64,000 bases of DNA, from contig JBBPZH010000018.1 in assembly GCA_038198965.1 (NCBI GenBank), positions 6,209 through 70,208 on the forward strand, in the 5' to 3' direction. The position numbers were made by a program, and so were the translations under genes. This DNA comes from Propionibacteriales bacterium (lineage in GTDB: Bacteria; Actinomycetota; Actinomycetes; Propionibacteriales; Nocardioidaceae). Shown here one piece after another: positions 1 to 64,000 of this stretch. The notes under the pieces were generated by a model. The model ran no database searches. It was not told the DNA's origin and saw nothing but the letters and a program-made list of their open reading frames with translations. Position 1 is the first letter of the stretch, and each line of letters begins with the position of its first letter.

Positions 1-128
1 ACCTCTACGGCAAGACGGTGCGTCCTGGCCGCAAGGTCGGCCACGTCACGGCGTACGGCGACGATCTGGGCAACGTTCGCGAACGCGCGCGCCACGCCGC
101 CGGCTGGTTCGCCGGTACTGTCAGGTGA
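1..128 (+). CDS. purK: N5-carboxyaminoimidazole ribonucleotide synthase PurK, C-terminal fragment (5' end outside the window)
   Basis: The frame from nt 3 reads [48 protein letters not shown] matches the conserved PurK C-terminus. The TGA at 126-128 overlaps the purE GTG (GTGA coupling). Confidence 0.75.
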
Positions 129-652
129 TGGACGCCGGGGCCGCGCCACAGGTCGGCATCGTGATGGGCTCTGACTCCGACTGGCCGACGATGTCAGCAG
201 CCGCCGAAGCACTGCAGGAGTTCGACGTCTCTTACGAGGCTGACGTGCTGTCGGCGCATCGAATGCCAGCGCAGATGCTCGACTATGGACGCGCAGCGGC
301 CGGCCGTGGCCTGCAGGTCATCGTCGCCGGCGCGGGAGGTGCGGCCCACCTTCCCGGCATGCTCGCAGCTGTCACGCCGTTGCCGGTGATCGGCGTACCC
401 GTGCCGCTCAAGCACCTTGACGGGTTGGATTCGTTGCTCTCGATCGTCCAGATGCCCGCCGGTGTCCCGGTGGCGACCGTCGCCATCGGCAACGCCCGCA
501 ACGCCGGCCTGCTCGCTGTCCGCATCCTGGCGGTCGGGGACGAACGGCTGCAACAGCGGATGCGCGACTTCCAAGCGCAGCTGGAGGACGCCGCGACTGC
601 CAACGGTGCCGTCGTCCGCTCGGCAGCCGCGACGCCAGCCACCGGTCATTAG
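125..652 (+). CDS. purE: 5-(carboxyamino)imidazole ribonucleotide mutase
   Basis: [14 protein letters not shown]...SAHRMP...[10 protein letters not shown]...PVIGVPV are textbook PurE motifs. The gene follows purK. Confidence 0.95.
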
Positions 653-682
653 CATCGGGCCCTCCCCGCGAACGGATCGACG

Positions 683-1918
683 ATGACCCCAGCTCCCTCC
701 ACCGTTTATCTGCACATCGGCCTGCACAAGACGGGCACGACGTACCTGCAGAACGTGCTGCGCGCCAACCGCGAACAGCTGCGAGCCCAAGACATCGACT
801 TCCCGGGTGGCCTCGGTGAGCCGGTGCAGGCGTTCGCCGTCTGGGACCTGCAGGGTCGCCGGCCACGAGGTGCTGATGACGCCCGGATCGCCGGCTCCTG
901 GGATGCGCTCGTGGCGGCGGTCAACACCGGCGGGTATCGAACCGCGCTGATCTCGGAGGAACGACTCAGCTTGTCGACGCCCAAACAGGTACGCAGGGCA
1001 GTGCGCTCGTTCCCGGACGCTGAGGTGCACGTCGTGGTGACTGTTCGAGACCTCGGGCGGGTGGCGGTGTCGGCCTGGCAGGAGGAGGTCAAGAACGATC
1101 AGACCTGGACCTGGCAGCAGTTCGTCGACGCCATCAAGGACTCCGAGCAGGTTGCGGTCAGCCCGGGGCGGGGTTTCTGGTTGCGGCAAGATGTGGCCGC
1201 TATCTGTGAGACGTGGGAGTCCGCCGTACCCGCGGAGCGGATCCACGTCATCACCGTGCCACAGTCGGGCAGCTCACCCGACGTCTTGTTGCGCCGCTTC
1301 GCTTCGGTTGTCGGGTTCGACGCGCAGGCGTTGACAAAGCAGCCGGCCTGGAACAACGAAACAGTGGGTGTGGCAGCCACCGAGGTCATTCGGCGGGTCA
1401 ACGAGAGGCTCGGTGGCCGCCTCAACCAGCGACAGTACGACCGGGTCGTCAAGCTAACGCTCGTTCAGATGCTGGCCAAGCGCACCGAGCCAGTGCGATT
1501 CACGCTGCCGCCCGAGGAACTGCTCTGGGTGCACGCGCGAGCCGAACAGATGATCGCGGCGTTGCAGGCGCGCGGCTACCCCGTCGAGGGCAACCTGGCC
1601 GAGCTGCTGCCTCAGCCAAGGACCGGTGGCCGTCGTCCCGACGACGCTTCAGACGACGAGCTGCTCGAGGCCTCTCTCGACGGGCTTGCACTGCTCGCCG
1701 AGCGCTACGCCACTTCGTGGTGGCAGCGCAAGCGGGCCGACATCGTCGAAGCGGCCACCGCACCGGCCGATCTCGGCAGCCGGGCCCGCGGTGCACTGTT
1801 CCGCAGCCAGCGGCGAGCCGCCGAGCTGGCTGACCGTAGCCCGACCGCCGCAAAGGCGCTGCACGCCGTCATGAAGACCCGCGACCGCGCCCGCAGGCGT
1901 GCGATCAACTCCCCTTGA
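683..1918 (+). CDS. sulfotransferase-family protein (putative)
   Basis: The N-terminal LHIGLHKTGTTYLQ resembles the PAPS 5'-phosphosulfate binding loop of sulfotransferases. The rest was not recognised. Confidence 0.45.
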   Translation: MTPAPSTVYLHIGLHKTGTTYLQNVLRANREQLRAQDIDFPGGLGEPVQAFAVWDLQGRRPRGADDARIAGSWDALVAAVNTGGYRTALISEERLSLSTPKQVRRAVRSFPDAEVHVVVTVRDLGRVAVSAWQEEVKNDQTWTWQQFVDAIKDSEQVAVSPGRGFWLRQDVAAICETWESAVPAERIHVITVPQSGSSPDVLLRRFASVVGFDAQALTKQPAWNNETVGVAATEVIRRVNERLGGRLNQRQYDRVVKLTLVQMLAKRTEPVRFTLPPEELLWVHARAEQMIAALQARGYPVEGNLAELLPQPRTGGRRPDDASDDELLEASLDGLALLAERYATSWWQRKRADIVEAATAPADLGSRARGALFRSQRRAAELADRSPTAAKALHAVMKTRDRARRRAINSP

Positions 1919-1969
1919 CCTGCTCGCGCGACCAATAACCCAGGGGCGCGGCGAGCCTAGGATTCCGAC

Positions 1970-3142
1970 GTGGGCGACGAGTTCCCGTTGTATGCGCTGT
2001 CGGTGGAGCATCGCGCCATCCGGGCCGCGGTCCGGGAGCTGTGCGAGGCAAGAGTCGCACCGTACGCCGCCGAGGTCGACGAGACCGGCCAGTTTCCCCA
2101 GGCGGCATACGAAGCCCTCGTCGCTGGCGACTTCCATGCGCCGCACATCCCGGAGGAGTACGGCGGCGCCAGCGCTGACGCACTTGCGACCTGCATCGTC
2201 ATCGAGGAGGTGGCGCGTGTCGATGCCTCGGCGTCGCTCATCCCCGCTGTCAACAAGCTAGGGAGCACGCCGTTGCAGCTGAGCGCCGATGAAGCGCTCA
2301 AGTCGACGTACCTTCCGCCCCTGGCGAGCGGTGCGGCGATGATCAGCTACTGCCTGTCTGAGCCGGAGGCGGGATCTGACGCGGCCGCGATGCGTACCCG
2401 GGCGGTCCGCGACGGTGGCGACTACGTGCTCAACGGCGTCAAGCGGTGGATCACGCACGCGGGCGTGTCGCAGTTCTACGCCGTGTTTGCCGTGACTGAC
2501 CCGGACGCGGAGAGCGGGCGGATCTCAGCGTTCCTCGTGGACAGGGACGACCCCGGCGTGTCGTTCGGCGCGCCGGAGAGAAAGCTCGGGATCAGAGGCT
2601 CACCGACCCGTGAGGTGTACCTCGACAGCGTTCGCATCCCGGCCGACCGGCTCATCGGAGCGGAAGGTTCAGGCTACGCCACTGCGATGCGGACGCTCGA
2701 CCACACGCGGGTGACGATCGGGGCGCAGGCTGTCGGGATCGCGCAGGGCGCCCTCGACTACGCGATCGGCTATCTGCAGGAGCGCCGGCAATTCGGCAGG
2801 CCGCTCGCTGAGTTCCAGGGCCTGCAGTTCATGGTGGCTGACATGGGCATGCGGCTGGAGGCCGCCCGTCAGCTCACCTACGCCGCAGCCGGCCGCGCGG
2901 AACGCGACGATCCGGACCTCGCGTTCTTCGGTGCGGCCGCCAAGTGCTTCGCCTCAGACGTGGCCATGCAGGTGACTACCGATGCCGTTCAGCTGCTCGG
3001 TGGCTATGGCTACACCCGCGACTACCCCGTCGAGCGGATGATGCGGGATGCAAAGATCACGCAGATCTACGAGGGCACCAACCAAATCCAGCGCATGGTG
3101 GCAGCTCGTCAGTTGCTCGACGGGGTTCAGAGCCGGCTCTAA
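1970..3142 (+). CDS. acyl-CoA dehydrogenase (FadE25-like)
   Basis: Full-length ACAD pattern: [38 protein letters not shown], and [10 protein letters not shown] near the C-terminus. Confidence 0.9.
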
Positions 3143-3144
3143 GA

Positions 3145-4536
3145 TCACTGCGGCGCGCAATGCGCTTTGGAGGTGTTCCCGGAGCGGATCGCGGCGAAGA
3201 GGGCGTGAGCGCGCTGCTGATCCCAGATGACAGACGACCCCGCCGACGTCACCGCCCCAAGATTGGAGTACGGGACCACGCAGCGCTTGGTATTGCCGCC
3301 GCCGACGTGCGCCATCGCCCAGGCGAAGCGAACCACGTCGAGCGGGCTGACGTCTTTGCCAACCTGGACGGCCTCCGACCCCGCCTTGTTCAGTGCGAAG
3401 TAGCGCCAAGGCAGCAACACCGTTTTCCAGGAGGCCGCTGAGCTGCCTACGGCTCCGATGACCTCGCGTTGGTGCAACGCGCGGGTGATGTCGCCGTTCG
3501 GGAAGGCTCGAGAGCGTGCGTAGTCAAGGGCAGTGTGCCCGTCGACGTGCTGGCAGCCCTTGTGCATCCGCAGATGGCCGGCCTTCGGGTCGTTGATCGA
3601 GGTCTTCGGGCAGACGTGGATGCCGCCCACGGCATCCACGAGGTCGACGAATCCCGCAAAGCCGATTTCGATGTAGTTGTCGATCCGGATGTGCGTCGCC
3701 TTTTCAACGGTATGCACCAGCAGGTCTGGCCCACCGATGGAGTAGGCGGCGTTGATCTTGTTCTGCCCGTGGCCGGGGATGTTTAGGAAGGAGTCGCGGG
3801 GGATCGACAGCAGCAGCGTGGGGCCCGAGTCGGGTACGTCCAGCAAGATGATGGTGTCGGTGCGTTGACCAGCCGCAGAGCCGGTTCCGAGATCCTTTTT
3901 CTGGCCTTTGCTGAGGCCGGCGCGGCTGTCTGATCCGACCAAGAGATACGTCGTCCCCGCCGTGTCGGGCGGTCGATGGCCGGCCGGCTCGGCATCCACC
4001 TTCGCGATCCGGGACCAAGCCCAGATCGGCACGGCGACCAGGAAGACGAGCCAGGCAACCAGTAGCAACAGCAAGATCCGCAGCCATGGGGGACGTCCTC
4101 GGGCTGGTGGCGACGCGCTGGCGGACGACCCCACACTCCGAGTAGGTGGACCCGGCCGCTGACCGGGAGGCGCTGTCCGACTGGTGGGGGTCGAGGATCC
4201 CAGTGGGCCACCTCCAGGCGAGAGCGGAGGTGGTGCAAATCGAGGCGGCTCGGTGCGCCCGGACGGACCCGTATACGTTCCGCCGAACGTGCGTGGCGAC
4301 GGCTCCGCGCTGGTCCCGGAGAGGCCGGCAGCGGCGAGCGGCCGGGTAGCGGAGGGATCGACCGGCTCGGGCCAGTCGGCCGCTCGCGTAGCCGGTGCGT
4401 CGTTCAGGTCGTCGGCTGGCGTGGGTGGTGTGGCTTGCGTCTCGTCCGGCACCCCCGGCCCGGGGGGAGGCGGCGACCCACCCGCACCGTAGAGCCAGTC
4501 GTACGCCGGCTCGTCGGGCCGTGGAGCGTCGGGCAT
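3145..4536 (-). CDS. LytR-CpsA-Psr (LCP) family cell-wall glycopolymer ligase
   Basis: Pro-rich cytoplasmic N-terminus and one TM helix (WLRILLLLLVAWLVFLVAV). LCP core: LLVGSDSR...RTDTIILLDVP...LLSIPRDS...KINAAY. Confidence 0.9.
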   Translation of the reverse strand: MPDAPRPDEPAYDWLYGAGGSPPPPGPGVPDETQATPPTPADDLNDAPATRAADWPEPVDPSATRPLAAAGLSGTSAEPSPRTFGGTYTGPSGRTEPPRFAPPPLSPGGGPLGSSTPTSRTAPPGQRPGPPTRSVGSSASASPPARGRPPWLRILLLLLVAWLVFLVAVPIWAWSRIAKVDAEPAGHRPPDTAGTTYLLVGSDSRAGLSKGQKKDLGTGSAAGQRTDTIILLDVPDSGPTLLLSIPRDSFLNIPGHGQNKINAAYSIGGPDLLVHTVEKATHIRIDNYIEIGFAGFVDLVDAVGGIHVCPKTSINDPKAGHLRMHKGCQHVDGHTALDYARSRAFPNGDITRALHQREVIGAVGSSAASWKTVLLPWRYFALNKAGSEAVQVGKDVSPLDVVRFAWAMAHVGGGNTKRCVVPYSNLGAVTSAGSSVIWDQQRAHALFAAIRSGNTSKAHCAPQ

Positions 4537-4657
4537 GGAACCACGCTACTCGTCCGAAAGGCAGCGGCCAGGTAACGGGAGTGACTGCAGTGGTGATCCA
4601 GGAGGTGCTGCGGGCGACACCCGCAGCGATCGCCGGGCACCGCGTAATGTGCACGAG

Positions 4658-5593
4658 GTGACAGGCAAGTCGCGGGTGATCGCGGTCCTCGTCACCTGGA
4701 ACCGCGTCGCCCTGCTCGCTGAGTCGCTGGAGGCCTTACGGCGACAGACGGCATACCTCCACAACATCGTGGTGGTCGACAACGCGTCCGACGACGGTAC
4801 CCCGGATTTCCTGCAACGGGGCCTTCCCGACGTCGACGTCGTCCGCGCCCGGCGGAACACCGGTGGCTCCGGCGGGTTCGCACTGGGACTCGACCGCGCC
4901 CTGCGGATCGGATGCGACGCCGTGTGGCTGCTGGATGACGACACCGTGCCCACCGTCACGGCGCTGGAGAACCTGCTCGACAGCACGGACGCATACCCCG
5001 GGGAGCGTCCGGTGCTGGTCGCGTCCCGGGTGGTGTGGTCCGACGGCCGCGACCACCCGATGAACACCCCTCGACCAAAGCCTGGTGCACGGCGACGGGA
5101 GCGGCGGGCGGCGGCAGCGGTGGGCTGTGTGCCCATCCGCTCGGCGTCATTCGTGTCGATTCTCGTGGACGCGGCGGCGGTCGCCGCGAGCGGTCTTCCG
5201 CTCGCCGCTTACTTCTTGTGGAACGACGACTTCGAGTTCACCACCCGGGTGATTCGCGGTCGACGGGCGCTCTACTGCCCAGCGTCGGTCGTCGTTCACA
5301 AAACCGCCACGTTCGGCTCCACGGACGCCGATCCGGGGAAGCGGTTCTACTACGAGGTGCGCAACAAGGTCTGGCTGTTCAGCCGCTCCAGCGGACTCAA
5401 CCCGGCTGAGAAGCTGGTGTACGGGGGCGCCACGCTGCGGCGGTGGGCACGCACGCTGGCCACGTCCTCAGATCGCTCCACGGTGTGGCACGCCTTGGGC
5501 CGAGGTGTTCGCGACGGCGTGCGAAGCGGTCCCCGGCCCACCGCTGAGGTGCTGGCGTCAGCGGGATCCCCGGAGAGCGGCGGAGATGGCTGA
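4658..5593 (+). CDS. glycosyltransferase family 2 (GlfT1/rhamnosyltransferase-like)
   Basis: The in-frame GTG at 4658 gives VTGKSRVIAVLVTWNR...VVVDNASDDGT...NTGGSGGF...LLDDD, a GT-A fold with a DxD motif. The ORF-track start at 4535 adds an unlikely Arg/Gly-rich leader. Confidence 0.75.
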   Translation: MTGKSRVIAVLVTWNRVALLAESLEALRRQTAYLHNIVVVDNASDDGTPDFLQRGLPDVDVVRARRNTGGSGGFALGLDRALRIGCDAVWLLDDDTVPTVTALENLLDSTDAYPGERPVLVASRVVWSDGRDHPMNTPRPKPGARRRERRAAAAVGCVPIRSASFVSILVDAAAVAASGLPLAAYFLWNDDFEFTTRVIRGRRALYCPASVVVHKTATFGSTDADPGKRFYYEVRNKVWLFSRSSGLNPAEKLVYGGATLRRWARTLATSSDRSTVWHALGRGVRDGVRSGPRPTAEVLASAGSPESGGDG

Positions 5594-6428
5594 GCAGTTC
5601 AGCTTGCTGATGAGCGTGTACGGCGGCGACCAGCCAGCGTTTCTCGAGGCGGCGTTCCGCTCGGTGGTGCAGGAGCAGACCCGCCCGCCCGACGACGTCG
5701 TGCTCGTGCAGGACGGACCGGTGCCCGAGCCGCTCGTCGCCACGATCAACCGGCTGATCGAGACGTCTCCGGCGCCCACCACACTGCTTGCCTTGGCGGA
5801 CAACGTCGGGCTCGGGCTGGCGTTGGACAAGGGTCTGGCCGCCTGTGCGCACGACATCGTGGCCCGGATGGACGCCGACGACATCGCGTTGCCCCAGCGC
5901 TTCTCGGTGCAGGTGCCGATCATCGAGCGGGGTGTCGACCTGGTGGGCTCGTCGCTGCTGGAGTTCGACATGTCGCCGGACGACGTCGTCGGCAGGCGAG
6001 TTCCGCCGATCGAGCCTGCCGAGATCGTGCGTTACTCACGGTTCCACCAGCCCTTCAACCACCCCACCGTCGTCTACCGGAGGTCGGTGGTCCAGGCCGC
6101 GGGAGGTTACCGGCATCTGGCGCTGATGGAGGACTACCTGCTGTTCGCGAAGATGATCGGGCAAGGCGCACGCGTCGCCAACGTGGCCGAGCCACTGGTG
6201 CTGTATCGCGTGGGCGCCGGCGCCTACGCACGACGCGGGGGTGTCGCGATGGCAAAGACCGAGTGGCGGTTGCAGCGGGAGCTGCGCGACCTGGGCTTCA
6301 CCACGCGGGCCCAATTCGCCCGCAACGTTGCGGTCAGGGGTGGTTACCGGTTGGTCCCGGAGCGCATTCGGCGGACGGCGTACCGCAGAATCGTGGCGCG
6401 CAAAGGTGAGCAATGGGGTCGACTTTGA
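5586..6428 (+). CDS. glycosyltransferase family 2
   Basis: MAEQFSLLMSVYGGDQPAFLEAAFRSV...VLVQDGP...ARMDADDIALPQRF. The ATG at 5586 overlaps the upstream stop by 8 nt. Confidence 0.75.
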   Translation: MAEQFSLLMSVYGGDQPAFLEAAFRSVVQEQTRPPDDVVLVQDGPVPEPLVATINRLIETSPAPTTLLALADNVGLGLALDKGLAACAHDIVARMDADDIALPQRFSVQVPIIERGVDLVGSSLLEFDMSPDDVVGRRVPPIEPAEIVRYSRFHQPFNHPTVVYRRSVVQAAGGYRHLALMEDYLLFAKMIGQGARVANVAEPLVLYRVGAGAYARRGGVAMAKTEWRLQRELRDLGFTTRAQFARNVAVRGGYRLVPERIRRTAYRRIVARKGEQWGRL

Positions 6429-8541
<2,113 letters not shown>

Positions 8542-8542
<1 letters not shown>

Positions 8543-9285
8543 TGAGCACGTCGGTGGTCGTCAACCATGTCACCAAGCGGTTCAAGGTCTCGAACCAGAA
8601 GACACTGAAGAAGCTCCTGGTCAACGCGACCAAGGGCCGCCAGCTCTCGGATTCCTTCACCGCCCTCGACGACATCTCCTTCACGCTGGAGCAGGGCGAC
8701 AGCATCGGGCTGATGGGCCTCAACGGCTCAGGCAAGAGCACGCTGCTCAAGCTGATCTCGGGCGTGATGGCCCCAGACTCCGGGGAGGTCTTGGCCCGTG
8801 GCCGGATCGCGGGGCTCATCGAGGTGGGGGCGGGGATGGCGCCGGACCTCTCGGGCCGCGACAACATCTTCCTCAACGGTGCGATTCTCGGCATGAGCGA
8901 GGAGGAGATTCACCGGAAGTTTGACGACATCGTCGGGTTCTCTGAGATGGAGCGATTCCTCGACCGGGAGGTCCGCAGCTACTCCTCCGGCCAGTTCGCC
9001 CGGCTCGCTTTCTCGATCGCCGTGCACACCGAGTGCGACATCTTCTTGATGGACGAGATGCTCGCGGTGGGCGACCAGCCGTTCAAGCGCAAGTGCATGA
9101 AGCGCATCCGCCGGCTCAAAGAAGAGGGCCGCACGATGATCTTCGTCAGCCACAACCCCAAGCAGGTGGTCAATCTGTGTGACCGAGGGCTGGTGCTCAA
9201 AGCCGGCCAGCTGGCGTTCGAGGGCACGTCCGAAGAGGCGGTCAGGGCGCTGGGCTACTCACTCGACGACGAAGAGGACGACTGA
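8542..9285 (+). CDS. ABC transporter ATP-binding protein (Wzt/RfbE/TagH-like)
   Basis: Walker A GLNGSGKST, signature YSSGQFARLAF, Walker B IFLMDE. The ATG overlaps the permease stop (TGATG). Confidence 0.9.
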
Positions 9286-9307
9286 CGACAAATCGATGGC
9301 GTCAGAT

Positions 9308-10327
9308 CTACGAGGACGCGTCTGTCGTCCCGGGGGGTGGCACGTCCGGACTGCCGTGGATCGGCTCCCATGCCTCCCACGCAGAGTCCACCATCTCGGC
9401 GAGGGTTTTGCTGCTCTCCCAGCCCATGACCTCGCGCATCCGGCTGACGTCGGCGACCAGCATGGCGGGGTCGCCCGGACGACGGTCGACCACGGGTGCG
9501 TCGACGGCGTACCCGGTGGTGGCAGCGATCTGGTCGAGCACCTCGGTGACCGAGGCCCCGGCGCCCGTACCGACGTTGAAGATGGTGTGCGGCCGCTCGT
9601 CGCGGTCGAGGTAGTCAAGTGTCGTCAGGTGCGCCTCTGCGAGATCCAAGATGTGCACGTAGTCGCGGATGCAGGTGCCGTCAGGGGTGTCGTAGTCGTC
9701 CCCGAACACCTTGGGTTGCTCGCCGGAGGTCAATGCCTGAAGTGCGATCGGGATGAGGTTGAGGACCGCCGGGTCGCCCAGCTCCGGCCAGCCGGAACCG
9801 GCGACGTTGAAGTAACGCAGCCCGGCCCAGCGCAGTCCCCACGCAGAAGCCGCGTCACGGCACATCCACTCACAGATCAGCTTGGTCTCGCCGTACGGAC
9901 TGATCGGGCGGCACGTCACCTCTTCATCGAGCAGCGTGCCGGCGGGCACGTCAGGCAGCCCGTACGTCGCCGCCGACGAGCTGAACATCAGCTTGCCCAC
10001 CTCGGCGGTCTCCATCGCCATCAGCAGGTTGGCCATCCCGCCGACGTTCTGGCGGAAGTACCACGCAGGCTTCTCTGCGGACTCACCGACCTGCTTCTTG
10101 GCAGCGATGTGTACGACCGCGCCGACGGCGTACTCGCGCATCATGGCGCTCAGCTTGTCCACTGCGTCGTCGGCGGCCAGGTCGATCTGCACCAGGGGTG
10201 CGTCGCTCACTCGAGACGGCGTACCGGTGCTGAGGTCGTCGGCGACGACGGTGTCTCCTCGCTCGCTGAGTAGGCGTACGACGTGGGCGCCGATGTAGCC
10301 GGCGCCGCCGGTGACGAGAACGCTCAT
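9308..10327 (-). CDS. galE: UDP-glucose 4-epimerase
   Basis: The internal Met at 10327 gives MSVLVTGGAGYIGAHVV...SSSAATYG...YGETK..., a short-chain epimerase. The upstream 41 codons of the ORF look non-coding. Confidence 0.9.
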   Translation of the reverse strand: MSVLVTGGAGYIGAHVVRLLSERGDTVVADDLSTGTPSRVSDAPLVQIDLAADDAVDKLSAMMREYAVGAVVHIAAKKQVGESAEKPAWYFRQNVGGMANLLMAMETAEVGKLMFSSSAATYGLPDVPAGTLLDEEVTCRPISPYGETKLICEWMCRDAASAWGLRWAGLRYFNVAGSGWPELGDPAVLNLIPIALQALTSGEQPKVFGDDYDTPDGTCIRDYVHILDLAEAHLTTLDYLDRDERPHTIFNVGTGAGASVTEVLDQIAATTGYAVDAPVVDRRPGDPAMLVADVSRMREVMGWESSKTLAEMVDSAWEAWEPIHGSPDVPPPGTTDASS

Positions 10328-10404
10328 AGCTGTCAGCCTAACGGCGCTGAACCGCCCGGCTGCCCAGGGCGACCATCCGAGCAGTCGGCTCGTCCAATGG
10401 TTGG

Positions 10405-11442
10405 ATGACGGCCGTGGAAGCGGTGATCGTCGCGGGCGGGCTCGGCACACGTCTGCTGCCCCTCACCGAGTCGCGGCCCAAACACCTGCTTCCGGTCGCC
10501 GGCGTCCCCCTTGTCGTCCACCAACTGGCCAAGTTGGCGGCGGCCGGCATCGACAGGGTGGTACTGGCGACGAGCTACCGGGCCGACATGTTCAAGCCGG
10601 TGCTCGGCGACGGTCAGCAGTGGGGAATCGATCTGGTGTACATCAAAGAGACCGAACCGCTGGGCACCGGGGGTGCGATCCGGAACGCCGCCAGCGAGCT
10701 CGGGTCAGCGGCCGGCGAGCCTGTCGTCGTCCTCAACGGCGACATCCTGAGCGGGCACGACCTGCAGGGGCAGGTCGACAGCTTCCGAGCCGCAGCTGCC
10801 GACGTCTCTCTGCATCTCGTGGAACTGCCGGATCCACGTGCCTTCGGCTGCGTTCCGACGGACGAAACCGGCAGGGTCATGGCGTTCATCGAGAAGTCGC
10901 AGAGCCCGGTGTCCTCGCAGATCAACGCTGGCTGCTATGTCTTCCGCCGAGACATCATCGACCGTATTCCTGTGGGCGAGGTGGTGTCGGTGGAGCGGCA
11001 GACGTTTCCTGAGCTGCTGCTGTCCGGCTGCCGGCTAATGGGTCACCTCGATGACGCGTACTGGATCGACATAGGGACGCCACCAGCGCTGTGCCGAGCC
11101 TCCGCCGACGTGGTGCTGGGGGTGGCGGCCAGCCCCGCCTACCGATCTGCCCCAGCCGAGTACTGGTGTGCGAACAATGCCTGCATCGACGCGACGGCGA
11201 GCGTTGTGGGAGGCAGCTCGATCGGGCCGCACAGCGCCGTGGCAGACGGTGCCGAAGTCCGCCGCAGTGTCGTCTTCGCTGACGTGGCCGTCGGCAGTGC
11301 GGCGGTGGTAGTCGATTCGGTGATCGGGGCAGGCGCCACTATCGGCGTACACGCCGTGCTGCGCGAGTGCGTGCTCGCAGACGGAGTCGTGGTGCCGGCT
11401 GGGGCGTCACCACGTCCGGGCAGCCACCTGTCCCATTCCTGA
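10405..11442 (+). CDS. NDP-sugar pyrophosphorylase (mannose-1-phosphate guanylyltransferase-like)
   Basis: VIVAGGLGTRLLPLTESRPKHLLPV nucleotidyltransferase loop plus a C-terminal hexapeptide-repeat-like region. Confidence 0.8.
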   Translation: MTAVEAVIVAGGLGTRLLPLTESRPKHLLPVAGVPLVVHQLAKLAAAGIDRVVLATSYRADMFKPVLGDGQQWGIDLVYIKETEPLGTGGAIRNAASELGSAAGEPVVVLNGDILSGHDLQGQVDSFRAAAADVSLHLVELPDPRAFGCVPTDETGRVMAFIEKSQSPVSSQINAGCYVFRRDIIDRIPVGEVVSVERQTFPELLLSGCRLMGHLDDAYWIDIGTPPALCRASADVVLGVAASPAYRSAPAEYWCANNACIDATASVVGGSSIGPHSAVADGAEVRRSVVFADVAVGSAAVVVDSVIGAGATIGVHAVLRECVLADGVVVPAGASPRPGSHLSHS

Positions 11443-11494
11443 GCGATCGGCGACAGCTCAGTGGAAGTGGGGGCACCGATCCGGCGCCGGCGGA

Positions 11495-12265
11495 TCATTG
11501 GTGCCAGAGATAGCCCTCCGGCGCGTCGTCGTACGGGAACCTCTTCATGAAGGCGGTCAGCACGGCACCCGAGAACGATGTGCAGTACTGGCTCTCGCCG
11601 TACGACGGCGGCTGCTTGTTGCTGGTGGGTGCCGAGTAGACAGGTTGGTGGATCGACCAATGCGTGATGGCGATGTGCTTGCCGTCGGGAATGGGCCTGC
11701 CCTCACCGTCCTTGGACGTCCACGGCGCGATGATCATGTTGTAGCTGGGGTCATTGCCGTGCGCGTCGAACTTCGCGGCTGTGGCCGTGAGCGCCTGCAT
11801 CTGGGTGCTGTTGGCGGCCACCGAGTCGTCGTACCACACGATCGTCCAGCCGTGCTCGAGGTTGTGGACGAGAACTTCAACGGGAGGCCGATCGGCGGCG
11901 GTGAAGAAGTGCTTGCCGCTGCTGTCGGGCGTCGGGTTGTGCGGGCCGAACGCCGGCGGCACCGTGTCGTAGTGCACGGGGGTGCTCACGTGATCGCCTT
12001 GGCCCGTCGCGTTCTGCTGCTGCACCGACGTGCAGCCGGCGCTCTGCGCAGTTGCGCCGAGACTTGTCACCGACGTGTTGGACAGCTCGGCCTGGGCCTG
12101 CTGGTTCTTCCAGACCTGATAGCCAGCCAGGCCCACCACGACCAGCGCGATCGTGGCACACACGGCGATGACCGTGAGCGTGCGTTTGCGTTCGGCAGCC
12201 TTCGCCTCACGCTGCATTTGCTCCACGACCGCCCGGCGTTCGCGGTTCTTGTTCGACTTGCTCAC
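11495..12265 (-). CDS. DUF3105-type membrane-anchored protein
   Basis: The GTG at 12265 gives VSKSNKNRERRAVVEQMQRE..., one TM helix, then HYDTVPPAFGPHN...VHNLEHGWTIVWYDD. The upstream part of the 430-aa ORF is an Arg-rich shadow. Confidence 0.7.
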   Translation of the reverse strand: MSKSNKNRERRAVVEQMQREAKAAERKRTLTVIAVCATIALVVVGLAGYQVWKNQQAQAELSNTSVTSLGATAQSAGCTSVQQQNATGQGDHVSTPVHYDTVPPAFGPHNPTPDSSGKHFFTAADRPPVEVLVHNLEHGWTIVWYDDSVAANSTQMQALTATAAKFDAHGNDPSYNMIIAPWTSKDGEGRPIPDGKHIAITHWSIHQPVYSAPTSNKQPPSYGESQYCTSFSGAVLTAFMKRFPYDDAPEGYLWHQ

Positions 12266-12318
12266 GGAGGTGCGTCCTTGGTGGCGATACGGCGGGTGGC
12301 GGCTCTCGTCACCTGAGT

Positions 12319-13371
12319 TTACGCAAGGCGCCAGGCCATGCGGTCCGCGGCGACCCAGCCGGACCGGATGGCGTACGGGGCGGGTGGTGCTGCTGCGACG
12401 AGTCGGTGGCCGGTCGCCACAGTGCGGCAGCGCTCGACGAGTTGTCCGGCGGCGTACCAGGCTGTGGCTTCGGCGCCGGCACGTACGTCGACCTGCACGT
12501 TCCACACCCGTTGGTCGCCGCTGCCTTGGCGGTCGACCCTCAGCGCCAGGTCCTGGTCGGGCTCTGTCGCGAGGTGCTCGAACGGCACGTCCTCGTCTGC
12601 TGTCAGGCGCGGGAAGTGTGCCAATGCCACTGTGTCGGCTCGCAGCGCCGCTGCGGTCACCGCTTCGCGCGCGCCGAGGCCGAACAGGTCGGCTTCGGCG
12701 GCGCGCACGAGGGCTTTTGCCCCGCCGCCGGCCGTTCCCAACGGGAGAATAGCCGCGGCGAGCCCACGGACGACCGCTATCGGACATCCGGTCGCCTTGC
12801 CCTTCACCAAATCGGCTGCGCCCGCCACTTCGTCGGCGATGGCCGGCATGGTGACCTCGAGTCGGCGCCCGTACCCGTCAACTGCTCCGCGCAGGTCGCT
12901 GACCGCCGGCAGGCCGGCACAACCGATGGCTATGTCGGTCTGTCCCACGCGCCACGCTCGCCCCGCCGTGTCGGTGATGATGACCGCCACGTTGCGCCCG
13001 GTCGTCTCGGCGATTGTTGCGCGGAGGTCCGAAGCCATGGCGTCCGCGTCAACAGGCAGCAAGACCACAGTGCCGGGTGGCGTGTTCGACGCGTCGACCC
13101 CGGCGGCGGCCAGCACCAGTCCGTGCGAGGTCTCGCTGATCACGGTCTCACTCCGCCGGGCAACCACGCGAACGGTTTCGGCGTGCGTCCAAGCCTTACG
13201 AGTGCCGTTGACCACACGACCAGTCGCCTTGCTGACGACCTTGCTGGTGATGACGACGACATCTCCGTCTTGCAGCGTCGCAGTGTCGGCGAGCAATCGG
13301 CCGAGATCGTCACCTGCCTGCACCTCGGGCCAGCGCACGGCCTGGATCTGGAGTGCCGAGGGCGGCCTCAC
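12319..13371 (-). CDS. fbiB: coenzyme F420-0:L-glutamate ligase (CofE/FbiB N-domain) with a short unrecognised C-terminal tail
   Basis: GDVVVITSKVVSKATGR...AAGVDASN...VIITDTAGRAWRVGQTDIAIG...VKGK is the CofE core. The GTG at 13371 overlaps the cofD TGA (GTGA). Confidence 0.85.
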   Translation of the reverse strand: MRPPSALQIQAVRWPEVQAGDDLGRLLADTATLQDGDVVVITSKVVSKATGRVVNGTRKAWTHAETVRVVARRSETVISETSHGLVLAAAGVDASNTPPGTVVLLPVDADAMASDLRATIAETTGRNVAVIITDTAGRAWRVGQTDIAIGCAGLPAVSDLRGAVDGYGRRLEVTMPAIADEVAGAADLVKGKATGCPIAVVRGLAAAILPLGTAGGGAKALVRAAEADLFGLGAREAVTAAALRADTVALAHFPRLTADEDVPFEHLATEPDQDLALRVDRQGSGDQRVWNVQVDVRAGAEATAWYAAGQLVERCRTVATGHRLVAAAPPAPYAIRSGWVAADRMAWRLA

Positions 13372-14348
13372 CGGCGGGCTACGACGGTTTCCGCCAGCTT
13401 CAGGACGTTCCTGGCAAGTGCCTCGGAGGTGCCGGCGTCGCGCAGATACAGCGGGACGGCGCCTGCGGCCAGGCCAAGCTCGTCGAGCGCTGGCAGGGCT
13501 CCGGCATCTGACTCGTCCACCAGCCAAGCATCCAGCAAACCTCCTGATCGCCGACTGCCGTAGTGGCGACCGACCGCCGCAGCGCTGACTTCGACGCCGA
13601 TCACCGGAAGCAGCCGGTCGGCCATGCCTCGCACCGGTGCGCCCCTGATGATCGGCGACACCCCAACGGCCACCCCAGGCGCCGTACGAACGGCTTCGGC
13701 GATGCCCGGCACGGCCAAGATCGTGCCGATGGAGACCACCGGATTGGACGGCGCGAAGATGATCAGGTCGGCCTCGGCCAGCGCGTCCAGGACCCGCGGC
13801 CCCGGTGTCGACTCCTCGGCTCCGACCGCGACGACGGAGTGTGCCGCCGGAGCGTGCAGCCGCACCCAGTACTCCTGGAAGTGAAGCGCCCGCCGTTCAC
13901 CATCGGCGTCGTCGAGCACGACGTGCGTCTCGACCCGGTCATCCGTCATGGGCAGGAGCCGGACACCGGGCTGCCAGCGCTCGCACAGCGCCTCGGTCAC
14001 CGCCGACAGCGGATAGCCGGCCGCGAGCATCTGCGACCGCACGACGTGCGTCGCCAAGTCGCGGTCACCCAGCCCGAACCAAGCGGGCTCTACGCCGTAC
14101 GCCGCCAGCTCCTCCGCCGCGTGCCACGTCTCGTCACTTCGACCCCAGCCACGCTCGGCGTCGATGCCGCCGCCGAGGGTGTACATCACCGTGTCGAGGT
14201 CGGGACAGATCCGCAGCCCGAACAGCCAGATGTCGTCGGCGGTGTTGCCGATCACCGTGATCGTGTCCGTGTCCGGGTCGGTTGCGGCTCGCAACCCGAG
14301 CAGGAACCGGGCGCCACCGATGCCACCCGCGAGCACCGTGATCCGCAT
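13368..14348 (-). CDS. fbiA: 2-phospho-L-lactate (EPPG) transferase
   Basis: MRITVLAGGIGGARFLLGL...VIGNTADD...PSNPVVSIGTIL are CofD/FbiA motifs. Confidence 0.9.
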   Translation of the reverse strand: MRITVLAGGIGGARFLLGLRAATDPDTDTITVIGNTADDIWLFGLRICPDLDTVMYTLGGGIDAERGWGRSDETWHAAEELAAYGVEPAWFGLGDRDLATHVVRSQMLAAGYPLSAVTEALCERWQPGVRLLPMTDDRVETHVVLDDADGERRALHFQEYWVRLHAPAAHSVVAVGAEESTPGPRVLDALAEADLIIFAPSNPVVSIGTILAVPGIAEAVRTAPGVAVGVSPIIRGAPVRGMADRLLPVIGVEVSAAAVGRHYGSRRSGGLLDAWLVDESDAGALPALDELGLAAGAVPLYLRDAGTSEALARNVLKLAETVVARR

Positions 14349-14432
14349 GAGGGCAGGTTAGCCACCTGCCGCCGTACGCCTGGTGTGGCAGGCTGAGCCG
14401 GTCAGACGAGCGGCTCAGCACCGGGAGTCACC

Positions 14433-15266
14433 ATGGTCACCGACGCGTTGAAGAGGTCGCGCGGGCTGCTTTCCTATGGTCTGCTCGCCGTCGCCGCCCT
14501 GTACCTGGTCAGCGGACTCTCGCTGATGTTCAAGAGCAAGGATGCTGTCGGCCTCGACTTCGCCGGCAAATCGGCAGCCTTCGGTTACCTGTTTGGGTCT
14601 CCGGTCCTGATCGTGTGCCTTGTCGCTGCCGTTGCGCTGGTCAGCGGGCTGGGGGAGCCCGCCTCGAACGCCCGCGCCGTCGTCCTCGCCGCGCTGGTGA
14701 TCGCCGGTCTGGCGTTCGTCCTGGCGGTGATCACGTTCTTTGCCAGCCTCGGGGCCGGCGAGAGCGGCTATGGCCCCGGGATCTTCGGAGGGGTTCTCGG
14801 CGCCGGCAAGATCGTCGGGGTGCTGCTTGGCGTCGCGCGGCTGCTGCTCCTTGGACTGGCTGCGTGGTTCACCTACAGCGTCCTCCGCGCGTCTCCAAAG
14901 ACGGTCCCGCAGTCTGCCTCGGGGCAGCACTCGGCGCAGGGGTACGACGGCTCGGCCGGCCCCGGTCAGACGGGCTGGAGCCAGCCGGAGGGCGGCGAAC
15001 TACATCGGGGCTGGGACCGGCCACCCGGCGCGGGTGACGCGAGTCCGCCCGGGGCGACGGCGGCTAGCTGGGCTGATCCGTATCAGGGTCAACCGGAGCA
15101 GCAGGGGCTCCCTGCATCCCAGTGGTTGCAGCCGGAGGCCAGCTACCTACCCGCGCCCGGGGCGCAACCCGGAACCCCAGCGCCGGCTGATCCAGGGCAA
15201 GAGGCGCCGGTCGAGGGCGAGCAACCGCCTCAGCGGCAGAGCTGGTGGCAGGGGCCGACGACGTAG
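14433..15266 (+). CDS. integral membrane protein with a Pro/Gln-rich tail (hypothetical)
   Basis: Four or five hydrophobic helices followed by a low-complexity tail (PGQTGWSQPEGG...QPEQQGLP). No family recognised. Confidence 0.55.
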   Translation: MVTDALKRSRGLLSYGLLAVAALYLVSGLSLMFKSKDAVGLDFAGKSAAFGYLFGSPVLIVCLVAAVALVSGLGEPASNARAVVLAALVIAGLAFVLAVITFFASLGAGESGYGPGIFGGVLGAGKIVGVLLGVARLLLLGLAAWFTYSVLRASPKTVPQSASGQHSAQGYDGSAGPGQTGWSQPEGGELHRGWDRPPGAGDASPPGATAASWADPYQGQPEQQGLPASQWLQPEASYLPAPGAQPGTPAPADPGQEAPVEGEQPPQRQSWWQGPTT

Positions 15267-15352
15267 CGAGCCGCTGCAACAAGCCGGCCATCGGCGGCTC
15301 CATCGAGGGTGATTCGGTCGGCGGATCTGGTGCTCGGCTTGACGTGAGCCGT

Positions 15353-15402
15353 ATTACAGGCTTGTAATTTGTAGGTGCCGCACTTCCCTACCAGAGCGGC
15401 AC
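15353..15402 (+). promoter_or_regulatory. palindrome ATTACAggctTGTAAT plus a 7-bp stem-loop in the whiB2 upstream region
   Basis: ATTACA (15353-58) and TGTAAT (15363-68) form a palindrome in an unusually AT-rich patch. GTGCCGC (15375-81) and GCGGCAC (15396-402) form the stem. The whole element is 34-83 nt upstream of the whiB2 start. Confidence 0.3.
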
Positions 15403-15435
15403 AAGTGCAGAACTGGGTCGAGGAGGCGAGTCGCG

Positions 15436-15690
15436 TTGCGAGACTTCGAGGTGCTCGAGAGCGACGCCGAAGAACTCATGTGGCAGGAGCGCGCCCTCTG
15501 CGCGCAAACTGACCCCGAGGCGTTCTTCCCCGAAAAGGGCGGTTCGACGCGAGAGGCCAAACGGGTCTGCTTGTCGTGTGAGGTGCGAGGCGAATGCCTC
15601 GAATACGCGCTGCTGCATGATGAGCGGTTCGGCATCTGGGGTGGCCTGTCGGAGCGGGAGCGGCGCAAGCTGAAGAAGCGGGCCGTCTAG
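15436..15690 (+). CDS. whiB2: WhiB-family transcription factor, WhiB2/WhmD type
   Basis: WQERALCAQTDPEAFFPEKGGSTREAKRVCLSCEVRGECLEYALLHDERFGIWGGLSERERR. The 4-Cys cluster and GIWGG turn are nearly identical to mycobacterial WhiB2 as I recall it. Confidence 0.9.
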   Translation: MRDFEVLESDAEELMWQERALCAQTDPEAFFPEKGGSTREAKRVCLSCEVRGECLEYALLHDERFGIWGGLSERERRKLKKRAV

Positions 15691-15692
15691 CT

Positions 15693-16049
15693 TCAAGCGT
15701 CGGTTGAGCGCAGCAGCCGAAGGTGCGGTCGGCGACCGGCAGCGGCCGCCGACACCGTCGCCTCCGCGGGGGGTCGCGGCCTGGCCGCCTCGCGGACCGC
15801 GTCGGCGAGCGCCAGCAGGTCGTCCCCACTGGGCTGGGGAGGGCCGACGTCGCGGCAGAGCTTTATGACGTCCCACCCGCGCGGAACGCTGAGTCGTTCG
15901 GCATGTTGGGTGCACAAGTCGTACGCGTGGGGCTCGGCGTACGTCGCCAGCGGTCCGAGCACCGCGGTGGAGTCCCGGTAGTCGTAGGTGAGCGTGGCCA
16001 CGGCCGCTCGAGCGCAGGCACTGCGGGAGCAGAGCCGGCGACGGGTCAC
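15693..16049 (-). CDS. DUF3499-type protein (Rv3259-like)
   Basis: The GTG at 16049 gives VTRRRLCSRSACARAAVATLTYDYRDSTAVLGPL...EPHAYDLCTQHAERLSVPRGWDV. Confidence 0.7.
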   Translation of the reverse strand: MTRRRLCSRSACARAAVATLTYDYRDSTAVLGPLATYAEPHAYDLCTQHAERLSVPRGWDVIKLCRDVGPPQPSGDDLLALADAVREAARPRPPAEATVSAAAAGRRPHLRLLRSTDA

Positions 16050-16191
16050 GTTCGCTGACGCTACCGGCGACGCGTGCTGCAGCGCCGCATTGCGTTCCCC
16101 CCGGTCCGCTGTGTCCTGGTAGCGAACGTCGCTGGACCGACCCACCGGCGACCGAACCGCGTCCTGCCCTGCGGGAGGCAACAATGGGCGC

Positions 16192-16644
16192 ATGCAGCAA
16201 CCGCCGACCGTGGTGGCCGAGCGCCGACCTGGCGGGCCGAGGGACCGGCGGGGGCGCGGCGTGCGCGGTGTGATGTGGTTGCCCGGCCCGTTGAGCCCGC
16301 GGGCCGCCGAGTTGCTCCCCACCCGGCGAGACGACTTTGACGATCTGGTGCTGTCGCTCGTCGACCGGTTGTCGGCGCGCTTGGGCCATGACCTCGATGA
16401 TGTGGAGTTCGGCACCGAGGACGTGCCGGCCCTCAGCGACGATTGGACTGAACCGGTGCCACTCGGTTCACACGTCCCCGGTACTTCGGGGTCGCCGGCG
16501 CGCGTGGTCCTTTTTCGCCGGCCCATCGAGGCGCGCGCCAAGACCCGCCCGGAGCGGGTGCTGCTGGTGCACGCGCAGCTCGTCGACCAGGTGTCGGCGC
16601 TGCTGGGGTGCGACCCTGACGATCTCGGCGGCCTGGATGACTGA
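16192..16644 (+). CDS. conserved hypothetical protein (Rv3258c-like, putative metallopeptidase-fold)
   Basis: Acidic protein (DDFDDLVLSLVDRL...VEFGTEDVP...). Its position next to DUF3499 and whiB2 matches the mycobacterial arrangement. The start codon is uncertain. Confidence 0.5.
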   Translation: MQQPPTVVAERRPGGPRDRRGRGVRGVMWLPGPLSPRAAELLPTRRDDFDDLVLSLVDRLSARLGHDLDDVEFGTEDVPALSDDWTEPVPLGSHVPGTSGSPARVVLFRRPIEARAKTRPERVLLVHAQLVDQVSALLGCDPDDLGGLDD

Positions 16645-16677
16645 TCTCAGAGCAGGCACGCCGTTAGGCTGACGCCC

Positions 16678-17610
16678 ATGCCTGTGTTCGCCAAGCCGCT
16701 CACCGCTTCTGTTGGAGTCGTCAGTGCAGTGGTGGCGCTCGCTCTTGCCGGGTGCGCGCCGGCCGACAACAGCGCAGGCTCGCCGTCTCCGTCTCCGTCT
16801 CCGTCCTCCGGCGGCAGCTCCACCATGCACTCGACGACTCCGTCGGGAGCATCCGATCCGTGTGCGCCTGGGCAGCTTCGCCTGGTCAAGCCGGGGACAC
16901 TCACGATCGGCACCGACTCACCCGCCTACGATCCGTGGTTCCGGCACAACGACCCCACCAACGGGCAGGGCTTCGAAAGCGCCGTCGCGTACGCCGTCGC
17001 GCACCAGCTGGGCTTCAGTGACTCCCAGGTCACCTGGGCGAACGTGCCGTTCAACAGCTCGTATGCACCCGGAGCCAAAAGCTTCGACTTCGACATCAAC
17101 CAGATCTCGATCACACCGCAACGCGCGCAGGTGGTGGACTTCTCCAAGGGGTACTACCAAGCGGCTCAGGCGCTCGTCGTCCTCGACAAGTCGCCGTACG
17201 CCTCTGCTCACTCGATCGCTGGCCTCAAGAGCGCCAAGCTGGGCGCTCAGGTCGGCACCACATCGCTCACCGCAGCCAACGACGTCATAGCGCCGAGCAC
17301 GCCGGTCGCTGTCTATGACGACACCAACGCAGCGAAACAGGCACTGCTCAACGGCCAGATCGACGCCATCGTCGTCGACCTGCCGACCGCCTTCTACATC
17401 ACGGCGGCTCAGATCCCGCACTCGACCATCGTCGGCCAGTTCCAGCCGACAAGGGGCCAGGTCGAACGGTTCGGGATGCTGTTCGAGAAGGGCAACCCGC
17501 TCGTTTCTTGTGTCAACCAGGCGCTGGGGAAGCTCAAGCAGTCCGGCAAGCTGGCCGCGATCCAGAAGCGGTGGCTGAGCTCGGTCGTCAACGTGCCCGA
17601 GCTGAGCTGA
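16678..17610 (+). CDS. amino-acid ABC transporter substrate-binding lipoprotein
   Basis: Lipobox LALAGC, a PSPSPSPSSGG linker, then a family-3 SBP body (LTIGTDSPAYDPW...DFDINQISIT...DAIVVDLPTA). Confidence 0.85.
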   Translation: MPVFAKPLTASVGVVSAVVALALAGCAPADNSAGSPSPSPSPSSGGSSTMHSTTPSGASDPCAPGQLRLVKPGTLTIGTDSPAYDPWFRHNDPTNGQGFESAVAYAVAHQLGFSDSQVTWANVPFNSSYAPGAKSFDFDINQISITPQRAQVVDFSKGYYQAAQALVVLDKSPYASAHSIAGLKSAKLGAQVGTTSLTAANDVIAPSTPVAVYDDTNAAKQALLNGQIDAIVVDLPTAFYITAAQIPHSTIVGQFQPTRGQVERFGMLFEKGNPLVSCVNQALGKLKQSGKLAAIQKRWLSSVVNVPELS

Positions 17611-17636
17611 CCGGCGCTGAGCTCAGCCGGCGGCCC

Positions 17637-18480
17637 ATGGGCCAAGTCCGATCTCCAGATCGGTCGCGAGCGCGTCCGACGGCGCCGTGCCCGCCGCTCG
17701 ACGCTGATCGCTACGGCATCGACCCTCGTTGTCCTCGGCGGCCTCGCTGTCTTCATCGCGTCGTCGCCAGGCTGGCCGCGGGTCCGTGACACCTTCTTCT
17801 CGTGGCCAGACGCGCGGGCTTCCTTCCCGGCTATCGCCGACGGCTTCTGGCTGAACGTCAAGCTCTTCCTGGTTGCCGAGCCCGTCATCTTGGCGGTGGG
17901 TCTCGCGGTCGCCGTGGTGCGCGGAACCCGCTCGCCGCTGCTGTTTCCACTCCGGGCACTTGCGGTCGCGTACGTCGACCTCTTCCGCGGCATCCCCACC
18001 CTGTTGCTCGTGTTCCTGGTGGGGTTCGGGTTGCCGGCGCTCCGGCTGCAGGGCATCCCGACGAGCCTCTTCTGGTTGGGGCTCATCGCGCTGACGCTGT
18101 CGTACGGCGCCTATGTCGCCGAGGTATTCCGCTCCGGCATCGAATCCGTGCACCCAAGTCAGCGGGCGGCGGCTCGTTCACTTGGGCTCTCCTCCGGGCA
18201 GACATTGCGCAGCGTCGTCTTGCCGCAGGCAATCCGGCGGGTGCTGCCGCCGCTGCTCAACGACTTCGTCTCGCTGCAAAAGGACACCGCACTGATCGCC
18301 GTGCTCGGTTTCGGTGAATCGCTGCGCCAAGCGGGCATCTATGCCTCCTTCAACTTCAACTACACCCCCTACGTCGTGGCGGCCCTCTTCTTCATCGCGC
18401 TGACTGTCCCCCTCGCCCGGGTCACCGACTGGCTGAGCGCCCGAGCGCTCGCTCGCCAACACTCCGAGGGCGCCGTGTGA
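17637..18480 (+). CDS. amino-acid ABC transporter permease (start unresolved; canonical in-frame start only at TTG 17890)
   Basis: Permease core FRGIPTLLLVFLVGFGLPAL...EAARSLG-like QRAAARSLGLS...LPPLLNDFVSLQKDTAL. The frame is open and membrane-like back to 17611 with no ATG/GTG/TTG. The ATG at 17637 is +1 relative to it (see findings). Confidence 0.7.
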
Positions 18481-19208
18481 GCGAGCTTCTCGTCGAGAAC
18501 GTCTGGAAGCAGTTCCGCACCTCGGTCGTTCTTCGCGGCGTCGACCTCGCTGTCGACTCACACCAAGTGGTGGCTCTGATCGGTGCCTCGGGTTCGGGCA
18601 AGTCGACGCTGCTGCGTTGCATCAACCTGCTCGAAACCGTCGACGACGGCCGGATCGTCTTCGCGGGCCGCGACATCACCGATCCAGCCGTTCGGCCAGA
18701 CGACGTACGCCGCTCGATCGGCATGGTCTTCCAGTCCTACAACTTGTTCCCGCACCTATCGGTGCTCGACAACGTCACGCTGGCCGCCCGCAAGGTGCAC
18801 CGGATGCCACGCTCGGTGGCCAACGACAGGGCGGCCACGCTGCTCTCCCGCTTCGGGTTGGGTGACAAGGCGACCGCTTATCCGGACCGCCTGAGCGGTG
18901 GGCAACAGCAGCGGGCGGCGTTCGCCCGTTCACTGATGACCGATCCTCGGCTGCTGCTGCTCGACGAGGTGACCTCGGCCCTCGACCCGGAGCTGGTCGG
19001 TGAGGTACTGGAGATCATTCGCGGACTCGCTGCGGGCGGAATGACGATGGTCATGGCCACACACGAGATGCAGTTCTGCCGGGAGGTCGCCGACCGGGTC
19101 TGCTTCATCGACGATGGTCGGGTGCTGGAGGAGGCAGCTCCCGAGGACCTGTTCACGTCGCCGCAGCAGCAGCGCACGCGGGAGTTCCTTCGCCGAATCG
19201 TGGGGTGA
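18477..19208 (+). CDS. amino-acid ABC transporter ATP-binding protein (GlnQ-like)
   Basis: [47 protein letters not shown] overlap with the permease stop. Confidence 0.9.
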   Translation: MSELLVENVWKQFRTSVVLRGVDLAVDSHQVVALIGASGSGKSTLLRCINLLETVDDGRIVFAGRDITDPAVRPDDVRRSIGMVFQSYNLFPHLSVLDNVTLAARKVHRMPRSVANDRAATLLSRFGLGDKATAYPDRLSGGQQQRAAFARSLMTDPRLLLLDEVTSALDPELVGEVLEIIRGLAAGGMTMVMATHEMQFCREVADRVCFIDDGRVLEEAAPEDLFTSPQQQRTREFLRRIVG

Positions 19209-19229
19209 CCGCTCTGCGAAGATGACGCC

Positions 19230-20633
19230 GTGGCTGACCCGGCGGCGATCTTCAAGGCGTACGACGTCCGGGGCCTAGTCCCCGATCAGCTCGACGAGGC
19301 GACGGCCAGCGCGATCGGCGACGCTTTCGTTCGAGAGGTCGCAGGCGAAACCCGGCCGAGCTCGGTGGTCGTGGGTCACGACATGCGGCCAACATCACCG
19401 GGGCTCGCTGGTGCCTTCGCTGACGGCGCGCGCGCTGCTGGTGCCGACGTCACCGACATCGGCCTCGTGTCTACCGACGAGCTGTATTTCGCCTCGGGTC
19501 AGTTCGGCATGGCCGGCGCCATGGTCACGGCGTCGCACAATCCCGCGGACTACAACGGGATCAAGCTGTGCCGCGCTGGGGCTGTTGCCATCGGCCTCGA
19601 CTCTGGGCTCGCCGCAATCAGGGACCGGGTAGCGACCGCGCTTGTTGAGTCGGCTGCGAGTCGCCAAGTGCGCTTGGGGCAATCGACACCGGTCACGGTG
19701 CGGCGCGGCGGCATCCAGCAGCTCGATGTGCTGCCGGCGTACGCCAAGCACCTGCGCCGGCTCGTGCCGGTGACTGGTCGCCGGCTCAAGGTCGTGGTCG
19801 ACGCGGCCAACGGCATGGCTGGCCACACCGTGCCCGCCGTCCTCGCCGGACTCGACGTCGAGCTGGTCCCGCTCTACTTCGAGCTCGACGGAACCTTTCC
19901 GCATCACGAAGCCAATCCCCTGGACGCTGCCAACCTGCGTGATCTGCAAGCAGCGGTGATGCGAAACAGCGCAGACCTCGGCCTCGCCTTCGACGGTGAC
20001 GCCGACCGTTGCTTTGCCGTCGACGAGCGCGGGAAGTCGGTGTCGCCATCGGCGCTTACCGGGTTGATCGCCGCGCGCGAGCTCGCCCGCGAGCCGGGGG
20101 CAGCGGTCGTGCACAACCTGATCACGAGCCGGGCGGTGCCGGAGCTGGTGCGCCGGCTCGGCGGTGTACCGGTGCGCACACGGGTTGGGCACTCGTTCAT
20201 CAAGGCAGTCATGGCACAACAAGACGCCGTCTTCGGCGGCGAGCACTCTGGTCACTTCTACTTCCGGGACTTCTGGTACGCCGACTCCGGCATGCTGGCC
20301 GCCTTGCACCTGCTCGCCGCACTCGCCGAAGACACGCGGCCGGCTTCGCAGGTCGTGGCCGAGTTCGATCCCTACGTCGCGTCCGGTGAGGTCAATAGCG
20401 TTGTCGACCGGTCCGAGCCGGTGCTCGCGGACCTCGAGGCGGCGTACGTTGCTCGGCCGGAGACCGAGTTGGACTTCCTCGACGGATTGACGGTGACGGC
20501 GTCGCGGTGGTGGTTCAATGTGCGCCCGTCGAACACTGAGCCGCTGCTGCGGCTCAACGTCGAGGCCGACGACTCTGCGACGATGGAGTCGGTGCGGGAC
20601 GAGGTGCTCGCGATGATCAGGAGGGGCAGATGA
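19230..20633 (+). CDS. phosphomannomutase/phosphoglucomutase
   Basis: Active-site TASHNPADYNGIK, Mg loop FDGDADRC, GEHSGH sugar loop. Confidence 0.9.
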   Translation: MADPAAIFKAYDVRGLVPDQLDEATASAIGDAFVREVAGETRPSSVVVGHDMRPTSPGLAGAFADGARAAGADVTDIGLVSTDELYFASGQFGMAGAMVTASHNPADYNGIKLCRAGAVAIGLDSGLAAIRDRVATALVESAASRQVRLGQSTPVTVRRGGIQQLDVLPAYAKHLRRLVPVTGRRLKVVVDAANGMAGHTVPAVLAGLDVELVPLYFELDGTFPHHEANPLDAANLRDLQAAVMRNSADLGLAFDGDADRCFAVDERGKSVSPSALTGLIAARELAREPGAAVVHNLITSRAVPELVRRLGGVPVRTRVGHSFIKAVMAQQDAVFGGEHSGHFYFRDFWYADSGMLAALHLLAALAEDTRPASQVVAEFDPYVASGEVNSVVDRSEPVLADLEAAYVARPETELDFLDGLTVTASRWWFNVRPSNTEPLLRLNVEADDSATMESVRDEVLAMIRRGR

Positions 20634-20950
20634 AGCTCGACCCGGTGCTGATGGAAATCCTTGTCTGCCCTGATTGCAAGGGAACGCTGACGGCCGACGC
20701 CGAGCACGACGAGCTGATCTGTGACGAGTGCGGACTCACCTACCCGGTGCGTGACGACATCCCCGTCATGCTCGTCGACGAGGCTCGACAGCCCGGCTCG
20801 CCGCGGCTCCCTTCAGGGGAGACCGCCACCGCCGACGTGAGCGGCGCTGATGATGCGACCTTTGGCGATGAGCCGGTACGCCCGATCGACGTGCCGCCGG
20901 CAGACGGCTCGCCGAAGGAGGGCGGTCTGGCGCAAGGGTCCGATGGCTGA
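20630..20950 (+). CDS. Trm112-family zinc-ribbon protein with a low-complexity tail
   Basis: LVCPDCKGTL...LICDECGLTYPVRDDIPVMLVDEA. ATGA overlap with the upstream stop. Confidence 0.75.
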   Translation: MKLDPVLMEILVCPDCKGTLTADAEHDELICDECGLTYPVRDDIPVMLVDEARQPGSPRLPSGETATADVSGADDATFGDEPVRPIDVPPADGSPKEGGLAQGSDG

Positions 20951-22001
20951 CGTCTTCGACGAGACCCGGCTCGACGACACGGAGGTCCTGCTCGCTGCCG
21001 ACGCGGCGCTTCGGCGGCTGGCGGAGTCTGGGGCGCGGGTGCGGCTGGAGGCGGGTGGCGCGGCCGATTCGGCCGCCGACTTGAACACCGACAGCCCCCC
21101 ACGGGCGATCGTGGCAGCTGGGGCCGACGCCCGGTTGCTGCGCGCTGTGCTGGAGCCGTGGTGCCCGGTGCCGTTCGTCGCCTGGCCGGGCCCGCGCCTT
21201 CCCGGCTGGGCCGGTGCCTTGGACCTGGTCATCGTCCTCGCGCCGGGCGGAGGAGACGCCTCGACCGCGTCCGCCGTCCACGAGGGCATCCGACGGGGCT
21301 GCTCTCTCGTCACCGCCTGCCCGCCGCACTCGGTGCTCGCCGAGCTCGCGCAAGGCCGCAGCAGCACCTTGTTGCCGACGCAGACCGATGACACGTTGGC
21401 CGTCGCGGTCGTCATGCTGCAGGCGTTGCACCGGCTTGGAGTCGGGCCCGAGGTCGACGCCAACGACGTAGCCCGAGTCCTGGATGACGTCGCCGTCGCC
21501 TGCTCGCCGAACCGGGATATCGGCAGCAATCCCGCCAAAGACTTGGCGATCACGCTCGCCGACGCCGTGCCGTTGGTCTGGGGCGGCTCGGTGCTCGCTG
21601 CCCGCGCCGCTCGGCGGGTGGCGGAGGCGCTTCGCCGTACCAGTGGCAGACCGGCACTTGCCGCCGACGCGGCGCATCTCCTCCCGGTGCTCGAGGCGGT
21701 CCCGCCTCGTGACGTGTTCGCCGACCCCTTCGCCGATGGGCCGACGTCGGGAACGCCCTTGCGCCCCGGCCTGCTCGTCCTTGACGACGGTACGGAGGAG
21801 GCCACGATCCGGGAGAACCGGGGCCGGCTCAGTACGACGGCGGAAAGCCACGACGTGCGCTGCCAGAGCATCGAGGGCATGGAGGGGCCCGAGATGGCCC
21901 GGTACGCGTCGCTGCTGACGTTGGGCAGCTACACCGCGCTTTACCTAGGAATCGGCCTTGGCCGAGACGCGGATGGTCACCGGAGGGACCCGGCGGGTTA
22001 A
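20943..22001 (+). CDS. SIS-domain protein (Rv3256c-like sugar-phosphate isomerase-like)
   Basis: [12 protein letters not shown]...; position between the phosphomannomutase and ahcY as in mycobacteria. Family assignment rests on context and general resemblance only. Confidence 0.55.
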
Positions 22002-22011
22002 TCTGCGATCC

Positions 22012-23547
<1,536 letters not shown>

Positions 23548-23669
23548 GGGCGGCGCGGCTTCAGATGGAGCGCGAAGCACGCTCCGGACCGGCTGAGACG
23601 GCGATCCGCCGTACGCTTACGGTGACGGATTCCGCAGTCAGGCGGGTCGTCACGAGAAGGTGAGCTGCC

Positions 23670-24377
23670 ATGGAGCCCGTGCGCACCCAACGAGGGAGGG
23701 TCCTCGTTGTCGATGACGACTCCTCGTTGGCCGAGATGCTCACGATCGTCCTGCGCAACGAGGGCTTCGAGCCGCGGGTCTGCTCGACCGGTGATCGCGC
23801 GCTCGCTGCGGTGCGAGATTTCCGGCCGGACCTGGTGCTGCTCGATCTGATGCTCCCCGGCAAAGACGGCGTCGACGTCTGCCGAGAAGTGCGCAACGAG
23901 TCGGGTGTGCCGATCATCATGCTCACGGCCAAGAACGACACTGTCGACATCGTCGTGGGTCTGGAGTCAGGAGCCGACGACTACGTCGTCAAACCGTTCA
24001 AGCCCAAGGAGCTGGTGGCGCGGGTGCGCGCCCGGCTCCGTAAGTTCGACGGCGACGTACCGGAGGAGCTGCGCATCGGCGACCTCAGCATCGACGTGGC
24101 AGGGCACACCGTCTCACGAAGCGGTGAGCGGCTTTCGCTGACGCCGCTCGAGTTCGACCTGCTGGTGTGCTTGGCGCGCAAGCCATGGCAGGTGTTCACC
24201 CGTGAGGTGCTGCTGGAACAGGTGTGGGGCTACCGGCACGCCGCCGACACTCGGCTCGTCAACGTGCACGTGCAACGGCTGCGGTCGAAGGTCGAGATCG
24301 ACCCGGAGAATCCGCAGATCGTCCTGACGGTCCGCGGGGTGGGGTACACGGCCGGCGAGCCGCCGGCCGCCGGATAA
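23670..24377 (+). CDS. mtrA: OmpR-family response regulator MtrA
   Basis: RVLVVDDD...DLVLLDLMLPGKDG...MLTAK receiver plus a winged-helix output domain (LTPLEFDLL...TVRGVGY). Followed by mtrB-lpqB. Confidence 0.9.
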   Translation: MEPVRTQRGRVLVVDDDSSLAEMLTIVLRNEGFEPRVCSTGDRALAAVRDFRPDLVLLDLMLPGKDGVDVCREVRNESGVPIIMLTAKNDTVDIVVGLESGADDYVVKPFKPKELVARVRARLRKFDGDVPEELRIGDLSIDVAGHTVSRSGERLSLTPLEFDLLVCLARKPWQVFTREVLLEQVWGYRHAADTRLVNVHVQRLRSKVEIDPENPQIVLTVRGVGYTAGEPPAAG

Positions 24378-24379
24378 CC

Positions 24380-26101
24380 ATGGCGCATCAGGTGCAGCGA
24401 GGTGCCTCCTCTCCGCTGGCTCAGGCCGGGCAACGCCTCGACCAGGCGCTCGTCCTCGCCTGGCGCAGCCTGCTCACGCCGGTGCGGTCATTGGTCGACG
24501 TATGGCGTCGCTCGATCCAGGCCCGGGTGGTGATCGGGACCCTCGCTCTGTCAGCCGTGCTCGCCCTCTTGGCCGGCTGGGTGCTGCTTCGTCAGGTGAC
24601 GGAGGGTCTTCTTGACAGCAAGCAGCAGGCATCGATCGCGCAGGCGACCGTCGGTGCGCAGACAGCTCAGGCCCGGCTCGACAGCGCTGAGATCGGCAGC
24701 TTCTTCGACGTCGGTCCGGAGATTCGCAAGCTCATCGAGGTGCTGTCCCCGAGCGCCGAAGCACAAAACGACTACGACGTGGTGATCATCGGGCCGGTGT
24801 CCGCCGGACCGGCTGTCCAGCCCACCGGAGGCAGCCTCGCCTCGGGCCAGGTGGACGCGGCCGCGACGATCTCTCGCGGACTGATGGACGCAGTGCGCAG
24901 TTCACCCGGCGTCTACTGGTCATACGCCCCGATCCACCAGCAAGGACAGTCGTCAATACCCGGGCTGGTGGTGGGCTCGCAGCTCCAAATCTCGAGCACC
25001 GGGCAGTCCTATGCGTTGTTCTACGTGTTCCCGCTCGCAGAACAGCAGCAGACGCTGTCGGTCGTCCGCAGTGCGCTCATCACCACCGGCGCGCTGCTCG
25101 TCGTGCTGTTGGGGACGATCGCCTGGCTGGTGACCCGGCAGGTTGTGACCCCGGTGCGCCTGGCCAGGCGCATCGCCGAACGGCTCGCGGCGGGACACCT
25201 CGAGGAGCGCATGCAGGTCAGGGGCGAAGACGACATCGCCCGCCTCGGTACGTCGTTCAACCAGATGGCGGCAAGCCTGCAACGGCAGATCCGTCAGCTG
25301 GAGGAGCTGTCGCGCGTCCAGCGCCGGTTCGTCGCCGATGTCAGCCACGAGCTGCGAACACCGCTGACGACTGTGCGGATGGCGGCCGACGTCCTGCACG
25401 ACGCCAAGGACGACTTCGACCCAGTCACCGCCCGGTCGGCGGAGCTGCTGCAGGGCGAGCTCGACCGGTTCGAGGGTCTCCTCACCGACCTGCTGGAGAT
25501 CAGTCGCTTCGATGCAGGGGTCGCCGTGCTGGATCTCAGCGAGGTCGACCTTGGCGATCTCGCCCGTCGGGTGGCCGACTCCACCGCTGCGCTGGCCGCG
25601 CAGCGCGGCAGCACGGTTCGGGTGAGGGTGCCGGACGAGCCATGCGTCACCACCGCCGACGTACGCCGGCTTGAACGCATCGCCCGCAATCTCATCGTGA
25701 ACGCCATCAACTACGGCAACGGGCACGACGTCGACGTTGCGGTGGCCAGGAGCGAGGATGCTGTAGCGCTGTCCGTGCGCGACTTCGGGATCGGACTCAA
25801 GCGAGGCGAGGACACGCTCGTCTTCAACCGCTTCTGGCGAGCCGATCCGGCCCGTGACCGCACGCACGGCGGGACGGGGCTCGGCCTTTCGATCGCCGTA
25901 GAGGACACCGTGCTGCACGGCGGGCGGCTCGACGCGTGGGGAGCCCCGGGCCGCGGCTCGGTGTTCCGGCTCACGCTGCCCCGCCGGGCCGGCGGTCGGG
26001 TGGGTGAGTCGCCGCTACCGCTCCAGCCGCTCGACGACGAACAAACCGCCACTGTCGGTGGGCCATACGCCCGCTTCTCGGGTCCTCGGGGGGTCCGATG
26101 A
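24380..26101 (+). CDS. mtrB: sensor histidine kinase MtrB
   Basis: Two TM helices, HAMP, H-box FVADVSHELRTPL, N/G boxes (NAINYG, GGTGLGLSI). The ATG at 24380 lies just after the mtrA stop. Confidence 0.9.
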   Translation: MAHQVQRGASSPLAQAGQRLDQALVLAWRSLLTPVRSLVDVWRRSIQARVVIGTLALSAVLALLAGWVLLRQVTEGLLDSKQQASIAQATVGAQTAQARLDSAEIGSFFDVGPEIRKLIEVLSPSAEAQNDYDVVIIGPVSAGPAVQPTGGSLASGQVDAAATISRGLMDAVRSSPGVYWSYAPIHQQGQSSIPGLVVGSQLQISSTGQSYALFYVFPLAEQQQTLSVVRSALITTGALLVVLLGTIAWLVTRQVVTPVRLARRIAERLAAGHLEERMQVRGEDDIARLGTSFNQMAASLQRQIRQLEELSRVQRRFVADVSHELRTPLTTVRMAADVLHDAKDDFDPVTARSAELLQGELDRFEGLLTDLLEISRFDAGVAVLDLSEVDLGDLARRVADSTAALAAQRGSTVRVRVPDEPCVTTADVRRLERIARNLIVNAINYGNGHDVDVAVARSEDAVALSVRDFGIGLKRGEDTLVFNRFWRADPARDRTHGGTGLGLSIAVEDTVLHGGRLDAWGAPGRGSVFRLTLPRRAGGRVGESPLPLQPLDDEQTATVGGPYARFSGPRGVR

Positions 26102-27885
26102 GGCCTCCCAGCCGCTTGGACGCTGCTCGGTTGCGAGAAGGCGCCGGTGCGCGGTGCCGTCTGGCGGCCTTGTTCGCGCTGCTGGCCGCACTCAGTTCGG
26201 CGTGCGTCTCGATCCCCAGCGACTCGACCGTGCAGCGCAGCTCAGCAGTGGGCGTGCAGCAGGACCCGCAGCTCATCACCAACGTTCCGCCCGGCCCGTC
26301 ACCCGGGGCAACTCGTGAGGAGATCGTGTCCGGGTTCTTGGCGGCGATGCTCGCCTACCCGCAGACACTCACGACTGCCCGGCAGTTCCTGACTCCTGAC
26401 GCTGCGTCGGGCTGGGACCCTGCCGACGGCCTCGTGGTCTATCACGACCAGGAGCTCATCGATTCGGGCGGCACGGTGTCGGTCACCATGCACACGCGGG
26501 GCTCACTTGACCCGCGCGGGAAGTGGACGTCGGCCAACGGATCGACCCGCACACTGCAACTGCAACTGCACCTACGCCGCGTCAAGGGGCAGTGGCGGAT
26601 CATCGATCCGATGCCCGGCACGTTCATCGACAGCGACTACTTCGCGTCGTACTTCCGGCCCTTCTCGCTGTACTTCTTCGACCCCACCTTGTCGGTACTC
26701 ACGCCAGATCCCGTCTACCTCATGCTTGGCGACACCACAGCCACCTCCCTGGTGTCCGACCTGCTGCAGGGGCCGTCGCAACAGCTGGCCGGCGTCGTGG
26801 CGACAGTCTTTCCGCCGCACACCTCGCTCGATGTGGGAGTTACGCTTTCGGACATCGGGCGCGTCGATGTACCACTGAGCGACTCGGTGCTGAGCCTCTC
26901 CCCGGAGGCGCGGCGGCTGTTGGCGGCTCAGCTGATGTGGACGCTGCGCCAGCTGCCGGAGGTGCAGTCCATCAGTGTGACGGTGGCCGGCTCGCGGCTG
27001 GATGTGCCCGGAGTGACCGTGAAGGGCGTCTTCGGAATCGACGAATTCGCGGGCTACGACCCAAGCTTCGCCACCCGGTTGGCCCTCTATGCGATCGCCC
27101 CGCAGGGCCTCGTCACCGTGTCCGGGGGAAGTGTGACACCGGTGGCCGGACCGGTGGGCACCTCGGCAAAGTCAGCGAAATATGCGGCTGTCGACCCTGC
27201 CGGTTCACTCGCTGCGGTGGTGCGGGCCGGCACTGTGCTCGTGGGGGGTACGGCGGCCACGGCCGACGCCCCGGCCACCTGGTTCACCGGCGGAACATCG
27301 GTGCTGCGGCCGTCGTGGGACGTCCACCAGGTGCTCTGGCTCATCGACTCCACGAAGGCTGGCGCAGTGGTCTATGCGGTCACGGCGGACGGCGCCCATC
27401 GGGTGACCGCTCCAGGCATCGATGGTCAGCAGGTGCGGGCATTCGCGGTGTCGCGAGACGGAGTGCGCCTGGCCGCTCTCGTCCAGGGAAGGTCCACGAG
27501 TCACCTCGTCATCTCAGTCATCGACCGCAACGCTGCACATCCCACCGCGGTACGCCTGTTATCGGCGCAGCGAGTCGACAGCCCCGGCTTCGGTGTGGCT
27601 CGGCTCACCGACTTGGCGTGGGCAAGCCCGACGACGTTGCTGGTGCTGGGCGGTGACAAGAAGGCGGATCTTCAGCCGTTCGAGGTGAGCATCGACGGGT
27701 CGGACGCCACCGCCGTCGGCGGCTATCTTCCGGTTCGGCCGGTCAGCGTCGCCGCCGGGCCCAACGTCGATGCCCCCGTCGTCATCAGCGGCAGTGGAGG
27801 TGAGGTCTACGTCCAGACACCGGAGCTGCAGTGGGCACGCTTCGGTGGCACGAGCTCGCTGCGGGCTCCGGTCTACCCCGGCTGA
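26098..27885 (+). CDS. lpqB: lipoprotein LpqB
   Basis: Lipobox LSSAC; about 590 aa; ATGA overlap with the mtrB stop; canonical mtrAB-lpqB operon position. Confidence 0.85.
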   Translation: MRPPSRLDAARLREGAGARCRLAALFALLAALSSACVSIPSDSTVQRSSAVGVQQDPQLITNVPPGPSPGATREEIVSGFLAAMLAYPQTLTTARQFLTPDAASGWDPADGLVVYHDQELIDSGGTVSVTMHTRGSLDPRGKWTSANGSTRTLQLQLHLRRVKGQWRIIDPMPGTFIDSDYFASYFRPFSLYFFDPTLSVLTPDPVYLMLGDTTATSLVSDLLQGPSQQLAGVVATVFPPHTSLDVGVTLSDIGRVDVPLSDSVLSLSPEARRLLAAQLMWTLRQLPEVQSISVTVAGSRLDVPGVTVKGVFGIDEFAGYDPSFATRLALYAIAPQGLVTVSGGSVTPVAGPVGTSAKSAKYAAVDPAGSLAAVVRAGTVLVGGTAATADAPATWFTGGTSVLRPSWDVHQVLWLIDSTKAGAVVYAVTADGAHRVTAPGIDGQQVRAFAVSRDGVRLAALVQGRSTSHLVISVIDRNAAHPTAVRLLSAQRVDSPGFGVARLTDLAWASPTTLLVLGGDKKADLQPFEVSIDGSDATAVGGYLPVRPVSVAAGPNVDAPVVISGSGGEVYVQTPELQWARFGGTSSLRAPVYPG

Positions 27886-27970
27886 CTGAGTCCCTGTTCC
27901 GGCTGAGTGTGCACAGGAGCACGGTCGGTGCTCGGCTTTCCACGACGAGGGCGAAGGGCCTTCCGCGGAT

Positions 27971-28705
27971 GTGGACCGCCCGGGCAGATTGCGGCTCATG
28001 GGTACCGCTCACGACCTGGTCGCCGCCTCGTCCGACCTGCTCCTTGGCGGCACGTGTGTCGGCTGCTTGCGTCCCGGGCCAGCTTTGTGCCTGCGGTGTG
28101 CCCGCACGCTTGACGGCCTGCCGTTCGAAACCCGCCCGGTGCCTGAGCCGCGGGGATTGCCGGTGTTGTTCGCAGTCACGGACTACGAGGCAGTCGCACA
28201 ACGCGCGCTCATCGCCCACAAGGAGCAGGGCCGCCTGAGCCTTGCGAAGCCACTCGGCCGTGCTCTTGCGGTGAGTGTCTACGGCGTGCTCGCCCGAGCG
28301 GTGGACGGTTCGATCGGCGTGGTCACGCTGGTGCCGGTTCCGTCATCGCCGCGCAGCTGTCGGGAGAGGGGCCATGACCCGCTGCTGCGAGTGGCGCGTG
28401 AGTGTGGCCGTTCGCTGCGGCACTCCGGGCTCCCGGCGGTCGTCGACCCGGCCCTCACGATCGTCCGGCCGGTTGCCGACCAGGCCCGTCTGAGCGCACA
28501 GCAGCGGCTTGCGAACGTCCACCTGGCGTTCGGCGTCAAGCGCCGCCGCACGCTCGATGGCCGCCGAGTGGTGATCGTCGACGACATCTGCACGACGGGG
28601 GCAACGGCGACCGAGGCAGCCCGGGCAGTGTCTGCAGCGGGCGGAGTCGTGCTGGGCGTCGCGGTTGTTGCGGCGACAAGGCGGCGGAGCCCCGGAGGCC
28701 GATAA
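27971..28705 (+). CDS. ComF-family phosphoribosyltransferase-domain protein
   Basis: N-terminal CxxC...CxxC (CVGCLRPGPALCLRC) and a C-terminal PRTase loop VVIVDDICTTGAT. Confidence 0.8.
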   Translation: MDRPGRLRLMGTAHDLVAASSDLLLGGTCVGCLRPGPALCLRCARTLDGLPFETRPVPEPRGLPVLFAVTDYEAVAQRALIAHKEQGRLSLAKPLGRALAVSVYGVLARAVDGSIGVVTLVPVPSSPRSCRERGHDPLLRVARECGRSLRHSGLPAVVDPALTIVRPVADQARLSAQQRLANVHLAFGVKRRRTLDGRRVVIVDDICTTGATATEAARAVSAAGGVVLGVAVVAATRRRSPGGR

Positions 28706-28821
28706 GGGCTGACGCGCAGACGAACGGGTCGTGAACTACTACTAAGGTTCGCGAGTACATCGGTGAGTTCCCCTCCGCGCGCGGCGGAAGGCGGCTGCCG
28801 AGCCTGACGAAGGAGGCACGG

Positions 28822-29439
28822 GTGGACGTCGTCGTCAACAGCCGCAATTGCGAGGTGTCCGACCGGTTCCGGTCGTTTCTCGACGAAAAGCTCGCCAAGC
28901 TGGAGAAGTACGACCATCGCATCCTCGAAGTTGACGTCGAGGTCTCCAAGGAGCCGAACCCTCGGCGTTCTGACCAGTCGACGCGAGTGCAGATCACACT
29001 GCACAGCAAGGGGCCGGTGATGCGTGCCGAAGCCGCCGCCGGAGACAAGCTGAGCGCTCTGGACAAGGCAGTGGAGCGCCTCGGCTCCCAGATGCGCAAG
29101 GCGGCCGACCGGCGCCGAGTGCACCACGGCACCCGGACACCGGCTCCGCTGGCTCAGGCGCTGGAGGAGCGGTCCCTCTCGGCCGAGAGCACCTCGACCG
29201 GCGACCAACCAGTCGCCGAGCACCAAGCGGGACCGCTCACGGTCTTGGGCGACGGCCCGCTCGTCGTACGGGAAAAGACCCATCCGGCGGCGCCGATGAC
29301 GCTCGACCAGGCGCTCTACCAGATGGAGCTCGTGGGTCACGACTTCTATCTCTTCCTCGACAAGGAGCACGACGACAGCGCGGCCGTGGTCTACCGCCGC
29401 ACGGGTTACGACTACGGCGTCATCAGGCTCGAGTCCTAG
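28822..29439 (+). CDS. hpf: ribosome hibernation-promoting factor, long form
   Basis: LDEKLAKLEKY...VEVSKE...ALDKAVERLGSQMRKAADRRR, plus a C-terminal dimerisation domain (MTLDQALYQMELVGHDFYLF). GGAGG lies 6 nt upstream of the GTG. Confidence 0.9.
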   Translation: MDVVVNSRNCEVSDRFRSFLDEKLAKLEKYDHRILEVDVEVSKEPNPRRSDQSTRVQITLHSKGPVMRAEAAAGDKLSALDKAVERLGSQMRKAADRRRVHHGTRTPAPLAQALEERSLSAESTSTGDQPVAEHQAGPLTVLGDGPLVVREKTHPAAPMTLDQALYQMELVGHDFYLFLDKEHDDSAAVVYRRTGYDYGVIRLES

Positions 29440-29463
29440 CCCGCACGCCCGAGCGCAATACCG

Positions 29464-30669
29464 GTGCCTGCATCGCTCAGCCTCGCGCAGGCGCGCCGGA
29501 TAACGCTGGCGGCCCAAGGCTTCCTGGATCCGCCGCATGGGCGTCCCACGCTGCGCACCTTGATGCGCACGGTCGCCCGCACCGGCGTGCTGCAGATCGA
29601 CTCGGTCAACGTGTTGCAGCGCGCGCACTACATGCCGGTCTTCAGTCGCGTCGGTCCTTACGACACTGGGCTGCTCTCCCGCGCGGCCGAGCGCCGGCCA
29701 CGCCGGCTTGTCGAGTACTGGGCGCACGTAGCCGCCTACATGCCGGTCGACCTCTGGCCGTTCATGAAGCACCGGATGGCCAGGGCACACCTCGAAGCTT
29801 GGGGCGGACCGCGGAGCATCTACGCCCGCAAACCGGAGCTGGTGAGGAGGGTCTTGGCTGACGTCGCTGAGACCGGCCCGGTCACCGCGCGCGACATCGA
29901 CGGCGATCTGCCGACCGCCAAGGTCGACTGGGGGTGGAACTGGTCGGAGGTCAAGCAGGCGCTTGAATTCCTGTTCTATGCGGGTGAGGTCGCCGCCGCC
30001 GGACGCACTGCGGCGTTCGAACGCCGCTATGACCTCCCGGAGCGTGTTCTACCGGAGGCGATTCTTCGGCTGCCCGACCCGGCGCCAGCAGAGGCGCATC
30101 GCGAGCTCATCCGCCGGGCCGCCATGTCGTACGGCGTCGCGAGCGAGCCAGATCTGCGCGACTACTACCGCATGCGTCACGAGGATTCCAAGCCGGCAGT
30201 GCGTGAGCTCGTCGACAGCGGAGAGCTGGTGCCGGTGTCCGTCGAGGGGTGGGATCAGCCGGCGTACCTGCACTGTGACGCCAGGGTGCCGCGCCGGGTC
30301 GGAGCCCGGGCGCTGCTGAGCCCCTTCGACCCGGTTGTCTGGCTGCGCGACCGAACCGAGCGCCTGTTTGGTTTCCGCTACCGCATCGAGATCTACGTTC
30401 CCGAGCCGCAGCGGGTCTACGGCTACTACGTGCTGCCCTTTCTCCTCGGCGAACAGCTGGTCGCCCGGGTCGATCTCAAGGCTGACCGCAAGACGGCTCA
30501 GCTGCGCGTGCTCGGGTCGTACGCCGAACCGTGTGCGCCACCGCACACGGCCGCTGAGCTCTACGCTGAGCTGGAGTCGCTGGCCGGTTGGCTTGGACTT
30601 CGCGACATCGTCATATCGCCCCGCGGTGGCCTGGCCGCAGCGTTGGCAGCCACTTCGCGAGCGTCGTAA
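29464..30669 (+). CDS. winged-helix DNA glycosylase-like protein (YcaQ/AlkZ, DUF1006 type)
   Basis: LSLAQARRITLAAQGF...GVLQIDSVNVLQRAHYMPVFSRVGPY...YWAH...RIEIYVPEPQRVYGYYVLPFL. Confidence 0.75.
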   Translation: MPASLSLAQARRITLAAQGFLDPPHGRPTLRTLMRTVARTGVLQIDSVNVLQRAHYMPVFSRVGPYDTGLLSRAAERRPRRLVEYWAHVAAYMPVDLWPFMKHRMARAHLEAWGGPRSIYARKPELVRRVLADVAETGPVTARDIDGDLPTAKVDWGWNWSEVKQALEFLFYAGEVAAAGRTAAFERRYDLPERVLPEAILRLPDPAPAEAHRELIRRAAMSYGVASEPDLRDYYRMRHEDSKPAVRELVDSGELVPVSVEGWDQPAYLHCDARVPRRVGARALLSPFDPVVWLRDRTERLFGFRYRIEIYVPEPQRVYGYYVLPFLLGEQLVARVDLKADRKTAQLRVLGSYAEPCAPPHTAAELYAELESLAGWLGLRDIVISPRGGLAAALAATSRAS

Positions 30670-30783
30670 GGATCGCCTCACCTCACCTACTATGGAAACG
30701 TCAACCGGTGAGCTGCCGTCCGTGCAGCGCACCAGGCGGCGCCGAGACCCAGCCGCCCCGACCGATGAGGGAGTTTCGCCCGC

Positions 30784-33753
<2,970 letters not shown>

Positions 33754-33803
33754 CGCTCGGCCCATTGTGGGTGAGCGCTAGCACCAGACCACTGCTCAAG
33801 CCA

Positions 33804-34352
33804 TCACCCGAACTGGATGGCGGTGCAAAGCCAGCGCTCGCGGTGCAAGTCCAGCCGAGCGGCGATCGCTCGGGAGCGACCGCCCATCGTCACCCGAGCT
33901 GAGACCTCCGCGGTGCGGTCCGTCGGGTGGCACACGTGCACCGTGGCGACGTGCGGCCGAGCCGCCGACCGTGGAGCCCGTGGCCCCCGCTCGACGAGTC
34001 GTTGCCGGCGGGAGGCAATGTCGGCGTAGACGTTCTGGTCCGTCCACCGGATGAGTTGGGTCAACGGACGGTCGCTGGCGAGGACCTCCACTACCGCTTG
34101 CAAGAACCGCCCCGCCCAAGCCTCGGACTCCTGCAGTTGTGGGCTTGATGGGATACCCGGCTGCACGAGCGTCAACCCAGCAGCGTGAGGCTCACAGTCG
34201 ACGCCGCTCGCAAGCGGGTAAGTGAGCGCGAGCGCACCCTGGCTGTACGACGCGGACGGCGCCGACCCGGAGGCGAGCCCGTCGTGCGGCCAGGACCACG
34301 CAGTTCGAGCGCGCGCCGACGCGGGCATCGGTCGGTGTGCAGAACTGGTCAT
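33804..34352 (-). CDS. Rv3235-family protein
   Basis: The ATG at 34352 overlaps the upstream stop (ATGA). FLQAVVEVLASDRPLTQLIRWTDQNVYADI...ATVHVCHP...EVSARV is the pattern I associate with this secA-linked actinobacterial family. Confidence 0.65.
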   Translation of the reverse strand: MTSSAHRPMPASARARTAWSWPHDGLASGSAPSASYSQGALALTYPLASGVDCEPHAAGLTLVQPGIPSSPQLQESEAWAGRFLQAVVEVLASDRPLTQLIRWTDQNVYADIASRRQRLVERGPRAPRSAARPHVATVHVCHPTDRTAEVSARVTMGGRSRAIAARLDLHRERWLCTAIQFG

Positions 34353-35023
34353 GAGGCACCTCCGAGGTCGAGAAGTTGTTGGCCGGGATAAATCAGGTCG
34401 GGGTCGCCGCCGATCACCTGCCGGTTGGCCGCGTACAGCTCCCTCACGCGTGCCGCCACGGCGGCGGCTGGCGCATGCGGAGGCAGCGACCGGCTCGCGA
34501 TCGACCACAGGCTGTCGCCAGGTGCAACCGTGACGAACAACGCCGTCGGCCGGGAGCTGGGGAGGTCCGGCAGTGAAAGCCCGGCGACGGAGCTGGTTCC
34601 TGGCGGAGGGTGGCAGGTCGGGCATGCGGATGCAGCGCTACCCGCCGACGCGGCAGCCGGGAATGCGAGGGCGACGCCGCAGGCTGTCAAAACGACGCGG
34701 CGCAAAGCTCTTGGCGTGACCTTGACTGCTATCGCGTCGACGGCGGGTATAACCGAGACCAGGCAGGCGCCGATCACGTTGAGGGCGATGAGCAACGTGA
34801 AGAGTGCGAGCACTCCGACGTAACCAGCAGCAGCCACTGCTACCAGCAGTGAATCAGCAGTCCACCCCCCGGTTGGGTGCACGCCGTCGACGAGCTGCTG
34901 CCGCAGCTGGTACAGCGGCGCAGTCGCTGCCCAGACGGCTAGGCACGCAAGCAGACCGAACAGGGCGGTAAGGACTGACAAGCGCCCTAACCGGCACTTG
35001 CCGTCGTCGCCTGTGAGCCTCAC
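34349..35023 (-). CDS. LysM-domain membrane protein
   Basis: The GTG at 35023 is preceded by AAGGAG at 7-nt spacing. Three TM helices and a C-terminal LysM (VTVAPGDSLWSIA...LYAANRQVIGGDPDLIYPGQQL). Confidence 0.7.
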   Translation of the reverse strand: MRLTGDDGKCRLGRLSVLTALFGLLACLAVWAATAPLYQLRQQLVDGVHPTGGWTADSLLVAVAAAGYVGVLALFTLLIALNVIGACLVSVIPAVDAIAVKVTPRALRRVVLTACGVALAFPAAASAGSAASACPTCHPPPGTSSVAGLSLPDLPSSRPTALFVTVAPGDSLWSIASRSLPPHAPAAAVAARVRELYAANRQVIGGDPDLIYPGQQLLDLGGAS

Positions 35024-35062
35024 TCTCGGTCTCCTTTGGTTACGTTTGCTTCCCGGCACTGT

Positions 35063-35070
35063 CTAGTGCC
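35063..35070. repeat. 8-bp target-site duplication, left copy (CTAGTGCC)
   Basis: Identical 8-mers abut the outer ends of both inverted repeats (35063-35070 and 40149-40156). Confidence 0.85.
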
Positions 35071-35095
35071 GGCGATGTGTTACTTGACAAACCCA
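35071..35095. repeat. left terminal inverted repeat (IRL) GGCGATGTGTTACTTGACAAACCCA
   Basis: The reverse complement of 40124-40148 is GGTGATGTGTTACTTGACAAACCCA, which differs at one position. Confidence 0.9.
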
Positions 35096-35114
35096 TGAGC
35101 ACTAGGCTGCCGTT

Positions 35115-35837
35115 GTGGACTGGCGCGCGCATGGCCGTCGCACATGGGCTCTACTTTCCGCATGGAGCACTGTGGTGACGCTGGGTGGTGCTGCTGTGAT
35201 GACCGTGATCGCCCGGTCGTTGATTCGTTTGCCGTGGCCGTGGTTCGTCGTGCTCGGGGTGGGATTGGCGCTCATCGGGCTTGGCCTAATTCAAAGGGCT
35301 GGGGCGAACGCTGGATTCACAGTTCGGGCTTACAGTCATGCTCAGCTCTTGCGGCTAACGGTCACCAACACCGGGGCCACTTCTGACTTCGAAGCGACCG
35401 TCGTGAGCGTGGATGTTGTGGGACCGGGCGAGCGGAAACCTCCACCATTTCCTCAGTTTCAGCTCAAGTGGTCAGATCAGCCCGGCCGCCGATGCGAGAT
35501 ACCGTCCAAGGCGTCTCATGATCTAGAGGTCGCGCACGCGAATGGGTTTGAGACAGGGGACGACGCCAAACGCTACAGCGGCACCGTGACCTTCTCGCGA
35601 CCAAATGATGGCCAGCCCTACAACGCGCAACTGGGAGAACCGTTTGACGGGGATGAGATCACGATTACGGTGCGAGTGACCAGGATCCGGCCGGCTCGGT
35701 CACTGATTCGGAGTTACAACATTCGCTTCCGACCTACCGACCGTTTGCCGTACAAGGGTCAGGTCTGGCCAGTATTCCAGGGAGTCGATGGATCAGACGA
35801 GAATCGGAGTGCGCCACAGGACGTCGCCTCGTCGTAG
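35115..35837 (+). CDS. passenger orfA: hypothetical protein with two N-terminal TM helices
   Basis: WALLSAWSTVVTLGGAAVMTVIA and WFVVLGVGLALIGLGLI helices, then a beta-rich soluble region of about 170 aa. Ends 23 nt before the methyltransferase gene. The start (GTG 35115 or Met-29) is uncertain. Confidence 0.5.
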   Translation: MDWRAHGRRTWALLSAWSTVVTLGGAAVMTVIARSLIRLPWPWFVVLGVGLALIGLGLIQRAGANAGFTVRAYSHAQLLRLTVTNTGATSDFEATVVSVDVVGPGERKPPPFPQFQLKWSDQPGRRCEIPSKASHDLEVAHANGFETGDDAKRYSGTVTFSRPNDGQPYNAQLGEPFDGDEITITVRVTRIRPARSLIRSYNIRFRPTDRLPYKGQVWPVFQGVDGSDENRSAPQDVASS

Positions 35838-35860
35838 ATAGCCGTCAGTAGCATGTTCCC

Positions 35861-37501
35861 GTGACGGGTCCGAACCGGCTCTTTTACGGCGACAACCTCG
35901 ACGTGCTGCGCGAGCACGTCGCCACGGAATCGGTGGACCTGATCTATCTCGACCCGCCGTTCAACTCCAACCGCAACTACAACGTCATCTTCGCCCGGCG
36001 TGACGTGAAGCGCACCGACGATGACGCCGCGCAGATACAGGCGTTTGGTGACACATGGCACTGGACGCCGATCACCGGTGAGCAGTACCGCGACGCTGTT
36101 ACCGGTGGTCTACCGTCAGGAGCCGCCGACGCGCTGCGGGCGTTCCGCACCTTGCTCGGTGAGAACGACGCGATGGCGTACCTCGTCAACATGGCACCGC
36201 GACTGGTCGAACTGCACCGAGTCCTGAAGCCGACCGGCTCGCTGTACTTGCACTGCGATCCGACGATGAGCCACTACCTCAAGATTCTGCTCGACGCGAT
36301 CTTCGCTGCCGAGCACTTCGGAGGCGAAGTCATCTGGAAACGCACCACGGCACATAGCGACGCCAGACAGGGACGCAAGCTCTACGGTCGGGTCCACGAC
36401 GTCCTGCTCCTCTACACAAAGTCGGACGTGTGGACGTGGAACACGGTCCACGTTGGGTACGACGAGTCCTACATCGAGTCGCACTACCGGTTCGTTGATG
36501 AGGAGACGGGCCGCCGTTACCGGAAGGCCGACCTCACGGCAGCAAAGGGCGGCGGCGACACGAGTTACGAGTGGAAAGGGGTGCGCCCGTACAAGGGTCG
36601 GTTCTGGGCGTACAGCAAGGCCAACATGCAGCAGTTCGAGGATGAGGGCCGCCTGGTTTACACGCGGACTGGGATGCCGGAACTGAGGCGGTACCTCGAC
36701 GAGATGCCGGGCAACAGTCTTCAGGACATCTGGACAGACATTGACGCCATCAACCCGCGCGCCGCGGAACGACTCGGCTACCCGACGCAGAAGCCCCTGG
36801 CCCTGCTCGAACGCATCCTGACTGTCAGCAGCAACGAGGGCGACGTAGTGCTCGACCCGTTTTGCGGGTGCGGCACCACGATTGATGCGGCGCAACGGTT
36901 GGAGCGACGGTGGGTCGGTATCGACGTCACTTACATCGCTATCGACCTCATCAAGAAGCGGCTGGCGCACACCTACGGCGCAGACATCGCGAGCACCTAC
37001 GGAGTGGGCGGCATCCCGCGAGATGTTGGCTCCGCACAGGCCCTGTTCCAGCGGTCACCGTTTGACTTTGAGAGGTGGGCGGTGTCTCTTGTGAACGGTC
37101 AGCCGAACGAGAAACAGGTGGGCGACCGAGGCATCGACGGTGTCGTCGGATTCAACGTCGACACCAGGGGCAACATCGGGCGTGCCCTTGTCAGCGTCAA
37201 AGGCGGAAAGCAGATCGGTCCACAGTTTGTCCGTGACCTGCTCGGCACCGTCCAGACCCAAGCCGCCGAGATGGGTCTGCTCATCACGATGAACGAGCCG
37301 ACGAGAGGCATGATCGACGCAGCCGACCATGCGGGCACCTACTTATGGCCCGTCAACGCCGCGGTGTTCCCGAAAATTCAAATCCTCACAGTCCAGCAAC
37401 TACTCGACGGGCAGCGACCCAAGATGCCGCCCGCCTTACTGCCGTACATCGCCGCAAGACGCGGCGAGGCAGCATCGGCGCAGCTTGCTTTTGAGGTCTG
37501 A
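35861..37501 (+). CDS. passenger beta-class N6-adenine/N4-cytosine DNA methyltransferase fused to a C-terminal Mrr-like (PD-(D/E)xK) domain
   Basis: NRLFYGDNLDVL; motif IV DPPF (35951-35962) precedes motif I VLDPFCGCGTT (about 36850), which is the beta permutation. The C-terminal 160 aa contain DRGIDGVV...ALVSVKGGK, like Mrr GIDG...IQAK. Confidence 0.85.
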   Translation: MTGPNRLFYGDNLDVLREHVATESVDLIYLDPPFNSNRNYNVIFARRDVKRTDDDAAQIQAFGDTWHWTPITGEQYRDAVTGGLPSGAADALRAFRTLLGENDAMAYLVNMAPRLVELHRVLKPTGSLYLHCDPTMSHYLKILLDAIFAAEHFGGEVIWKRTTAHSDARQGRKLYGRVHDVLLLYTKSDVWTWNTVHVGYDESYIESHYRFVDEETGRRYRKADLTAAKGGGDTSYEWKGVRPYKGRFWAYSKANMQQFEDEGRLVYTRTGMPELRRYLDEMPGNSLQDIWTDIDAINPRAAERLGYPTQKPLALLERILTVSSNEGDVVLDPFCGCGTTIDAAQRLERRWVGIDVTYIAIDLIKKRLAHTYGADIASTYGVGGIPRDVGSAQALFQRSPFDFERWAVSLVNGQPNEKQVGDRGIDGVVGFNVDTRGNIGRALVSVKGGKQIGPQFVRDLLGTVQTQAAEMGLLITMNEPTRGMIDAADHAGTYLWPVNAAVFPKIQILTVQQLLDGQRPKMPPALLPYIAARRGEAASAQLAFEV

Positions 37502-37615
37502 CGGCGGCGTTGGGTGTGGAGCGCATATGGTGGGTCTTGGCAGCGCCCGACGGACAAGGCTGTTAGCCCGTAGCCAACCGGGATGGGAAGCGAGTGGTCG
37601 AGGCGCTGTCGCTTT

Positions 37616-37828
37616 TTACTTGAACGCCGCTGGCACTAGCTTGCGGGCCTCGGCTTCGCTGATGTCGTCCACCCAGTCGTTGTGACCGGCTACCGCATCC
37701 ATGATGAGCCGCGTTGGCTGCCACTTACCGTCTAGGAACGATTCGTCTACGAGTCCGCGCTCGTCTCGGGTTCGACGCAACAGCAGCGGCGGCTTGGGTT
37801 GCGTGTCGCTGTAGTACTGGATCGTCAT
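37616..37828 (-). CDS. passenger orfC: 70-aa hypothetical protein
   Basis: The ATG at 37828 overlaps the orfD TGA (ATGA), with GAGGAGGAG 6-8 nt upstream. MTIQYYSDTQPKPPLLLRRTRDERGLVDESFLDGKWQPT... Confidence 0.6.
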   Translation of the reverse strand: MTIQYYSDTQPKPPLLLRRTRDERGLVDESFLDGKWQPTRLIMDAVAGHNDWVDDISEAEARKLVPAAFK

Positions 37829-38064
37829 TCGTTGCTCCTCCTCGGCGGTTCGGTTGCGTCGCCCCAAACGCGTGTGTTCCATCGTGCATCCAGTTCATAG
37901 GAACGAATCGCTAGCCGGAGCCAGCCGCAGCCGAAGGCGCCGTAAGCGCAATGGAAGCCGTAGCAGCGATGCATGTCTTGGCAGCGGTAAAAGGTGGGTA
38001 TGCGGTCGAGCTGGCCGCAAGCCCACTCAATGGCGATCACAACCCACCGCTTCACGTGCGTCAT
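37825..38064 (-). CDS. passenger orfD: 79-aa Cys-rich hypothetical protein
   Basis: The ATG at 38064 has GGAGG 7 nt upstream. The sequence contains WACGQ...YRCQDMHRCYGFHCAYGAFGCGW (6 Cys). The stop overlaps the orfC start. Confidence 0.55.
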   Translation of the reverse strand: MTHVKRWVVIAIEWACGQLDRIPTFYRCQDMHRCYGFHCAYGAFGCGWLRLAIRSYELDARWNTRVWGDATEPPRRSNE

Positions 38065-38065
38065 G

Positions 38066-38257
38066 TCAAGCCTCCGTCGCCCGCGTTTCAACTGATCCAC
38101 TACCCTCAGCGGCCTTTGTGTCGTCCGGACGTTCTTGTTCATCGTCAACTGCGGGAGCGTCTGGATCAACCGCCAACAGTGCCCGCAAAGCCGCCTCAGG
38201 ATCGAGTGGCGCAAGCGATAGGCGTTCGGACCTTGAAGATTCCTTCTCGGTCGCCAC
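38066..38257 (-). CDS. passenger orfF: 63-aa acidic hypothetical protein
   Basis: The GTG at 38257 has AAGGAGG 6 nt upstream. The stop TGA ends 1 nt before the orfD ATG (TGAcATG). LSLAPLDPEAALRALLAVDPDAP... Confidence 0.55.
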   Translation of the reverse strand: MATEKESSRSERLSLAPLDPEAALRALLAVDPDAPAVDDEQERPDDTKAAEGSGSVETRATEA

Positions 38258-38284
38258 GACATTCCTCCTTCAACGTTGACCGAC

Positions 38285-38318
38285 ACGCGGATTTCCGCGT
38301 CCCCCGCGTCCCCGCGTC
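38285..38318. promoter_or_regulatory. operator-like repeat cluster between divergent orfF and orfE
   Basis: Palindrome ACGCGGatttCCGCGT (38285-38300). CCGCGTC is repeated directly at 38295, 38304 and 38312. The cluster sits 17-50 nt upstream of the orfE ATG. Confidence 0.35.
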
Positions 38319-38334
38319 CAGTAAGGTGAGCGTC

Positions 38335-38895
38335 ATGCTCACCCAACGCACGATCCAGGAAGCGCTTGCGCGGCTGGACGCTGAGATCGCTGCCGCTGAA
38401 GCGAAACTCCAAGACCTCCGCGTCAAGCGCCAAGGCGCAGACGCGTTTCTAGAGTACGCCGTGGGAGTGTTTGGCGGCGTACCGACCGATCTGCGCACGA
38501 AGGCCCCCGCCGCGCGGCGGACCGGAGTCAATACCGGGAACACCGCCTTGATTGAGGCCGCGGTACGTGCAACAGGAACCAGCACAGTCTCGGTTGAAGA
38601 TGTCGTTCAAGACGAGGGCGTGATAGCGGCTGGACTTGACCGGATGCAGGTACGCAACGGACTTCACTACCTGAGCCGAAAGGGACTCCTAGACAGCGCA
38701 GGGCGTCGAGGTCTATGGCGCCTGGCAAACGACCCAGACCTCACCGAGACTTCAGCAGGAGCGGAACTCTCGGTGCCACCGACAAGAGTGGAAGGGGGTG
38801 AAAACACCGATGATCCAACCAGTCACAATCGTGGTCACGACTTCTCCGGACGGAACCACGATAGTGACCATCTCGGTGCCGCCGTAGGCGCCTAG
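38335..38895 (+). CDS. passenger orfE: coiled-coil / putative winged-helix protein
   Basis: The ATG at 38335 follows AAGGTGAG. N-terminal coiled coil (EALARLDAEIAAAEAKLQDLRVKRQ) and a wHTH-like stretch (MQVRNGLHYLSRKGLLDSAGRRGLWRL). The last 45 codons or so are low-complexity, so the C-terminus is uncertain. Confidence 0.5.
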   Translation: MLTQRTIQEALARLDAEIAAAEAKLQDLRVKRQGADAFLEYAVGVFGGVPTDLRTKAPAARRTGVNTGNTALIEAAVRATGTSTVSVEDVVQDEGVIAAGLDRMQVRNGLHYLSRKGLLDSAGRRGLWRLANDPDLTETSAGAELSVPPTRVEGGENTDDPTSHNRGHDFSGRNHDSDHLGAAVGA

Positions 38896-38906
38896 ACGGT
38901 CAGGGC

Positions 38907-38942
38907 GCTTGCTGGTCATCGCATCAACGGCGACCAGCAAGC
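38907..38942 (+). terminator. 11-bp perfect stem-loop downstream of orfE
   Basis: GCTTGCTGGTC (38907-17) and GACCAGCAAGC (38932-42) with a 14-nt loop, starting 12 nt after the orfE stop. There is no clear U-tract. Confidence 0.35.
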
Positions 38943-38963
38943 AGCCCATCCGTTTCACACACA

Positions 38964-39031
38964 GGGCCTAGCACGGTGCCGGGTCGGTCTTGGCAGCCCA
39001 CCCCCGACGGGTTCGAATCCCGTTAGGTCCA
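38964..39031 (+). other. tRNA-like remnant (acceptor stem plus canonical T-arm; D/anticodon region too short)
   Basis: 5' GGGCCTA pairs with 3' TAGGTCC (with G3-U70). T-arm ACGGG-TTCGAAT-CCCGT. Only 36 nt lie between the acceptor and the T-arm, against about 41 expected, and no clean D-arm forms. Confidence 0.35.
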
Positions 39032-39108
39032 CGAACCGTGTGCTTGAACCTGCTAAGGCATGATACCGCCTGGGCTAACTCGCGGCACCTTCTCGGTGTG
39101 CCTGTGTG

Positions 39109-40101
39109 CTAGGCGTGTCGTTCCCGCTCGATGAGTGGCTTATACGACAGCCGCCGTCCTCCGGTCCTATCCATCAGCAGTTTCATGCGCTCAGAGTCGT
39201 TCATCTTGCGGGTGCTGTACCGATAGTCGAACTCGCCCAGGTAGCGGTGCAGGTGCTCAACGCTGACCGCGTGGTGCGTGCCGTCCACAGACCGCTTCAA
39301 CTGCGAGAAGTAGCCCTCCGCATGGTTCGTCGTAACGCCGTCACGCACGTACTCGTCGGCCTGGTGGACGACCGTTTCGTGGCCCTTCAGCTCCCCGCGC
39401 AGACTCTTGTATGCGCGAGCTTCGTCGGTGTGCAACGTCGTCTCAGCCAGATCAACATCGAGCGACAGTGCCTGGCGCAGCGTCTCCCCGGTGACGTTGG
39501 GGATCACCCGTGAACGAACCTCGCCCGACTCGGGGTGAACCAAGGCCAGGACGACCGTCTTGTCCGTCTGCACAACTTCCCACCGCTTGCGGGCTGGCCG
39601 CTTGTGCTTGGGCCGGTTGCTGGGCTTGCCACCGATCCACGTCTCATCCGCGATCACCGTGCCCGACAGGAGGCCGGCCAGTGGCTCCCGGCGCATCGCC
39701 TCACGGATGCGTTGGGTCATAAACCACGCCGACTTAGGCGTCAGATCGTACTTGCGCTCAATCTCCCGCGCCGCGACACCGTTCTTCGAGCTGCACATCT
39801 CGAACACGACCATGATCCACGTTCGGATGGGGACCTTCGTGCCGTGAAAGATCGTCCCGGTCAACACGGAGAACTGCTTGCGGCAGTCCTTGCATTTCCA
39901 CACCCGGCGATTCGAGATAGTGCCGGTGCGGGTCTTGCGGCCCTCCCCGCGAGGCTTCAAGAAGTAGTGCGCCGCTATCGACCCGCAGTGAGGGCACACG
40001 GGGCGACCGTTCCAACGGAGGTCTTCGAGCAGCTTGTAGGCGGCTTCCTCAGTTGGCACCTGCGCCATCAACGCGGGGATCGAGAACTGCTGCTTGGCCA
40101 T
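39109..40101 (-). CDS. IS1595-family (ISXO2-like) transposase
   Basis: N-terminal zinc ribbon CPHCGS...CKDCRKQFS, HTH region (GVAAREIERKYDLTPKSAWF), and a DDE domain (VIADETWIGG...HTDEARAYK...TNHAEGYFSQLKR). Confidence 0.9.
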   Translation of the reverse strand: MAKQQFSIPALMAQVPTEEAAYKLLEDLRWNGRPVCPHCGSIAAHYFLKPRGEGRKTRTGTISNRRVWKCKDCRKQFSVLTGTIFHGTKVPIRTWIMVVFEMCSSKNGVAAREIERKYDLTPKSAWFMTQRIREAMRREPLAGLLSGTVIADETWIGGKPSNRPKHKRPARKRWEVVQTDKTVVLALVHPESGEVRSRVIPNVTGETLRQALSLDVDLAETTLHTDEARAYKSLRGELKGHETVVHQADEYVRDGVTTNHAEGYFSQLKRSVDGTHHAVSVEHLHRYLGEFDYRYSTRKMNDSERMKLLMDRTGGRRLSYKPLIERERHA

Positions 40102-40107
40102 ACCGAA

Positions 40108-40135
40108 AGTCTACGCCGAACTGTGGGTTTGTCAA
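40108..40135 (-). promoter_or_regulatory. candidate transposase promoter inside IRR giving a leaderless mRNA
   Basis: On the minus strand: TTGACA (40135-40130), a 16-nt spacer, TAGACT (40113-40108), then 6 nt and the ATG at 40101. There is no SD, consistent with a leaderless transcript. Confidence 0.4.
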
Positions 40136-40148
40136 GTAACACATCACC
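40124..40148. repeat. right terminal inverted repeat (IRR)
   Basis: TGGGTTTGTCAAGTAACACATCACC is the reverse complement of IRL with one mismatch. Confidence 0.9.
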
Positions 40149-40156
40149 CTAGTGCC
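40149..40156. repeat. 8-bp target-site duplication, right copy (CTAGTGCC)
   Basis: Identical to 35063-35070. Confidence 0.85.
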
Positions 40157-40263
40157 ACCGAGTGACTGCCGTCAAGGTCTTCTCCACAGGCCACCGGAGA
40201 CTTGCGACCTGTCAACCCGGCTCCCTTGGCGGGGGTTCTGGCAGACGGCTACGTTCTTGGCAC

Positions 40264-40812
40264 ATGCGTTGGGACCGGCTCTTCACCGATCTCGAGGGAC
40301 AGGCTCGGGCTCTCGAAGAAGCGGAGCGGGAAGCCGAAATCGTGGAACGCGTGCGCGTGGAGTTCGGTCAGACAACGCTGGTTGATCGGCTGCGCGCGCA
40401 GGAAGGCGCAAACATCACGGTGGCCGTTGACGGCGTCGGCCAGGTGAGCGGTGCGCTCGTGCAGATTGGCGCGGACTGGCTGTTGTTGCGGACGCCGTCA
40501 GAAGTCATCGTGCCGGTTGCGGCAATCACGGCTGTCCCAGATCTGCCGCCTGCTGCGATCAGCCCCGACGGTGGGTCGATGGTGTCCAGGCGGCTGCGTC
40601 TCACAACGGTTCTTCGAGCCGTCGCCATGGACCGTTGCGCGGTGAGAGTCGCGCTGCGCAACGGCAGCAGCTTCACGGGTACGCCTGACCGGGTGGGATT
40701 CGACTTCGTCGACGTGGCGTTGCACGACCTGGATGAGGCTCCACGGCGATCCACCGTGCGCGGAAGATCCACGGTGGCCTTCGCTGCCTTGGCATCCGTG
40801 CAACGGCGCTGA
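40264..40812 (+). CDS. conserved hypothetical protein
   Basis: MRWDRLFTDLEGQARALEEAEREAEIVERVRVEFGQTTLVDRL... with good codon periodicity. No family recognised. The ORF-track start at 40162 is probably too early. Confidence 0.55.
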   Translation: MRWDRLFTDLEGQARALEEAEREAEIVERVRVEFGQTTLVDRLRAQEGANITVAVDGVGQVSGALVQIGADWLLLRTPSEVIVPVAAITAVPDLPPAAISPDGGSMVSRRLRLTTVLRAVAMDRCAVRVALRNGSSFTGTPDRVGFDFVDVALHDLDEAPRRSTVRGRSTVAFAALASVQRR

Positions 40813-40818
40813 CCGGGG

Positions 40819-41100
40819 CTAGTCGAGGACGGATTGACCGTCAGTGACGACCTCCGTCGGTTGCCCCGGCGACTCATCAGCGGCGAACGGATGGTCGCTG
40901 ATGTACTGCTTGGTCGACTGGTACGCCGTTCGGATGTACTCCTCCAGCTCGGCAGCCTCAACCCGCCACACGCCTCGGCCGCCGATCTTGATTGCCGGCA
41001 GGTCACCGCGACGCACGAGCGCATATGCCTGCTTGAGGGAGATGTTGAGGATGTCCGCGACAGCACCGAGGTCGTAGAACCGAGGCGGGGAGCCGGCCAT
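40819..41100 (-). CDS. excisionase/MerR-type helix-turn-helix DNA-binding protein
   Basis: MAGSPPRFYDLGAVADILNISLKQAYALVRRGDLPAIKIGGRGVWRVEAAELEEYI. Only the last 93 codons of the 432-aa ORF look real. Confidence 0.75.
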   Translation of the reverse strand: MAGSPPRFYDLGAVADILNISLKQAYALVRRGDLPAIKIGGRGVWRVEAAELEEYIRTAYQSTKQYISDHPFAADESPGQPTEVVTDGQSVLD

Positions 41101-41193
41101 GGTGGGATTGTCGCACGCAGTATCACCCGGTCCGGGGTCTCGTCGTCGAGCTCCTGTGGACAAGTCTTCCCACAGTGGTGCACTCCCGGCACA

Positions 41194-41907
41194 ATGGCCG
41201 CCGTGTCCTTGCGGTCGCGGTCGCCCTCGTCGCAGCGCAGTGCTGCGCAGCGCGGTGACGACGGTGAGCACGACACCACACCGTCGTCGCCGCAGGCGCT
41301 GAGAGTACGCCGGTCCCGTTGGCGCGACCCGCGGCTCTGGTTCGGCGTACTGCTGGTGCTTGCCGCCGTCGTCGTCGGCGCGAAGGTGCTCGCCGCGGCC
41401 GACAACACTGTTCCGGTCTGGGCTCTCGACCATCCGGCGAGTGCCGGGATGGCGATCACCCAGGCCGACGTCCGAGCCATCAGGGTTCACTTCTCCGGCT
41501 CGGGGAACGAGAACCTCTACTGGCTCGCTGATCAAGCGTTGCCGTCGCCTGCCTACCTGACCCGAGACGTCGGCACCGGCGAGTTGTTGGCCCGCTCTGC
41601 GCTGACAACCGACCAAACCGTGGTCCCGCACGAGCTGCCGTTGGCTGTGGCAGCTGCCGGAGCGCCCGCTGGCCTGGCCCCAGGCGATCATGTGGAGGTG
41701 TGGGCTGTGCCTCCAGCACAGGACGTCCGGGGTCACGCCCAACTCGTGCTCTCCGATACAGCGGTGCTCTCGGTCGGTACGGCGGCGGTGACCGGCGTGG
41801 CAGCGGATCGCCAGTTCGTCGTCGCCCTGCCTGACGGCGCCGACACGTCGTCGCTCCTCGACAAGCTCAACGGATCCACTGTCGTTCTGGTACGGATCGG
41901 TGGCTGA
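41194..41907 (+). CDS. SAF-domain protein (CpaB/RcpC-like)
   Basis: One TM helix (WFGVLLVLAAVVVGAKVL), then a SAF-like region (ITQADVRAIRV...) and a beta-clip C-terminus. Located upstream of the CpaE-like ATPase. Confidence 0.65.
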   Translation: MAAVSLRSRSPSSQRSAAQRGDDGEHDTTPSSPQALRVRRSRWRDPRLWFGVLLVLAAVVVGAKVLAAADNTVPVWALDHPASAGMAITQADVRAIRVHFSGSGNENLYWLADQALPSPAYLTRDVGTGELLARSALTTDQTVVPHELPLAVAAAGAPAGLAPGDHVEVWAVPPAQDVRGHAQLVLSDTAVLSVGTAAVTGVAADRQFVVALPDGADTSSLLDKLNGSTVVLVRIGG

Positions 41908-43167
41908 GTGATGGCTACCAGCGTGCTCGTTGCAGTCGGCGGCGCCAGCTTCGAGGCGGAGCTGCTCGACGCCCTTGACAAGCCGTCCTTCCAGGTCGTC
42001 CGGCGGTGCGTCGACGTCCCAGACCTGCTCACCGCAGCGGACCTCCAAACGGCTCAGGTCGCCGTGGTGTCGGCGCACCTGCGCAGCCTCGACCGGTCGG
42101 TCGTCGCACGTCTGCACGACGATGGCGTGACGGTGGTCGGAGCAACGGCAGAGACATCCAGCGCCGACGAGGCTGCGTTGCGACGGCTCGGAGTGCAGCT
42201 GTTCGTGTCGCCTGACGACGTCGCGACGTTGGCGGAGATCTTGGAATCGGCGGCGTCGGGCTCCGCCGGACAGGACCAGTCGACGTACGACGACACGGCG
42301 GCCGAGCCGCCGGCGCTCAACGCGCCCACCGTGGTCGGCCGCCTGATCGCAGTGTGGGGAGGCGCCGGAGCACCCGGGCGCTCGGTGGTCGCGATGGGGC
42401 TGAGTGCTGAGCTGGCCAGGCGGCGCCTGGACACGATCCTCGTCGATGCAGATGTGTACGGCGGAGCCAGCGCCGCGTTGCTGGGTCTCATCGACGAATC
42501 GTCCGGGTTGCTAGCGGCGGCCCGCGCTGCCAACGTCGGGACACTGGACCTGCCCACGCTGGCGCACCACGCTCGCACGGTCAGCCCCCACCTGCGTGTC
42601 TTGACCGGTCTGCCCCGTGCCGACCGCTGGACCGAGCTCAAGCCAGCCCTCATTCGTGAAGTCCTGGCGACCTGTCGGGCGCTGGCAGCATTTACCGTCG
42701 TGGACTGCGGCTTCAGCCTCGAGACCGACGAGGAGATCAGTTACGACGTTGGGGCTCCACGTCGAAACGGAGCGACCCTGGAAGTGCTGCAGGAAGCAGA
42801 CCTGGTCGTCGTGGTCGGGGCCGCCGACCCGCTGGGCCTCGGCAGGCTCATTCGGGCACTGCACGAACTGTCCACTGCGGTGCCGGCCGTCACCGCTCAT
42901 GTCGTGATCAACCGCGTTCGCGACACCTTGGGCTGGTCCGAAGCCGACATCACCGCGACGGTGACCCGTGCGACCGGGCTCGACGGCATCTCTACGCTGC
43001 CCGAGGACCGGCATGCGTGCGACAAGGCCATGGTCCACGGCCGGACCCTGTCAGAGGCGGCACCGGACGCAAGGCTGACAAGGTCGCTGGGCGCGCTCGC
43101 GGCCCAACTCGCCGGTTTGCCTGACAGCGCCCGGCGACGAGGCGCGAGCCGTTTCGTGCGGCGCTGA
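41908..43167 (+). CDS. CpaE/TadZ/Ssd-like ParA-MinD family ATPase with an N-terminal receiver-like domain
   Basis: Deviant Walker A VWGGAGAPGRSVVAMGLS, ILVDADVYGG. The N-terminal 120 aa or so resemble a pseudo-receiver. Confidence 0.75.
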   Translation: MMATSVLVAVGGASFEAELLDALDKPSFQVVRRCVDVPDLLTAADLQTAQVAVVSAHLRSLDRSVVARLHDDGVTVVGATAETSSADEAALRRLGVQLFVSPDDVATLAEILESAASGSAGQDQSTYDDTAAEPPALNAPTVVGRLIAVWGGAGAPGRSVVAMGLSAELARRRLDTILVDADVYGGASAALLGLIDESSGLLAAARAANVGTLDLPTLAHHARTVSPHLRVLTGLPRADRWTELKPALIREVLATCRALAAFTVVDCGFSLETDEEISYDVGAPRRNGATLEVLQEADLVVVVGAADPLGLGRLIRALHELSTAVPAVTAHVVINRVRDTLGWSEADITATVTRATGLDGISTLPEDRHACDKAMVHGRTLSEAAPDARLTRSLGALAAQLAGLPDSARRRGASRFVRR

Positions 43168-43311
43168 ACCGGCGTTGGGCGACCTTGACGTCACCCACCC
43201 CGACGGAACCCCCGGTCGCAGCCAGCACCAGGGCGCCGCCGCCGCCTACCACGGCGGGTGGCCGCCACAGCCTTGCTAGCGTGAGACCAGGCACATCATG
43301 AGGGAGGCGCC

Positions 43312-44262
43312 GTGCAGGCGATCTGGAAGGGCACAATCTCGTTCGGCCTGGTGACGATCCCGATCAAGGTCTACTCAGCGACCGAGGAACGCAACGTGTC
43401 GTTCCGGCAGGTGCACGAGGCCGACGGCGGGCGCATCCGCTACAAGCGGGTGTGCGAGGCGGACGGTGAGGAGGTGCCGTACTCCGACATCGGCAAGGCG
43501 TACGAGCTGCCCGACGGGCGGCTTGTTGTCCTCACCGACGAAGACTTCAGCGAGTTGCCGCTACCTACGGCCAAGTCGATCGAAGTCCTGGAGTTCGTGC
43601 CAGCGGAGCAGGTCGACCCCCTCTACTTCTCAAAGGCGTACTACCTGGCGGCCGACGGCGTCGGCGTCAAGCCCTACGTGCTGCTTCGCGACGCGCTCTC
43701 GCGCACCGGCCAGTGCGCTTTGGTCAAGGTGGCGATCCGCACCCGTGAGACGCTGGCCCTCCTGCGGGAAAAGGACGGGGCCTTGGTTCTCCAGACCATG
43801 CTGTGGCCGGAGGAGGTGCGCAGCAGTGACTTCGCCGTACCTGACGACTCGGTGGAGATCCGCAAGCAAGAAGTCGGCATGGCGGAGTCCTACATCTCGA
43901 CGCTGTCGGGCGACTTCGATCCCACTCGTTACTCCAGCGACTACCGCGAGGCACTCGAGCAGCTGGTGCAGGCAAAGGCCTCTGGACTGCCGATGCCGGA
44001 GACTGCCACCGACGAGCCGCAAACCGCCCAGGTGGTCGACCTGGTCGCCGCGTTGCGGGCCAGTGTCGACGCTGCCAAGCGCCGCCGCGAAGGAGTGGCT
44101 GCCGAAGTCGCTGACGCCGCCACGGGAACTGACGGAGCGGCCGCTCCCAAGCCGGCGGCGAAGTCACCGAGCAAGCGTTCGGCGAAGCCCGCGACGGCGA
44201 AGGACGGCGCGAAGAGCACCAAGGCTGCTGCGAAGAAGTCGACAGCCAAGAAGTCCGCGTAG
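43312..44262 (+). CDS. ku: NHEJ DNA end-binding protein Ku
   Basis: VQAIWKGTISFGLVTIPIKVYSATE...VSFRQVH...GRIRYKRVC; Lys/Ala-rich basic tail. GGGAGG lies 5 nt upstream of the GTG. Confidence 0.9.
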   Translation: MQAIWKGTISFGLVTIPIKVYSATEERNVSFRQVHEADGGRIRYKRVCEADGEEVPYSDIGKAYELPDGRLVVLTDEDFSELPLPTAKSIEVLEFVPAEQVDPLYFSKAYYLAADGVGVKPYVLLRDALSRTGQCALVKVAIRTRETLALLREKDGALVLQTMLWPEEVRSSDFAVPDDSVEIRKQEVGMAESYISTLSGDFDPTRYSSDYREALEQLVQAKASGLPMPETATDEPQTAQVVDLVAALRASVDAAKRRREGVAAEVADAATGTDGAAAPKPAAKSPSKRSAKPATAKDGAKSTKAAAKKSTAKKSA

Positions 44263-44293
44263 CCACCCCGGGCGTCCGTGGCAAGATCGACCC

Positions 44294-45922
44294 ATGGACG
44301 CCTACGCCACCGTTCCGGCCCCTCTCAACGAGCCCAATCTCGACTACGCGCCAGGTAGCTCAGAGCGCGAGGCGCTGAGCGCAAAGCTCATCGAGCTGCA
44401 GAAGTCGCAGGCCGAGCTGACCGCCACCATCGGCGGCGAGCAACGGTGGGGAGGCGGCGAAGAGTTCGCGGTCGTGCAACCGCACAACCATCAGCAGGTG
44501 CTGGGGGTGACGCGCGGCGCCGACCGCAAGGACACCGAAACAGCGATCCGCGCTGCTGCCGACGCCGCCCCGGCGTGGCGCGCGATGCCGTTCGAGGACC
44601 GGGCGTCCATCATCCTCAAGGCCGCCGAGCTATTGGCCGGCCCGTGGCGCCAGACGCTCAACGCCGCGACGATGCTCGGGCAGTCCAAGACCGCCTGGCA
44701 GGCCGAGATCGACGCGGCCTGTGAGCTGATCGACTTCTGGCGCTTCAACGTCCACTACGCCGACCAGATTTTGCGCGAACAGCCGATCGCCAATGCCAAG
44801 GGCGTGTGGAACCGCACCGATCACCGCCCCCTCGAAGGCTTCGTCTACGCGATCTCACCGTTCAACTTCACGGCCATCGCCGCGAACTTGCCCACTGCCC
44901 CCGCCCTGATGGGCAACACGGTGCTCTGGAAGCCGTCCGTCACTCAGCAGTTCGCCGCCCACCACACGATGCGGCTGCTCGAAGAAGCCGGCATGCCGCC
45001 CGGAGTCATCAATCTTCTCCCCGGTGACGGCCTGGCGGTGTCTGACGTGGCGCTTGGGCACCCCGACCTCGCGGGCATCCACTTCACCGGCTCGACCCCA
45101 ACGTTCCAGCACCTGTGGCGCACCGTCGGCAATTCCATCGAGAACTACCGCGGCTACCCGCGGATTGTGGGAGAGACCGGCGGTAAGGACTTCGTGATCG
45201 CTCACCCCTCCGCCGACCCCGACGTGCTCAAGACAGCGCTGATCCGTGGGGCCTTTGAGTACCAGGGGCAGAAGTGCTCGGCCGCGTCGCGCGCCTACAT
45301 CGCCAGGTCGGCGTGGGACCGCATCAAAGACGACCTTGTCGCCGAGACCGAGTCGATCACCGTGGGCGACGTATCCGACTTCACCAACTTCATGGGCGCC
45401 GTCATCGACGCCCGCGCGTTCGACAAGCACCGTACGGCGATCGCCCGCGCGCACGACGCCCACGACCTGAACGTGCTCGCCGGAGGGACGGTCGACGACT
45501 CGATCGGCTGGTTCGTGCGGCCCACGATCATCGTCGCCGACGACCCCACCGACGAGATCTTCGCCAACGAATACTTCGGGCCGATCTTGTCGGTGCTCGT
45601 GTACGAGGACGACAGGTTCGAGCAAGCCGTGCACCAGATGGAGTCCTTCGCGAGCTACGCGCTCACCGGCGCCGTCATCGCCCAGGACCGGCGCGCCATC
45701 GGTTGGGCGATGGAGACGCTGCGCTTCGCGGCCGGAAACTTCTACATCAACGACAAGCCGACCGGGGCAGTGGTCGGACAGCAGCCGTTCGGTGGCGCCC
45801 GCGCGTCTGGCACCAACGACAAGGCCGGCGCGCCACAGAACCTGCTGCGCTGGACCTCTGCGAGGTCGATCAAGGAGACGTTCGCGCCGCCGACGACGTA
45901 CCACTACCCGCACATGGGCTGA
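44294..45922 (+). CDS. pruA: L-glutamate gamma-semialdehyde (1-pyrroline-5-carboxylate) dehydrogenase
   Basis: MDAYATVPAPLNEPNLDYAPGS...; aldehyde dehydrogenase catalytic motifs ETGGKD and QGQKCSA; FGGARASGTNDKAG near the C-terminus. The 818-aa ORF-track call overlaps ku, so the real start is the ATG at 44294. Confidence 0.9.
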   Translation: MDAYATVPAPLNEPNLDYAPGSSEREALSAKLIELQKSQAELTATIGGEQRWGGGEEFAVVQPHNHQQVLGVTRGADRKDTETAIRAAADAAPAWRAMPFEDRASIILKAAELLAGPWRQTLNAATMLGQSKTAWQAEIDAACELIDFWRFNVHYADQILREQPIANAKGVWNRTDHRPLEGFVYAISPFNFTAIAANLPTAPALMGNTVLWKPSVTQQFAAHHTMRLLEEAGMPPGVINLLPGDGLAVSDVALGHPDLAGIHFTGSTPTFQHLWRTVGNSIENYRGYPRIVGETGGKDFVIAHPSADPDVLKTALIRGAFEYQGQKCSAASRAYIARSAWDRIKDDLVAETESITVGDVSDFTNFMGAVIDARAFDKHRTAIARAHDAHDLNVLAGGTVDDSIGWFVRPTIIVADDPTDEIFANEYFGPILSVLVYEDDRFEQAVHQMESFASYALTGAVIAQDRRAIGWAMETLRFAAGNFYINDKPTGAVVGQQPFGGARASGTNDKAGAPQNLLRWTSARSIKETFAPPTTYHYPHMG

Positions 45923-45960
45923 GCCCGCGACGCTGACGTCGAGACCTTGAACCGGATGGC

Positions 45961-46164
45961 TCAGGCCACCCGAGCGGTCACCACCTTGACATCGCAAACG
46001 GGGTCGATGAGGACCGCGGCACCGCACGAGGTGCAGCAGTAGTCGCAACCATCGGCATCGCAGTCGTCGATGGCCACGAAGATGCGCTCGGCCCGGCAGT
46101 CAGCGCAGACCCGAACGATGCCGGTGAGCATGAGCTTGTCGGCTGAGTCGTCCATGCGGGGCAT
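45961..46164 (-). CDS. small Cys-rich hypothetical protein
   Basis: VCADCRAERIFVAIDDCDADGCDYCCTSCGAAV (7 Cys). The start codon is ambiguous (46164, 46155 or 46209). Confidence 0.4.
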   Translation of the reverse strand: MPRMDDSADKLMLTGIVRVCADCRAERIFVAIDDCDADGCDYCCTSCGAAVLIDPVCDVKVVTARVA

Positions 46165-46187
46165 GCTGTCAGAGGGGACCGACAGCC

Positions 46188-46688
46188 TCAGGAAGGCTCG
46201 CCCAGCCACCGGTCTGCGACTTCTTGCTCCGTTGTGATCGCTGCAAGGATGCCTTCTGCGAACACGGTCTCGATCTTCTTGCCGACGAAGGGAATCGACA
46301 CGTTGACGACACCGCTGATCGAGGTACGCGCGCCTTCCCCGACTGCATGGGTGGTCGCCGTACCGGTCATCTTGGCCGGTTGGCCACTGATCTGTACGGT
46401 CAGGTCGGCCTGGCGTTGGCCCGTCGGGTCCGGAGCCGCCCAGTTCTCGGTCTGCAGCACTTCGACGGTCTCGCCGAGAAACTTCTTGACCAGGTCGGGG
46501 ACGTCGGCGGGCATAGTGCGCCGGATCGTGATCGTCGCCGTGTCGTCATCATGGCGGTCGACGTCGATGTCGTAGCCGATTGCGTGCGTAGCCTCGCACA
46601 CCGCACCGCGGAACTTCGAGTCGACGGCCAAGGCGAAGACTTGGTCGGGGGAAGCATTCGGATAGGTGATCTCGGCGTGCACGTCCAT
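46188..46688 (-). CDS. DUF2505/SRPBCC-like protein
   Basis: MDVHAEITYPNASPDQVFALAVDSKFRGAVCEAT...LTVQISGQPAKMTGTATT... matches the pattern I associate with DUF2505. Confidence 0.6.
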   Translation of the reverse strand: MDVHAEITYPNASPDQVFALAVDSKFRGAVCEATHAIGYDIDVDRHDDDTATITIRRTMPADVPDLVKKFLGETVEVLQTENWAAPDPTGQRQADLTVQISGQPAKMTGTATTHAVGEGARTSISGVVNVSIPFVGKKIETVFAEGILAAITTEQEVADRWLGEPS

Positions 46689-46722
46689 GGCGAGGCATTG
46701 TGTCACCGATTAGCCTGACGTA

Positions 46723-47595
46723 ATGCCTACCGGTGAGCGAGCCGCCACCGACGGTACTGACGTCGACGTACCCGCCGACGGCCCGGATCCGACCATTGGA
46801 GAATGGGCGGGTATCGACCTGAGCTTCGGGGAGTCCGGAGCCAAGCTGACCTACGGCAGCTATCTCCAGCTGGAGCGGCTCCTGTCGGCCCAGCAGCTGG
46901 AGTCGCGCCCACCGGCGCACGACGAGCTGCTGTTCATCACAATTCACCAGGTGTACGAGTTGTGGTTCAAGCTGTTGCTCTTCGAATGCGAGTCAGCCCG
47001 CGACGCTATGTTCGACGACTCCGTCTGGTTCGCCAAGCACCTGCTGCGGCGCGTACACGTCATCGAGCGCGTCCTCATCGAGCAGGTCGACGTGTTGGAG
47101 ACCATGACACCGCAAGACTTCCTCGCGTTCCGGCAGCACCTCTCACCGGCGAGCGGCTTCCAGTCGGTCCAGTTCCGCGAGCTGGAGTTCTTGTCCGGTG
47201 CCAAGGAGCCGTCCTTCGTACGCCGGTTCAAAGGTCTCACCGCTGCCGAGACAACAAGGCTTCAGCACCGCCTGGACGAGCCGACTCTGTGGGACGGCTT
47301 CCTCGCGCTGCTGTCCGAACGCGGGCTACCGGTCGGCTCCGCTGACGAGGTCAACGCCAGCCTGCACCGGATCGCGCGCGATCGTGACAACTACTTCGAC
47401 GTGTGGGAGGTGGCCGAAGCGCTCATCCAGCACGATGAGATGGCGATCGGCTGGCGCGCCCGGCACGTCACCATGGTCGACCGCGTCATCGGCACCAAGC
47501 CAGGTACGGGCGGCTCGGCGGGCTCTGCTTATCTGCGCAGCCGGCTCCCCCTGCGCTACTACCCTCAGCTGTGGGACCTGCGGTCTGACCTGTAG
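46723..47595 (+). CDS. kynA: tryptophan 2,3-dioxygenase
   Basis: LTYGSYLQLERLLSAQQ...HDELLFITIHQVYELWFKLLLFE...SGFQSVQFRELEF...GTGGSAGSAYL. Confidence 0.9.
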   Translation: MPTGERAATDGTDVDVPADGPDPTIGEWAGIDLSFGESGAKLTYGSYLQLERLLSAQQLESRPPAHDELLFITIHQVYELWFKLLLFECESARDAMFDDSVWFAKHLLRRVHVIERVLIEQVDVLETMTPQDFLAFRQHLSPASGFQSVQFRELEFLSGAKEPSFVRRFKGLTAAETTRLQHRLDEPTLWDGFLALLSERGLPVGSADEVNASLHRIARDRDNYFDVWEVAEALIQHDEMAIGWRARHVTMVDRVIGTKPGTGGSAGSAYLRSRLPLRYYPQLWDLRSDL

Positions 47596-47725
47596 GACAT
47601 GCCGCTAACGCTGGGGTCACAACCCGTGCATGACGAGACGGTGCGAGTTATGGTCGAAGCTGTCACACAGCATTGTGTGTCCGCGGCCCGCTGCGTCGCG
47701 CTCAGCAGGAATCAGGCCCACCACC

Positions 47726-50700
47726 ATGCCCAGCAGGTTGCTAGACGCCAAGCGGGACACTCTCAAGCGCGACATTCTCACCTCGGCCGCCGAGGTAGCC
47801 GCGACCCGAAACGGCAGCGCCGGCCTCGATCCTGACGCCACCTGCCGGCTCCTGCAGCTGTACTACCGGCACACCGCACCTGAAGACATCGTCGAGCGCA
47901 ACCCCGTCGACATCTTGGGTGCGGCCATGAGCTCATACCGACTGGCTCTGCATCGGCCGCAAGGCACCTCTGCGATGCGCGTCTTCACCCCGACCGTCCA
48001 AGACAACGAATGGACCGCGGATGGGCACAGCGTCGTGGAGATCGTGACCGACGACATGCCGTTCCTCGTCGACTCGGTGACGATGGCGCTCACCGCAGAG
48101 AGTCGGTCGATCCACGTCGTGATCCACCCACTGCTCGTCGTGAGCCGCGATCTGGCGGGTCACCTGCAGCATATCTGTGACGGGGAGAGCCCGAGCCGCC
48201 ACGATGAGCCGTGTGACATGGGCGAGTCGTGGATGCACATCGAGATCGACCGGGAAAGCGACCCCACCGTCTTGCGCGCCCTCCAAGAGCGGCTGACACG
48301 CACCCTCAGCGACGTGCGCGAAGCCGTCGAGGACTGGAACAAGATGCGTGACCAGGCGCAAAGCCTGGTGTCAGAGCTGACGACGGCCCCACCGCCGTTG
48401 CCGGAGGCCGAGGTGAGCGAGGGCCGGGCCCTCCTCGAGTGGCTTGCCGACGACCACTTCACCTTCCTCGGGTATCGCGAGTACCAACTCGGGGGAGCTG
48501 AGGGAGCCGAAGTGCTCCGCGCGGTACCCGGCACCGGCCTTGGCATCTTGCGCTCCGACCAGGACATGTCCCCGGCCTACGGCAAACTGCCGCCGACGGT
48601 GGCAGCGAAGGCACGCGAGAAGCAGCTGCTCATCATCACCAAGGCGAACTCACGGTCCACCGTCCACCGCCCCGCATATCTGGACTATGTCGGGATGAAG
48701 CGGTTCGACACCAACGGTGAGGTCGTCGGGGAGCGGCGTTTTCTGGGCCTGTTCAGCTCGGCTGCCTACACCGAGAGCTTGCTCCGTATCCCTGTGCTGC
48801 GCGTCAAAGCTCGCCAGGTGGTCGACGCCGCAGGGTTCGCACCCCGCAGCCACAGCGGCAAGACGCTGATGGACATCCTCGAGACCTATCCGCGCGACGA
48901 GCTCTTCCAGACTTCGGTCGAGGAACTCGTGCCGGTGGCTCTCGCCGTGCTCCATCTCCGCGAGCGGAGGCAGCTGCGATTCTTCGCCCGCCGCGACGCA
49001 TACGGACGCTATCTGTCCTGCTTGGTCTATCTGCCCCGCGACCGCTACACGACACACGTCCGCGAGCGCATCCAGTCGATCTTGACCACCCAGCTGGGAG
49101 CCGCCTCCATCGACTACACCGCAAGGGTCAGCGAGTCGGTGCTCGCGCGGCTCCACTTCGTCGTACGTGCCGCCCCCGGTGAAACTCTGCGCGACTTCGA
49201 CGAGGCGGCCCTGGAGCAGCAGCTCGCCGACGCAACGCGGTCCTGGACCGACGACCTCGTGGCCTCGCTCACCGAGCAGTACGGCGAAGAGATCGGCGCC
49301 AAACTTGCGCGGAACTACGCGAACGCCTTCCCCGAGGCCTACAAGGAGGACTTCAGGCCCAGCATGGGGGCCATCGACGTCCATCAGCTCGAGCAGGTCG
49401 ACCCAGGCTCCATTGGGCTGTCCCTCTACTCACCGGTCGACGCCGCCGAGAGCGAGGCCAGGTTCAAGGTCTTCCGGACCGGGTCACCGCTCAGCCTGTC
49501 GATGGTGCTGCCGATCCTCTCAGCCATGGGCGTGGAGGTGGTGGACGAGCGGCCCTACGAACTGGAGCGACCAACCGGCCGCGCCTGGATCTACGACTTC
49601 GGCTTGCGCCGTGCCACCGGCTTTCACGAGGGCATGCGAGACACGTTCCAAGACAGCTTCATGGCCGTGTGGCGCGGTCTCGCCGAGAGCGACGGATTTT
49701 CGGCTCTCGTGCTTTCTGGTGGTCTCCACTGGCGGCAAGTCGCGGTGCTCCGGGCGTACGCCAAGTACTTCCGGCAAGGCGGTTCGCCGTTCGGTCAGGC
49801 CTATATCGCGTCCTCGCTGGTTGCCAACGTGCCGATCACCCAGCTCCTGGTCGCGCTTTTCGAGACCCGCTTCGACCCAGACGCAGACTTGGCAGCCGGT
49901 GCTGATGATCAGTTCAGGCTTGCGGCGCGCCATGAGCAGGCCGAAGGTATCGAGCGCTCGATCCGCACGCAGCTCGACGGCGTGGCGAGCCTCGACCAAG
50001 ACCGCATCCTGCGCAGCTATCTCGGGGCGATCAAGGCCACCCTGCGCACGAACTTCTACCAGACGGCCGCGGGCGGCGGGCAGCCCCGGGCGAGCATCAC
50101 GCTGAAGTTGGACCCCACCGAGCTTCCCGACGTGCCCGAGCCGCGGCCGAAGTACGAGATCTTCGTGTACTCCCCGCGGGTCGAAGGAGTTCATCTGCGC
50201 TTCGGGCCGGTTGCCCGAGGAGGGCTCCGATGGTCAGACCGCCGAGAGGACTTCCGCACTGAGGTGCTGGGACTGGTCAAGGCGCAGATGGTGAAGAACG
50301 CGGTCATCGTGCCGGTGGGTGCCAAAGGGGGCTTTTACTGCAAAAAGCTTCCGCCGGCCGGATCGGATCGCGAAACGGAGCTGGCCGAAGGCATCGAGTG
50401 CTACCAGATCTTCATCAGGGGCATGCTCGACGTCACCGACAACCTGGTCGCCGGCGAAACCGTTCCGCCGGCGCGCGTGGTGCGGCACGACGGTGACGAC
50501 AGCTATCTCGTGGTAGCTGCCGACAAGGGACCGGCGACGTTCTCCGACATCGCCAACAGCGTCGCGCATGAGTACGGCTTTTGGCTCGGCGATGCATTCG
50601 CCTCCGGCGGATCGGTTGGATACGACCACAAGGCGATGGGCATCACCGCTCGCGGCGCCTGGGAGTCGGTGCGGCGGCACTTCCGCGAGCGGGGCGTCGA

Positions 50701-52621
50701 CACCCAATCACAAGACTTCACGTGCGTCGGCATCGGCGACATGAGTGGCGATGTCTTCGGCAATGGCATGCTGCTGAGCAAGCACATCAGGTTGGTCGCG
50801 GCGTTCGACCACCGGCACATCTTCCTCGATCCCACCCCGAACGCTGCGGCGTCGTACGCCGAGCGCCGGCGCCTCTTCGAACTGCCCCGATCGAGCTGGG
50901 CAGACTACGACCCGGCTCTCATCTCGGCGGGTGGCGGTGTCTTCTCGCGCCAGGTCAAGTCGATTCCGGTGACAGCCGAGGTCGTCGACGCCCTCGGACT
51001 GGAGTCCGGTACGACGAAGCTGCCCCCGGCCGAGCTCATGCGCGCGATCTTGCTGGCGCCGGTCGACCTGCTCTGGAACGGCGGAATCGGAACCTACGTC
51101 AAGTCGTCAGCCGAGACATCGGCCGATGTGGGCGACCGAGCCAACGACGCCATCAGGGTCGACGGTGACCAGCTGCGGTGCCAAGTGGTCGGCGAGGGCG
51201 GCAATCTTGGGTTGACCCAGCGTGGGCGGGTGGAGTTCGCTCTCGGGGGAGGACGCATCTGCACCGACTTCATCGACAACTCCGCTGGGGTTGACACCTC
51301 CGATCACGAGGTGAACATCAAGATCCTCCTCGACCGGGTGGTCCAGTCCGGCGACCTCACGGTCAAGCAGCGCAACGAGCTGCTCGCGTCGATGACCGAC
51401 GAGGTAGCAGCGCTGGTGCTCGCCGACAACTATGGTCAGAACCTCGCGCTCGCCAGCGCCGCTCGCGTCGCCCCAGGGCTCATTCACGTGCACGGGGAGT
51501 GGGTACGCCGGCTCGAGAAACGCGGACTGCTCGATCGACAGCTGGAGTTCATTCCGTCGGTGAAGGAGTTCGAGACCAGGCGAGCCGCAGGTGTGGCGCT
51601 CGCCGAGCCTGAGCTCGCGGTTTTGCTGGCCTACACCAAGATCGTGTTGGCCGCCGAGCTGCTCAACTCCGGGCTGCCTGACGACCCGTTCCTCCGCACC
51701 AAGCTTTTCGGTTACTTCCCGTCGAAAATGCGCCAGCAGTTCCGCGGCCAGATGCAAGCTCATCCGCTGCGGCGAGAGATCATCGTGACGAAGGTGGTCA
51801 ACGACCTCGTCAACTTCGCGGGCATCACGTTCTTTCACCGGCTGAGCCAGGAGACCGGCGCCAACGCGGAGGAGCTTGCCCGAGCTCAACTGGTGTGCCG
51901 GGAGATCTACGCCGCCGATCTGCTGCTGCAGCAGATCAACTGCCTCGACAACGCCGTCGACGCCGCTGTCCAAACCGAGCTGCGGCTGGCCGTGCGAACG
52001 CTGATCGAGCGGGCAAGCCGTTGGATGATCAACAACCGTCGTCCGCTCGACTCAGAGGCAACCGTCGACCACTTCGGCACCGATCTGCAGCAGCTGGTCA
52101 AGGCACTGCCCGACGTTCTGATCGGTGTTCAGGCAGCTGAGTTCGCTCGACGCCGCGACGAGTTGACGGCTGTCGACGTACCGGTCGACCTGGCCACTGC
52201 GATCGCGGTCCTGCCGCCGGCCTATGCAGCGCTTGAGGTGGTGGAGATAGCGCGCCGCGACGGCGTCGACGCGCTGGAGGTTGCCCGGGTGCACGCGACA
52301 CTGGCGGAGCGGCTCCGTCTCAGCGCGCTCACCGGGCGCATTGCGGCATTGCCCCGCGACGACAGGTGGCAGACCATGGCGCGCGCCGCCCTTCGCGACG
52401 ACCTGTACGCCGTCCACGCCGCGCTGACCGCGCAGGTGCTTTCCAGCACTGATCCGGGGCTCAGCGCCGCGAAGCGGGTCGCAGCGTGGGAGCACCATGA
52501 CGCCGCCGTAGTCAACCGGGCGGCCGAGACCCTCGCCGAGATCACGTCCGACGACGCAAGTGACCTGGCTCGTATGTCGGTGGGACTGGGCATCGTCCGC
52601 ACGCTGCTCTCGGCGGCCTAG
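47726..52621 (+). CDS. gdh: NAD-specific glutamate dehydrogenase, large (about 180 kDa) form
   Basis: About 1630 aa with the characteristic [38 protein letters not shown] and [12 protein letters not shown] motifs. The Met at 47726 is preferred over the ORF-track 47630. Confidence 0.92.
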   Translation: [1631 protein letters not shown]

Positions 52622-53218
52622 CCGCTTGCGTTCCAGCTTGGGTCTCGACCCGACAGGCCAAGCAACCTGTCGAGTGGAGGTGCGTCGTCGGGTACGTCGA
52701 CCCGGGGAGCGAACGCCTTCCCTTCTCCCTGGAAGTCGTCGGTCAGCATGCCGGGGGCGAAGTCCAGCGACTGTTCGAGCCCTTCGGCCGGAGGCGACCA
52801 GTCCTGTCCCGTTGCCCGCGCCAGATCCCAGCCGTGCACCTGGTACTCCCACAACATCATGCTCAGCGACATGGCGCCGGGCATCTCCGATTCGCCCAAC
52901 CGCAGCGGACGCTCCCCGGCACCCTTGCGAATCGCCTCGTCGAGCGTGCGGGCAGCGCGGATCACCTCACCGGCAGGGTTGTCAGGTGTCGAGTAGTCGT
53001 CGACAGAGTCTGCGGGTGCGTTTCCGTTCGGGTCGGCGAACCCCGCAGCGAAGTTGTCCAACCAGCCGAGCATTGTGGTTGCGCAGGTGCTCGACGTCGT
53101 AGTCCGGGCATGGGGTCGGATCGTTCAACTGGTCACCGCGAACCCGCCCCGCAACGCGGGAGAAGTCTGAGAGCACGGTCTGCAGTTGCTCGTTGGTCTC
53201 GTGCGGAGAGGCAGTCAT
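52618..53218 (-). pseudogene. TIGR03086/DinB-like mycothiol-dependent-enzyme family gene, frameshifted
   Basis: The N-terminus (53218-52982: ...DQLNDPTPCPDYDVEHLRNH) and the remainder (53073-52618: MLGWLDNFAAGF...WEYQVHGWDLARATG) lie in frames offset by 1 nt and join near 53070-53085. Confidence 0.6.
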
Positions 53219-53319
53219 GGTCAGACGCTAATGCACGTCTACTCCCTGCGTCCGAGGCTCTCCACGCTTGCCCGCTGAGGCGTCGCATGATCCGTGTGGC
53301 CAACGGGTACCCCCCTAGC

Positions 53320-53592
53320 ATGACACCTGCTTCGAACGAGCAAACCGGCGTGCCGGCTGAGGAGGGCATCGAGGCCGCCGATATGGCCGGCGATCTCGGT
53401 CGAGACCCAGAGCGTGTCCCAAACGCTCCCAACCGGGACCCAGCGGTTCCCCCGGACAACGCCGATGTTGGTGCTGGAGACGACCCAGACACCGCCGAAG
53501 GGTTCGAGTCCTTCGATGGCGATGGCGATGGCGACTGGACGACGCTTTCGACCGGCGGTGTAGGACCGGAGGCACCCATCCGGGAGCAGTAG
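53320..53592 (+). CDS. small acidic hypothetical protein
   Basis: MTPASNEQTGVPAEEGIEAADMAGDLGRDPE...FDGDGDGDW. No SD and no family recognised. Called only from codon bias. Confidence 0.3.
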   Translation: MTPASNEQTGVPAEEGIEAADMAGDLGRDPERVPNAPNRDPAVPPDNADVGAGDDPDTAEGFESFDGDGDGDWTTLSTGGVGPEAPIREQ

Positions 53593-53644
53593 GGCTCGCT
53601 TGGGGACTTCGGGAGGCGGACGGGCCCGACTGCCGTCGTAGTGT

Positions 53645-54754
53645 GTGGGCGTGGCTGGCCCTGACTTTTCCGAGCGCATCAAGACGCTCGACTCCACGCT
53701 CAGCAGCATCGAGGGCGTCCTCGACCTCGATGCGATGCGGGCCGAGATCGCCCGCCTCGGCAGTGAGGTCGTAGCTCCCGACCTGTGGGACGATCAAGCT
53801 CGCGCTCAGCGGGTCACTGGCCGGCTGTCCGCGCTCCAGTCGGAGGTAGAGCGCGTGACGAGCCTGCGCAGCCGACTCGACGATGTCGCCGTGCTCGTCG
53901 AGCTCGCGGGCGAGGAGGACGATTCAGCGTCGTTCGCCGAGGCTGATGCCGAGCTCGACAAGCTGGCCAAGAGCATCGAGGCGCTCGAGGTCCGCACGCT
54001 GCTCTCCGGAGAGTACGACGAGCGCGAGGCCCTGGTCACCATCCGGTCCGGCGCAGGCGGGGTGGACGCCGCTGACTGGGCCGAGATGCTCATGCGGATG
54101 TACCTGCGGTGGGCGGAGCGGCACAAGTACCCAACCGAGGTCTATGAAACCTCCTACGCCGAGGAGGCGGGCATCAAGTCAGCCACCTTTGCGGTGCAGG
54201 TGCCGTACGCCTACGGCACCCTGGGCGTTGAGCAGGGCACCCATCGGCTGGTGCGCATCTCACCGTTCGACAACCAGGGTCGCCGCCAGACTTCGTTCGC
54301 CGCCGTCGAAGTGGTGCCGCTGTTGGAGCAGACAGACGAGATAGACATTTCCGAGGAGGAGCTTCGGGTCGACGTGTTCAGGTCGTCAGGGCCTGGCGGG
54401 CAGAGCGTCAACACCACAGACTCCGCCGTACGGCTCACCCACATGCCCACCGGCACGGTGGTGGCCGTCCAGAACGAGAAGAGCCAGCTGCAGAACAAGA
54501 ACACCGCGATGGTGATCCTCAAGGCGAAGCTGCTCGCGATGAAGCGAGCGGAGGAGAAGGCGGCGCTCGACGAGATGCGCGGTGATGTGGCCGCATCGTG
54601 GGGGGACCAGATGCGCAGCTACGTCCTCCATCCGTACCAGATGGTCAAGGACCTGCGGACGGAATATGAAGAGGCGAACCCGGCAAACGTCCTCGATGGC
54701 GACATCGACGGCTTCATCGAAGCAGGCATCCGCTGGCGAAGATCGGCACACTGA
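53645..54754 (+). CDS. prfB: peptide chain release factor 2
   Basis: SPF-type tripeptide region, GGQ motif ([24 protein letters not shown]). It is a single uninterrupted ORF with no +1 frameshift site. Confidence 0.93.
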
Positions 54755-54759
54755 GAGCC

Positions 54760-55266
54760 ATGAACCCCTTTTCAAATTCCGATCTGTCACCGGAGAAGTT
54801 GCGCGCGATCTACCTCCAGGACCATCTGACGGCTGCCATCGGCGGCGTCGAGCTGTTCCGGCGGGCGGCCAAGTCGCAGCTTGACCCGCAGCGTCAACGA
54901 GATCTCCAGCGACTTGCCGCCGAAGTTGCCGAGGATCGAGACGCGTTGAGCGCGATCATGCAGCGGCTGGGGGTCAGTCGCCCTCCGCACCGGCTCGCGG
55001 CCGGGTGGCTGGGCGAGAAGGCCGGTCGCCTCAAGTTCAACGGCACCCTGCTTCGCCGCTCGCCGCTCAGTGACGTCATCGAGCTGGAGGCGATGCGCGC
55101 CGGAGTGGCGGGCAAGACCGATCTCTGGCGGTCGCTCCAACGCCTGAGCAGCAATGACAAGCGTTTGCAGGTCACCGACTTCGACGCTTTGCTGACTCGT
55201 GCAAGCACGCAGTACGACGAGCTGGGCCGGCTGCACTCCGAGGCTGTCGAAGCGATGCATGGCTGA
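54760..55266 (+). CDS. hypothetical protein
   Basis: 168-aa helical-looking ORF with good codon periodicity. No family recognised. Confidence 0.5.
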   Translation: MNPFSNSDLSPEKLRAIYLQDHLTAAIGGVELFRRAAKSQLDPQRQRDLQRLAAEVAEDRDALSAIMQRLGVSRPPHRLAAGWLGEKAGRLKFNGTLLRRSPLSDVIELEAMRAGVAGKTDLWRSLQRLSSNDKRLQVTDFDALLTRASTQYDELGRLHSEAVEAMHG

Positions 55267-55272
55267 GGTCAG

Positions 55273-56175
55273 ATGCACGACGTAATCGTTGCGCAGGGGC
55301 TACGCAAGAGCTACGGCACTGTGGTCGCTGTGGACGGCGTCGACTTCGCGGTTCAAGCTGGTGAGTTTTTCGGCATCCTCGGCCCCAACGGTGCGGGCAA
55401 GACCACCATCTTGGAGATCGTCGAAGGGCTGCGACCGGCCGACGGCGGGTCGGTCACCCTGCTCGGCCAGTCCCCATGGCCGCGCAACGCGGCGCTGCTG
55501 CCGCGCATCGGTGTGCAGCTGCAGGCGTCGGCATTCTTCGACCGGCTGACCGCGCGCGAGCAGATCCGCACCTTCGGGTCGCTGTACGGCGTCTCCGCAG
55601 CCACTAGCGATGAGTGGCTCGACCGCGTCGGCCTGACCGAAAAGGCTGCCACCCGCACACAGAAGCTCTCGGGCGGGCAGCTGCAGCGCCTCTCGATCGC
55701 GTGCGCCCTCGTGCACGAGCCTGAGGTGGTGTTTCTCGACGAGCCCACCGCCGCACTCGACCCGCAGGCCCGGCGAAACCTGTGGGATCTGTTGAGCTCG
55801 ATCAACGACCACGGCCGCACCGTGGTGCTCACCACCCACTACATGGACGAGGCGGAGGCGTTGTGCGACCGGGTGGCGATCATGGACCGCGGCAGCATCC
55901 TGCAGCTGGCGGCACCGGCGTCGTTGATCAGGGACCTGCACGCCGGCGTCCGGATCAGTCTGGACCCGGTGGCGTTGGGACCGCAGGAGGCGGCACTGCT
56001 CCCCGGAGTCGAAAGCGTGGAGCAGCAACCCGCGGCACTGGTGTTGGCGACCCACGACCCGTCAACGGTCCTAGCCGAGCTGGCCCGACGGCAGGCGCTG
56101 GAGGGCCTTCGGGTCAAGAGCGCCACGCTGGAGGACGTGTTCTTGACGCTCACTGGACGGGAATACCGAGCATGA
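55273..56175 (+). CDS. ABC transporter ATP-binding protein (DrrA/ABC-2 exporter type)
   Basis: GPNGAGKTT, LSGGQLQRLSIA, VVFLDEPTAALDP. Confidence 0.9.
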   Translation: MHDVIVAQGLRKSYGTVVAVDGVDFAVQAGEFFGILGPNGAGKTTILEIVEGLRPADGGSVTLLGQSPWPRNAALLPRIGVQLQASAFFDRLTAREQIRTFGSLYGVSAATSDEWLDRVGLTEKAATRTQKLSGGQLQRLSIACALVHEPEVVFLDEPTAALDPQARRNLWDLLSSINDHGRTVVLTTHYMDEAEALCDRVAIMDRGSILQLAAPASLIRDLHAGVRISLDPVALGPQEAALLPGVESVEQQPAALVLATHDPSTVLAELARRQALEGLRVKSATLEDVFLTLTGREYRA

Positions 56176-57233
56176 CGGCGTTCCTCAGCCTGGCCGCGGC
56201 CATCCTCAAGGGTTTCCTGCGCGACCGGCAGGCGGTGTTCTTCTCGGTCTTCTTCCCGCTGATGTTCCTGGTGCTGTTCGGCGGCATCTTCTCCAACCAG
56301 GGCCAGAGCAAGATCGACATCGTCGAGGTCGGCAAGGTGTCGCTGATCGACTCGCTGCCCAAGGGCGCACAGTCGGCGTTCGACGACGCGTTCTCCGTCA
56401 CCAAGTCCGCCAACCTCGACTCGGCGTTGCAGCAGGTGCGAGACGGCAACACCTCACTTGCGGTTGAACAGCAAGGCAACCGGATCGTCGTGCACTACAG
56501 CGACGCCGACAGAGTGCGGTCAGCGACGGCACAAGGCACCCTGCAGGCCTGTGTCCAGTCGGCGAACGTGGCCGCGAGTGGCAATCCTGCGACGTACAGC
56601 TATGCCGCCCATCGGGTAGAGGACAAGTCGCTGAACACCATCCAGTTCGTCACACCTGGGCTGCTCGGGTGGGCGATCGCGACCAGCGCGACGTTCGGCG
56701 CGGCCGCGACGCTGACCGGGTGGCGCAGCACCAAGCTGTTACGCCGGCTACGGCTGGCCCCGGTGTCGACGCGTTCGGTGGTCGGGGCACGGATCGGGGT
56801 CACCGTGGTCATCACACTCGTGCAGATGGCGATCTTCCTGGGGCTCGGCGTCGCGTTGTTCGGGCTACGGCTGTCGGGAATGTGGTGGCTGGCGGTGCCG
56901 CTGCTGGTGTGCGGAACGCTGTCATTCATGGCGCTCGGGCTGCTCGCCGGGTCGCTGGCAAAGACCGTCGAAGGGGCTAGCTCGCTCGCGAACATCTTCG
57001 TGCTCCCCATGGCGTTCCTGTCGGGGTCGTTCTTCCCTCTCGACAACGCACCGAAATGGCTCGACGTGGTCTCGCACCTGTTACCCCTTCGCCACCTCAA
57101 CGACGGAATGCTCGACGTCATGGTGCGCGGCAAGGGTGTTGGTGCGATCTGGATGCCGATGCTCACTCTGCTCGGGTTCGCGGCAGTGATCCTGCTGATT
57201 GCCAGCCGGTTCTTCAACTGGGAGAGCGACTAG
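56172..57233 (+). CDS. ABC-2 family transporter permease
   Basis: The ATG at 56172 overlaps the ATPase stop (ATGA). N-terminal TM helix, an extracytoplasmic loop of about 130 aa, then five TM helices. Confidence 0.8.
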   Translation: MTAFLSLAAAILKGFLRDRQAVFFSVFFPLMFLVLFGGIFSNQGQSKIDIVEVGKVSLIDSLPKGAQSAFDDAFSVTKSANLDSALQQVRDGNTSLAVEQQGNRIVVHYSDADRVRSATAQGTLQACVQSANVAASGNPATYSYAAHRVEDKSLNTIQFVTPGLLGWAIATSATFGAAATLTGWRSTKLLRRLRLAPVSTRSVVGARIGVTVVITLVQMAIFLGLGVALFGLRLSGMWWLAVPLLVCGTLSFMALGLLAGSLAKTVEGASSLANIFVLPMAFLSGSFFPLDNAPKWLDVVSHLLPLRHLNDGMLDVMVRGKGVGAIWMPMLTLLGFAAVILLIASRFFNWESD

Positions 57234-57342
57234 CCGCGCCGACTGCGAGGCCCGCGACCCGCAGGACAGTCCGGCGTACGGACTCACGGCGTGACCTGCC
57301 AGGTTCCAAGTGAGGCGGCGGCCGTCACCTAAACTCGGGCCA

Positions 57343-58032
57343 GTGATCCGGTTCGACAAGGTGACGAAGTCGTACGGCGAGACGGCTCGCCCGGCGCTCG
57401 ACACCGTCGACGTCGAGATCGACAAGGGCGAGTTCGTGTTCCTGGTCGGTGCCTCGGGTTCGGGCAAGTCGACGTTCCTGCGGCTGGTGCTCCGTGAGGC
57501 CCGACCGTCCGCCGGCCGCGTCTACGTCGCCGGCAAGGAGATCAACCGCCTCGCCGGTTGGAAGGTGCCTGGCCTCCGCCGCCAGATCGGGACCGTCTTC
57601 CAAGACTTCCGCCTGCTGCCCAACAAGACGGTCACCCAGAACGTCGCCTTCGCCTTGCAGGTCATCGGCAAACCCAAGAGCGCCATCGACGCCCTGGTGC
57701 CGCAGACGCTGCAGCTGGTCGGACTCGATGGCAAAGGCCATCGCATGCCGGACGAGCTGTCAGGCGGTGAGCAACAGCGGGTCGCGATCGCGCGGGCTTT
57801 CGTCAACCGGCCGATGATCCTGATCGCCGACGAACCGACCGGAAACCTCGACCCCGCCACGTCGGTGGGCATCATGAAGCTGCTCGACCGCATCAACCGC
57901 ACCGGCACGACGGTGATCATGGCGACGCACGACTCCGGGGTCGTCGACCAGATGCGCAAGCGGGTGATCGAGCTGCAGTCCGGCCGGGTCGTGCGCGACC
58001 AGGCTCGCGGGCTCTACGGCTACCAGGGCTGA
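57343..58032 (+). CDS. ftsE: cell-division ATP-binding protein FtsE
   Basis: [11 protein letters not shown]...[14 protein letters not shown]...[14 protein letters not shown]...[12 protein letters not shown]. Followed by ftsX. Confidence 0.92.
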
Positions 58033-58053
58033 CGGATCGGACGCCACCAACCC

Positions 58054-58971
58054 ATGCAACTGCGATACGTCACCACTGAGCTGGCGCTCGGCCTCAAACG
58101 CAACGTCTCGATGACGATCGCGGTCATCTTGACCATCTGGCTGTCGCTGACGCTCGTGGGCCTTGGCTTGTTGATCCGCTCTCAGGTGGGTGAGATCGAG
58201 CAGTTCCTCGGCAGTCAGCTCGAGCTCAAGATCGTCTTCTGCGCGAAGAACAGCCAGACACCGACGTGTGTGCAGGGCCAGGCCACCAAGCAACAGGAGA
58301 CCGCGGTCCAACAGCAGCTCGCCCGCAGCGGGTACGTCGCCTCCTACCGCTACGAGACGCGGGAGTCGGCGTACCGCGGCTTCTTGGCCACGCACACCGA
58401 TCGGGCCGGCAATCCCGACGCGATCGCCAGCGAGCTCAAGCTGTCCGACATGTCGACCGCCTACTGGGCGACGCTCGCTCATCCGAACGACAACGTCGCA
58501 CTGGTCCGCCAGGTGAAGAACCTGCCCGGGGTCGAGCAGGTCGTCGATCTGCGCAAGGAGCTGGACCCGGTCTACCGAACGCTCAATGTGCTCAAGTGGT
58601 TGGCGCTCGGTGGCGCGGCGCTGCTCGTGTTGGCCGCAGTCCTTCAGGTGTCGAACACAATCCGGCTCGCGGCCATGGCCCGGCGCCGAGAGATCGGCAT
58701 CATGCGACTCGTCGGTGCCTCCAGCCTCTACATCCAGCTGCCGTTCCTGCTCGAAGTGGTCTTCTCCGCGTTGATCGGGGCAGCACTGGCCTGCGGGTCG
58801 GTGGTGGCTGTCATGGAGATCTTCGTGCCGTGGCTTCGCGAGCACCTGCAGATCTGGCCGTGGATCGACTGGGGAGCGGCGGTCTTCGCCATGGGAGTCA
58901 TCGTCGGGATCGCGCTCTTGCTCGCGGTCATTCCGACGCTCCTCATGACACGGAAATACCTCAAAGTCTGA
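58054..58971 (+). CDS. ftsX: cell-division permease-like protein FtsX
   Basis: MQLRYVTTELALGLKRN..., a large extracellular loop, and three C-terminal TM helices with RREIGIMRLVGAS. Confidence 0.9.
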   Translation: MQLRYVTTELALGLKRNVSMTIAVILTIWLSLTLVGLGLLIRSQVGEIEQFLGSQLELKIVFCAKNSQTPTCVQGQATKQQETAVQQQLARSGYVASYRYETRESAYRGFLATHTDRAGNPDAIASELKLSDMSTAYWATLAHPNDNVALVRQVKNLPGVEQVVDLRKELDPVYRTLNVLKWLALGGAALLVLAAVLQVSNTIRLAAMARRREIGIMRLVGASSLYIQLPFLLEVVFSALIGAALACGSVVAVMEIFVPWLREHLQIWPWIDWGAAVFAMGVIVGIALLLAVIPTLLMTRKYLKV

Positions 58972-59031
58972 CGGGGGCGGGTTACGGTCGAAGCGCTTCC
59001 GCGCACCCGACCCAGACACGAGGCCTCGCCA

Positions 59032-60354
59032 GTGTTCCGCACGCACTCTCTCGGCCGCCCGCCGCGGGCTCGACTGAGCGTTACGGTGGCGCTGACAGCG
59101 TCGCTGCTGGCCGCGGCGACCACCAACCCGGCACCCAGCGTGGCGTCCGACCACCACTCGCACCTGCACCACCGCAAGCAGCAAGTGCAGCACTCGATCA
59201 GCGCCTCGCAGTCCAACGTCGACCAGGTGTCAGGGCAGCTGTTGCAGACCAAGGCTCGGCTGGTCAGCGCACGCGGGAGCCTGCAGAGCGCTCGGTCCCA
59301 CCTGGCCGGGGTGCGGGTCCAGGTTGCTGACGCGATCGCGATCGACCAACGCATGCAGGCCCGGCTCGACAGCGCCATCGCCCGCCTGCAGTCCGCTCGC
59401 GACGATCTGCAGCGGGGTCGGCACGAGGTCGCCGCCTCGCGGGCCGAACTGGCGTCGTACGCCGTCTCGAACTACCAGTCAGGTGGCAACCTCGGGCTCG
59501 GCATCGCATTCGAGTCGAACTCGGCGCAGCAGGCGCTGAACAACCTGCAGGCCACGGCCACAGTGCTCAACAAGCAGTCGACTGCATTGCAGCGGTTCCA
59601 GGCCACCAAGGTGCTGTTGACGCTGACGGCGAAGCGCGTGCACCAGAGCCAGGTCGCGGTCGCGAAACAACGTGACCTGTCGGCACAGCACCTCGTTGCG
59701 GAGCGGAGCCTGCAGGCACAGGCGCAAGCGGCCGAGCAGGCCGTCGCTGGACGCGTCGCCGAGCTACGCACTGCACGCCAAGACATGGCGGCCGCCAAGC
59801 AGGCCGAGCTGCACCGGCTGAATGTCTTGAAGAACGAGCGGGACCGAATCGACTCCAGGCTGAAAGTCATCGCCGAACGTCGGGCGCGAAGGCATGCCCG
59901 GCAGCTCGCCCAGCAGCGGGCGGCGGCCAAGGCCGGCGCTGCCACACCGCCCGACACCGGTTATCTCAGTTATCCGGTGCACAACACCTACGTCACCTCG
60001 CCCTACGGCATGCGCATGCACCCGATCCTGCACATCCTCGAGCTGCACGACGGCACCGACTTGCACGCGGCGTGCGGTACGCCGGTGTACGCCGCTGCCA
60101 GCGGCAAGGTGCTGACCGAGGACTTCAACGTGGGGTACGGCAACCGGCTGCTCCTCGACAACGGCTTCGTGCGCGGTGTCAGCCTCTCGACGTCGTACAA
60201 CCATCTGTCGAGATACGTTGCCCAGGTGGGGGAGCGGGTCTCGCGCGGGCAGCTGATCGCTTACTCGGGTGACACCGGCTGGAGCACGGCTTGCCATCTG
60301 CACTTCATGGTCTACGTCAACGGCGCCACCGTCGACCCGATGACCTGGTTGTAG
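59032..60354 (+). CDS. secreted coiled-coil M23 (LytM-type) peptidoglycan metalloendopeptidase
   Basis: Signal peptide, a coiled coil of about 270 aa, and a C-terminal M23 domain with intact HDGTD (HxxxD) and CHLHF (HxH) metal ligands. Confidence 0.85.
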   Translation: MFRTHSLGRPPRARLSVTVALTASLLAAATTNPAPSVASDHHSHLHHRKQQVQHSISASQSNVDQVSGQLLQTKARLVSARGSLQSARSHLAGVRVQVADAIAIDQRMQARLDSAIARLQSARDDLQRGRHEVAASRAELASYAVSNYQSGGNLGLGIAFESNSAQQALNNLQATATVLNKQSTALQRFQATKVLLTLTAKRVHQSQVAVAKQRDLSAQHLVAERSLQAQAQAAEQAVAGRVAELRTARQDMAAAKQAELHRLNVLKNERDRIDSRLKVIAERRARRHARQLAQQRAAAKAGAATPPDTGYLSYPVHNTYVTSPYGMRMHPILHILELHDGTDLHAACGTPVYAAASGKVLTEDFNVGYGNRLLLDNGFVRGVSLSTSYNHLSRYVAQVGERVSRGQLIAYSGDTGWSTACHLHFMVYVNGATVDPMTWL

Positions 60355-60504
60355 GCACTGGGCGATCGCACGCCAGACAAGTCCCGAGGCCGTCGCCGTG
60401 GCAGGCAGGGGGCTCTCAGACCTATCGTTTCGCTCCTCCTACACGGTCCTTCGAGTCCCACCCAGCCACTCCCTTGGACCTGCACCGGGTCGGCTTGGGA
60501 GACA

Positions 60505-60993
60505 ATGGCGGGCATGGCCAAGGAGCGCGGGCGCAAGCTGATTTCGTCGAACCGCAAGGCCCGCCACCAGTACACGATCGAGGACGTCTTCGAGGCCGGA
60601 CTCGTGCTGACTGGCACAGAGGTCAAGTCGCTGCGCGCCGGCCGGGTGACGCTGGGCGACGCGTTCGCGGAGATCATCGACGGCGAGGTGTGGTTGCACG
60701 GCGCCCACATCCCGGAGTACTTGCAAGGGACCTGGACCAATCACGCGCCGCGACGCAAGCGCAAGCTGCTGTTGCACAGGGCCGAGATCGACCGGATGGC
60801 GACCCGAGTCAACGAGCGGGGACTGACCGTCGTGCCGCTCTCGATGTACTTCGTCGACGGCCGCGCCAAGGTGGAACTCGCACTGGCCCGGGGAAAGAGG
60901 ACCTACGACAAGCGGCAGGCTATCGCCACCCGTGACGCGCAGCGGGAAGCCCAGCGCGAGCTCGGCCGCCGCGCCAAGGGCCTCACGAGCTGA
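60505..60993 (+). CDS. smpB: SsrA-binding protein
   Basis: [34 protein letters not shown]...[11 protein letters not shown]...VVPLSMYF. Confidence 0.93.
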
Positions 60994-61051
60994 GCCTGCT
61001 GTTCGGAGTTGTCAGGGTGAGCCGTCGGGACGGCGTCCACTACGCGCTGCC

Positions 61052-61112
61052 TCGGTTTGTGACGCCGTCGTTTGTTCGAAGGCGGGACCGCCACAACGGC
61101 GTCACAAACCGA
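61052..61112. repeat. 17-bp perfect inverted repeat (hairpin) between smpB and ssrA
   Basis: TCGGTTTGTGACGCCGT (61052-68) and ACGGCGTCACAAACCGA (61096-112) with a 27-nt loop. Confidence 0.8.
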
Positions 61113-61218
61113 ACCCTCGCAGCCGCTTCGGGGCGATTCGTGAGGACAACAGAGGGAATCTCTGGTGCGGTGTGTCGGTTGCAACGGGTAGCCTGAACAG
61201 GCACAACACAACTCAACA

Positions 61219-61591
61219 GGGGCTGAACGGTTTCGACTTTGGTCGTTGCAACCAAGAGAAGCGAGCCGAGGATCCAAGGTCAACTCGTAAACGATCCCTT
61301 GGAAAACCAATAAGTGCCAACGCAAAGCGCACTGACTTCGCCCTCGCCGCCTGAGGCGACTAGGTGAAGGGTCGGTCTGGAACTGCCTCCGGTCCAGTAA
61401 CCGGCCTCACTGAGGAGGCTTGCTGTTGATCCCTGGTCGCTGGGGATCGGCGGGACTTCATCAGCGGCTGAGCCCGTCGGCGATGTGTCTGCTCAAGCGC
61501 CGGGGCTGAGAAAAGCGTCATGCAGACTGCGCTCGGAGAAGGCTTGGTTCAGCGTCAGAGGACCCGGGTTCGATTCCCGGCAGCTCCACCA
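61219..61591 (+). ncRNA. ssrA: transfer-messenger RNA (tmRNA)
   Basis: 5' GGGGCTGAACGGTTTCGAC; tag reading frame GCC AAC GCA AAG CGC ACT GAC TTC GCC CTC GCC GCC TGA (61316-61354), giving ANAKRTDFALAA; 3' GGACCCGGGTTCGATTCCCGGCAGCTCCACCA. Located directly downstream of smpB. Confidence 0.95.
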
Positions 61592-61825
61592 CCAAACCAA
61601 GGGGTGTTCACGGTTTTCGGCCGTGCATGCTCACGTAATTCGCGTCTGACGGGCTTCTCGGCCCGTTCGGGCGCGTTTCTGCGTGTTTACGCCTGGTGGG
61701 CCCGGCGGTGTGGCCGTCACGGGCGTCTGCGATCTCTGTGTCGCGTCTGGCGACAGCGCTTGGCCGCTTTGAACGCGTCCGTGAGGCGCGCCTGGACAGC
61801 CGGATGTCGCTTGAGTGGTGTCGGT

Positions 61826-62614
61826 GGCTCTGTTGCGTTGTCTGATCGGAGGCAGAGTTGAGCCCTGCTGTCGCTGGTCAGATGGCGAGTGCGAGTTCTT
61901 CAAAGGCCGTCAGCAGCCGTTGGTGGGCTGGCTCGTCGGTGGCGATGTCGTAGTGGCCGCGGCGCAGGTTCTGCACGAACGCGTGACCCGCGGCGAGGAT
62001 CCGAGCTGAGCGAAACGTCTTGAGGCCACGCATCGGTCGAAGCCGAGCTTTGAGACGACCATGGTCGGTTTCGACTCGGTTGTTCGCATACTGCTTGGTG
62101 TCGTGCAGGGCGCCGGGGACAAGCTCGTCCAGGACGCGCGGGTAAGCCGGCGCCCGATCCGTGGTCACCTCCACCGGCATGGACCCAGTCGCGAGTGCCC
62201 GGGTGAAGAACGTCCGGGCGGCAGGCAAATCACGCCGGGCGGACAGCCACACGTCGATCACCTGCCCAAACTGGTCAACCGCCCGGTACAGGTACGTCCA
62301 CCGGCCGTTGACCTTGACGTACGTCTCGTCCACGAACCAGCGATCACCGGTGGCATGACGACATGAGCGTGCCGACTCGACGAACTCGGGCGTGAAGCGC
62401 TCGACCACCGGTAGATGATGACGTGATCGACCGTGACACCACGCTCAGCAAGCAGCTCCTCAACATCACGGTAGGACAGGCCGTACCGCAGGTACCACCG
62501 CACCGCCACCGAAATCACCTCCCGAGGGAACCGGAAGCCGATGAACACGGAGGGAGAAGACGAGGTCATCGGATCAGTGTCGCGCCCGACCTGATCGATC
62601 TACGCAACAGTGCC
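61826..62614 (-). mobile_element. IS6-family insertion sequence (789 bp) with a disrupted transposase
   Basis: Terminal IRs GGCTCTGTTGCGTTG (61826-) and the reverse complement of 62600-62614, GGCACTGTTGCGTAG (13/15). Both match the IS6100/IS26-type GGC(T/A)CTGTTGC end. Confidence 0.8.
61878..62569 (-). pseudogene. IS6-family transposase, -1 frameshift after ...VDHVIIYRW
   Basis: The N-terminal ORF (62569-62258: FRFPREVISVAVRWYLRYGLSYRDVEELLAERGVTVDHVIIYRW) continues in another frame (62408-61878: VERFTPEFVE...FVDETYVKVNG...). TGG TCG AGC lacks one G compared with the expected TGG GTC GAG. Confidence 0.8.
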
Positions 62615-62744
62615 CTCCGGACTCGCTCGGGACGGCTCAGCCGTCGGGTGCTGAGTACGCCGTGTTGACGGGCAAGATCAAAACTTGTCAGGAGCGTACC
62701 GGCGATCTGGGCATCCAGAAGTCAGCGACTTCGCCGTCCTGCTG

Positions 62745-64000
62745 TCAAAGGCCTGTTTGCAATGCCCGCCAGGTGGATGCCTTGACCGTTCCGTCAACGG
62801 TGAGGTTGTGAGTGGTCTGGTAGGTCTTGACCGCTTGTCGTGTTCGGCGGCCGAAGCTGCCGTTGACGGCCAGGGTCTGCCCGAGTGAAGCCGTAAGGGC
62901 GCGCTGCAGCTTCGACACTGCCTTGCCGGCGGATCCCATCTGCAGGATCGGTGTTCGCCCTGCCGACAGGAGAGCGGTCCACGGTCGAGAGCCGAGGGTT
63001 GAGTTCGGCACCAAATCGTGTGAGGACTTGAATGTGCTGATCGCGGCGCCCGTGCTTGTGTCCACCGTCCCGGTGATCGCACCGGAGTAGAAGCCGCGGC
63101 TGGTCAGCAGGCATTGCGCGGCGAGCACAACTGCTCCCTTGCTCCCCGGCCGCAGCGTTGGATAGGCGGTGAAGTTCAGGTTCGTCGGACATCCGTGCTT
63201 CACCGCTGCCGCGGAACCCACGTCGAGGAAGTCTCGGTCGATGGACATTCGGTAACCGCCGTAGCTCTCCGACACGTTGCCGGCGAACTGGTGAATGCGT
63301 TGGTGATTGCGCCACTGCGTGGCGGGCGCGTAGGGACCGCTGTTGACGTCGGCGGCGTCGTTCCACCACGCCAGCCAGATGGAGTCAGGTCTGATGTACA
63401 CCGGGGAGTTGTACGACGTTGAGAGGTCCCTGATACCCGACGATGCGCTGGAGTAGACACCGGACCGGTACCCATTGCCATGGAGGACGTGTGTCCACCC
63501 CGACAGGTAGTTCAAGACCGCGGTGACGCATGCGGAGTTCGTGCTGTCGTAACCCTCGATGTCTGAGTAGAGGGTGCTGTGGGGTGCGATGCCGAGTGCG
63601 CCTGCCTTCGCCACCGCATCGCGGCCTTCGATGCGCCCTTGAGCGCGCGCCGTCGCTGCGTCGTACGACGTCCGGTTGTAGAAGCTCGTGCACGGTGCTT
63701 GCAAGCCGACGTACGTCGGGATCAGGTGCCAGCCAGACGCCACCTGGTGGGACACCCAGTTGGGTGTGAGCTGGGGCTGACCGCAGCCGCGGTTCACCCC
63801 GCCGATGTAGACACCGACGGCGCGGTACGGAGAAGCGATCCGCCAGGCGTGCATCGCTGATTGCGATGGTGCCGTGCAGGCGTCGAAGCCTTGGCCTAGA
63901 TACCTGCCTGGGGAAGTCACCGTTGCCGGGGCGGCCGGCGCTGCGGACACCGACCGGAGCGTCGTCGTTTTCGCGCTGGCTGCGACGCGGCCACTGGCGA
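62745..64000 (-). CDS. DUF1906 (Rv2525c-like glycoside-hydrolase fold) protein with two C-terminal peptidoglycan-binding repeats; 5' end outside the window
   Basis: GFDACTAPSQSAMHAW...YRAVGVYIGG... is the DUF1906 core. Two PG_binding_1-like repeats follow (GSKGAVVLAAQCLL..., GSAGKAVSKLQRAL...TVDGTVKASTWRAL). The frame is open to nt 64000. Confidence 0.7.
   Translation of the reverse strand, partial: ASGRVAASAKTTTLRSVSAAPAAPATVTSPGRYLGQGFDACTAPSQSAMHAWRIASPYRAVGVYIGGVNRGCGQPQLTPNWVSHQVASGWHLIPTYVGLQAPCTSFYNRTSYDAATARAQGRIEGRDAVAKAGALGIAPHSTLYSDIEGYDSTNSACVTAVLNYLSGWTHVLHGNGYRSGVYSSASSGIRDLSTSYNSPVYIRPDSIWLAWWNDAADVNSGPYAPATQWRNHQRIHQFAGNVSESYGGYRMSIDRDFLDVGSAAAVKHGCPTNLNFTAYPTLRPGSKGAVVLAAQCLLTSRGFYSGAITGTVDTSTGAAISTFKSSHDLVPNSTLGSRPWTALLSAGRTPILQMGSAGKAVSKLQRALTASLGQTLAVNGSFGRRTRQAVKTYQTTHNLTVDGTVKASTWRALQTGL

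Follow-up and report, generated by a model that had tools for sequence, protein, structure and literature searches.

A segment of about 5.1 kb within a stretch of 64,000 nucleotides from a Propionibacteriales bacterium (the window) raises the question of whether it is a complete mobile element and whether the genes between its ends belong together. The original prediction had read it as an intact IS1595-family transposon carrying a six-gene passenger module, possibly a compact defence or epigenetic system. We found that the element is a complete cargo-carrying ("transporter") IS of the IS1595 family, a kind that is already known. Its clade-conserved core consists of the transposase, a tRNA-like gene, a coiled-coil/winged-helix (wHTH) protein and the small acidic orf63, and the variable cargo, limited to 35096-~38160, consists of a 2-TM gene, a methylase gene, orf70 and orf79. 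As a whole, the explanation of 35071-40148 as one complete IS1595 transporter IS with a core and a swappable cargo is very probably right.

Table 1. Features of the element and its borders, in window coordinates
Feature	Position	Strand	Basis
Left copy of the 8-bp target-site duplication, CTAGTGCC	35063..35070	.	Read directly; identical to 40149-40156
Terminal inverted repeat, cargo end, distal to transposase, GGCGATGTGTTACTTGACAAACCCA	35071..35095	+	24/25 against the other end
Variable cargo: ORF of 240 aa, two hydrophobic segments near the N-terminus (2-TM)	35115..35837	+	ORF list; start codon uncertain
Variable cargo: 546-aa beta-class amino-methyltransferase with C-terminal Mrr-like fold	35861..37501	+	Pfam
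Partial second tRNA-like copy, 5' portion as far as the beginning of the T stem	37512..37555	+	Direct repeat D1 with 38982-39008
Variable cargo: orf70, 70 aa, start overlapping the orf79 stop (ATGA)	37616..37828	-	ORF list
Variable cargo: orf79, 79-aa Cys-rich ORF, starting 1 nt after the orf63 stop	37825..38064	-	ORF list
Clade core: orf63, small acidic protein with motif ERLSLAPLDPEAALRALLAVDPDA	38066..38257	-	Homologs in relatives
Control region of the divergent orf63 and wHTH genes	38258..38334	.	Sequence reading, repeat search
Clade core: 186-aa protein with long N-terminal helix, wHTH domain and disordered tail	38335..38895	+	AF2 model
Hairpin, 22-nt arms, 77% complementary	38896..38953	+	Inverted repeat directly after the wHTH stop codon
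Clade core: tRNA-like gene	38964..39031	+	Model R1, alignment of 12 elements
IS1595-family transposase, 330 aa, single ORF, zinc ribbon and DDE	39109..40101	-	Pfam, NCBIfam, alignment
Promoter-like site for the transposase	40108..40135	-	Consensus scan, sole match in the element
Terminal inverted repeat adjoining the transposase	40124..40148	-	Repeat search
Right copy of the 8-bp target-site duplication, CTAGTGCC	40149..40156	.	Read directly; junction reproduced in independent assembly L001

Ends, transposase and related elements

Direct reading and a repeat search of the window confirmed the predicted 25-nt inverted repeats and their 24/25 identity, and no other copy with up to three mismatches was present in the 64 kb (0.00 expected in 100 shuffles). 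The predicted 8-mer abuts both outer ends; an identical 8-mer would be found at both by chance in about 1 of 65,536 cases. The independent Logan assembly L001 is 100% identical to window 38695-43419, including the right junction, and the left junction is known from a single assembly. The G+C content is 61.7% in the element against 66.9% in the rest of the window, making it the lowest 5.08-kb stretch, and the earlier hand counts of 32/60 inside (35281-35340) and 41/60 outside (34381-34440) were exact on recount. No second copy of the exact element was found, with one copy in the 64-kb window, and the window proteins that were looked up, SecA included, were singletons at 90% identity except for one flank protein in a two-member cluster.

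The transposase, predicted to be complete, matched Zn_ribbon_IS1595 (3e-16) and DDE_Tnp_IS1595 (6e-35) in Pfam and transpos_IS1595 (7e-50) in NCBIfam, and residues D152, D226, E262 and K269/R270 were invariant in an alignment of 21 sequences. More than 5,597 homologs were obtained at E<=1e-30, the nearest of them 78% identical. Together, the ends, the duplication and the transposase domains bear out the prediction of a complete IS1595-family element with passenger genes. The putative transposase promoter consists of a -35 box (TTGACA) inside the inverted repeat, a 16-nt spacer and a -10 box (TAGACT) ending 7 nt before the ATG, and TTGACA is kept in the inverted repeat of nearly all relatives. 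By analogy with the family, the transposase would be made from this promoter, whose -35 box lies within the element's own repeat, and would bind both 25-nt ends and mobilise all DNA in between. The segment would have inserted as a unit into intergenic DNA near secA, with a LysM/DUF6459 operon lying downstream, and would have duplicated 8 bp of target. Judging from the perfect duplication and the intact transposase and repeats, it is plausible that the insertion is recent and probably still mobile.

Eighteen related elements with the same repeat core were found in other genomes; GG[TG]GATGTGT[GT]ACTTGACAAACCC is common to most of them, some with a few mismatches. Given that their lengths vary from 1.5 to 4.1 kb, the element is placed among the transporter IS. 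Twelve of the 18 have 8-bp duplications at different sites. Duplications of unrelated sequence occur in L102 (GGATAACG), L097 (GGCATAGA), L093 (GCAGCTGC), L095 (7/8 positions), L099 (TGAAATTC), L100 (GTTGTTTT), L002, L003, L006, L007 and L109. The duplication-bearing relatives are 1.48-3.8 kb long, other than L089, which represents a second IS1595 lineage (4.08 kb, duplication CTAGTTTC) with the same methylase family. Two relatives lack a duplication: L012, in which the repeats extend to 44 nt, and L096, where the transposase module is set apart by an internal repeat from orf57 and a methylase gene. Because of these two cases, some large elements may be fusions of two units.

Conserved core and cargo slot

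Across the clade, orf63, the wHTH gene and the tRNA-like sequence occur with quite different cargo or with none. The element would thus have two layers, a conserved core and an exchangeable cargo slot, which runs from orf63 to the distal repeat and here holds an orphan methyltransferase with an Mrr-like fold, the 2-TM protein and two small ORFs. In the closest relative, L102, which is 88-99% identical over 38194-39091, the slot contains an alpha/beta hydrolase; other relatives carry other methylases, a C5 methylase with an HNH protein, a Panacea toxin-antitoxin pair, a HicB-like protein or an M78 peptidase.

In the AF2 model of the wHTH protein, a helix spans residues 2-46 and the wHTH domain residues 69-130 (pLDDT 81-89), and Foldseek returned MarR, IclR, Fur and ArsR winged helices, all at E>1e-3. 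L102 has a 91% identical counterpart and L100 a protein with a BLAST match at E=0.001; the proteins at this position in L012, L093, L097 and L108 look alike in architecture from reading of translations only. The predicted operator-like repeat is real (CCGCGTCCC 2.9 times, 38295-38319), and the predicted fold is supported by the structure model. A 10-nt palindrome, TCAACGTTGA (38270-38279), lies in the same control region, which is 92% identical to its L102 counterpart. We infer that palindrome and repeats act as an operator, through which the winged-helix protein probably regulates the divergent orf63 and wHTH promoters.

Orf63 has a GTG start preceded by AAGGAGG. Among 1.84 billion proteins its homologs comprised 26 representatives at E<1e-3, 25 of 45-110 aa and one of 154 aa, and orf63-like small ORFs were seen in most related elements checked, with none in L003. 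The predicted translational coupling of orf63, orf79 and orf70 holds, with 1 nt between the orf63 TGA and the orf79 ATG and the ATGA overlap of orf79 and orf70. The exact orf70 protein is gene-called in the NCBI record (GC3 0.76). The label 2-TM comes from reading of the translation only, whereas all other sequence-level statements of the original prediction held on checking; the GC3 of this gene is only 0.66. Neither the 2-TM protein nor orf70 and orf79 had matches in Pfam, PADLOC, NCBIfam or PHROGs, and the 2-TM gene had no tblastn match in plasmids or any fetched locus; no relatives of the three were detectable in any locus or library searched.

The predicted fusion of a methyltransferase with an Mrr-like domain was recovered as matches to N6_N4_Mtase (9e-39), NA-iREase1 (8e-10) and Mrr_cat (1e-6). 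Active Mrr enzymes carry an (E/Q)xK nuclease motif. Here the motif is S445-V446-K447, invariant in 22 homologs, and given this SxK in place of (E/Q)xK the restriction-endonuclease fold is predicted to be inactive; it probably serves as a DNA-binding module. Since there is no partner nuclease, the protein is most likely an orphan or protective methylase and not a restriction system, and would most likely just methylate host DNA (N6-adenine or N4-cytosine) at its own motif.

The tRNA-like gene combines an acceptor stem of 7 bp (including G3.U70) and a discriminator A with a mini D arm, an extended anticodon-like arm with the loop CUUGGCA and a canonical T arm (GGGTTCGAATCCC). It scored 76.8 bits with model R1, of which it is a training member, and four non-training elements scored 34-65 bits. 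Twelve elements conserve the gene; in all 12 the acceptor and T stems are 100% paired, and 4+3 pairs of these stems show compensatory changes. G1-C72, G2-C71 and G3.U70 are invariant and A73 nearly so among conserved copies, and the loop always contains UGG; the version in L099 is without G3.U70. ARAGORN at default settings made no call and no Rfam family fits. The likeness to tRNA noted in the earlier description is real, but the sequence is a conserved, structured tRNA-like gene and not a remnant. The RNA would be made on the wHTH strand. Since it keeps the acceptor/T-arm minihelix and the alanine identity set (G3.U70/A73), its processing is probably tRNA-like and AlaRS could charge it. The partial copy at 37512-37555, found by direct repeat and local alignment and below the R1 threshold, is a possible recombination scar.

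That an IS and its relatives carry a small conserved tRNA-like gene with marks of alanine acceptance was a surprise. In the literature we found no description of a core that is shared across such a clade and comprises a tRNA-like gene, a coiled-coil/wHTH protein and a small acidic protein; searching full texts for tRNA-like sequences within insertion sequences returned nothing of relevance.

Nature of the cargo, origin and age

The methylase, the 2-TM protein, orf70 and orf79, perhaps with orf63 and the wHTH protein, might form a coherent new anti-phage defence or epigenetic system with the IS as its vehicle. The 2-TM gene, orf70 and orf79 were, however, absent from all of the ~110 fetched loci (~80 of the methylase family, and including six other IS-linked methylase loci); the methylase recurs without them in L012, L108 and L089, the incomplete loci L011 and L096 likewise show none of the three, and its closest homologs (72-77%) stand alone, without any of the other genes and with no IS parts nearby. 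PADLOC gave generic methylase models (MTase_II/III) only and did not match any of the five remaining proteins. Orf63 and the wHTH gene accompany the IS irrespective of its cargo, and with S for the catalytic E/Q no active nuclease is predicted. In favour of such a system are the C5 methylase with HNH, the Panacea pair and the HicB-like protein in relatives' slots, an AAA_15/AAA_21 ATPase near a close methylase homolog and the toxin-antitoxin-like coupling of orf79 and orf70. Such a system is very unlikely, and the original idea of one coherent six-gene module was not sustained, with orf63, the wHTH gene and the tRNA-like sequence belonging to the clade core. Another explanation, to which we give somewhat less than an even chance, is that the 5.1-kb unit arose by fusion of an L102-like core element of ~2 kb with the methylase part of a second element, whose internal ends were lost by recombination or deletion before the fused unit transposed once as a whole. 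It would account for the partial tRNA-like copy just 3' of the methylase gene, and all three occurrences of the 11-mer GTCTTGGCAGC in the window fall within the element. L096 would be the presumed intermediate, with a repeat-bounded transposase module that lacks a duplication and is directly followed by a second orf63-like gene and a methylase gene, and the comparison with L102 gives a mosaic, with identities of 88-99% for the accessory module and 48-82% for the transposase. No internal repeat remnant (<=3 mismatches) was found in the window, however, and from the perfect outer duplication it follows that the entire 5.1 kb moved in the most recent event. A fusion concerns the origin only and does not contradict the reading as one complete transporter IS.

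Alternatively, the insertion could be old and vertically inherited, that is, a resident or domesticated element. The window element and three of the five relatives with closest transposases and examined flanks (L095, L096 and L097) adjoin a DUF6459 gene, secA lies alongside in the window and L097, SecA identity between these two (69%) is similar to that of the transposases (68%), and there is a single copy in the 64 kb. The perfect duplications nevertheless differ between genomes (CTAGTGCC, GGCATAGA, GGTAAACG), the orientation differs in L096 and the insertion points lie 4-130 nt upstream of different genes. In addition, the accessory module is 88-99% identical to that of L102, which lies at an unrelated locus, and the G+C content of the element is still 5 points below that of the host. 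Given these differences, the L102 identity and the low G+C, the data suggest that the insertions were independent and fairly recent, with a preference for this region, and long residence is unlikely.

Comparison with known systems

G3.U70 marks tRNA-Ala and tmRNA as alanine acceptors (PMC5389508, PMC10543346). The element's gene shares with tRNA-Ala and the tRNA-like domain of tmRNA G1-C72, G2-C71, G3.U70, the nearly invariant A73 and the canonical T arm, and with tmRNA a strongly reduced D arm keeping GG. Unlike these, the tRNA-like genes of the elements are 67-70 nt long, have no mRNA-like part and mostly do not encode CCA; the anticodon-like arm is longer, at 6-8 bp, and always has UGG in its loop, not an alanine anticodon, and neither the Rfam tRNA/tmRNA models nor ARAGORN accept the element's gene. 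A tRNA-Pro(UGG) with G3:U70, which was selected in yeast and mistranslates (Hoffman et al. 2017, PMC5389508), shares with the IS genes the UGG loop and the AlaRS identity pair; the L006 copy, which ARAGORN recognises as a full cloverleaf tRNA-Pro(TGG), carries G3.U70. Most IS copies differ from tRNA-Pro(UGG) in the mini D arm, the longer anticodon stem, loops of 7-10 nt and C or A at position 37, and because of these features ribosomal decoding is doubtful.

The best solved-structure matches of the methylase were the orphan beta-class amino-methyltransferases CcrM, M.RsrI and DpnA and type III Mod, with which it shares the N6_N4_Mtase domain and motif IV (DPPF) before motif I (DPFCGCGTT). Unlike these, it is fused to an NA-iREase1/Mrr_cat fold with SxK, and no Res or restriction partner is present.

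Transporter IS of the IS1595 family were reportedly described by Siguier, Gagnevin and Chandler in 2009, with passenger-gene groups such as ISNwi1 and ISNha5. We take the DDE-K spacing and the GGnnAT ends of the element to resemble those of ISNwi1. The family traits named in the original prediction agree with the literature, in which IS1595 members have an 8-bp duplication and a zinc finger with DDE (PMC8101967) and transporter IS with passenger genes are documented (PMC3129680, PMC11891212); in the literature searched, a transcription regulator serves as the example of an IS1595 passenger, and it is for another family, IS1380, that methylase passengers are mentioned (PMC11891212). With IS1595 transporter IS the element shares the single transposase with zinc ribbon and DDE_Tnp_IS1595 domain, short inverted repeats starting with GG, target duplication of 8 bp and the placement of passenger genes between the repeats, downstream of the transposase.

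Structure and family membership of the element

The element has intact ends, an intact transposase and a target-site duplication. Its 25-nt terminal inverted repeats agree at 24/25 positions (one mismatch), and these were the only two copies at ≤3 mismatches in the 64 kb; 100 shuffles gave none. The transposase matched Zn_ribbon_IS1595, DDE_Tnp_IS1595 and the NCBIfam model transpos_IS1595. Its catalytic domain was recognized by both Pfam (PF12762, 6e-35) and NCBIfam (NF033547, 7e-50), and in an alignment with 20 homologs D152, D226, E262 and K269/R270 were invariant, giving an intact DDE triad. The N-terminal zinc ribbon (residues 16-76; PF12760, 3e-16) retained the conserved C36, C39, C70 and C73. 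The G+C content of the element was 61.7% vs 66.9% for the rest, the lowest of any 5.08-kb stretch in the window. An independent Logan assembly of the same genome (L001) was 100% identical to positions 38695-43419; the right junction was therefore independently reproduced, and the left junction rests on one assembly.

IS1595 elements are characterized by an 8-bp duplication and a single transposase with zinc finger and DDE domain, and an N-terminal zinc ribbon or zinc finger is a criterion for all groups of the family except IS1016 (PMC8101967). Passenger genes carried by a "transporter IS" are likewise a published trait of the family (PMC3129680; PMC11891212, which cites Siguier et al. 2009). 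Catalytic domain, zinc ribbon, terminal repeats and 8-bp duplication were all found here; the repeats and the duplication enclose the methylase, the two-transmembrane (2-TM) gene, orf70 and orf79, and the content of this slot differs in the related element L102. Given that the element and its relatives show the published family traits, the reading as an IS1595 transposon is well supported, and the window element is a genuine and complete transporter IS of this family. The original prediction had described the inverted repeats (24/25), the same 8-mer on both sides and a complete zinc ribbon/DDE transposase, and these were reproduced; its G+C hand counts were exact, and the 8-bp duplication and passenger genes that it named as family traits agree with the literature.

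Mobilization would involve DDE transposition of the entire repeat-to-repeat unit. The transposase may be expressed from a candidate promoter whose -35 (TTGACA) is in the repeat and whose -10 (TAGACT) stops 7 nt short of the ATG, and a -35 inside the terminal repeat would make transposase autoregulation possible. The winged-helix protein wHTH186 could control the divergent orf63/wHTH promoters through the palindrome and GCGTCCC repeats between them (92% conserved in L102), and the methylase is predicted to methylate host DNA.

Coordinates of features in the window and in the fetched loci (L numbers) carrying related elements or genes
Feature	Locus	Position	Strand	Detail
Target-site duplication	window	35063-35070, 40149-40156		CTAGTGCC
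Terminal inverted repeats	window	35071-35095, 40124-40148		GGCGATGTGTTACTTGACAAACCCA
Reconstructed empty target site	window			...GGCACTGTCTAGTGCCACCGAGTG...
Near-palindrome	window	35047-35070		GGCACTGTCTAGTGCC
LysM gene GTG start	window	35059
Variable cargo	window	35096 to ~38160		2-TM ORF, methylase, orf70, orf79
Truncated tRNA-like copy	window	37512-37555
11-mer	window	37534, 37975, 38987	+	GTCTTGGCAGC
orf63	window	38066-38257	-	consensus DERVSLAPLDPEEALRALLAVDPD, then acidic tail
Palindrome and GCGTCCC repeats	window	38258-38334		TCAACGTTGA
Transposase ORF	window	39109-40101	-	330 aa
tmRNA gene	window	61219-61591	+	tag peptide ANAKRTDFALAA
DUF6459-locus interval	window	33804-35070
DUF6459-locus interval	L095	10346-10946
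DUF6459-locus interval	L096	283-1572
DUF6459-locus interval	L097	3350-4007
Element, 3.04 kb	L102			duplication GGATAACG
Element, 2.56 kb	L097			duplication GGCATAGA
Element, 3.08 kb	L093			duplication GCAGCTGC
Element, 3.39 kb	L095			duplication GGTAAACG/GATAAACG (7/8)
Element, 3.8 kb	L099	6953-10748		duplication TGAAATTC
Element, 3.8 kb	L100			duplication GTTGTTTT
Element, 3.48 kb	L002			duplication ACGTGGGT
Element, 2.5 kb	L003			duplication GCGCGACT
Element, 2.85 kb	L006			duplication AGAAGATC
Element, 1.48 kb	L007			duplication ACTTGAAC
Element, 3.24 kb	L109			duplication AATGCCAC
Element, 4.08 kb	L089	2592-6672		repeats GGCAATAACTTACTTG..., 22/24; duplication CTAGTTTC
Irregular ends	L012	9881-9930, 13636-13698		repeats extended to 44 nt
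Tandem ~20-nt repeats	L011	3866-3920
Transposase module, 2.27 kb	L096	1572-3838
orf57 and methylase	L096	3913-5750
tRNA-like	window	38964-39031	+
tRNA-like	L102	3007-3075
tRNA-like	L097	1942-2009
tRNA-like	L093	7984-8052
tRNA-like	L095	9272-9340
tRNA-like	L100	4136-4204
tRNA-like	L011	2693-2759
tRNA-like	L012	12503-12571
tRNA-like	L002	2403-2471
tRNA-like	L108	2549-2616
tRNA-like	L109	9918-9984
tRNA-like	L111	2280-2349
tRNA-Pro(TGG), same place (ARAGORN)	L006	11031-11104		has G3.U70
tRNA-Pro(TGG), same place (ARAGORN)	L099	8042-8125		without G3.U70
Transposase and unusual tRNAs	L008	10978-12948		Dehalococcoidia MAG
Cargo	L012, L011, L108, L089, beside L096			same methylase family
Cargo	L100			distant N6_N4 + Mrr_cat methylase
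Cargo	L099			C5 methylase + HNH
Cargo	L095			SocA/Panacea pair
Cargo	L096			HicB-like protein
Cargo	L093			M78 peptidase

Common core and variable cargo in related elements

More than 5,597 transposase homologs were found at E≤1e-30, the nearest being 78% identical, and for relatives the surrounding DNA was taken from genomes, metagenomes and viral contigs. The terminal core GG[TG]GATGTGT[GT]ACTTGACAAACCC is common to relatives whose transposases are 52-74% identical, mostly at both ends. Duplications of 8 bp were found in 12 related elements, comprising 11 complete clade elements, in which the duplicated sequences were unrelated, and L089; there was none around two relatives, L012 and L096. 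The latter has an internal repeat that sets its transposase module apart from a second orf63-like gene (orf57) and a methylase. In both L012 and L011 the transposase-proximal repeat has a tandem pair of ~20-nt repeats immediately outside it. L089 represents a deeper IS1595 lineage (transposase 38% identical) with a 48% identical member of the methylase/inactive-nuclease family, convergent with the transposase as in the window element, which indicates that this methylase type was captured more than once, or long ago. Directly upstream of the L089 methylase is a possible basic-tailed orf63 analogue (DRFKSAMKAIVKVPKS). The L099 element, with its C5 DNA methylase and HNH endonuclease, is located in a prophage-like region beside a phage integrase and tail genes, and several clade members are also present in IMG/VR viral contigs (L108-L111).

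An orf63-like small ORF was found in most relatives checked (L012, L011, L006, L007, L002, L093, L095, L097, L099, L100, L102, L108, L109 and L111, and twice in L096); none was seen in L003. Exhaustive search gave 26 representatives of this family, of which 25 are 45-110 aa long and one 154 aa. The wHTH186-like architecture (long N-terminal helix, winged helix, disordered tail) recurs at the same position in L102 (91% identical), L100 (BLAST E=0.001) and, as judged by reading the translations only, in L012, L093, L097 and L108. An AF2 model supported the winged helix (pLDDT 81-89, residues 69-130), and Foldseek returned MarR, IclR, Fur and ArsR winged helices, every match at E>1e-3. For wHTH186 the family libraries (Pfam, NCBIfam, PHROGs, PADLOC) gave just a sub-threshold AbiEi_4 match.

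No part of the window had a closer relative than L102 (GCA_020064085.1), with 80.7% DNA identity between 38160-40148 and L102 2206-4193. Identity was mosaic, 88-99% over 38194-39091 (the orf63/wHTH/tRNA-like module) vs 48-82% over the transposase, indicating that modules have been exchanged by recombination between clade members; this pattern implies that the breakpoints fall close to the tRNA-like gene and within orf63. In L102 the slot between orf63 and the distal repeat holds an alpha/beta hydrolase. Since orf63, the wHTH gene and the tRNA-like gene recur across the clade, the variable cargo comprises the 2-TM ORF, methylase, orf70 and orf79 only, and not the six-gene module of the original prediction. 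A fixed core is thus combined with a swappable slot that has repeatedly gained DNA methylases, toxin-antitoxin and similar genes, so that the clade is a compact vehicle by which epigenetic and defence-type genes spread among uncultured Actinomycetota.

Motif order (DPPF, then DPFCGCGTT) makes the methylase a beta-class amino-methyltransferase, and its best solved relatives were a type III Mod, CcrM, DpnA and M.RsrI. It is fused to an NA-iREase1/Mrr_cat fold, which matched the "inactive" family NA-iREase1. Given that the catalytic position reads S-V-K in 22/22 aligned homologs, this fold is probably inactive, and it probably serves DNA binding. The supposed defence or epigenetic module was not borne out: as had been suggested, the element proteins were run against PADLOC, where the methylase alone matched the generic MTase_II, MTase_III and orphan-methylase models and the other proteins matched none. 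No active cognate nuclease and no full gene set of a restriction-modification or other PADLOC defence system was found in the element. Nor did the cargo genes co-occur around the closest methylase homologs (72-77% identical; L105-L107), which had no 2-TM gene, orf70, orf79, orf63, transposase or repeat nearby. An obligatory partnership of methylase and IS was also rejected, on the latter observation and because only 1/80 metagenome loci with 45-60% identical methylases (L089) contained an IS1595 transposase. The 2-TM protein, orf70, orf79 and orf63 belong to no family in Pfam, NCBIfam, PHROGs or PADLOC; the first three also gave no match in the plasmid collection and no relative in anything searched. 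We conclude that the cargo consists of an orphan methylase and unrelated small genes and forms no named or coherent defence system.

A conserved tRNA-like gene

The tRNA-like gene is located ~75 nt past the transposase stop on the opposite strand, directly 3' of the wHTH gene and a hairpin. In most relatives a homologous sequence follows the transposase directly at its 3' side, on the opposite strand; in L093, L095 and L109 it is ~1.1-1.3 kb beyond the transposase, with the L095 copy on the transposase strand. It was absent from L096, L003, L004 and L007. When eight sequences were aligned with MAFFT, the 7-bp acceptor and 5-bp T stems were paired in 8/8 (slid controls, 40-54% pairing), with compensatory double changes at four acceptor-stem and three T-stem pairs. 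A covariance model (R1) built from the eight sequences found four non-training members, L102 (63.8 bits), L108 (64.9), L109 (36.1) and L111 (34.4), the last three coming from a separate search by repeat pattern. Pairing of the anticodon arm was 54-57% in the MAFFT and model-fitted alignments, where it was out of register, and the arm is supported by per-sequence folding only; covariation is therefore claimed for the acceptor and T stems.

G1-C72, G2-C71 and G3.U70 were invariant in 12/12 sequences and A73 was present in 11/12, with pairs 4-7 covarying. G3.U70 together with A73 constitutes the AlaRS identity set, so that by sequence the gene has the features of an alanine acceptor. The loop of the extended middle arm contains UUGG or CUGG in every sequence, and the D arm is cut to ~3 bp but keeps its GG. 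With a 3-bp D arm and an 8-bp anticodon-like stem the window copy is not a canonical tRNA; it was not called by ARAGORN at default settings, and Rfam gave no tRNA match at E≤1 in 7 kb and weak partial matches with 141 nt alone, no Rfam family fitting. The tRNA-like sequence of the original prediction is thus real, but it is conserved with covariation across the clade and is no remnant.

Two simpler explanations were considered. An integrase att scar was rejected because the sequence covaries and occupies the same place in elements with 56-68% identical transposases (one 72%), and no integrase is present. A bidirectional terminator does not suffice, as read on the other strand the invariant G.U would become a C.A mismatch; this same asymmetry indicates that selection acts on the plus-strand RNA. 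The long stem and odd loops argue against ordinary decoding. We suggest tentatively, and with considerable doubt, that the conserved core of this IS1595 clade, found mostly in uncultured Actinomycetota and Acidimicrobiia, includes a trans-acting tRNA-like RNA with the AlaRS identity set (G1-C72, G2-C71, G3.U70, A73) and a proline-type UGG loop, encoded beside a coiled-coil/winged-helix protein and a small acidic one. Were it processed and alanylated in vivo, such a mobile-element tRNA mimic could tune or subvert host translation, e.g. by Pro-to-Ala mistranslation or frameshifting; it might also be a decoy for tRNA-targeting factors or a transposition regulator. When G3.U70 is placed in yeast tRNA-Pro(UGG), the tRNA is alanylated and Pro-to-Ala mistranslation results (PMC5389508; also PMC10543346).

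The gene may also be a homology anchor for cargo swapping between elements. A truncated second copy directly follows the methylase, and an 11-mer from the anticodon-like loop region occurs three times, always inside the element and in one case (37975) within and antisense to orf79. Together these suggest that cargo is shuffled by recombination anchored in conserved pieces of the core, and the three 11-mers may mark a binding site or be the scar of a recombination.

Unusual tRNAs were also seen in L008. Here a distant IS1595 transposase (37% identical) has beyond it, on the other strand, two such tRNAs (ARAGORN: one with a 4-nt anticodon, one tRNA-Ala(AGC)) and two tRNA-likes of 66-67 nt whose D arms are reduced; one tRNA-like has G3.U70 and another has a linker, GCAGGTTTGCC, in common with L095. 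The tmRNA gene of the window (ARAGORN) is not related to the element, and its 3' tRNA-like domain gave a weak 19-bit match to R1.

Target site, age and relation to known elements

The window element and those of L095, L096 and L097, which have transposases among the closest to that of the window, are each immediately upstream of a DUF6459 gene; a LysM gene precedes DUF6459 in the window and L096, and secA is nearby in the window and L097. SecA (69% identical) and transposase (68%) have diverged about equally between the window and L097, as would be expected of an old resident at this locus. We consider this quite improbable: the duplications, the positions and the orientation (opposite in L096) all differ, so that the four insertions seem to be independent of each other, with a preference for this region. 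Insertions beside one DUF6459 locus hint at regional targeting, which to our knowledge is no known trait of the IS1595 family. A 1.1-kb IS with a solo repeat was rejected, as no internal degenerate repeat was found at ≤3 mismatches and the outer duplication argues against it. The target site is in a near-palindrome, 4 nt upstream of the GTG with which the LysM gene starts, and the insertion must have displaced the promoter of this gene.

The window contains one copy of the element, and the exact transposase was recorded in the same genome only (L001, 100% identical). A transposase scan of the genome contigs gave nine loci at ≤60% identity, informative for repeats and duplications, with no close copy among them, and matches in the plasmid collection were ≤40% identical and outside this clade. 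Ten window proteins were looked up: seven, SecA included, were on record as singletons or (one flank protein) in a two-member cluster at 90%, and the exact sequences of the other three were not on record. By these proteins, no relative of the host comes within 90% protein identity, and no close relative with an empty site was found.

Among the ISfinder subgroups of IS1595 (ISPna2, ISH4, IS1016, IS1595, ISSod11, ISNwi1 and ISNha5), ISNwi1 is the one that the element appears to resemble, in its GGnnAT ends and the DDE-K of its transposase. In the literature, no DDE insertion sequence was found described with a tRNA-like gene of this kind. An IS1595 element with cargo is by itself ordinary, another IS blurring into a transposon and ferrying a methylase; the novelty sits in the clade, which pairs a swappable cargo slot with a conserved accessory core that contains a tRNA-like gene with alanine identity.
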